Below are positions 1 through 35,409 of a DNA stretch of 35,409 bases, piece by piece. Source of the DNA: a virus (lineage: Duplodnaviria; Caudoviricetes); the IMG/VR virus record IMGVR_UViG_3300035703_000247, positions 1-35,409 of that record. One strand, 5' to 3'. Each line of letters begins with the position of its first letter. Position 1 is the first letter of the stretch. The position numbers were made by a program, and so were the translations under genes. A model generated the notes under the pieces. The model worked only from the letters and a program-made list of their open reading frames with translations. It did not search any database and was not told the origin of the DNA.

Positions 1-208
1 GCAGGACAGTGATAGCGTGCCCGGTGGCTGCCTGGGCGGCCATCAGACTGGCAAAGTCTAGGTTGTCACGCATGGCTATCGATGACGCATTGCCGATACG
101 CATAGTCAATGCGTGTGCTGGGTTGAACGGCACCAGCACAATCCAAGGCGGTAGCTGCGGAAGCAGCTCATCCAAAGATATCGAATTCACTGTTTGCCAC
201 CGTCTGGG
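1..208. repeat. Terminal direct repeat, copy 1 (overlap of a circular or permuted phage contig)
   Basis: 1-208 matches 35202-35409 except C128 vs T35329. Joining the ends places terL directly next to the following GNAT-like gene. Confidence 0.95.
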
Positions 209-1727
209 CAATGAAGGGGGTGCTGTTGGGCTTGGCGTTGCCCCGGATCATGCGGTTGTATTCCCCGCCACCGAGCATCAGGTAGCCGAATGAGTCGCCA
301 ATGTGCGAGTGTTCATTCTTATTAGGGGCATCCCTGAAGCGTTCCTGGCCCGCACCGACGGCTACACGCTTAAAATGGTACCCGCCGCCTAGGGCCTTGC
401 GGAGGAGCTTGCATTCTCTGTTAACAATCAGGCCGGGTTTACCCTGAATCAGGCGCTGCATGGGAGCTGCCGCAGCTTCCCGGCGCACTTTGAAGTCGTT
501 GGAGGCCGTAGGCTGCGCCCGCAGGCCCAAGGTCTTGAGGAACTCAAAGGCTGTGACCTCATAAATAGCGTCCCTGGCCTGCCCAGCGGGGTCACCCCAG
601 ACCAGAACTTGGTGATTGGGGTAGCGTTGATTCAGTTCTGCCAGCAGTTGCAGGCCAAAACGCTCCAGCCCCATGTCAAAAGTCACAATTTCTTGGTGAA
701 TTTGCCACTGGCCGTTAGGCATACGCTGCCCGATGGTGGCCGCAGGGGTCAAACCGAAGTCCAGACCGAGCTGAATGGGCACTGTAGGGTCTACTACAGT
801 GTCTCCAGACATGGTGGCATCGTCATATTCCGGCCAGACAGGTCGGCCTTCCTGCACATAGGTGTACAGACCCCCGGCATAGCAGCGAATCCAGTCCAGA
901 TTCTTGCCCAGCAGCATCTGCGGGTAGTAGCCAGCGGGCAGATTGTTGATGTTCTCGGCCTTGGGGTTGACCTTCCACCACTTGCCAGCCGAGAAGATAT
1001 GGTCATTGGCCTCTGGGTTCTCGGGCAGCAGGTCAGGATCAGCCTCAATCACGCCCCCAGGCTGCTTCCAGAACTTCCAGGCATACGGCCCGGTCATCTT
1101 TTCCTTCTCAGCCATTTTGTGCCACCAGTGGTCATCATCCATGGGGTTGGTATCCATCCAGATGCCGTGCCAAGTAGCCCCGCCATCACGCTTGGTGGGG
1201 TAGCGTCCCACCCGGTGCGTGAGGCCGTCTATGACCGCTTTAGGCAGCTCCCTGGCCTCGTTGACCCAGGCACCAGTCAGCTCCAAAGAAAGCAGCTTGC
1301 GAACGTCCTTGGGCTGGTCTAGGGCCAGGAAGATGACCTCGCAGTCAATGCCAGCAGCCCCATCACGGGCAGGCAGACGGATATGGTGGGTGATAGGCGG
1401 TGTCCAGAGCATGGGGCCAAAGGTGCTCTCTGGGAACAGATCCAGCCATGTTTTGATGGTGGTGGTCTTCAGCATGGGATAGCTGTTACGCACCACTGCC
1501 CAGCGGGTGTATCGGATATTGTCTACAGGACTGGGCTTTTGCTTGACGGCCTTGATGAAGATCTTGCTGGCGCAGCCGTAGGACTTGCCGCTCCCCACAG
1601 GCCCCATGATGCCCTGCACAAAGGCATTGGACTGGATGAAGTCATAGATGGTCGGTGACTTGCTGAAGTCCAGCCGCAGACCCCCTGTGGCCACCGCTTT
1701 GTCAGACTGCTCTTTAGTTCTTGCCAT
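168..1727 (-). CDS. terL: Terminase large subunit
   Basis: 519 aa. Walker A GPVGSGKS, Walker B-like WVNEARE, motif III DTNP, RNase H-like nuclease GLDFG...HIGDSFGY. Confidence 0.95.
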   Translation of the reverse strand: MARTKEQSDKAVATGGLRLDFSKSPTIYDFIQSNAFVQGIMGPVGSGKSYGCASKIFIKAVKQKPSPVDNIRYTRWAVVRNSYPMLKTTTIKTWLDLFPESTFGPMLWTPPITHHIRLPARDGAAGIDCEVIFLALDQPKDVRKLLSLELTGAWVNEARELPKAVIDGLTHRVGRYPTKRDGGATWHGIWMDTNPMDDDHWWHKMAEKEKMTGPYAWKFWKQPGGVIEADPDLLPENPEANDHIFSAGKWWKVNPKAENINNLPAGYYPQMLLGKNLDWIRCYAGGLYTYVQEGRPVWPEYDDATMSGDTVVDPTVPIQLGLDFGLTPAATIGQRMPNGQWQIHQEIVTFDMGLERFGLQLLAELNQRYPNHQVLVWGDPAGQARDAIYEVTAFEFLKTLGLRAQPTASNDFKVRREAAAAPMQRLIQGKPGLIVNRECKLLRKALGGGYHFKRVAVGAGQERFRDAPNKNEHSHIGDSFGYLMLGGGEYNRMIRGNAKPNSTPFIAQTVANSEFDIFG

Positions 1728-1971
1728 TGCTTCTCGCCTTTGTGAAAACGTGGAAATGCCTGGGGTCTAGCACGCGCATGGAGACCTTGTTTGACAGCCC
1801 ATGCACCGTGGACAAGTCCTTGCCCTGCTCCCGCTTGTTGTTAATAGACTGGCTAGAGCTTTCCGACGACAGCAATGACTTGGTCAGATCAGACCAGTCA
1901 ATCATCCTGGGGCGGTCAGGATTGCGCCAGTGGAAGGCGCTCAAGGGATGGCACTTGCAGGTGTACTTCAT
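1714..1971 (-). CDS. Hypothetical protein
   Basis: 85 aa ORF overlapping both neighbours in the same operon. Confidence 0.6.
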   Translation of the reverse strand: MKYTCKCHPLSAFHWRNPDRPRMIDWSDLTKSLLSSESSSQSINNKREQGKDLSTVHGLSNKVSMRVLDPRHFHVFTKARSNGKN

Positions 1972-2186
1972 CGGTTGGGGCAGTCTCGGCCTTGCCGACA
2001 GTGGTTGTTGCAGGGCGGGCAGATGTTCTGCATGGACAGCAGCACAGAGGCCTTCTGGCGCACCTCCTGGCTCACCGCGTGACCCAGGTCTTCAGGGTCG
2101 AGCAGGCGCAGCAGGAAGCTCCGCAGGGCCACGTTGTGCGCTGCAATACGCTCGGCAGCAGCGCGTAGGGTTTCGATGTCGGTCAT
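1968..2186 (-). CDS. Hypothetical protein with Cys-rich C-terminus (CPPCNNHCRQGRDCP)
   Basis: 72 aa, GGAGG SD, 4-nt overlaps with neighbours. Confidence 0.7.
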   Translation of the reverse strand: MTDIETLRAAAERIAAHNVALRSFLLRLLDPEDLGHAVSQEVRQKASVLLSMQNICPPCNNHCRQGRDCPNR

Positions 2187-2608
2187 TGTTTACCTCCTAT
2201 TGCGTGGGCGCGCTCGACGGCGCGAGCTGCGTTTTCAATCGCTATCCACAGCGGTTTGTTCCGATCGCATCCCGTGGCTTGCTCAATCTCCTCCTCCGTC
2301 AGCGGCTGGCGCTGGGGCGGGGCGGTGTAGAGGGGGATGACCGTTTCGGTCGGATTGACAGCTTCAGGCTTGAGTCTTGAAAAGTCCTCGCTTCCAAATT
2401 GCGAGTCGTGGATGAGATAGCCAAGCGGCTCCTGCCGCTCTTGCTGGGGCGGGGCGATAAATCGGTCGCCTCCGCAGTATTCACACACCGGCTCCTGCTG
2501 CTCGGCCTGCTCAATGGCGCTGCGAAGACATTTAACGATGTCCTCTTGACCCACTACGCCGCCCATCTCAATCAGATCAACGACTGCTTTGATTGCGTCG
2601 AGGCTCAT
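2183..2608 (-). CDS. Phage accessory protein with QEPV...PLYTAPPQRQPLTEEEI modules
   Basis: 141 aa. The motif is typical of modular accessory proteins in proteobacterial phages. ATGA overlaps. Confidence 0.7.
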   Translation of the reverse strand: MSLDAIKAVVDLIEMGGVVGQEDIVKCLRSAIEQAEQQEPVCEYCGGDRFIAPPQQERQEPLGYLIHDSQFGSEDFSRLKPEAVNPTETVIPLYTAPPQRQPLTEEEIEQATGCDRNKPLWIAIENAARAVERAHAIGGKQ

Positions 2609-3036
2609 TCTGTTTCTCCTCTATCTGGTGCGACCACGTTCACATCAATCACGCTGGGTTTCTCGCTGCCGTCATCAGGATTGTCCAGCAGGCCACTAGC
2701 CTTGGCCAGCAGACGCAGCAGAGCAACCTTGTCATACAGCTCAATCTCCAGATATGAGTTGCCATCCTTGTCCACCCTGGCATTGATCTTCTTGATCGAA
2801 GCCAAAGCGTGTTCAGGAATCTGGCTGGCACTCTTGACCTTGAGCCTGCCATCCTCATCCCAGGTCGCTATATGCGTAATGTTCGTCATGGCCATAGACA
2901 CCATCTGATACGCAATAGCCTCCCGGTTGCCAGTAATCGTGGCACTGCGCTCCATCCGTCTCTGGACAGAACGCACACCACCCCAGTTCTTCAGACTAGG
3001 AATCTGCTCAGAGATCTGCGACTTAGTTCTTGCCAT
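2605..3036 (-). CDS. terS: Terminase small subunit
   Basis: 143 aa. The pattern ITHIATWDEDG...IKKI...EIELYDKVALLRLLAK resembles the C-terminal region of Terminase_2-type TerS. Lies upstream of terL. Confidence 0.75.
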   Translation of the reverse strand: MARTKSQISEQIPSLKNWGGVRSVQRRMERSATITGNREAIAYQMVSMAMTNITHIATWDEDGRLKVKSASQIPEHALASIKKINARVDKDGNSYLEIELYDKVALLRLLAKASGLLDNPDDGSEKPSVIDVNVVAPDRGETE

Positions 3037-3223
3037 CGCCAGCCTTGGGTGCGCGGGTCAGCTCGACCAGCGGGTAAGAAACCGCCACCCCCATACGCTG
3101 GTAGGCGAACTCCTTAAGTTGGCCAAGGATCAGCGTCTCAAGCGTATCAAGCAGCTTCTCCTCATCAACGTCCGCAAGGCTTGCCAGCTCAAAGCGAATT
3201 GATACTTTGTATTCATTGACCAT
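3023..3223 (-). CDS. Hypothetical protein
   Basis: Start reassigned to MVNEY, which follows a GGAGG SD. Confidence 0.6.
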   Translation of the reverse strand: MVNEYKVSIRFELASLADVDEEKLLDTLETLILGQLKEFAYQRMGVAVSYPLVELTRAPKAGDGKN

Positions 3224-3416
3224 GATTTCCTCCATCTCTCGCCTTCAGCATGGCATCAGCCATCTGATATGCGTGCTCTGCAGCAACGTCATACCCCTCA
3301 GGCTCATCATCCCTGGGCCAGTCCCTATCAAGCGCAGAGAACCCCGCACACAGCCCCTGCAAGGCAGCAGCAGCAAAGTAGTCCCTCAGGGTCATCTCAC
3401 TCAAGCTGTCGCTCAT
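3213..3416 (-). CDS. Conserved phage protein of the MTLRDYFAA...AY.MADAML family
   Basis: Recognisable motif MTLRDYFAAAALQGL...AYQMADAMLKAR. Confidence 0.8.
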   Translation of the reverse strand: MSDSLSEMTLRDYFAAAALQGLCAGFSALDRDWPRDDEPEGYDVAAEHAYQMADAMLKARDGGNHGQ

Positions 3417-3424
3417 AGCAGCTC

Positions 3425-3700
3425 CTAGAAGGGGATATCGTCATCAAGGCGATCACGCTGAGGCTGGTAGCCGTTGCCCTTGGCCTCATTGTGCGCGTCT
3501 ACAGGCCTAGGCTGTATCGCCTTGCCAATCTTCACCGACACCCAAGGCTCACCAGCCTGCGTCTTCTTAGGCGTAATGTCCAAGTAATGCACGCTCCCAT
3601 CAGGCAACATTACCTTACCCCGATAAGCAGGATGCCAATCCTCAGTCTTATCCTTGTTCTTAAAAGCACTGCCCTGCCCAGGTTTCATCTCATAAGCCAT
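3425..3700 (-). CDS. Putative single-stranded DNA-binding protein
   Basis: 91 aa beta-rich protein (FKNKDK...HPAYRG) ending in the SSB-type acidic tail DDDIPF. AGGAG SD. Confidence 0.7.
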   Translation of the reverse strand: MAYEMKPGQGSAFKNKDKTEDWHPAYRGKVMLPDGSVHYLDITPKKTQAGEPWVSVKIGKAIQPRPVDAHNEAKGNGYQPQRDRLDDDIPF

Positions 3701-4018
3701 AACTCACTCCTTTGAAAAGTTAACAAATACCCTTGCCATGAAATAGGGGGGAAAAATTCAGTCAAGCACCCCCAGCGCTAGGTGAGGGGTGGGGGGAGGG
3801 ATATACCCCTTTGCGGTTACATACCCCATCGCAGCCATCCATACCCTACCCCCCTTGCTTTGCGCTGTCATACCACCCCCACCCCCCGTCTACCCGTCAC
3901 AAACCCAAACGTTCGTTAGGGTCTGTTACGCCATCTGATCCTAGGCCCTACAAGGCGCTGGAAGGGTGACTGGCTACCCATGCCTAGGCCCCCTCCCGTT
4001 CGCGTCTCCTGGGGCCTT
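3701..4018. other. Non-coding G/C-tract region, candidate packaging (pac) or terminus region
   Basis: No credible ORF. Homopolymeric G and C runs and repeated (A)TACCC, upstream of the terS-containing operon. Confidence 0.4.
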
Positions 4019-4909
4019 CTAGGTGCCTTCCTGATGCCTTGGCATCTTGGTGAACATCCGATGCAGCTCAAGCACGCCAGTCCGCAGGTGTTCGGGCCTG
4101 GGCGTCATGCCCTCGGCTGCGTACGCATCCATCAGGTCTTTAAAACAATCCTCAATCTCAACCAAAGTTAAACCTTCATCTTTTAATCTTTTAACATCCT
4201 CTAAGGTTAACCTAATACCTGTGTTCTCTGTGTTCGGCGCAACTGTAGGCTGACCAATGGGTTGCCTATGAGCGCTCACTTCTGCAATGTTATCCACAGG
4301 CTCATTCGCTACTGTAGGCTGACCATTGGTGCGCTTGGCTTGGCCTCTCTTGTTGGCCTCCTTGATGGCTCTGACCGTGCGGCTCTCTCCTGGCTTTGAC
4401 ATCGCTGCTTCCTTTCTCTGATTACCTTGGTTAAATGCCTGTGCGATTAGCTTGGCAATACGTTGCTGACCTAATGGGTCTATTTCATCGTCTTTCATAG
4501 ATGGTGGCCTTGTGTCTTCCTTTGTTGATGTGATGGCTATGGCTGTGTCTACGTCAACAGTCTTGTCATAGATTACCCTCACGGTGTTTGAGCGCTCGCC
4601 TCGCCAACCCTTTTTGACAATCTCAATGTATCCCTGATCTCTGAGCTGCTTGAACTGGTTGCTAATGGCTTGCCTGCTTACTCCCATATCCTTGGCCAGC
4701 CTTGCATGGCTTACCCATGTAACCCCTGCTCTGTTGCAGTAGCTGCACACCAGCGCCAGCACTCGCATGGCTCCGTCCGTCAGGCTCTGGTCTGTGATGG
4801 CCTTCAGTGGCACCACAGCCAGCTTCCTCGCATCCGGTTCAGGCTCACGCTGGCTGACCTTGGGCTTGCGCTTGGGCAGCTTGATGACCGTCTCAGGCAA
4901 CGCGCTCAT
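4019..4909 (-). CDS. Replication initiator protein (N-terminal winged HTH)
   Basis: 296 aa. LTDGAMRVLALVCSY...WVSHARLAKDMGVSRQAISNQFKQLRDQGYI is an HTH_36-like domain. Internal DNA repeats and a DnaA box. Confidence 0.8.
   Translation of the reverse strand: MSALPETVIKLPKRKPKVSQREPEPDARKLAVVPLKAITDQSLTDGAMRVLALVCSYCNRAGVTWVSHARLAKDMGVSRQAISNQFKQLRDQGYIEIVKKGWRGERSNTVRVIYDKTVDVDTAIAITSTKEDTRPPSMKDDEIDPLGQQRIAKLIAQAFNQGNQRKEAAMSKPGESRTVRAIKEANKRGQAKRTNGQPTVANEPVDNIAEVSAHRQPIGQPTVAPNTENTGIRLTLEDVKRLKDEGLTLVEIEDCFKDLMDAYAAEGMTPRPEHLRTGVLELHRMFTKMPRHQEGT
4138..4329. promoter_or_regulatory. Putative replication origin inside the initiator gene
   Basis: Exact repeat ACTGTAGGCTGACCA at 4242-4256 and 4311-4325, DnaA box TTATCCACA at 4290-4298, AT-rich tract at ~4138-4217. 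Confidence 0.7.
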
Positions 4910-5123
4910 TCCTGCGGATCTCTCTCATGTACTGCCGTATGCGCTCCTCTGCGCCCTGCCCGTAGACCTTGTCCATCCTGGCCAGCATCTTGTCGATGGC
5001 TTCCTTGTCCTGGTTCGCCTCCCAGGTGGTGAGCAGCTCCCTGGCAGCAGCCATCTCCAGCACCCTGCGCTCGGGCAGCACGCCCTTGTGCTTGGGATAC
5101 CAAGGCTTCCATGGGCGCTTCAC
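4893..5123 (-). CDS. Hypothetical protein (MKRPWKPWYPK...)
   Basis: GTG start overlaps the upstream stop (GTGA). This is the C-terminal part of track ORF 4893..5372. Confidence 0.65.
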   Translation of the reverse strand: MKRPWKPWYPKHKGVLPERRVLEMAAARELLTTWEANQDKEAIDKMLARMDKVYGQGAEERIRQYMREIRRNERVA

Positions 5124-5332
5124 TTCTTGGCCTCCCTCTTGGCTTGTAGCTGCAGCTCCTTGGCCAACACCTTGCGCCCGAGCTGGGTCACCACGCTGCC
5201 AGCATCCACCAGCCCACGGCGGCGCAGTGACCAGTACGTCACCCAGCTCCCAGGCTTGTCGTTGACCAGCTTGAACTTCCAGCCCATGGCGAAGTGCTTG
5301 AGCATGAAGACCTGATGCGGTGACAGGCTCAT
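5120..5332 (-). CDS. Hypothetical protein, possible small winged helix
   Basis: 70 aa with coupled overlaps; SLRRRGLV...VTQLGRKVL. Confidence 0.65.
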   Translation of the reverse strand: MSLSPHQVFMLKHFAMGWKFKLVNDKPGSWVTYWSLRRRGLVDAGSVVTQLGRKVLAKELQLQAKREAKK

Positions 5333-5553
5333 GCGTAACCGTCCAAAATGAACTTGGCCTTTGCCTCCTCAAGGGCGCCGATAACCATGAGCCGGTCGGA
5401 TGCTGTCGAGGACTTGATCTTGAACTGGCCTTTGTCCTTCCAGAAGCAAAGCACGATCACCGTGTCTGGCTGTTCGTCAATGGCTTCGTTCAGGATGATC
5501 TTAGCCTGCACCTTGTGGTGGTCTGGAATCGTCGCTGTCTTAAGTTTGCTCAT
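5329..5553 (-). CDS. Hypothetical protein (MSKLKTATIP...)
   Basis: Start reassigned to the ATG overlapping the upstream stop. Confidence 0.65.
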   Translation of the reverse strand: MSKLKTATIPDHHKVQAKIILNEAIDEQPDTVIVLCFWKDKGQFKIKSSTASDRLMVIGALEEAKAKFILDGYA

Positions 5554-5993
5554 GCTTTTGCCTCTCGTCTGGCCTGCCGCTGCTGCCAGCTGTAGTGCTG
5601 CCAAGTGGTCACCTCGCAGTCCATGTGCCACAGCTCGGCCCCAGTGACTGACTTCTGCCGGGTTCTGGCTTTCCTCATGGCCTTCATGTAGATCTGGCGC
5701 ACCCGCTCCTTGGTGCAGCCAAGCTCCTGTGCGACCTCTTCCAAGGTGCATCCATCCATCACGATCAGACGCACTACAAGGTCTTCCCGGTCGGTGAAGC
5801 AGATGGTCTCCAACAGCTTGATGACCAGCTCACGCTGCTCTACCTGCTCAAGGTCATCCTGCATCTCGAATGACCAGCGCCATGAGGGCAGCTCTGGCAG
5901 CTCCTCATCTCGGCTGTACCAGATGCGCTTGACCTCGCTGGGCAGCGAGGCTGTCTGCAGCTTGCCGTAGTAGGGTGATGCGAAGCCGGTCAC
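5550..5993 (-). CDS. Sigma-70 region 4-like HTH transcription regulator
   Basis: TDREDLVVRL...TLEEVAQELGCTKERVRQIYMKAMRK matches the sigma region 4.2 pattern; no region 2 is present. Confidence 0.8.
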   Translation of the reverse strand: MTGFASPYYGKLQTASLPSEVKRIWYSRDEELPELPSWRWSFEMQDDLEQVEQRELVIKLLETICFTDREDLVVRLIVMDGCTLEEVAQELGCTKERVRQIYMKAMRKARTRQKSVTGAELWHMDCEVTTWQHYSWQQRQARREAKA

Positions 5994-6454
5994 GCAATGG
6001 CCCTCGCTCGCTTGGCACGCAGCTCCCTGGCCACGAAGTCCAGCGCCTTCTCTAGCTGGCCCACGGTGCAGGCATCTAGCTGCGCGTCGTGCACCTCCAT
6101 GCCCAGATTCATTGCCGTCAGCTCCAGCCCCGTAAACAGGAAGCGGTCTCGCTCCAAGCCCCGTCTGCTCATGGCCAGCAGTGCGTCCTGGGCAGCTGTG
6201 ATCTCAGCTCGGTAGCCGTCACCCAGCTCTGCAGTAATGGCCAGCGCCTCAGCCACGTTCATGGCTGCGATCAGGATGTCAATGTCATCCCGGCAGCCCG
6301 TTCCTGCGACCATGCTGGTCAGGGCTTGGTGGTTCTTGATCTTGAGCGTAGTGGCCTTGCCGTGCTCTCGCACAGGCGTGAAGCCTCCGAGCACATGGCG
6401 CATGGTGTCCATGATCACGCCCTTGGGCCGGTAGCTACTTCTTTTTCTCATCAT
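5990..6454 (-). CDS. Conserved hypothetical phage protein (MRKRSSYRPK...)
   Basis: ~154 aa ORF in the operon; exact start uncertain (6451-6457). Confidence 0.75.
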   Translation of the reverse strand: MMRKRSSYRPKGVIMDTMRHVLGGFTPVREHGKATTLKIKNHQALTSMVAGTGCRDDIDILIAAMNVAEALAITAELGDGYRAEITAAQDALLAMSRRGLERDRFLFTGLELTAMNLGMEVHDAQLDACTVGQLEKALDFVARELRAKRARAIA

Positions 6455-6545
6455 CACCCCAGATCATTGCAGCCAATGCGACGGCCATCAGCAGCAGAGG
6501 CAAGGCCAGTGCCAGCCCCAGGATCAGCCCGATCAGGAAGCTCAT
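6435..6545 (-). CDS. Small membrane protein, 36 aa (MSFLIGLILGLALALPLLLMAVALAAMIWGDDEKKK)
   Basis: Translated by hand; below the track cutoff. One hydrophobic helix; ATGA coupling. Confidence 0.55.
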   Translation of the reverse strand: MSFLIGLILGLALALPLLLMAVALAAMIWGDDEKKK

Positions 6546-6670
6546 TTACAGATCCCCATGAGGCCAACAATCAGATGCCGGGCAAAGATCACAGACAGAC
6601 ACACAGCAGCCACTGCCAGCACAAAGGCAGCCAGCTTCTCCCAGAAGGTGGGTTCATCATCCTGGTTCAT
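6542..6670 (-). CDS. Small membrane protein, 42 aa (MNQDDEPTFWEKLAAFVLAVAAVCLSVIFARHLIVGLMGICK)
   Basis: Translated by hand. ATGA overlap with the rusA stop; hydrophobic. Confidence 0.55.
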   Translation of the reverse strand: MNQDDEPTFWEKLAAFVLAVAAVCLSVIFARHLIVGLMGICK

Positions 6671-7074
6671 TCCAGCATCTCCTTCACGGTCACCACCAGC
6701 CTCGGCTCCAGGCTGTACTGCTTCTGCACCAGCAGCCTGATCACCTGGGTGTCATCCACGTAGGCCACCCCATTGAGCGCGTCCAACACGCCCTTAGCCA
6801 CGTTGTCCAGGTCTGGCTTGCCAGGGATCTCCTGGCCGTCCAGCGCCCTGGCACGCTTGGCCATAGACCAACTCTTGGGCACGCCCTTGTAGATGTCCAC
6901 CCGCACGCTGACCGGGGTCTCCACCGGGGCGCACGGCATGGCCTCAGACGCACGGCAGGCGATCAGGGTTTCGTAGTCCCTGGTGGCCGTGTCTGTGTAG
7001 GCAAAGCCCCTGCGAGTGAACCGTGGACGGCCCTTGCCGCGAGGCTCTCCAGGCACAGTGAACTGCAGCTCCAT
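6667..7074 (-). CDS. rusA: RusA-family Holliday junction resolvase
   Basis: PRGKGRPRF and KPDLDNVAKGVLDALNGVAYVDDTQV catalytic motifs. Confidence 0.92.
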   Translation of the reverse strand: MELQFTVPGEPRGKGRPRFTRRGFAYTDTATRDYETLIACRASEAMPCAPVETPVSVRVDIYKGVPKSWSMAKRARALDGQEIPGKPDLDNVAKGVLDALNGVAYVDDTQVIRLLVQKQYSLEPRLVVTVKEMLE

Positions 7075-7244
7075 CACAGCAGGCCCGCCTGCCGCAGCGC
7101 GGCCAGGAACTGCTCATAACGCTCTGCCTTCTCCGGCGCTGGCTGCTGGTCAGTGACCGACAGCGCGAGCTGGATCAGCTCCACAGGGATCTGCTGGCCC
7201 TCGCGTGCGATGTCCAGCACCCGGATGGCTTCCTGCATGGTCAC
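7074..7244 (-). CDS. Hypothetical protein
   Basis: GTG/ATG start coupled to the upstream stop (MTMQEAIRVLD...). Confidence 0.6.
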   Translation of the reverse strand: MTMQEAIRVLDIAREGQQIPVELIQLALSVTDQQPAPEKAERYEQFLAALRQAGLL

Positions 7245-7432
7245 TGCTTCACCCCCATCAGGAACCGCTGCAGACGCGGCTCCAGGCCGCCGTAGCGGGG
7301 TTGGAGCTGGTCTCGCACGCACTGGTCAATGATGGCGCTGATGCTGCGGCGCTGGTCTGCGGTGGCCTTGGTCAGCAGCTCCCTGCTGTCAGGGTGCAGC
7401 CTCACCAGGAATGGGATTCTCTTCTGTTGCAT
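7241..7432 (-). CDS. Arc/CopG-like ribbon-helix-helix regulator
   Basis: MQQKRIPFLVRLHPDSRELLTKATADQRRSISAIIDQCV has a beta-strand plus two helices. First gene of the leftward operon. Confidence 0.75.
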   Translation of the reverse strand: MQQKRIPFLVRLHPDSRELLTKATADQRRSISAIIDQCVRDQLQPRYGGLEPRLQRFLMGVKQ

Positions 7433-7441
7433 GGGCCTGCT

Positions 7442-7460
7442 CGGTATCGTGGCGATAGCG
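7442..7460. promoter_or_regulatory. Candidate operator, inverted repeat CGGTATCG-tgg-CGATAGCG
   Basis: 7/8 inverted match just upstream of the RHH gene. The related palindrome CGATATCG lies at 7540-7547. Confidence 0.5.
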
Positions 7461-7532
7461 CAGGAGTCTACACGCATCTAGGGGTAGGCTGGGCATTAGG
7501 GTTTGTCCTAGTGTTTTTCTTGGTCTTGCCTG

Positions 7533-7560
7533 TTGACACCGATATCGCTTGTGCTACAGT
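7533..7560 (+). promoter_or_regulatory. Sigma-70 promoter of the rightward early operon
   Basis: TTGACA-16 nt-TACAGT with an extended -10 TG. AAGGAG SD precedes the ATG at 7604. Confidence 0.7.
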
Positions 7561-7603
7561 ACACCCATCGCAACCGAGCAGATAAAGCTCACAAGGAGAG
7601 ACG

Positions 7604-7822
7604 ATGACCACCGACCAGCAACTTGAAGCCCGTGATGCCCGCCGCCATGCAGCCCAGGCTCGTGCGGAAGTTCGCCGCGAGAAGCGCGAAGCAATTGCCG
7701 AGAAGATGATCGGAGAACTGTCATCTGGTCGGTTCTATGTCTGGCCTGTTGGCGGCAAGTATCGTGAAGCGGCCGCCCAGTATGAGCTGGTGCAGTACCT
7801 GCTCCGCAACAAATACGCTTGA
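7604..7822 (+). CDS. Hypothetical protein
   Basis: 72 aa, strong SD, first gene after the promoter. Confidence 0.75.
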   Translation: MTTDQQLEARDARRHAAQARAEVRREKREAIAEKMIGELSSGRFYVWPVGGKYREAAAQYELVQYLLRNKYA

Positions 7823-7823
7823 T

Positions 7824-8036
7824 GGAGGCCTGACATGACCGCCACTTACCAACCCAAGAGCTTGGTGGCTGCTGCCGCCCCCGAGCTACTGCACAGCGCC
7901 GTGGCCATCGTCAACACCATCGTCGGGCAGGCCCCGGTGATCACAGACAGCGGGATGATGCAGGTCTGGATCAGCATTGAAGAGCTGAATCTGTTGCGTG
8001 CCGCCATCGCCAAAGCAACGGAGGCCTGACATGACC
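7824..8036 (+). repeat. 17-bp direct repeat GGAGGCCTGACATGACC (7824-7840 and 8020-8036)
   Basis: Exact repeat comprising SD plus start, flanking the 64-aa ORF. Confidence 0.85.
7835..8029 (+). CDS. Hypothetical protein (AAAPELL...LRAAIAKAT family)
   Basis: 64 aa, GGAGG SD, motif common in phage early accessory genes. Confidence 0.75.
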   Translation: MTATYQPKSLVAAAAPELLHSAVAIVNTIVGQAPVITDSGMMQVWISIEELNLLRAAIAKATEA

Positions 8037-8675
8037 CGCTTTGTCGCCTACTACCGCGTGTCTACCGACCGCCAGGGCCAAAGCGGCCTTGGCCTGGAAG
8101 CCCAGCGCACCGCCGTCACCCAGCACATCGGCGCTGCCGAGCTGGTGGCTGAGTTCACCGAGGTCGAATCTGGCCGCAAGAATGACCGCGAGCAGCTCGC
8201 CCTGGCCCTGGCCGCAGCCAAGAAAGCCAAGGCCGTCCTGGTCATTGCCAAGCTAGACCGCCTCGCCCGCAATGTCCACTTCATCAGCGGCCTGCTGGAG
8301 TCTGGCGTGCCGTTTGTCTGTGCCGATATGCCCGAGGCAGACCGCACCTTCCTGCAGATGTCTGCAGTGTTCGCAGAGTGGGAAGCCCGCAAGATCTCCG
8401 AGCGCACCAAGGCCGCTCTGCAGGCCGCCAAGGCCCGTGGCGTGCGCCTGGGTAGCCCTGCCCCCACCAAGGGCAGCGAGGCTGGCATAGAGCGCATCCA
8501 GGCCCGTGCTGATGCTTTTGCCGCCCGTGTCCAGCCCATCATTGTCAGCATCCAGGCAGCAGGCGCTGCCACCCTGCGCGACATTGCCAGCGCCCTGTCT
8601 GCCCGTGGCATCCAGACTGCCCGTGGAAACACGGACTGGAAGCCCGCCCAAGTTGCCCGTCTGATTGCCCGTTAA
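8031..8675 (+). CDS. Serine recombinase (resolvase domain plus short recombinase-type DNA-binding tail)
   Basis: YYRVSTDRQ catalytic Ser motif, ESGR, KLDRLAR, EARKISERTK, and C-terminal LRDIASALSARGIQT...W. Start reassigned to the ATG at 8031 after GGAGG. Confidence 0.92.
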   Translation: MTRFVAYYRVSTDRQGQSGLGLEAQRTAVTQHIGAAELVAEFTEVESGRKNDREQLALALAAAKKAKAVLVIAKLDRLARNVHFISGLLESGVPFVCADMPEADRTFLQMSAVFAEWEARKISERTKAALQAAKARGVRLGSPAPTKGSEAGIERIQARADAFAARVQPIIVSIQAAGAATLRDIASALSARGIQTARGNTDWKPAQVARLIAR

Positions 8676-8689
8676 CCAAAGGAGAAACC

Positions 8690-8863
8690 ATGCAAACCAC
8701 GAAACGCTACCCCCGCACCATGGAAGAGGCTTTCGGCCCCGGCCACCGAGGAGGCATCTACGAACCTGCCCCCGAGTTCAGCCTTGCAGACAAGGTCATC
8801 CTGGGCCTGGGCGGCATCATCATGTTTGGCCTGCTGCTGGCCATCTTGCTGGGGGTCATCTAA
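8690..8863 (+). CDS. Small membrane protein, 57 aa (MQTTKRYPRTMEEAFG...)
   Basis: Translated by hand. AAGGAG SD and a C-terminal transmembrane helix. Confidence 0.7.
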   Translation: MQTTKRYPRTMEEAFGPGHRGGIYEPAPEFSLADKVILGLGGIIMFGLLLAILLGVI

Positions 8864-9078
8864 TGAGCCAGTCCCAGATGATCATGGAGATGCTCAAGCG
8901 CGGCCCGGTCACCGCCATGGATGCCCTGCAGGAAGCGAACTGCTTCCGGCTGGCAGCCCGCATTGCAGACCTGCGCCAGCAAGGCATTGAGATTGAGACC
9001 GAAACCGTCACCACCCCCACGGGCAAGCACATTGCCCAATACAAACTGAAGGAAAACCATGGCCGGGAAACTCACTGA
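8863..9078 (+). CDS. Small winged-helix DNA-binding protein
   Basis: MSQSQMIMEMLKRGPVTAMDA...FRLAARIADLRQQG...IAQYKL. Start reassigned from 8665 (TAATG coupling). Confidence 0.75.
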   Translation: MSQSQMIMEMLKRGPVTAMDALQEANCFRLAARIADLRQQGIEIETETVTTPTGKHIAQYKLKENHGRETH

Positions 9079-10015
9079 TGACCGCATGATGTCCGCGTCC
9101 CGCTTGCCGGGACTGCTGGGCTATAGCAAGTACAGCCGCCCTAATGATGAGCTGCAGTTCAGCATCAATGCCATTGACGGCAAGCCCCGCGAGGACATCG
9201 GCAATGAGGCCATGGCCTGGGGCAACACTCTGGAGCCAGTGGTGCTGACCGAGGCCTGCAAGCGCCTGGGCATTGAGCAGTTCGATACGGACATTGACAA
9301 GCCCTACCGCAGCCAAGCATGGCCCCTGCAGTGCAGCTTGGACGGCATTGCACAGGGAAGCGGCCAAACCGTGGTCAGCGACAGTGATCTGGGCATCTAC
9401 GTTGTCGGCCAGGACAGCATCGTGCTGGATGGCCCCGGCGTGCTGGAGGCTAAGGTAACCAAGACCTACCCGGAAGACACGCCCGACCTAGCGCGAGGCC
9501 CTATCCAGCTCCAGGGCCAGCTCCTGGTGACGGGCTACAAATGGGGAGCCGTCTGCGTGCTGTATCAGGGCATTGAGATGCGGGTCTTTCTGTTCGCTCG
9601 GCATGACCATACCCAGGCCAGGATCATTGCGGCGGTCAATGACTTTGAGAGCAGGCTGGAGACCTACCGCCAGACGGGCGGCATTGAGTGGTACGAACCC
9701 GAGACCAGCGAGGACATGGACAGGGTTTACCCCACGCCTGTCGAAAGCAAGGAGGTCGAGCTGCCTGAGGCTGCGGCTACCTGGGCGCAGCGCATCCTGG
9801 ATGCCAAGGCCGCCATGCGTGAAGCCAAGGACGATATCGAAGAGGCCGAGTTGGAGCTGAAAAAATTACTTAAGCAAGCTCAGTCTGGCAGGGCTGGCAA
9901 CCTGCTGATCCAGTGGCCCATGCGCCACTACTCTGCCCAGGCCGAGCGGCTGGTGCCCGCCAAGGAGGCATACAGCACCCGTCAATCCACGCTGAAGATC
10001 AAGGAGATCAAATGA
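9059..10015 (+). CDS. YqaJ/lambda-exonuclease family recombination nuclease
   Basis: SAS...WGNTLEP, CSLDG, VLEAKVT, IQLQGQL motifs; adjacent to an annealase. Confidence 0.88.
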   Translation: MAGKLTDDRMMSASRLPGLLGYSKYSRPNDELQFSINAIDGKPREDIGNEAMAWGNTLEPVVLTEACKRLGIEQFDTDIDKPYRSQAWPLQCSLDGIAQGSGQTVVSDSDLGIYVVGQDSIVLDGPGVLEAKVTKTYPEDTPDLARGPIQLQGQLLVTGYKWGAVCVLYQGIEMRVFLFARHDHTQARIIAAVNDFESRLETYRQTGGIEWYEPETSEDMDRVYPTPVESKEVELPEAAATWAQRILDAKAAMREAKDDIEEAELELKKLLKQAQSGRAGNLLIQWPMRHYSAQAERLVPAKEAYSTRQSTLKIKEIK

Positions 10016-10971
10016 CACAGCTTGCCGTCAACCGCCAGGGCTTTGCCCCGGCCACCATCACCGAGGCCATGGAGTTCAGCAAGATGCTGGCCGACAGCTC
10101 CATGGTTCCCCGTGCCTACCAAGGCAAGCCCCAGGACATCATGGTCTGTGTGCAATGGGGTTATGAGATTGGCCTTGCCCCCATGCAGGCGCTGCAGAAC
10201 ATTGCCGTAATCAACGGCAAGCCCAGCGTCTACGGGGATGCAGCCATGGCCCTGGTGCAGGCCAGCCCCGTCTGCGATGGGGTCGAGGAGTACATGGAAG
10301 GCGAGGGCACGCCCAACCCCGTGGCCGTCTGCGTTGCCCACCGCAAGGGGCGCAAGCCAGTGACCGCCAAATTCTCCGTCGAGGATGCCAAGCGGGCAGG
10401 CCTGTGGGGCAAGCAGGGGCCGTGGCAGGCCTACCCCAAGCGGATGCTGGCCATGCGTGCCCGTGGCTTTGCCTTGCGGGATGCCTTCCCGGATGTACTC
10501 AAGGGCTTGATCACCGCCGAGGAGGCGCAGGACTTCCCGGATGAAGCCAAGCCCAAGGCAGCACGCAACCCGCTGGATGCCTTGGCCCCGCCCGCAGCGC
10601 CCGAGGTGTTGGAGGTGGTGCAGGTGCAGGAGCCTGAGCCTGTCGAGCTTGTCGAGGAGGTGGCCGAGGTGGCCGAGGTGGCCGAGGTAGTGGAGGCCGA
10701 TCCCCAGGCTGGAGGCTTTGCCATCATGGTGCCCGGCAAGGATCAGCCGTTCAGCACGCACCAGACCCTAGAGCAGTGGGCCGAGGCGTATGAGGCGCTT
10801 GCCGAGAAGATGGCCAACACCTCCAAACTGCCAGCCCGTGAGCGCATGACCAAGCTGCGGGAGCTGAAGGATCTGAACAAGGAGACACTGGAAAAAATTG
10901 ACACCGTAGCTAGGCTCAAGCACACAGCGTCATACCAAAAGCGAATCCGTGCGCTTGGCGCAGCACAGTGA
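10012..10971 (+). CDS. RecT-like single-strand annealing recombinase
   Basis: VPRAYQGKP, GYEIGLAPMQALQNIAVINGKP, W..YPKRML..RA..FALRDAFPDVLKG. Start at ATG 10012 with AAGGAG SD. Confidence 0.85.
   Translation: MTQLAVNRQGFAPATITEAMEFSKMLADSSMVPRAYQGKPQDIMVCVQWGYEIGLAPMQALQNIAVINGKPSVYGDAAMALVQASPVCDGVEEYMEGEGTPNPVAVCVAHRKGRKPVTAKFSVEDAKRAGLWGKQGPWQAYPKRMLAMRARGFALRDAFPDVLKGLITAEEAQDFPDEAKPKAARNPLDALAPPAAPEVLEVVQVQEPEPVELVEEVAEVAEVAEVVEADPQAGGFAIMVPGKDQPFSTHQTLEQWAEAYEALAEKMANTSKLPARERMTKLRELKDLNKETLEKIDTVARLKHTASYQKRIRALGAAQ
10657..10688 (+). repeat. In-frame 9-bp tandem repeat (GAGGTGGCC) x3.5 encoding EVA
   Basis: Seen directly in the acidic linker of the annealase. Confidence 0.85.
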
Positions 10972-10997
10972 AAAAAGCCCCGGCACGAAGCCGGGGC
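10971..10997 (-). terminator. Rho-independent terminator ending the leftward late/lysis transcript
   Basis: On the minus strand GCCCCGGC-ttcgt-GCCGGGGC followed by T6; lies where the two operons converge. Confidence 0.85.
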
Positions 10998-11044
10998 CAA
11001 TCATGGGCGGGGTTACCGGGAGATACGGGCCGCTGGTTCCATGA

Positions 11045-11650
11045 TCATGCAAGCACCTCAAGCGCGTGCGTGATGTGCTTAATGCGGTCATCCAGGCCGA
11101 TCACACCGCCATTGATCTTCTTAGTCATGGCGGTGTAGTCTTTGGCATCGGCCTCTTTGTTCAGGCTGCGCTTGTTCCAGTACCAGCCAGCCGTCAGGGC
11201 TGCGTACTTGGGAACCAGCACATAGTCAGGGGAATGGATGAAGTCCTGGCCCAGGGCATCGGAGGCCAGCATATAGTTGTCCTTGCCCGTGAGCTGGATC
11301 AGGCCACGCCCGTGGTACAGCCAGCCGTCGCCAGTCTCCTCCGGGCCGTTGCCCATGCGGCCACCATAGACCTTGTTGGCAATCTTCTCAGGGTTGCGGT
11401 GGTAGGGCTTGGCAGCCTCCAGCGTAGGGAAGCGGCTGGGCCACACCTTCATCAGGCTTTCTGCGCTGTAGTTCAGGTTCTCTTCCAGAGTCTTGAAGTT
11501 GCCAGATTCGTGGGCGCACTGGCCAATGAAGGCAGCCTGCCGCTCAGGGGTGTTGATCTCATAGCGGTGGAACACCTCGGCCAGAGGCTCGGCCCAGACC
11601 GGGTCGATCTTCAGCTTGGTCAGGGCTTCTGTCAGAGCAAGGATGGTCAT
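11045..11650 (-). CDS. Endolysin, glycoside hydrolase family 19
   Basis: AAFIGQCAHESGNF, EENLNYSA, YHGRGLIQLTGKDNY, TKKINGG. Confidence 0.92.
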   Translation of the reverse strand: MTILALTEALTKLKIDPVWAEPLAEVFHRYEINTPERQAAFIGQCAHESGNFKTLEENLNYSAESLMKVWPSRFPTLEAAKPYHRNPEKIANKVYGGRMGNGPEETGDGWLYHGRGLIQLTGKDNYMLASDALGQDFIHSPDYVLVPKYAALTAGWYWNKRSLNKEADAKDYTAMTKKINGGVIGLDDRIKHITHALEVLA

Positions 11651-12057
11651 TTCTTAGCCTTCATATCCATGATCTTTTCCAGGGTGCGGCCACCAAAGTA
11701 GAACGACATAATGAGCATACCCCACTGCCCGAGCAGTTGGACATAGCTTTCATTGGTGTCCTTGCCAAAGGCGCTCATCATGGCAAATGTGAAGTAGCCA
11801 GCCAGGATGAAGATCAGCGTCATGGGCCGGATGTTCTTGGACAGCCAGGAGTCGCTGCCCATGTCAGCCTTGAGACGGTCGGTCAGGTTGTTCTGCTCGG
11901 TCTCAAACAGCTTGGTGTCGTTGGCCAACTTGGCCAGTTCACCTTCCTGCGCCAGCTTGGCAAGCTCTGCCTGGGCCTTGGCCTTGGCTTCCGGGTCAGG
12001 GATGAGCTTGTCTACTAGCTTGCCGCCAACTTCCAACAGTGCGCCTAGAGGTAGCAT
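11647..12057 (-). CDS. Holin (3TM/GTA-type holin family)
   Basis: DKLIPDP...DSWLSKNIRP...FYFGGRTLEK with hydrophobic helices; next to the endolysin. Confidence 0.8.
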   Translation of the reverse strand: MLPLGALLEVGGKLVDKLIPDPEAKAKAQAELAKLAQEGELAKLANDTKLFETEQNNLTDRLKADMGSDSWLSKNIRPMTLIFILAGYFTFAMMSAFGKDTNESYVQLLGQWGMLIMSFYFGGRTLEKIMDMKAKK

Positions 12058-12059
12058 GA

Positions 12060-12368
12060 TTACTCCTTCTTCTCTTCAGGTTTCGGCTCAGGCTCAGGCT
12101 CGGCAGGCTCCTCAGGCGGGGCCTTGCTATTCAAGATGTCCTTGCCCTTGATGGCCAGCAGAGTGGCCAGCGATCCCAGGATGTACTTGCTCATGTCCGA
12201 CAGCAGAAAGAAGAACTGCTTATCGGCAGGGGCAATGCCACTCATGGGCTGGGTCACGAACACCAGCGAGTAGAGCGAAAAGAAGACCATGCCCATCACG
12301 GTCAGGGCAAACACAATCCCGATGATGAACCGCAGGATGGAGTCCAGTTGCTCAGGGCTATATCTCAT
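12060..12368 (-). CDS. Two-TM membrane protein of the lysis module
   Basis: Two hydrophobic segments and an acidic, Pro-rich tail. Confidence 0.7.
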   Translation of the reverse strand: MRYSPEQLDSILRFIIGIVFALTVMGMVFFSLYSLVFVTQPMSGIAPADKQFFFLLSDMSKYILGSLATLLAIKGKDILNSKAPPEEPAEPEPEPKPEEKKE

Positions 12369-12550
12369 TTCTCATTCTCCATCTTCATGTCGGTGGGCTT
12401 GTTGAGCTGGTCAGGACAGACACCATTGATGGCACACATCGGGCGCACACAGTCAGCACGCTCCCAGTGCTTGGGGTTCTGGCATTCATAGCGGAACCGC
12501 TCCTCGCACCCGGCCAGTAGGAAGGCAGTGGCAAGCAGGAGATACTTCAC
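12365..12550 (-). CDS. Small lipoprotein, possible outer-membrane spanin
   Basis: Signal peptide with lipobox LLAGC; Cys-rich mature part. Confidence 0.7.
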   Translation of the reverse strand: MKYLLLATAFLLAGCEERFRYECQNPKHWERADCVRPMCAINGVCPDQLNKPTDMKMENEK

Positions 12551-13011
12551 GATGTAGCCTGTCTGATAATGAGGACAATCAGCACACCAAAGATGATCAC
12601 GACAATGGTGCCACCGATGATCTGCGCGTAGAAGATGCGCTGCTTGACAAGGTTGCGCCTAGCGATCTTGGCATCACGCTCTGCCTTCTCGCGGGCCTGC
12701 CGGATTTTCATGCGCTCAATGAGCATCTGCTCCCAGAGTTCTGGGTAGCCGCCATACACCAGTTGGTGCTTGAGCTGCTCCTCGGCCTCGCGCAAGGCGT
12801 TGGCCTGCATGACGATCTCCATGGCTTTCCCCGTGTCGGACTGGCCCTTCTTGGCGCTGTCGTTGGCGGCTTTCTGGACAACGTCTTTAGCGTCAAAAAA
12901 TTTTCCGAACTCTCCAACCAAGCCGTTGATGTCTTTGCCCAGCTTGATAGCCTTCTGAATCCCGGCCACCGCTGCCTGGGCCGTAGCGAACGCGGTGATC
13001 GGGTCGATCAT
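12547..13011 (-). CDS. Conserved phage protein with coiled coil and C-terminal TM helix
   Basis: MIDPITAFATAQAA...; C-terminal hydrophobic helix. Confidence 0.8.
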   Translation of the reverse strand: MIDPITAFATAQAAVAGIQKAIKLGKDINGLVGEFGKFFDAKDVVQKAANDSAKKGQSDTGKAMEIVMQANALREAEEQLKHQLVYGGYPELWEQMLIERMKIRQAREKAERDAKIARRNLVKQRIFYAQIIGGTIVVIIFGVLIVLIIRQATS

Positions 13012-13012
13012 G

Positions 13013-13246
13013 TCAGCTACCCTTAAAATGGCCTGCCGCCCAGGTCACAACAGCACCGACCATGCTGGCGATAGTCATGCCCATCCAGAAGCCACCGCGC
13101 CCCTTGTTGGCAAGGGCGACAAGGTCCTCAAGCTGGCGCTCCATCTTGTCCAGCTTCTTGTCGATAACCTCAAAGCGGCGCTCGTAATCCTGCACGCGCT
13201 GCCACATAGCCCCGTACTTTATGGGGTCGATCTCAGTCGGCTCCAC
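13013..13246 (-). CDS. Small coiled-coil plus TM protein (XhlA/holin-like)
   Basis: DKKLDKMERQLEDL...ANKGRGGFW followed by a TM helix; AAGGAG SD. Confidence 0.7.
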   Translation of the reverse strand: MEPTEIDPIKYGAMWQRVQDYERRFEVIDKKLDKMERQLEDLVALANKGRGGFWMGMTIASMVGAVVTWAAGHFKGS

Positions 13247-13257
13247 GGTCTACTCCT

Positions 13258-13785
13258 TTATTTAGGCCAGTTAAGTTGCAGCGCAGCAAGTTGCTCGACA
13301 GTAGTGCAAGCCTTGATGGCGGTCTCATTCGCATCAGACGCAGCGCGAATTGCAGCGCGTGCGGCTAGCGTGTCAGCGTCCACAGCCTTCACGCCCTCGG
13401 CAGCACGGGTCACCTTCCAGTCGCTAGGAGCGAGCAGGCTGGCAGCGGTGGCTTTGACCTGGGCGACGAATTGGGACTTCAGCCCCTTGGTGACCAGACG
13501 CTCGGTGCTGTCAACCATTGCAGGCTTGCCGTCAACTTCGCCCAGCACCTTGACGTAGAGAGGATTGCCGTCTGCGTCAGATTCCTCACGGTCTTCTAGC
13601 AGCTTAGGCACGCCGGGTGCCCAGTAGAAGCGATCGTCATACCGCTCGGGGTCGGCCACCTCGGTGATGCCAATGGCAGCGCGCTCTTCGGGGCTGGCAA
13701 GGCGCAGCCAGTTGGCCGGGTACTGGATGTCGGCGTGCGTGAAGGGCACATCCAGGCCGAGGGGTTTGTTGTCGAGCATGAACAT
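13258..13785 (-). CDS. Tail-fibre-associated or assembly chaperone-like protein
   Basis: QYPANWLRL...DDRFYW...LLAPSDWKVTR...RAAIRAAS pattern; follows the receptor-binding genes. Confidence 0.65.
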   Translation of the reverse strand: MFMLDNKPLGLDVPFTHADIQYPANWLRLASPEERAAIGITEVADPERYDDRFYWAPGVPKLLEDREESDADGNPLYVKVLGEVDGKPAMVDSTERLVTKGLKSQFVAQVKATAASLLAPSDWKVTRAAEGVKAVDADTLAARAAIRAASDANETAIKACTTVEQLAALQLNWPK

Positions 13786-13788
13786 GGG

Positions 13789-14298
13789 TTACCTCGCTAA
13801 ATAGAACGATGCGGCGGTCAGCCTATTGGGATTATCTTTGAAGTAGCCAAGGCCGCGATTGCACAGATCGCACAACAGGCCGCGCACATTGCCAGTCAGG
13901 TGATTGTGATCAACGTGCATATCACCAACCTCCTGGCCGAACTGATAACCACAGATGGCGCAACAGCCGTTCTGATTTGCCAGCATCGCCGCCTTCTGCT
14001 CAGGTTCCAGGCCGTACTTGAATCGGTCGTAACACTCGCGCTGGTATCGCTTGTTTTCCGGGTGGCTCTTGTCAGACAGTCCATGCTTAAACCTGCCGCT
14101 GTTCTTGCCGGTATACCGCGCCATGCACCCGCATGATTTCGTGTGGCCGTTGCGAAGGCACCCGGTTCTGGCGATGCTTTCATTGCCGCAGTCGCAGATG
14201 CAGCGATAGGTGTATTGGCCCGCCGGAGTCTTGCTGTGGCGATCCAGCACAGTCAGCTTGCCAAACCTTTGTCCAATGAGGTCGAGTGCTTTAGGCAT
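13789..14298 (-). CDS. Free-standing homing-type endonuclease (CDCG N-terminal domain plus endonuclease VII-type His-Me domain)
   Basis: LIGQRFGKLTV...CICDCG...TKSCGC, then KYGL...QNGCCAIC...HVDHNH.TGNVRGLLCDLCNRGLG.FKD. Confidence 0.88.
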   Translation of the reverse strand: MPKALDLIGQRFGKLTVLDRHSKTPAGQYTYRCICDCGNESIARTGCLRNGHTKSCGCMARYTGKNSGRFKHGLSDKSHPENKRYQRECYDRFKYGLEPEQKAAMLANQNGCCAICGYQFGQEVGDMHVDHNHLTGNVRGLLCDLCNRGLGYFKDNPNRLTAASFYLAR

Positions 14299-14301
14299 AG
14301 G

Positions 14302-18380
<4,079 letters not shown>

Positions 18381-21314
18381 TTATCTAGCTCCTTTGCCAA
18401 ACTCGGCAAGTCTGTTCGCTTTTTCTGTGATTCGCTCTTTGATGGCTGGGCCGTAGGTCGGGTCTTCCAGCAGCATCTTGCGGGCAACCTCAAACACATC
18501 ACCGAAGACCTTGCTCACCACGTTCTGGTTGGTGTACACGGATGTGCCGCCCTTGCCCTGCTCAATTACCTTAAGCGCAGCCAGCACCTGATTCTCCAGT
18601 TGCAGCTTGGGGCCGTTGGCGATCCGCAGCATCTCGTTGTACTCTTCAGCCGTCAGTTGCGTGTCAGTCGTGATGGCTTCCTTGCCAACCTGCACAGGCA
18701 TACTCACCTTTCGGGCAGGCATGGAGATGTTGGCATTGAGCTGGATCAGCCCCTGGTCAACCTCCCGCATCTTGCCCTCTTTCATCCGCAGCGGTGACCA
18801 TGTGTACTCATGCTCAATCGGTTCGCTCCAGATGTTGAGCAGCGGAGGCAGGCCCTCTGACAGCCCAGGCGTGTTGGCCTTCCACTTGTTGAGCGCGTCC
18901 ATGACACCCTTGAGACCAGCGGGCGCATTGGGGTTCATCTGGTAGTCGCGGCGCAGGGGATCGACCTGCTCTTTCACCGAAGTGAAAGCCCTGCTCAATG
19001 GCTGAACCGCCTTAATGCCAGAGGTAGTTGCAAACTCAGCCAGACCGTTAATGGTCTTGATCAGTTGCTGACGGCTGTTAGGAGACTGCCCGCCCAGCAG
19101 CGAGTTCATGGTAGCGATGCCCTGCAGGAACGGGCTTTCCAGAATGTAGTTGCCCAGGCCGAAGATGGCCCCCCCAATGTAAGCATTGAGACGGCTATCG
19201 TCCTGCTCGTATCTGGCGTAATCCGTGTAATCGGCGGCCATGGCGATCAAAGCGCCGACAGGCTCAAGACCTTGATAGCTGATGAACACCTTGCCAGCGT
19301 AGTCGCCAGAGCCAAAGCGCACATTGGTCGGGAACTTGGACAGTGCCTGTCGCACTTCTTCATCCGAGCCGTCAAAATCCAGCACGATGCTGTACGGCTG
19401 CCAGCCCTGACGGATCATGGCCTCACGGGTACCTTTCTCGCCAGGGCCAGAACCAGTAAAAATATTGCTACTGGACATTTCCGCAAAGCTATACATGGCC
19501 GCAGCGCCAAGGCCGACCTTGGTGAAAGCCATATCCGCTTCTTTGCCACCCTGTGAGACAGCCTGACGGAAGCCTGAAGTAAATGGAGCAAATGGCGTGC
19601 GTTGAACAGCTTGGCTCATCACGTTCACCGGGGTAGAGATGAACGGGACGATCATCCTTAGCGCCAGTTTCATTGGCGTATTAGGAGTCGCATCTGCCTG
19701 AAGTTTGCCAATCGCCCCCTCTAGCTTCTGGGTAAATGTCCCAATCTCAGCAAGCTGCTGAATGTGTTCAGGAGGCTGGAGCATGAACTGGTCAACAGCA
19801 TTGGCACGTTCTACCGCAGCTTCTGCCGCCGTTTTCCCAGCCTTTAGGGCATCGTCATACGCCACAATTCCTGTTCTTGTGGCTTCTGCCGTCAACTCAA
19901 AGGTGTAGTTCAGTCCTTTAAAAAACTCGTCTGCCGTCATCAAGGCGCGGCCAGGAAGAGTAAATACTGTGTTTAGTGCCTTGATGCCCAGCGCATATGG
20001 AGAATCTGCTCGGTAGTTAAACAGATCCATCCGGGCTTGCTGGCGAGCAATTTTCCCAGGATCAGTCCAGCCTTTAGGAACACCGTTCACAAAAGCGTGT
20101 GACATGAGCTGCCAGCCATTACGGATGGCAGTCGGTGTCGCAACCAGCATAGCAGGCAGCTCTGCGAATTCATACACATCGTCAGAGCCAATGCCGACAG
20201 CTCTACGCACACCACCTAAAGTCGCCGCACCAACACGCTCTGCTGCGCGAGGGAGAAAGAAAACTGTATTAGATAAAGCGTTCTTAACGTGCGAGCCAGC
20301 GCCTGCCAACATACCGTTAACATATACGCCGAACATCTTCTCCCAGACGTTGCCCTGAGCCATGCTGCGAATCAGGTCAGCCTTGCCCTGCGGAGTTTTC
20401 ACATCCAGGTAGGCCTGAGCGAACTTGGTCAGATCAGTCTGGTTGCCAAACTGCTCCAGGATCTGCATGACCTCCTTGGTCGTGCCGCGAGGCATACGCA
20501 TCACGGCCAGCGACTGGGCAATGTTGGTCTGGTAGTTCTTAATGCTCTGCTGCAGGTAGTTGCTAAAAGCAACCGCCTGGGTTGCCTCGGCCAGTTCCGT
20601 GGGCGTAGCCGAGCCATCAGCCACTTTGGCCAGCAGGCCGTCCAGGTGCTGCATGATCCCGACCTGGGCCTTGCCCGCCAGGATCACATTCTCAGGCGAG
20701 ACTTTTAACTTTCCAGAAGTGACATCCTGAATGAACTTAGCACCAAAACCAGCAGCCTCGGCGGCCTCTTCCCAGCCTTTAAACGTACCACGGGGAGTCT
20801 GGACACGTTCGGCCAGCGCCATCATGGTCTGCTTGACCGATTCGTCGGTGTCCATCAACGGCATATTGAATGCCGTTTCCGGGGGTTTCTCGCCAGTACG
20901 GGCAGCCATGCCGGGCTTCTCGGCAACCACCTGCTGTGGCGTAGGAGCAACAGCCTTGGCCTGCTCTACTTGGCCAGCCACCCGCGCAGCTTCCGGTGAC
21001 GCAACACCAGTCTGGGCGGCAGCCTTTTGCAATTCGGTGATCTCTTGGGCTTTGGCGGCCTCGGGTGTAAGCGGCGCGGGAGCAGGCCGGATGTCCTGGC
21101 CTTTGATGCGGCGCAGCACCTCGCCAATGACCTCCATGCGGCCACCAGCGATCTGCACGCCGTCAGCCATCTGGACTTCAGGCGGGATCTCGGGGACTGT
21201 GGCGGCTTCTAGCTGGTCGTTCTGCGGGGCGGTGCCCAGCTCGACCCGTTGCTCCAGGTCGGCAGCGTCCTGATTGAGCTGATCCAGCCGCTGATCAAGG
21301 GGACGGACTGCCAT
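18381..21314 (-). CDS. Large internal virion (ejection) protein
   Basis: 977 aa, helical and Ala/Gly-rich; GSGP...GWQPYS motif; position matches podovirus gp16-like proteins. Confidence 0.75.
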   Translation of the reverse strand: MAVRPLDQRLDQLNQDAADLEQRVELGTAPQNDQLEAATVPEIPPEVQMADGVQIAGGRMEVIGEVLRRIKGQDIRPAPAPLTPEAAKAQEITELQKAAAQTGVASPEAARVAGQVEQAKAVAPTPQQVVAEKPGMAARTGEKPPETAFNMPLMDTDESVKQTMMALAERVQTPRGTFKGWEEAAEAAGFGAKFIQDVTSGKLKVSPENVILAGKAQVGIMQHLDGLLAKVADGSATPTELAEATQAVAFSNYLQQSIKNYQTNIAQSLAVMRMPRGTTKEVMQILEQFGNQTDLTKFAQAYLDVKTPQGKADLIRSMAQGNVWEKMFGVYVNGMLAGAGSHVKNALSNTVFFLPRAAERVGAATLGGVRRAVGIGSDDVYEFAELPAMLVATPTAIRNGWQLMSHAFVNGVPKGWTDPGKIARQQARMDLFNYRADSPYALGIKALNTVFTLPGRALMTADEFFKGLNYTFELTAEATRTGIVAYDDALKAGKTAAEAAVERANAVDQFMLQPPEHIQQLAEIGTFTQKLEGAIGKLQADATPNTPMKLALRMIVPFISTPVNVMSQAVQRTPFAPFTSGFRQAVSQGGKEADMAFTKVGLGAAAMYSFAEMSSSNIFTGSGPGEKGTREAMIRQGWQPYSIVLDFDGSDEEVRQALSKFPTNVRFGSGDYAGKVFISYQGLEPVGALIAMAADYTDYARYEQDDSRLNAYIGGAIFGLGNYILESPFLQGIATMNSLLGGQSPNSRQQLIKTINGLAEFATTSGIKAVQPLSRAFTSVKEQVDPLRRDYQMNPNAPAGLKGVMDALNKWKANTPGLSEGLPPLLNIWSEPIEHEYTWSPLRMKEGKMREVDQGLIQLNANISMPARKVSMPVQVGKEAITTDTQLTAEEYNEMLRIANGPKLQLENQVLAALKVIEQGKGGTSVYTNQNVVSKVFGDVFEVARKMLLEDPTYGPAIKERITEKANRLAEFGKGAR

Positions 21315-21386
21315 TACTGAGGCTCCAGAGGGGGTTGCGGCATTGTAGCGGCAAGCGTCCTAAACGCAACTTTTTCAGGCAGCATC

Positions 21387-22778
21387 TTACTTACCCTGCC
21401 CTTCACGTTTAATGATCTTGATCTGGTTCTCACCGCCAGGGAACACCACAATATTTCGGGTGCCCTCGCCAGTGCCACGGCTGCCTTGGTCAAGGTAACG
21501 GATGCCAGGAATGCCAAGCTCACGCAGGCGCTCGGATAGCTTCTCCTGGCCCATCTCGCGGCCCAGACGCTGGAGCTGCTCACCCGCTTTGGTCGCCAGC
21601 GCCCCGGTGCCATAGGCCCGCGCCATGGGGTCTAGCAGGGGCTTGATCCGCTCATAGACCTCCGGCTGCTTGTCCAGGGGTTTGTCCCAGTCAATCATCC
21701 TGGCGACCATCTCATCCGGGATGTCTACGGTGTACAGGTTACCTTTTGAAGTTTCTGTGTATTTCGGCAGCTTGCCACTTTCAATAAATGGAAGTTCTGC
21801 TTCTTTTGACAAAGCCAATTCACTTGCCCATTTTTGATTACGCGATCTCAGATCTGCAATCTGAGATTTGTATCTAGCAACAAGATCTTTTCTTGCTGAG
21901 TCGCCACCAAATTGCTTCACTTCCAGCGCCGCTCGATGTGCCGGATTGTTGTTATCAAAAGGTTTGCCATCGACCTTCATATCAAAATCAGACAGACTAA
22001 ATCTGTACTGATTGGCAACATCCTTGCTCTCGGCAAAATACAGTCCATATCCGTAGGACTGTGCGCCCTCACCTGTGCCAATCTTGGCGGCATCAAATTT
22101 GTCAACCATATGCGGGGTACCATGGTAGGCCATCAGGTTGGCCTGCATCCCGCTGCGCTGCATATAGGCATCCAGCATTTCGCCAGCCTTTGGAGCCAGC
22201 GCCTTAGCGCCTTTGGCCGCAGCCTTGATCCCTTTGATGGCCACGAACGGATCGGCAACCACCTCGCCAGCAAAGCGGCCAACCCCGGCAGCACCCTCGC
22301 GTGCGCTCTGGATCGGGCCGCCAGGAGGGACTACCGGGCCGATGTTCTTGGTTAGCCACTTGTCCACATCGTCAGAGGTCGGCAGGATCAGGCCCTTTTC
22401 CATGCCTTGCAGGAAAGCGTCAAGCGCGCTTTGGTCACCACCGCGCCGACCGATCTCGTACAGACCACGGCCAATAGCTAGCACATCACCGGCAAGACCG
22501 ACACTGCCGCTGACAAGACCCTTGCCAGCCCCGGCAGCCACATCAGCCGCCAGCAGTGGCAGGTTAGCCCCGACCTCGCTGGCACCAGCCCTGCGAGGCT
22601 TCATCTGGGGGAACACGCCAAAGGCAGCCCCAGCATCCGACACAGTGCCAGACGGGCCAGCAGCCAGCAGCACAGGCTCATCAACGGGCTGCACTTCCTC
22701 GCCAAAGGTCTCCACCTGCGGCTCAGGCTCAGGGTAGAAGACGCTATCCCAGTTGGCTCTAAGTTCTTTTTCCAGCAT
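21387..22778 (-). CDS. Internal virion protein with C-terminal ADP-ribosyltransferase-like (polyvalent-protein-type) domain
   Basis: Gly/Ala-rich membrane-like N-terminal half, then YHGTPH..DKFD..KIGTGEGAQSYGYGLYFAE...GIPGIRYLD.GSR...NIVVF. Confidence 0.65.
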   Translation of the reverse strand: MLEKELRANWDSVFYPEPEPQVETFGEEVQPVDEPVLLAAGPSGTVSDAGAAFGVFPQMKPRRAGASEVGANLPLLAADVAAGAGKGLVSGSVGLAGDVLAIGRGLYEIGRRGGDQSALDAFLQGMEKGLILPTSDDVDKWLTKNIGPVVPPGGPIQSAREGAAGVGRFAGEVVADPFVAIKGIKAAAKGAKALAPKAGEMLDAYMQRSGMQANLMAYHGTPHMVDKFDAAKIGTGEGAQSYGYGLYFAESKDVANQYRFSLSDFDMKVDGKPFDNNNPAHRAALEVKQFGGDSARKDLVARYKSQIADLRSRNQKWASELALSKEAELPFIESGKLPKYTETSKGNLYTVDIPDEMVARMIDWDKPLDKQPEVYERIKPLLDPMARAYGTGALATKAGEQLQRLGREMGQEKLSERLRELGIPGIRYLDQGSRGTGEGTRNIVVFPGGENQIKIIKREGQGK

Positions 22779-22786
22779 GGTGATCC

Positions 22787-24487
22787 TTAGAGGTTGTTCT
22801 TGTAGATGTTGATCTGGCGCTTGAGGTTCTCGACCTCACCAGCCGACAGGCCGCGCACCTTGCTCGGGTCTATCTGCTCAATCGGCACCCCAGGCATAGG
22901 GATCTTCTTGGCCTCCATCAGGCGGGTGATGGCCTCCCGAGCGCCCTTGCGTGCGTCCTCTTTCTCGCGCACGCTCTTGTCCTCGCCATACTCCTTGACG
23001 GCCTGACGCGCTGCAGCAGACGGCTCCGGGTAGACCATTACGCCCTGGTCGTTCTTGACCTGGGTGGACATCAACCGCTGGAAGTTCTGCATATAGCCAT
23101 TCTTCTGGTTGATCCTGTCCTGTCCCGGATTGATCATGTTCTCCGTGATGCCAGCCGACAGATTGATGAAGTCAACGGCATTGCGGTACTGGATGTCCAC
23201 AATGGAGCGGCCAAGTTGCTCATACTGCCGATTACTCAGGGAACCTGCAAAAGCAGAAAGCTGGCCCAGGTTCGTGATCTGGCCATTGCGGATCTGCTGA
23301 TACAGCGACACCTCAAGCTGCGGGTTGTCAGCGGCACCTTTAGGCTTGAGCGCGGCATCACCCTGCTCAAATGTCATCTGGTTAATGCTGATGAGCGTCT
23401 GAACAATCTCCCGACGGCGGGCGGTCGTGGTCTTGGGATTGAGCAGCTCAATGCTCAAGGTGTTGCCCTTCTCTTTGTTCAGCAGATCAAGGTTTGCCTG
23501 ATCAATCTTGCGGGCAGATTCAACATCACTGTACAGTTTGAGCGTTCGCTCACGCACCAGCTTCTTGTCAGTATCTGACAAGTTCTGATAAATCCTGGTC
23601 ATCGCACCAAAGTCGCCTTTGAGCACCTTGCTCATGGCCGCGCCAGCGGTAGTGGCGAATTCAGGCGAGGTGGCCATGGAAGTCAGCGCACCGACCTTAG
23701 CCTCGTTCACCATCTTGTTAAATGCGTCAACGTGCTTGCTGGTGCCAGTGATGCGGATAGACGCATACAGAGGCGCTCTGGTAGCCTCAATCAATTGATC
23801 TACGTTGATCTCTTTCTGAGTGGTCGGATCAATAGCCCCGGCCTGCTTTAGGATGGTCTCGACAATCGGCTGCAGCTCGGTAATCCGCTGGTTAAGCCGA
23901 GCATCGTATTGCTCCAGCTCAACCTTCACCCGGCGATCATTTGCCTCTTTGTAGACCTGATTCCCGGCCAGCGTCAGGGCAGAGCGCAGACGGATGGATT
24001 CCTTGGGATCAAGCGCCAGCAGGGTAGATGAATAGCCGTCCACCAAGTCCTTGAGCTGCAGACGCACCTCTTCCGGGTCTAGATTCTCGCCAGCCTTGAT
24101 CCGGGCCGCATAGTCAGCAATGGTCTTCTGACCTTCAAGCTGTAGCTCTGAAGACAGAAGCTGTGCCTGGGTCTCCTCGTACACCCGTTGAAACGCACCG
24201 CCAGCTCCCTTGACCTGTAGACCAGCACCGCTCTGGGTAGCAAAGTCGATATGCTCCTTGGTCAGCGGATTCTCAATGGCGTACTTGCGGGCCTCTTTTT
24301 CGGCCTGGGTTACGGCAACGTCCTGGAAGTAGGCCGTCATGCGGTCAAGCGCCCGACCGATCTGGTCGAACTGCTGGACACGCACTTGCTGCTGCTGCGC
24401 CCCAGCCTCTTGGCTGGCCGTAGAGATGCGGGGCAGGTCAGCAAACTGAGCGCCCATCGTTTCGTAGCGGGGCAGGGAGGTAGCCAT
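22787..24487 (-). CDS. Internal virion (ejection) protein
   Basis: 566 aa helical protein beginning MATSLPRY; gp15-like position. Confidence 0.7.
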   Translation of the reverse strand: MATSLPRYETMGAQFADLPRISTASQEAGAQQQQVRVQQFDQIGRALDRMTAYFQDVAVTQAEKEARKYAIENPLTKEHIDFATQSGAGLQVKGAGGAFQRVYEETQAQLLSSELQLEGQKTIADYAARIKAGENLDPEEVRLQLKDLVDGYSSTLLALDPKESIRLRSALTLAGNQVYKEANDRRVKVELEQYDARLNQRITELQPIVETILKQAGAIDPTTQKEINVDQLIEATRAPLYASIRITGTSKHVDAFNKMVNEAKVGALTSMATSPEFATTAGAAMSKVLKGDFGAMTRIYQNLSDTDKKLVRERTLKLYSDVESARKIDQANLDLLNKEKGNTLSIELLNPKTTTARRREIVQTLISINQMTFEQGDAALKPKGAADNPQLEVSLYQQIRNGQITNLGQLSAFAGSLSNRQYEQLGRSIVDIQYRNAVDFINLSAGITENMINPGQDRINQKNGYMQNFQRLMSTQVKNDQGVMVYPEPSAAARQAVKEYGEDKSVREKEDARKGAREAITRLMEAKKIPMPGVPIEQIDPSKVRGLSAGEVENLKRQINIYKNNL

Positions 24488-24499
24488 GCGTCTTCCCTC

Positions 24500-25030
24500 T
24501 TAGGATGTCTTACTCGGCTTGGCGCTCTCGCCAAACTTGGACAGGCCCATCAGGCCCGTTGCAGCCGCCGACAGCATTGCCGGAGCCGTCGAGAAGGTGC
24601 CAGCAATAGCAGAGGCCGCCTGCAGGTCTTGCGAGGCCGACAGACCGCCATAGATGGCCGCGTCAGCGTTCTCGCGCAGGATCTGGAACTCACGGCCTGC
24701 ACGCACCGCATCGGCCTGCTGGGCCGTCATGGGTGAGCCAGTCAGCGGATCAACACCAGCAGCAGCCGCACGGGCACGGCCAGCAGCAGCAATCTTTAGC
24801 TGTCGCTCAAAGATCTGGTTTGCTTGGTTGCTGTAGTTCAGCGCGTTCTGGCGGCCCTGCAGCTTGGCCTGCTCGGCCTGGATGGCAAGACGCTGCGACT
24901 GCAGTTCAGCCTGCTGCTTCTGCGCCTGGGCGGCATTGACTGCGGAAATGACGCTAACCGCCGTCCCAGCGGCGGCAATCGCCGGAGCATAAGGCGCTAT
25001 GGCCGTAGATGCGGCTGCAATGAATTCCAT
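24500..25030 (-). CDS. Small internal virion (ejection) protein
   Basis: Ala/Gln-rich, AAAAGVDPLTGSP motif; gp14-like position. Confidence 0.7.
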   Translation of the reverse strand: MEFIAAASTAIAPYAPAIAAAGTAVSVISAVNAAQAQKQQAELQSQRLAIQAEQAKLQGRQNALNYSNQANQIFERQLKIAAAGRARAAAAGVDPLTGSPMTAQQADAVRAGREFQILRENADAAIYGGLSASQDLQAASAIAGTFSTAPAMLSAAATGLMGLSKFGESAKPSKTS

Positions 25031-27012
25031 TATGTGCCTCCGTAAACCGACAGCTTGTACTCAAGGCCAAGCAGGGTCAGCTTTAACGGTACGTCCTGCG
25101 TGACCGTAATCTGAGCATCCTGGGTGTATCCAAGAATGCCGTTCAGAACCTTGGTGCCAGTGAACTCCGGCACCGCATTGTCCAGAATGTTGACCGTATC
25201 CAGCGTGCGGATCGGGATGGCATTGTCATTGATGACAATGTCCTGCGTCTTGTACAGGATGGCATTGATCTCGACGATGCGCTTCTTAAAGCCGATGCGC
25301 GTGCCAACCGCCATGCGAGGCTCAATTGGCAGCGTCTTGACCGTGATGGTAAACGGCAGGCCCACCTCGTAGCTGGTGGTGCTGGAGCGGTCAAATGTGA
25401 CGGCCCCGCCCCCGCTGACGGTCTCGTTAGACAGCACGCTGCCGTCCGCGATCACGTTCAGGCTCTTGCCGATGTGCGGCAGGCCACTCGCTCCAGATGC
25501 AGCCCCTCCGCTGAACCCGCAGTCCGTGCGGAAGGAGGAGTCAAACACCTCCACAAAGTAGCGGTTCACCGAGTTAAACGTGCGCTTGACGACAACGTAG
25601 ATGTCCTCAATGTCCACGCCTACGTCCTTGAACTCACCATCCGTGGTGATTCGGCTAGGAGCCACCACGCCCTGCTGGCGCAGCAGCGAGTAGGCAGTCA
25701 GCGTCCCGGTTCCGTTCAGGATATACAGGGCATCAGCCTCATCCGTGCTGGCGGCCTTACGCAAGGCCATCTCGGCAGGCTCCAGCAGAAGGTGGCTGGA
25801 CAACAGCGAGATGCTGGTGCTGACGTAGGAGGCCGTCGTATCGCTGAACAGGAACTCATTGAGCGCCTTGCCCTGGCGCTGGATGTACAGCGTCCCAGAC
25901 TGCAGCGGCTTGACCCGGATACCCTCGCGGGAGCCGTTTCGGCTGATGGCCTTGGCAAAGAAGTTGTTCGGAGTGATCGGCTGCAGGTCGCCCTGCGGCA
26001 CATAGAACTCACCGCCCGTTGTAAAGATCTGCAGGTCACGGGCGCTGATGATGTCCGTGATGATGTTCAAGCTGTTGGTGTCCAACGTAGCCTCAACAGC
26101 ATCATCGTCATAGGCTTGGTCAGGATTGAAGTCAAAGAACAGCCCGACCTTGCTACCCCAAACGGTAGACGGGCGGGACTTGCTGCCGCCAAAGTACAGC
26201 CGACCCTCATGGAACGTGCAGGTACGGGGCCAGCCCTTACCGCTGCTCCAGACATCCTCGTAGCCAGCCTCCAGCTCCCAGCTCCCGCTAGCAACAGCAG
26301 TCGTGCTGAAGAACGGAATCTCGACTACCGCGCTGACCACGGTGCCGCTGGTGTAAGACACGATACGGGCACGGCCCTGGGGGCTGGCATTGACGTACTG
26401 ATTGACGCTGCCAGCCGTGAAGACGCTGGCGCTGGCCGTCAGGGTAATGCTGCCAGACACGGCAGACGGGGTCAGCGTAGCCGCAGGGTTGGAAACAGAC
26501 GGGGTGTACTGGTACTGTGGGATGCTGGTGAACGTGATGTTCGTGGCCGTCCAAGACGCATCCGTGGCACCACGCACGATCTTGATCGGGTTAATGTCCT
26601 TGTGGGTGATGATCAGCGTATCAGCAGACTGCGTCCAGACCATCGTGGCCAAGATGCTGCTGGTCAGTGCAGTGATCGACAAGTAGTCATTCGCGCCGCC
26701 GTTGATGGCCGTAATTAGCTGCTTGTCCTTAAAGACATACATCCGTTGGTTCGTGAACACCAGCATATAGCTGTCGGTGACACTGAACTCAAAGGACACG
26801 CAGCGGGTGCCACTGCCAGGGCTGGACGCAGAAGGAAGCTCAAACAGGTGCTTTAGACCGCCCCGGCGGGTGACACCACCCTGGGGCTGGACAAGCACGT
26901 TCTCCAGCCGCTCTGCTCCGTTGTTGTACTGCTCCAGGTCAATGCGGGCACGCAGCAGGGGATCTAGTTCCCCGCTGCTGAAGTTGGTCTGGATGGAGAC
27001 AATGCGGGTCAT
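25030..27012 (-). CDS. Tail tubular protein B / nozzle
   Basis: 660 aa. QTNFSSGELDP.L.AR.D...NV.VQPQGG..RRGG and GWP....FHEGRL.FGG. Confidence 0.88.
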   Translation of the reverse strand: MTRIVSIQTNFSSGELDPLLRARIDLEQYNNGAERLENVLVQPQGGVTRRGGLKHLFELPSASSPGSGTRCVSFEFSVTDSYMLVFTNQRMYVFKDKQLITAINGGANDYLSITALTSSILATMVWTQSADTLIITHKDINPIKIVRGATDASWTATNITFTSIPQYQYTPSVSNPAATLTPSAVSGSITLTASASVFTAGSVNQYVNASPQGRARIVSYTSGTVVSAVVEIPFFSTTAVASGSWELEAGYEDVWSSGKGWPRTCTFHEGRLYFGGSKSRPSTVWGSKVGLFFDFNPDQAYDDDAVEATLDTNSLNIITDIISARDLQIFTTGGEFYVPQGDLQPITPNNFFAKAISRNGSREGIRVKPLQSGTLYIQRQGKALNEFLFSDTTASYVSTSISLLSSHLLLEPAEMALRKAASTDEADALYILNGTGTLTAYSLLRQQGVVAPSRITTDGEFKDVGVDIEDIYVVVKRTFNSVNRYFVEVFDSSFRTDCGFSGGAASGASGLPHIGKSLNVIADGSVLSNETVSGGGAVTFDRSSTTSYEVGLPFTITVKTLPIEPRMAVGTRIGFKKRIVEINAILYKTQDIVINDNAIPIRTLDTVNILDNAVPEFTGTKVLNGILGYTQDAQITVTQDVPLKLTLLGLEYKLSVYGGT

Positions 27013-27626
27013 TAGAACCTCACAGCCACCAGCGAGAAGTCCTCAAAAGCCGGGTTCGTGTTGCCCTGGCCATCAATCACCATGGCCGTGCGGAAGTACC
27101 CGCCACGGTTGTTCTCGCTAGGCGCACCCACTGCCACGCCCTGCCAGTATTGGGTCTTAGTGACCTGATCCGTGATGGCATCAGACAAGTGCCACGCCAT
27201 CATGTACTTCAGCAATTGGATGAAGTAGGTAGGCAGCTCGCTCTCATTGGGGCGGTACTGGTAGTCAATGACCACCACCTCCTCGTTGGTCAGCAGCTTG
27301 TCGCCCTGGATGATCCAGTCAGTGAACGTGCCAGCCCCGACAGCAGTCGATGTGTAGGCCCTGCGGATCGTGCCTAGACGATCAGACGGAAGCTGGAACT
27401 CGTACTTGTATTGATTGACCGGGGTGTTGATCGTCTTGGCCAGTTGCACCTTCTTGAAGGTGAAAGACCAAGGATAGGCCTGCATGGTCGAATCACGCAG
27501 GTTAGGGTAGATACGGTCACAGACGTTAGCTGCATCCGTGCCCTCATTGAATGAGCTGATGGGCTTTGACCCCAGCATGAGCAAGGCATCAGAGCATACA
27601 GTTAAAGCGGAGTCACCTGCTGCCAT
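27012..27626 (-). CDS. Tail tubular protein A / adaptor
   Basis: CSDALLMLG..PISSF.EG...YPWSF...Y.FQLPSD. Confidence 0.85.
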   Translation of the reverse strand: MAAGDSALTVCSDALLMLGSKPISSFNEGTDAANVCDRIYPNLRDSTMQAYPWSFTFKKVQLAKTINTPVNQYKYEFQLPSDRLGTIRRAYTSTAVGAGTFTDWIIQGDKLLTNEEVVVIDYQYRPNESELPTYFIQLLKYMMAWHLSDAITDQVTKTQYWQGVAVGAPSENNRGGYFRTAMVIDGQGNTNPAFEDFSLVAVRF

Positions 27627-28176
27627 ATGTCACCTTAAACATCTCTGAGATTGACCCATGTCTCGGCATCCATTCTACGGCTCCCGAAAACTTCTGGGTG
27701 AAATATTCAAACCACTGCTGGTATGAATCTTTGCGATTGATGTGAAGCTCTACATTGTTATGCTTGCTTGATCCATTGTGGACAGTCAGCAAGATATGCT
27801 TTTGGGCTACACGCTCCAACTCACTGCAAACGGCATCGGTATCTTGCGGAACCAGATGCTCAATCACATCAAACATAGTCACAGTGTCAAAAGACTTGTC
27901 CGGGAACGGGATGGCATGGGCCAGCCCGTTGACCACCCGGCGGCCATCACATAGATAGTCCACAGCCTCCAGGCCACGAACATCGGTAAAGCCCAGCTCC
28001 TCGGCCATGCGGAGGGTCTCCCCACGGCCACAGCCCACATCCAGCAGGCTGCCTCTCTCTAGTGTTCTCAGCGCCAGATCAACATGGTTCCTGCGGCGGC
28101 TGCCCATGCGGTAATCGGCAGAGCGGTAGCACTGCTGGTATTTGCTGATCTCGGCCTCGCGCAATACCTCAAGCAT
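27613..28176 (-). CDS. Class I SAM-dependent methyltransferase
   Basis: LLDVGCGRG motif I and PFPDKSFDTVTMFDVIEHL. Start reassigned to MLEVLRE. Confidence 0.85.
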   Translation of the reverse strand: MLEVLREAEISKYQQCYRSADYRMGSRRRNHVDLALRTLERGSLLDVGCGRGETLRMAEELGFTDVRGLEAVDYLCDGRRVVNGLAHAIPFPDKSFDTVTMFDVIEHLVPQDTDAVCSELERVAQKHILLTVHNGSSKHNNVELHINRKDSYQQWFEYFTQKFSGAVEWMPRHGSISEMFKVTYGSR

Positions 28177-28723
28177 CTGGCACCCCCAAAATCCCAGCGG
28201 TAGCCCCAGACATGGAGAAGATGCCAGCAGTCTTGCCCTGGAAATGGAAGGTTCGCAGGTGACTGAGCCAGTGTTCCACTTGATTGTCCGTGGCAAAGCC
28301 GTCAGGCTTGGTGTATTCAGAAGGATACTTTTCTGAGTAGGCCAGATTGCCCATGCTCAGAGGAATACCCGCCATGATCACCTCTTCAAACCCCATGCCG
28401 TGCTTGGCCCACAAGGCCCCTGCTACGCCACTGGAGCCGCAAACCCAGTTCAGGCTGGGCCAGATGTAGTCCGTCTTGTCGCCCATGATGTTGGCCCGGC
28501 CATGCACCTTGACCTGCGCCTTAGCTTTGTACTGTTCGGCAAGGTTGTTGTGCTGCGTCCAGACGTGCCGAATCTCCGGGATCATGGCACCAGCGTTATT
28601 CACGCCGACAAGGTAAGCCTCGGGCCGTAGAGCCAGGGCTTTTTCTAGGTCTTCAAATACGCAAGGGGCACTGCCACAAATGATGGCAGTACCCCAATGC
28701 TTGACGTTATACCGTTCGCGCAT
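28169..28723 (-). CDS. Putative glycosyltransferase-like protein (Maf/GT29-like Rossmann fold)
   Basis: AIICGSAP...VGVN...GSSGVAGA..A...GFEEVIMAGI pattern resembles sialyltransferase/Maf-like folds. Confidence 0.5.
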   Translation of the reverse strand: MRERYNVKHWGTAIICGSAPCVFEDLEKALALRPEAYLVGVNNAGAMIPEIRHVWTQHNNLAEQYKAKAQVKVHGRANIMGDKTDYIWPSLNWVCGSSGVAGALWAKHGMGFEEVIMAGIPLSMGNLAYSEKYPSEYTKPDGFATDNQVEHWLSHLRTFHFQGKTAGIFSMSGATAGILGVPDA

Positions 28724-28727
28724 AGAG

Positions 28728-28751
28728 AAAGAGGGGGCGAACCCCCTCTTT
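28728..28751 (-). terminator. Hairpin terminator after the capsid genes
   Basis: AAAGAGGGGG-TTCG-CCCCCTCTTT followed by a weak U-tract (TTTCTCT), consistent with read-through into tail genes. Confidence 0.75.
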
Positions 28752-28752
28752 A

Positions 28753-29031
28753 TCAGTCGCTGTCGGTAGCGGCCAAGGTGGTGCCGTTGCTCACATCGAC
28801 CACGGTACCCGTGTTCGACAGAACATACACCAGCGTTGCCACAGCAGTGGTGCCAGTGGAGGTCACGCAGTAGATCAGATCACCAACACGCAGAGTGCCA
28901 GCCAGGGTGTTGAAGTAACCCTCGGTGTTCACATCGGCGATAGCGTCGGTGGTCGAGTAGGAGTAGATGCCAGGAGCATTGCCACGCTTGTTAGCAGCAA
29001 TGACGTTCCAGCCAGTAGCGGAAAAAGCCAT
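28753..29031 (-). CDS. Small virion protein, probable capsid decoration or cement
   Basis: 92 aa directly after the capsid gene, inside the terminator-bounded unit; AAGGAG SD. Confidence 0.65.
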   Translation of the reverse strand: MAFSATGWNVIAANKRGNAPGIYSYSTTDAIADVNTEGYFNTLAGTLRVGDLIYCVTSTGTTAVATLVYVLSNTGTVVDVSNGTTLAATDSD

Positions 29032-29041
29032 GATTTACTCC

Positions 29042-29884
29042 TTATTCGCGGCAGGTGATTTCAACGATGCCGCCAGCGTCGATGGCCACAGCACCAGCGG
29101 AGAGCATCGACGACACCAGCCAAGAGGTCTTCTCGGGGATGTAGTTGATCTCAGAGCGGATGCCCATGCCTTCAGCCATGCCGACAGCAGTCTTGTGCCA
29201 AGCCCAGACCTTACGGTCAGAGCCAGAGCCACCGCCAGTCAGGCCGCCTTCAGAGCGGTCACCGATGGTGATGAACTTGAAGCCCAGGAACGTGTCCAGA
29301 TCACCCTGCACCAGAGCCTTGACCGTGTTGAAGTCAGAGCTGGTGACAGCGGTTTCAGACAGCAGGGCCATCAGGTTGGCGGCGTGAACCAGCAGGTAAC
29401 GGTCGCCCATCGGCACGTTGCCCTTGTCCAGCAGCTCCTTGGCCTTACGCAGCTTGGCCACGTTCAGGTTGGAGTCAGTGCCACCGATGTCGTTGGAAAC
29501 GGTCAGGGTGGTGGACGAAGCAGCAATCGCGTCAATGACGATCTGGTCAGCGCGGCGGCCAATGGCCTTACCGACAACCTGAACCAGCTCAGAACGCTCG
29601 TCAAAGTTGACCTTGGCCTGATTGAAGATGTCGCTGTATTCAGCGGCAATCCAGTCAGACAGGGTCACCGTGGCCTGCGAATAGGTCACGTTCAGCGGGG
29701 TAACGTCAGTCTGCGGAATGCGGACTTGAGCGACACCAGAGCCGATCTTGGGGAACTTGTGGGTAGCCGCAGTAACGCCAGTGCGAAGGCGGACAGTGTT
29801 ACGCAGGACAGCATCAGCTTGATACGCCTGTTTAACTTCCGCATCGAACAGGGTTACAAAGGCATTAGAGATGCTAATAGCCAT
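29042..29884 (-). CDS. Major capsid protein
   Basis: 280 aa. ISNAFVTLFDAEVKQAYQ...AEYSDIFNQAKVNFDER...INYIPEKTSWLV, an HTVC010P/BPP-1-like capsid pattern. Confidence 0.9.
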   Translation of the reverse strand: MAISISNAFVTLFDAEVKQAYQADAVLRNTVRLRTGVTAATHKFPKIGSGVAQVRIPQTDVTPLNVTYSQATVTLSDWIAAEYSDIFNQAKVNFDERSELVQVVGKAIGRRADQIVIDAIAASSTTLTVSNDIGGTDSNLNVAKLRKAKELLDKGNVPMGDRYLLVHAANLMALLSETAVTSSDFNTVKALVQGDLDTFLGFKFITIGDRSEGGLTGGGSGSDRKVWAWHKTAVGMAEGMGIRSEINYIPEKTSWLVSSMLSAGAVAIDAGGIVEITCRE

Positions 29885-30022
29885 TTGAGTCTTCCTGAAA
29901 CGGGTTGAACTTAGGGTTTATCGTCGCTGGTTGTCCAGGTCGCCCTGGGCCTTGACTTGTGCTTATCCTCGCACCGAGCAGTGGATTACCACCATCTATC
30001 GGCCTTGCGGTTGTCGATGGAG
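29885..30022 (-). promoter_or_regulatory. Structured capsid 5' leader with repeated GACAAC/GCC internal-loop hairpins
   Basis: ATCG-ACAA-CC-GCAA-GG-C-CGAT and GG-C-CCAGG-GCGA-CCTGG-ACAA-CC; both carry GNRA tetraloops. Confidence 0.6.
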
Positions 30023-30024
30023 GA

Positions 30025-30055
30025 ATTCTATCGCACAAGAATCAGGATGTGTCAA
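30025..30055 (-). promoter_or_regulatory. Candidate capsid promoter, TTGACA-19 nt-TAGAAT
   Basis: Near-consensus hexamers but an unusually long spacer. Confidence 0.45.
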
Positions 30056-30403
30056 CTATTTCTTGGCTGGCAGGTAGCTGGCTGTTGTGTTGCCTTTGTT
30101 CTTATTACACATCCCGCACAGGATCTGCAAGTTGTCTGGATCGTTTTTCAGGTGAGGAAAGTACTTGCGAGGCTTGATGTGATCCACGTTGATGTGTGTC
30201 CACCTCTTGATCTGCTTCTTGCACTTCATGCAGGTGCAGCCGTACTTAGCAATGGTCTGGGCCTTCAGCACAAACCACTCCTCGCTGACCATGAAGTCGT
30301 CAGTAATGAGGGCGGCTATCTCGTTGGCAGACATCTTCTCAATGCTGTTGACGAACTGGCGCTTTGCGCTCCGAACCTTAAGACTTCTAAGCAGAGGTTT
30401 CAT
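30056..30403 (-). CDS. Compact HNH endonuclease (Zn-binding, McrA/gp74-like)
   Basis: 115 aa from the ATG at 30403 (GGGGA SD). CMKC...VDHIKP...NLQILCGMCNKNKGN. Confidence 0.9.
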   Translation of the reverse strand: MKPLLRSLKVRSAKRQFVNSIEKMSANEIAALITDDFMVSEEWFVLKAQTIAKYGCTCMKCKKQIKRWTHINVDHIKPRKYFPHLKNDPDNLQILCGMCNKNKGNTTASYLPAKK

Positions 30404-30785
30404 AAGTCCCCATTGGTGAATGTTGGAGCAAAGCACAGCCTATACCGTGGTGCTGCCAAGGTTTCGCCATGCTTGGATGCTGTCCCCATCGGAGCCATGT
30501 CATCGCGTCGCACTGCCCAGACTTGCAGAACTGATGACAGATAACCGCCATCCTTTGTCCCTACCACCCGGCTCTAGGCTTAGCCCACCGCCCCCGCTCT
30601 GGCTTGCTCGTGTCACGGGGTTGTTTAACAGGCCACCACCGACGTACCGCATGGCCTGCGAGCTGGCGTAGGACAAACAAAAAGGCCGTTTACTGCTGCA
30701 CTCGGGTCGCACCCCTTAGGGAAATCCTAAGGGCCAGAATGCATGAGTAAACGGCCTTACTTTGTTGTGTGCGACGACAACGGAA
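30404..30785 (-). ncRNA. Candidate large structured non-coding RNA upstream of the HNH gene
   Basis: No convincing ORF. A 13-bp perfect stem, several hairpins, loop-bulge complementarity and long-range pairings (see findings). Confidence 0.6.
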
Positions 30786-30788
30786 CAG

Positions 30789-30817
30789 ACTTTGCCCAAA
30801 AAAAAGCCCCCTGTCAA
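30789..30817 (-). promoter_or_regulatory. Candidate sigma-70 promoter TTGACA-17 nt-CAAAGT, embedded in the terminator
   Basis: The -35 hexamer lies in the terminator loop; spacing is exactly 17 nt. Confidence 0.5.
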
Positions 30818-30826
30818 GAGGGGGCT
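30798..30826 (-). terminator. Rho-independent terminator after the scaffold gene
   Basis: AGCCCCCT-cttgac-AGGGGGCT followed by a T-run. Confidence 0.85.
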
Positions 30827-30842
30827 AATTCATCCATGGCAA

Positions 30843-31607
30843 TTAATTGTAGAACTTCTCGTAAAGACGCTCAACCTTCTGGCGGTAGCCAGCGTCGGTC
30901 TTGTACTTGGGATCTGCCACCATGGCCTCCAGGTCTTCCTTGGACATGGATTCCTCGGTCTGACCTTTGATGGTGTCCACTGGCACGCGGCCCTCGTAGG
31001 TCTCGCGCAGCTTCATCAGGGCTTTGATGCCCTTGGCGGTGTCTCCCCAGCGGGCGAACTCGTTAAAGTCCTCTTTGCTGAAGATGCCCTTTTGGACAAG
31101 GCCTTTGCCCCAGGTGGCCATGTTGGAGATGATGGCCTTGCTGTTGGGGCCTAGCTCTGCCAGCTCTGCTTCCATGCTGCGCTGGGCTTCCTGCTGCTGC
31201 AGGCCACCCATCTGCACAAACTGGCTAGCTAGCTCATCAAAAGCTTGCTGGCTCAGGCCGTACTTCTGCGCCCAGGAGACATAGGTCTTGGCTAGTGGAT
31301 CGTCCGCAGGGGTTTCCCCGAGGGCGGCAAGGTCGTAGTTGCCCCCTTCAGGGGCTTTGTGCTTACCCGCACGGAACTGTTTTTCCAGCTCCATGTAGGA
31401 CTTGCTGATACCCTCCAGATCTGGCTCTGCCTTGTCCTTGATCCAGAACTTCTCAGGCCAAAAGTCGGGGCGTTCCAGCGGGGTGTCGTCTTCCGTGTTA
31501 GGGGTTTCAACGTGGCTGATGGCGCTTTGCTCTTGGCCCTCGGTTGTCTGCGGCTCCTCTACTTCAGCAGAGGCCAGCAGGCCGGGGTTGTCATTCGCTT
31601 CGCTCAT
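30843..31607 (-). CDS. Capsid scaffolding protein
   Basis: Acidic N-terminus, ERPDFWPEKFW...KSYMELEK, C-terminal DPKY..D..YRQKV; lies between portal and capsid. Confidence 0.85.
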   Translation of the reverse strand: MSEANDNPGLLASAEVEEPQTTEGQEQSAISHVETPNTEDDTPLERPDFWPEKFWIKDKAEPDLEGISKSYMELEKQFRAGKHKAPEGGNYDLAALGETPADDPLAKTYVSWAQKYGLSQQAFDELASQFVQMGGLQQQEAQRSMEAELAELGPNSKAIISNMATWGKGLVQKGIFSKEDFNEFARWGDTAKGIKALMKLRETYEGRVPVDTIKGQTEESMSKEDLEAMVADPKYKTDAGYRQKVERLYEKFYN

Positions 31608-31858
31608 TTAGATCGTGCCTTTTTAATGCGTAGTTCAATGTCGCGGATCACGCTGTTTTGTCCCTCTCGGTACTGTCCCAGCGATGCATCCGCACCGGGT
31701 TGCCAGCATGGACGCTCGAGATAGAACTCTCGCATCCACGCCAACACTTTCTGACCTTCGTCGCTGGCGAACGTACGCGATACCAGCAGGTCAATATCTA
31801 CGGCCCCCGCCTCTTTCTCCTGCGGGGTTGCTTCTTCTAAATCGTCCCATCCACTCAT
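31604..31858 (-). CDS. Small conserved head-module protein (Bbp19-like)
   Basis: TF.SDEGQKVL..M...YREGQNSVIR.I; position between portal and scaffold. Confidence 0.75.
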   Translation of the reverse strand: MSGWDDLEEATPQEKEAGAVDIDLLVSRTFASDEGQKVLAWMREFYLERPCWQPGADASLGQYREGQNSVIRDIELRIKKARSK

Positions 31859-33414
31859 TGCATCTCCATCGGAGCAGCTTCAGCCGGGGCGGCCTGCTGC
31901 TGGGCCATAGCGGCCATCTGGGCCATCTGCTCGGTCATCTGCTTGCGCTCGGCTTGGCTGGTACGCAGCGCAGAGGGAACCCCCAGCTTGTCCGCGATGT
32001 ACTCCAGGGCCTCTCCAGGCTTGATGGCCATCTGACCCTCCGGCCCCAAGCCCTGGGCAATCTGCATGAACTGCAGGATGTTGTTGATCTCATCCATGTT
32101 CTGGGCCATGGCCAGGGGAGACACGGGGGAGACCTTCACTTCCAGGCCGTTGACCCGCAGGGGCAGGTCAATCAGGCCAGCCTCGTCCATGACCTCCAGC
32201 ATCTTGGAGACGATGGGGATCATGGTCTCATTGATCAGGCGGCCAAAGGCAGAACCCAGGTTCTGGGCTAGCTCCTTCATGCGCTCGACAACCTCGGTGG
32301 CAGAGCGGGCGCTCATGTTGTCCGGTGGCAGGGATTCATCCAGCAGCGTGCGCTTGATGTTGGCCCGCATATCGTTGATCACGATCTGGCTGACATCAAA
32401 GTCACCCGAGCGGGGCAGGGGCTTTAAAGCCTCGCCCTGGGGGCCGCCATTGCGGGCCACTGGGATGATGGCACCGGGCATGATCTTGACCGTGGCAGGG
32501 TTCAAAACCCCGTCATCAGCCGCCGTGTAGACCCCGGTGATGGCCAGGGCTGCGTTCTTGAGCAGCAGCTCCAGCGTCTTGTTCAGGGTCTTGATGTCCG
32601 GCAGGGCGGTGATCACAGGGCCACGGCCATAGATCTCGCCAGCCACCTTCATGTAGCGGCTGATCACCCAGGGGCTGGTCTTCTTGGTGCGGTACACCAG
32701 CTCAGACTTGCTCTTTTCATGAATGACGTAATAGCCGAACTTGCCCGTCTGGTAGTCGTAGACGGTGGCCTCCACCAGATCAACCTCGGCGGTGGGCTTG
32801 TCGTCGATCTGCTTTTGCAGCTCATCGGGGATCTTGGCATCCTTCCACTGCTGGGCAATGGCCTCGCCCTTTAGGCGCATCTTGCGGTAGACGTTGTCTA
32901 CTTGGCCGTTAGCGCCTTCCTCGAAAGAGACCAGATACTGCGGGACGGGGATAAAGTTGATGGGGCTGACGGCATCACCGGGCTGCACCAGCATGACAGC
33001 GGTGCCCACGGACAAGTCCAGCAGGAACTCGCCCATGGCGATGTCAAAGTTCGACTGCTTGAGGACAGCGAACATCTTCTCGTTGTACAGATCCAGGGCA
33101 CGCTGGGCCTCGGGGCGGCGCTCCTGCGGGATCTCCGGCCCCGGCTCCAGGCGGCACCACTTGCGCTGGGGCGGGAAGATGCCCGACTGCAGGCGGTTGG
33201 CAAAGCGTTGGGTGCTGTTGATGGCCGTAGAGTCAAAGACCCGGCTCATCTTCTTGCGCCCGCCTACGTTGCTCTCGTAGTCGCCCGTGTACAGGTTGCG
33301 CTGGGGCAGGGCGAACTCGTAGGCATCCTCGTACAGGCTGCGAAAGTCCTCCTTGCGGTTGAGCGCCAGCTTCTGACGGGCCAGAATCTGCTCGACGGTC
33401 AGCTTAGTTGCCAT
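31855..33414 (-). CDS. Portal (head-tail connector) protein
   Basis: 519 aa. FDSTA...FANRLQSG.FPP, GEIYGRGP...ALPDIKTLN, RSATEV.ER. Confidence 0.93.
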   Translation of the reverse strand: MATKLTVEQILARQKLALNRKEDFRSLYEDAYEFALPQRNLYTGDYESNVGGRKKMSRVFDSTAINSTQRFANRLQSGIFPPQRKWCRLEPGPEIPQERRPEAQRALDLYNEKMFAVLKQSNFDIAMGEFLLDLSVGTAVMLVQPGDAVSPINFIPVPQYLVSFEEGANGQVDNVYRKMRLKGEAIAQQWKDAKIPDELQKQIDDKPTAEVDLVEATVYDYQTGKFGYYVIHEKSKSELVYRTKKTSPWVISRYMKVAGEIYGRGPVITALPDIKTLNKTLELLLKNAALAITGVYTAADDGVLNPATVKIMPGAIIPVARNGGPQGEALKPLPRSGDFDVSQIVINDMRANIKRTLLDESLPPDNMSARSATEVVERMKELAQNLGSAFGRLINETMIPIVSKMLEVMDEAGLIDLPLRVNGLEVKVSPVSPLAMAQNMDEINNILQFMQIAQGLGPEGQMAIKPGEALEYIADKLGVPSALRTSQAERKQMTEQMAQMAAMAQQQAAPAEAAPMEMQ

Positions 33415-33733
33415 TTTTCTTCCTTGCTTCGTATCGTTTCAGTAGCGCCCTACCCTTGGCGGCAAGTCGTGCAGCCGATGCTGCAGTGCGGGGAACAGGT
33501 TCACCCCAGGCATTGGCAGCCAGGGCCAGCCGGGTCGGCTCACCGTTAGGCTTTTGCAGCGGGCCACCGGGGTTGGTGTAGAACCGGGTCAGAAAAGAGC
33601 CTTTGCGGCGCATCTTCTCAGGGGTGTCTGCAGCGCCTTTGACCCCAGGCTTGAGGTTAGCCCCCTCCTTGCGCTTGAAATAGCGCCTACCGGCCTCTGT
33701 AAGGCCTCCCTCGGGGTTCTTTAGCTTGCTCAT
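33404..33733 (-). CDS. Basic conserved phage protein (KNPEGGLTEAGR...)
   Basis: Lys/Arg-rich; ATG coupled to the upstream stop. Confidence 0.75.
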   Translation of the reverse strand: MSKLKNPEGGLTEAGRRYFKRKEGANLKPGVKGAADTPEKMRRKGSFLTRFYTNPGGPLQKPNGEPTRLALAANAWGEPVPRTAASAARLAAKGRALLKRYEARKKNGN

Positions 33734-34323
33734 TCGTACCACTCCAGCGTCATAGAGGCAGCATGGGAGGTGCCGTTCACGTTGGTGAGCCTGAAATGGT
33801 AGTTAGTCAGGGGCTTGAGGACGTATTCCAGCGTTGCCGAGTCCCCGCCACCAGACTTCTTGCCCACACCACCGGGCACGATCTGGCCATCCAGCTCAGT
33901 GCCCAGGCTGTTGATCGTCGGGTTGATCACCATGGCGCTCTGGCTAGGGTTGCTAACCGCATAGTTGCGGTTTCGGTTGATCGGCGTGAAGGCTGTGCCG
34001 CCCGTGGTGCTGCTGCCCTCGTACAGATAGAACTCAGCATCACCCTGGCAGAAGGCTTCTACCGAAATATGCGGGAAAACCCCGGCAGGAGAGGCCATCA
34101 CGATGTCAATGCTGGCCAGGGCAGCCAGCTTGCTGGCCACCGGGTACAGCTTGTAGGCAAAGAAGGCCCGCCCGTCATGGTTGCGCTGGTGGTTTACGTC
34201 AACAGTGATCAGCGGAGCGTCAGCCCCGGCCACCACGAACGTGCCAGCGTTGTTCTTCTGGACGGGCGTGACAAACCTGGACTTGGTTGTCAGCGATTCC
34301 AGCTCAATCAGGGTGGTGGCCAT
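33730..34323 (-). CDS. Hypothetical beta-rich protein, possibly structural
   Basis: 197 aa ORF in the late operon. Confidence 0.7.
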   Translation of the reverse strand: MATTLIELESLTTKSRFVTPVQKNNAGTFVVAGADAPLITVDVNHQRNHDGRAFFAYKLYPVASKLAALASIDIVMASPAGVFPHISVEAFCQGDAEFYLYEGSSTTGGTAFTPINRNRNYAVSNPSQSAMVINPTINSLGTELDGQIVPGGVGKKSGGGDSATLEYVLKPLTNYHFRLTNVNGTSHAASMTLEWYE

Positions 34324-34326
34324 GGC

Positions 34327-34482
34327 TTACTTTTTCTTAGGCTTCATGGCCGTCATGGCGGCCTTCTTGAAGGCCTCATCCGTAGGCGCACCGGGAGACC
34401 CAGGCTTTCGCATCTTCTCCTTGGAGCCTTGGGCGATGCGCTCACGCTTGGCGTGAATGTTGGCGTACAGACCGGGCTTCAT
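34327..34482 (-). CDS. Small basic protein, 51 aa (MKPGLYANIHAKRERIAQGSKEKMRKPGSPGAPT...)
   Basis: Translated by hand; widespread phage motif; ATGA coupling. Confidence 0.75.
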   Translation of the reverse strand: MKPGLYANIHAKRERIAQGSKEKMRKPGSPGAPTDEAFKKAAMTAMKPKKK

Positions 34483-34637
34483 TTCTTGACAGCCTTGCGG
34501 GCCTCAGACATGGCAATGGCCACAGCCTGTTGCTGGTTCTTGACCACCGGGCCACCCTTGCCAGAGTGCAGGGTGCCCGCCTTGTATTCGCGCATGACCT
34601 TGGAGACCTTGCGCTGCATCTTTTGCTTGTTGTCCAT
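34479..34637 (-). CDS. Small basic protein, 52 aa (KVSKVMREYKAGTLHSG...QAVAIAMSEA; DUF6496-like)
   Basis: Translated by hand; recognisable motif; coupled to the upstream stop. Confidence 0.75.
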   Translation of the reverse strand: MDNKQKMQRKVSKVMREYKAGTLHSGKGGPVVKNQQQAVAIAMSEARKAVKK

Positions 34638-34903
34638 CACAGCCCCGACCCGAGGGTGCTACGCATGGGCAAGCCTTGCTCGGCATCAGCCCGCTCGGCA
34701 GACAGCAGACCACGCAGGCCACCCCGGCGACGGGCACGGGTAGCGGCCATGGCACGCTCAGCCAGAGCAGTCTGCTCGGCAGCTACGCCAGCCTCTTGTT
34801 TGGCAACCTGGGCCTCTTGCTTGGCCAGTTGCTGACGCTGGATTGTGTTGGCTTCTGCGGCCTGGGCCGCTGCGGCTTTGCTGCCGCTAGACAGGAATGA
34901 CAT
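34637..34903 (-). CDS. Ala/Gln-rich small virion-associated protein
   Basis: 88 aa coiled coil ending RRRGG.R.LLS...TLG, typical of the gene upstream of the portal in this phage type. Confidence 0.7.
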   Translation of the reverse strand: MSFLSSGSKAAAAQAAEANTIQRQQLAKQEAQVAKQEAGVAAEQTALAERAMAATRARRRGGLRGLLSAERADAEQGLPMRSTLGSGL

Positions 34904-34905
34904 GG

Positions 34906-35391
34906 TTAAACCCTCGACATCAGATAAAAATCACTTCCATCTGGGCCGTACCGTCGCATCTTCGCTTCCAGTTCAAACCCAATGGCCTTGGCCCAACGGA
35001 AAGCACGCTGGTCATCACATCTTACGTTTAGCTGCAAGCGCCTCAAATTGCCCGCTATCACTCTGTAATCTCGGTAGGCAATGGCTATTTTGGTCATGGC
35101 AAGCGGGTGCTTCCTGGCTCTTTCCTCCAGAAGACACCACATTTCTTCCAGCCCCTTCCAGATGTTGACCGAGCCAAAGCAGGCCGCCGGGGTGCCATGA
35201 AGCAGGACAGTGATAGCGTGCCCGGTGGCTGCCTGGGCGGCCATCAGACTGGCAAAGTCTAGGTTGTCACGCATGGCTATCGATGACGCATTGCCGATAC
35301 GCATAGTCAATGCGTGTGCTGGGTTGAATGGCACCAGCACAATCCAAGGCGGTAGCTGCGGAAGCAGCTCATCCAAAGATATCGAATTCAC
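34906..35391 (-). CDS. GNAT-fold acetyltransferase-like protein
   Basis: ACFG...IWKG..EMW...LRRLQ..V......A.RWA..IGF..E..MRRYGPDGSD. Follows terL across the contig junction; start uncertain. Confidence 0.75.
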   Translation of the reverse strand: MNSISLDELLPQLPPWIVLVPFNPAHALTMRIGNASSIAMRDNLDFASLMAAQAATGHAITVLLHGTPAACFGSVNIWKGLEEMWCLLEERARKHPLAMTKIAIAYRDYRVIAGNLRRLQLNVRCDDQRAFRWAKAIGFELEAKMRRYGPDGSDFYLMSRV

Positions 35392-35409
35392 TGTTTGCCA
35401 CCGTCTGGG
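35202..35409. repeat. Terminal direct repeat, copy 2
   Basis: Matches 1-208 with one mismatch. Confidence 0.95.

What the first reader, a model, noticed from the sequence alone, without database searches (positions are those of the whole stretch)
30056..30826. Self-contained promoter + ~380-nt structured RNA + compact HNH nuclease unit between scaffold and capsid genes
Seen: the scaffold gene ends in a strong terminator, and a TTGACA-17-CAAAGT promoter built into that hairpin would restart transcription. About 380 nt with no credible ORF follow, then a 115-aa HNH gene. The interval is dense in complementary segments (plus-strand coordinates): 30629-35/30652-58 (7 bp); 30668-77/30554-64 (10 bp, one bulge); 30569-74/30492-97; 30533-39/30498-504 (7 bp, with an alternative GATGGCGG/CTGTCATC hairpin); 30456-60/30472-76; and a long-range GAGCAA/TTGCTC pairing at 30604-09/30426-31 that would cross other stems as a pseudoknot. 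Known: scaffold and capsid genes are normally adjacent in such podophages, and HNH nucleases partner structured RNAs in IscB/HEARO systems and group I introns. This protein lacks RuvC/PLMP motifs and I see no group I core. Inference: a mobile ncRNA-HNH module, possibly a ribonucleoprotein nuclease, a ribozyme or an RNA-controlled homing element, that I cannot assign to a named family.
Basis: partly seen in the sequence, partly recalled or inferred. Interest (0 to 1): 0.9.

Follow-up and report, generated by a model that had tools for sequence, protein, structure and literature searches.

The report
Self-copying-loop phage RNA, likely replication primer
The gap between two head genes of this freshwater phage holds a swappable, folded non-coding RNA whose inner loop repeats the bases at its own tail; it likely grips its own DNA to start copying, and the nuclease gene behind it is an optional, probably selfish, passenger.

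Summary
The RNA is real; the HNH is not its obligate partner. The interval is an optional cassette (54 of 74 related sites are empty) with a conserved promoter and two RNA modules. Module A (30679-30781) is a terminator-like hairpin with a hypervariable 6-bp pseudoknot, perfect in 28 of 29 variants. Module B1 (about 30404-30660) has covarying helices and no Rfam match. A 9-nt inner loop copies the 9 nt behind the RNA's 3' anchor: 7.4 of 8 positions are identical over 59 variant pairs, against 3.9 shuffled. G-for-A mismatches run one way only, as expected if the loop pairs with the template DNA strand. Such cassettes accompany 79 of 80 stand-alone initiator C-terminal halves but 1 of 53 long initiators, and one relative carries an HTH-initiator gene at this same site. 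Best reading (0.5): a ColE1-like, RNA-primed origin; untested. The HNH follows only 10 of 100 B1 copies, yet 22 of 31 HNH clusters sit behind the copy motif, likely as a homing passenger. Sibling cassettes contain Rfam Betaproteobacteria-1. The scan saw this family and its loop copy before on other DNA (e1-6316322).

The parts
30798..30826 (-). Intrinsic terminator of the scaffold gene; its loop carries the -35 box (30812-30817) of the cassette promoter
   Evidence: TTG in the loop at 17 of 18 occupied sites
30789..30794 (-). -10 box of the cassette promoter (weak variant; start predicted near 30781)
   Evidence: same position holds TATACT/TATAAT-type hexamers in 18 of 18 occupied sites
30679..30781 (-). 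Module A: 5' hairpin whose loop (30770-30775) pairs with a bulge (30706-30711) of a long stem that ends in a U tract; hypervariable, swapped between near-identical strains
   Evidence: z -5.7; 28 of 29 distinct loop/bulge pairs are perfect 6-bp complements, shuffled mean 1.05; replaced in contigs of 3 of 4 DNA runs laid
30497..30660 (-). Module B1 core: P1 30652-58/30629-35, P2 30615-20/30592-97, P3 30588-90/30569-71, P4 30574-79/30515-20 (crosses P3), optional P5 30525-30564
   Evidence: 97.3% of cells paired, 11 of 26 pairs with changes on both sides; P4
30482..30490 (-). Inner copy: 9-nt purine-rich loop behind the conserved GGCTCC; predicted to pair with the template DNA strand
   Evidence: identity covariation with 30406-30414
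30415..30481 (-). 3' domain: hairpin 30433-30472, long-range pairing partner 30426-30431, and the YCACC anchor 30415-30420
   Evidence: same layout in other RNA families
30406..30414 (-). 3' copy of the 9-nt segment; doubles as ribosome-binding site of the HNH gene; predicted R-loop entry site
30056..30403 (-). 115-aa zinc-finger HNH endonuclease gene, optional, likely a homing passenger
   Evidence: Pfam HNH 6e-10; closest solved structure 5H0M; absent from 90 of 100 B1 copies and from a close allele
30025..30055 (-). Promoter-like boxes of the capsid gene, present also in empty-site relatives (right border of the cassette)

Best explanation
The cassette encodes a conserved two-module RNA that likely acts as a ColE1-like replication primer: its 9-nt inner loop, a copy of the segment at its 3' end, is predicted to pair with the template DNA strand there and would start a lasting RNA-DNA hybrid, while the HNH gene is an optional insert that probably spreads by homing. 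Shown: promoter position, both folds, the loop copy, the one-way G/A bias, optional presence at this site, the tie to initiator genes, and the one-way dependence of the HNH. Inferred, step by step: (1) host RNA polymerase starts near 30781; (2) most transcripts stop at the U tract of module A, and the variable loop-bulge pairing, in cis or supplied in trans by the short A RNA, sets read-through and gives each phage its own specificity; (3) read-through RNA folds B1 and docks YCACC on the core just as the polymerase leaves the 3' copy; (4) the loop captures the template strand there, the hybrid persists, and host RNase H and polymerase I turn it into a primer; (5) in phages whose initiator has lost its DNA-binding half, the remaining C-terminal half would load the host helicase, so the RNA stands in for protein-iteron recognition; in this phage, which keeps an HTH initiator, it would be a spare or selfish second origin; (6) the HNH uses the 3' copy as its ribosome-binding site and would nick HNH-free alleles near the conserved tail.
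For: Loop copy: 59 distinct pairs with 46 different 3' 8-mers, mean identity 7.36 of 8 against 3.90 shuffled, maximum 4.56 in 2000 shuffles (pairs kept only at 5 or more matches; the unfiltered B1 set gave 6.88 against 3.98 over 42 pairs). Mismatches at positions 2-8: inner G against 3' A 13 times (6 after collapsing lineages), the reverse never, p 0.016; this fits rG-dT wobble with the template strand. A perfect 7-nt complement in cis in only 5 of 46 cases. The copies are 79% purine. ColE1 shows the same layout: a six-G hairpin loop near 928-933 and a six-G run near 1175-1180 of the record; passages on the persistent hybrid and the essential G-rich stretch in PMC5043065 and PMC6317783. Gene context: 79 of 80 loci chosen by the stand-alone initiator C-terminal protein carry B1 or B2 upstream, never both, and the 80th has only 147 nt upstream; 11 of 12 further stand-alone loci carry module A, against 1 of 53 loci with long initiators. 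Of 27 records searched, 17 B1 carriers match only the C-terminal half of phrog_270, 6 with the cassette at the capsid site match its HTH half, 4 have no match. L019 holds an HTH-initiator gene with three iteron-like repeats at this very site. In three complete B1 phages no helicase, primase, polymerase or HTH initiator was found among 96 of 126 ORFs scanned. At the capsid site the cassette is often followed by no gene, only the capsid promoter, which speaks against a simple leader.
Against: No activity was tested. This phage has its own HTH initiator at 4022-4909 with three iteron-like repeats. 54 of 74 related sites are empty, and one DNA run holds a contig deleted between the two copies, so the element is dispensable here. 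B2, the commonest alternative, shows no loop copy. Six mismatches are not wobble-type, and the other wobble class (inner U, 3' C) was never seen. The initiator association may reflect few evolutionary events; the 53 control loci come from other phage clades and few share the same C-terminal domain. L376 has a long initiator, a helicase and also A plus B1. That the ColE1 G loop pairs with the template C run is recalled (Masukata and Tomizawa 1990, seen only as a reference title).
Confidence: 0.5

Rival explanations
1. RNA-guided nickase: the loop is a short guide, and the HNH binds the RNA and nicks the DNA strand paired with it, for homing into alleles with the same 9-mer or for nick-primed replication.
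For: 22 of 31 HNH clusters lie right behind the copy motif, usually 1-11 nt after it; an HNH-free allele nearly identical across both copies exists; the HNH profile matches HNH domains of Cas9 and IscB structures.
Against: 90 of 100 B1 copies keep the loop copy without this HNH; the HNH clade jumps among unrelated RNA cores and some members sit behind cassettes without the motif; no RuvC, PLMP or Nop domain; the best structural relative is a plain phage HNH.
Confidence: 0.13
2. Transcription-control or immunity leader, like P4 CI or P1 c4: the short A RNA and the B module set termination or pausing for downstream genes, and the loop invades the transcription bubble to pause or release the polymerase.
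For: The cassette starts at a promoter, module A ends in a U tract and is hypervariable; the copied length matches the roughly 10-nt hybrid of elongating polymerase (PMC5043065); the 3' copy often overlaps the next ribosome-binding site.
Against: Downstream genes are unrelated from copy to copy or absent; the cassette lies upstream or downstream of the initiator remnant; no conserved cis complement of the repeat as in c4; no C4 match.
Confidence: 0.25
3. Trans-acting ribozyme or scaffold RNA of another function, with the repeat a by-product of duplication or processing.
For: Many invariant unpaired bases and two crossing helices; contigs of RNA runs cover B1 in 3 of 4 runs laid (contigs cannot show ends or strand).
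Against: A one-time duplication would not keep 46 different 8-mers matched, nor give a one-way G/A bias; no ribozyme family matches.
Confidence: 0.12

Closest known systems
ColE1/pMB1 RNA II pre-primer (PMC5043065, PMC6317783: passages read)
   Same: Promoter-led folded RNA of several hundred bases; an inner purine loop that repeats a purine run near the 3' end; a 5' part of about 110 nt suited to control.
   Different: No sequence likeness; in phages; the repeated segment is freely variable rather than a G run; no antisense RNA I found; modules are exchanged and carry an HNH; priming not shown.
Rfam RF02932 Betaproteobacteria-1 RNA (attributed from recall to Weinberg et al. 2017, PMC5737381; the name is not in its main text and the supplement could not be read)
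   Same: Five sibling loci carry RF02932 as the core in front of a related HNH; four of them show the same 3' copy domain intact, and module A is seen upstream where the contig reaches.
   Different: The window's B1 core does not match the model even at E<=10; the Rfam model covers neither module A nor the copy domain.
OMEGA systems (IscB, IsrB, IshB with omega-RNA/HEARO; features recalled)
   Same: HNH nuclease gene next to a structured RNA in a mobile unit.
   Different: No RuvC or PLMP domain, no HEARO match, RNA mostly without the nuclease, and the putative guide is an inner loop that copies its own locus.
P4 CI and P1/P7 c4 RNAs (recalled)
   Same: Same-strand small RNA at the head of a phage transcript with variable pairing loops.
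   Different: No C4 match; the direct repeat has no cis complement; the tie is to initiator remnants, not to antirepressor genes.
Free-standing phage HNH homing endonucleases; Geobacillus virus HNH 5H0M
   Same: Small zinc-binding HNH, optional, cleanly inserted, with remnants of a rival allele at its border.
   Different: Its preferred site is an RNA cassette, not a protein gene; cleavage untested.

Membership tests
OMEGA (IscB/IsrB/IshB) | PLMP (RRXRR) domain and/or split RuvC | tested here: not met
   115 aa; only HNH families in Pfam at E<=0.1
OMEGA (IscB/IsrB/IshB) | HEARO/omega-RNA match upstream | tested here: not met
   no Rfam match
OMEGA (IscB/IsrB/IshB) | RNA and nuclease always together | tested here: not met
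   10 of 100 B1 copies carry this HNH
OMEGA (IscB/IsrB/IshB) | RNA-guided DNA cleavage | not testable with these tools
   needs biochemistry
Group I intron with homing endonuclease | catalytic core matching the Rfam model | tested here: not met
Group I intron with homing endonuclease | interrupts a gene that is whole in empty alleles | tested here: not met
   empty alleles are a terminator followed by the capsid promoter
ColE1-type RNA primer origin | promoter-led, conserved, folded non-coding RNA | tested here: met
ColE1-type RNA primer origin | inner purine loop repeating a purine run near the 3' end | tested here: met
ColE1-type RNA primer origin | sequence homology to ColE1 or other plasmid origins | tested here: not met
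   no match in 72,556 plasmid records, blastn E<=0.1
ColE1-type RNA primer origin | antisense RNA I on the opposite strand | tested here: inconclusive
   no plus-strand promoter in the consensus scan, which also missed the sense promoter
ColE1-type RNA primer origin | persistent hybrid, RNase H processing, polymerase I extension | not testable with these tools
   needs experiments
Rfam Betaproteobacteria-1 (RF02932) | score at or above the gathering threshold | tested here: not met
   window: none; siblings L434, L449, L457, L479, L486 pass
P1 c4 / P4 CI antisense systems | repeated targets plus their complement within the same transcript | tested here: not met
   perfect 7-nt complement in 5 of 46; no C4 match
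Free-standing homing endonuclease | intact nuclease motif, optional, with a clean nuclease-free allele | tested here: met
Free-standing homing endonuclease | cuts the nuclease-free allele and spares its own | not testable with these tools
   needs a cleavage assay

The most novel reading that the evidence does not exclude
The inner loop is a reprogrammable 9-11-nt guide: a family of phage RNAs marks its own locus by base pairing, replaces the DNA-binding half of a replication initiator, and can hand the paired DNA strand to a 115-aa HNH, which would make a minimal RNA-guided nickase and RNA-guided origin unrelated to CRISPR, OMEGA or TIGR systems.
Probability: 0.15. Interest if true: 0.93.

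Novelty: new variant of a known kind. Interest (0 to 1): 0.78.

Why it matters
If right, a widespread group of small freshwater phages has traded protein-iteron origin recognition for an RNA that finds its site by base pairing, with 46 natural loop sequences acting as ready-made compensatory mutants. That makes the trigger of persistent hybrid formation, still called speculative for ColE1 in PMC5043065, directly testable. It also offers a function for the orphan Rfam motif Betaproteobacteria-1 and a source of orthogonal origins. The HNH clade that tracks these RNAs is either a new homing niche or a very small RNA-guided nickase.

Tried and rejected
Rfam: nothing in the window or in 14 related loci at gathering score. 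An exact pattern for module A found nothing in viral contigs because the module varies. GenBank phages: no DNA match for the window interval or the L097 cassette; one uncultured record holds A plus B2 behind an initiator remnant. Plasmids: no match. A cis partner for the repeat: none consistent. A conserved ORF in the interval: rejected, the alignment has single-base gaps and the next gene differs. GC skew: flat around the element in the window; minima near the element in two of three other genomes coincide with a switch of gene direction, so not used. The initiator C-terminal protein: model pLDDT 74, no fold match above Z 3.9, nothing by Foldseek or profile; inconclusive. B1 elsewhere in relatives with an empty or B2 site: none in 22 records, many incomplete; the only match among 23 was the known carrier. 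Genome scan: three hits, two real (bins labelled Alphaproteobacteria and Dechloromonas, possibly misbinned phage contigs), one chance match in a transporter gene. RF02932 in 151 genomes of one order: 1 hit, chromosomal, without the copy domain. RNA runs are contigs only: they cover B1 in 3 of 4 runs but show no ends, strand or level. Literature: ten searches found no paper on this family. The alignments of Fremin et al. 2023 (PMC10690425; passages read) and the supplement of Weinberg et al. 2017 could not be opened, so parts of A, B1 or B2 may already be catalogued there. No complex prediction was run, as the tool does not score RNA partners.

Full report
Setting. The window is a 35.4-kb virus record with portal, scaffold and capsid genes of T7-like head type on the minus strand, a terminase, a RecE/RecT pair and an HTH replication initiator at 4022-4909. 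Between the scaffold stop (30843) and the capsid start (29884) lie a terminator, about 380 nt without a gene, a 115-aa HNH gene and the capsid promoter and leader.

Observation. The six complementary segments exist, but their number is near chance, and the folding signal comes from the 5' 120 nt (z -5.7) rather than the 3' 269 nt (z +1.1). The promoter is weak by consensus yet conserved in position at all 18 occupied sites examined. No Rfam family matches.

The site is a hot spot for cassettes. Of 80 loci fetched with the capsid protein, 74 show both flanking genes: 54 are empty (gap up to 330 nt) and 20 occupied. The 20 are module A plus a different RNA, B2 (14); A-type plus B1 without HNH (3); A plus B1 plus HNH (1); an HNH alone before a B2 tail (1); and an HTH-initiator gene with three iteron-like repeats (1, L019). 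Among near-identical strains, module A is replaced in contigs of 3 of 4 DNA runs, one run has a deletion between two 8-nt repeats, and a contig of an RNA run joins B1 directly to the capsid promoter with 7 other letters in place of the HNH gene.

Module A. A 5' hairpin is followed by a long stem ending in a U tract. The hairpin loop pairs with a bulge of the stem: 28 of 29 distinct loop/bulge pairs are perfect 6-bp complements, against a mean of 1.05 when loops are shuffled. Several A subtypes exist, and the two common ones combine with both B1 and B2.

Module B1. A pattern scan gave 120 loci, 101 distinct copies with earlier loci. On 32 representatives, five named helices pair in 97.3% of cells and 11 of 26 pairs change on both sides; all slid controls fall below 46%. 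A further crossing helix, P4, is supported by mutual information and by 72% paired cells against a shuffled maximum of 68%.

The loop copy. Among the strongest covariation signals are identities, not complements, between the loop behind GGCTCC (30482-30490) and the segment behind YCACC (30406-30414). The same domain ends other RNA cores found upstream of more distant HNH genes, one of which is Rfam Betaproteobacteria-1. Over all families, 59 distinct pairs with 46 different 8-mers agree at 7.36 of 8 positions against 3.90 shuffled (pairs with fewer than 5 matches and a subgroup with a shifted register were left out; the unfiltered B1 set gave 6.88 against 3.98). Inner G faces 3' A 13 times at positions 2-8 (6 after collapsing lineages) and the reverse never occurs; six other mismatches are not wobble-type. 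A cis complement is found in 5 of 46 cases. The simplest partner that is always the exact complement of the 3' copy, and tolerates G in the inner copy, is the template DNA strand. ColE1 has the same layout with six-G runs; its persistent hybrid and essential G-rich stretch are described in passages of PMC5043065 and PMC6317783. That the ColE1 loop pairs with the template strand is my recall of Masukata and Tomizawa 1990, seen only as a reference title.

Tie to replication. The commonest gene behind B1 is a stand-alone protein matching only the C-terminal half of phage initiators. Of 80 loci chosen by that protein, some near-identical, 79 have B1 or B2 within about 930 nt upstream and none has both. 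Of 12 further stand-alone loci 11 have module A; of 53 loci with long initiators 1 has A or B. Of 27 records, 17 match only the C-terminal half of phrog_270, 6 (cassette at the capsid site, like the window) match the HTH half, and 4 have no match. Three complete B1 phages showed no helicase, primase, polymerase or HTH initiator among 96 of 126 ORFs scanned. Against this: the control loci belong to other clades, so few independent events may lie behind the pattern; the window keeps its own initiator with three iteron-like repeats; B2 lacks the loop copy; L376 has both systems; GC skew is uninformative; the C-terminal protein has no fold match.

The HNH. Its catalytic and zinc residues are invariant in 10 relatives and its closest solved structure is a phage HNH. 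It follows 10 of 100 distinct B1 copies with enough downstream sequence. Conversely, of 31 HNH clusters from 80 metagenome loci, 22 lie behind the copy domain (9 B1, 13 other cores), 3 behind another cassette end and 6 behind neither; one of those 6 carries Betaproteobacteria-1. On a tree the clade changes RNA family several times, and in about nine loci a remnant of the B2 tail lies at or just behind its stop. This is the pattern of a homing gene that targets these cassettes; RNA guidance is not excluded.

Known or new. Not an OMEGA system, group I intron or c4/CI member by the features tested. It works, on my reading, like ColE1 RNA II without being related to it. Its nearest catalogued kin is Betaproteobacteria-1, a sibling core. 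Ten paper searches found no account of the family; two large catalogues could not be opened. The scan had seen this family and the loop copy on other DNA (e1-6316322), and other notes propose RNA-for-initiator swaps for other RNAs; I had written down the primer reading before reading those.

Verdict. Real conserved RNA cassette: about 0.95. Loop pairs with its own template strand: about 0.7. Replication primer: 0.5. HNH as homing passenger: about 0.65; as RNA-guided nickase: about 0.13. Interest 0.78.

Noticed in passing
window 29885-30020 (minus strand): The capsid leader is itself a conserved four-hairpin RNA with compensatory changes across 25 aligned sequences, present in empty-site phages too; no Rfam match.
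   Followed up: partly
L028 2208-3001; L018, L027, L044 same site: Extra cargo sits between module A and B2: long hairpins, and in L028 a tRNA-Gln-like gene with a 73-nt insert at a relaxed ARAGORN score.
   Followed up: partly
L019 2386-2850: A 155-aa HTH initiator gene with three iteron-like repeats occupies the scaffold-capsid site instead of the RNA cassette.
   Followed up: yes
L431, L435, L438, L443, L455, upstream of the HNH: A larger RNA core of about 330 nt, with no Rfam match in the four loci scanned, ends in the same copy domain.
   Followed up: partly
L399-L402, L413, L445, L480: A further cassette type ends in a G-rich hairpin flanked by a short repeat, G for A in the inner copy of L445.
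   Followed up: partly
window 3700-4020 (minus strand): G-rich and C-rich runs and inverted repeats lie just behind the initiator gene; unexplained.
   Followed up: no
L022 and L025, just behind the scaffold terminator: A small promoter-led hairpin RNA of about 75 nt, not called as tRNA in L025.
   Followed up: no
L501/L502 (G166:C1:2769809-2769931): A chromosomal Betaproteobacteria-1 match without the copy domain, between an RNA-repair-type HAD gene and an AAA_13 gene, as in a defence-like island.
   Followed up: partly
window 13792-14298 and 7998-8675: A second nuclease (endonuclease VII/HNH) among the late genes and a serine recombinase gene.
   Followed up: no
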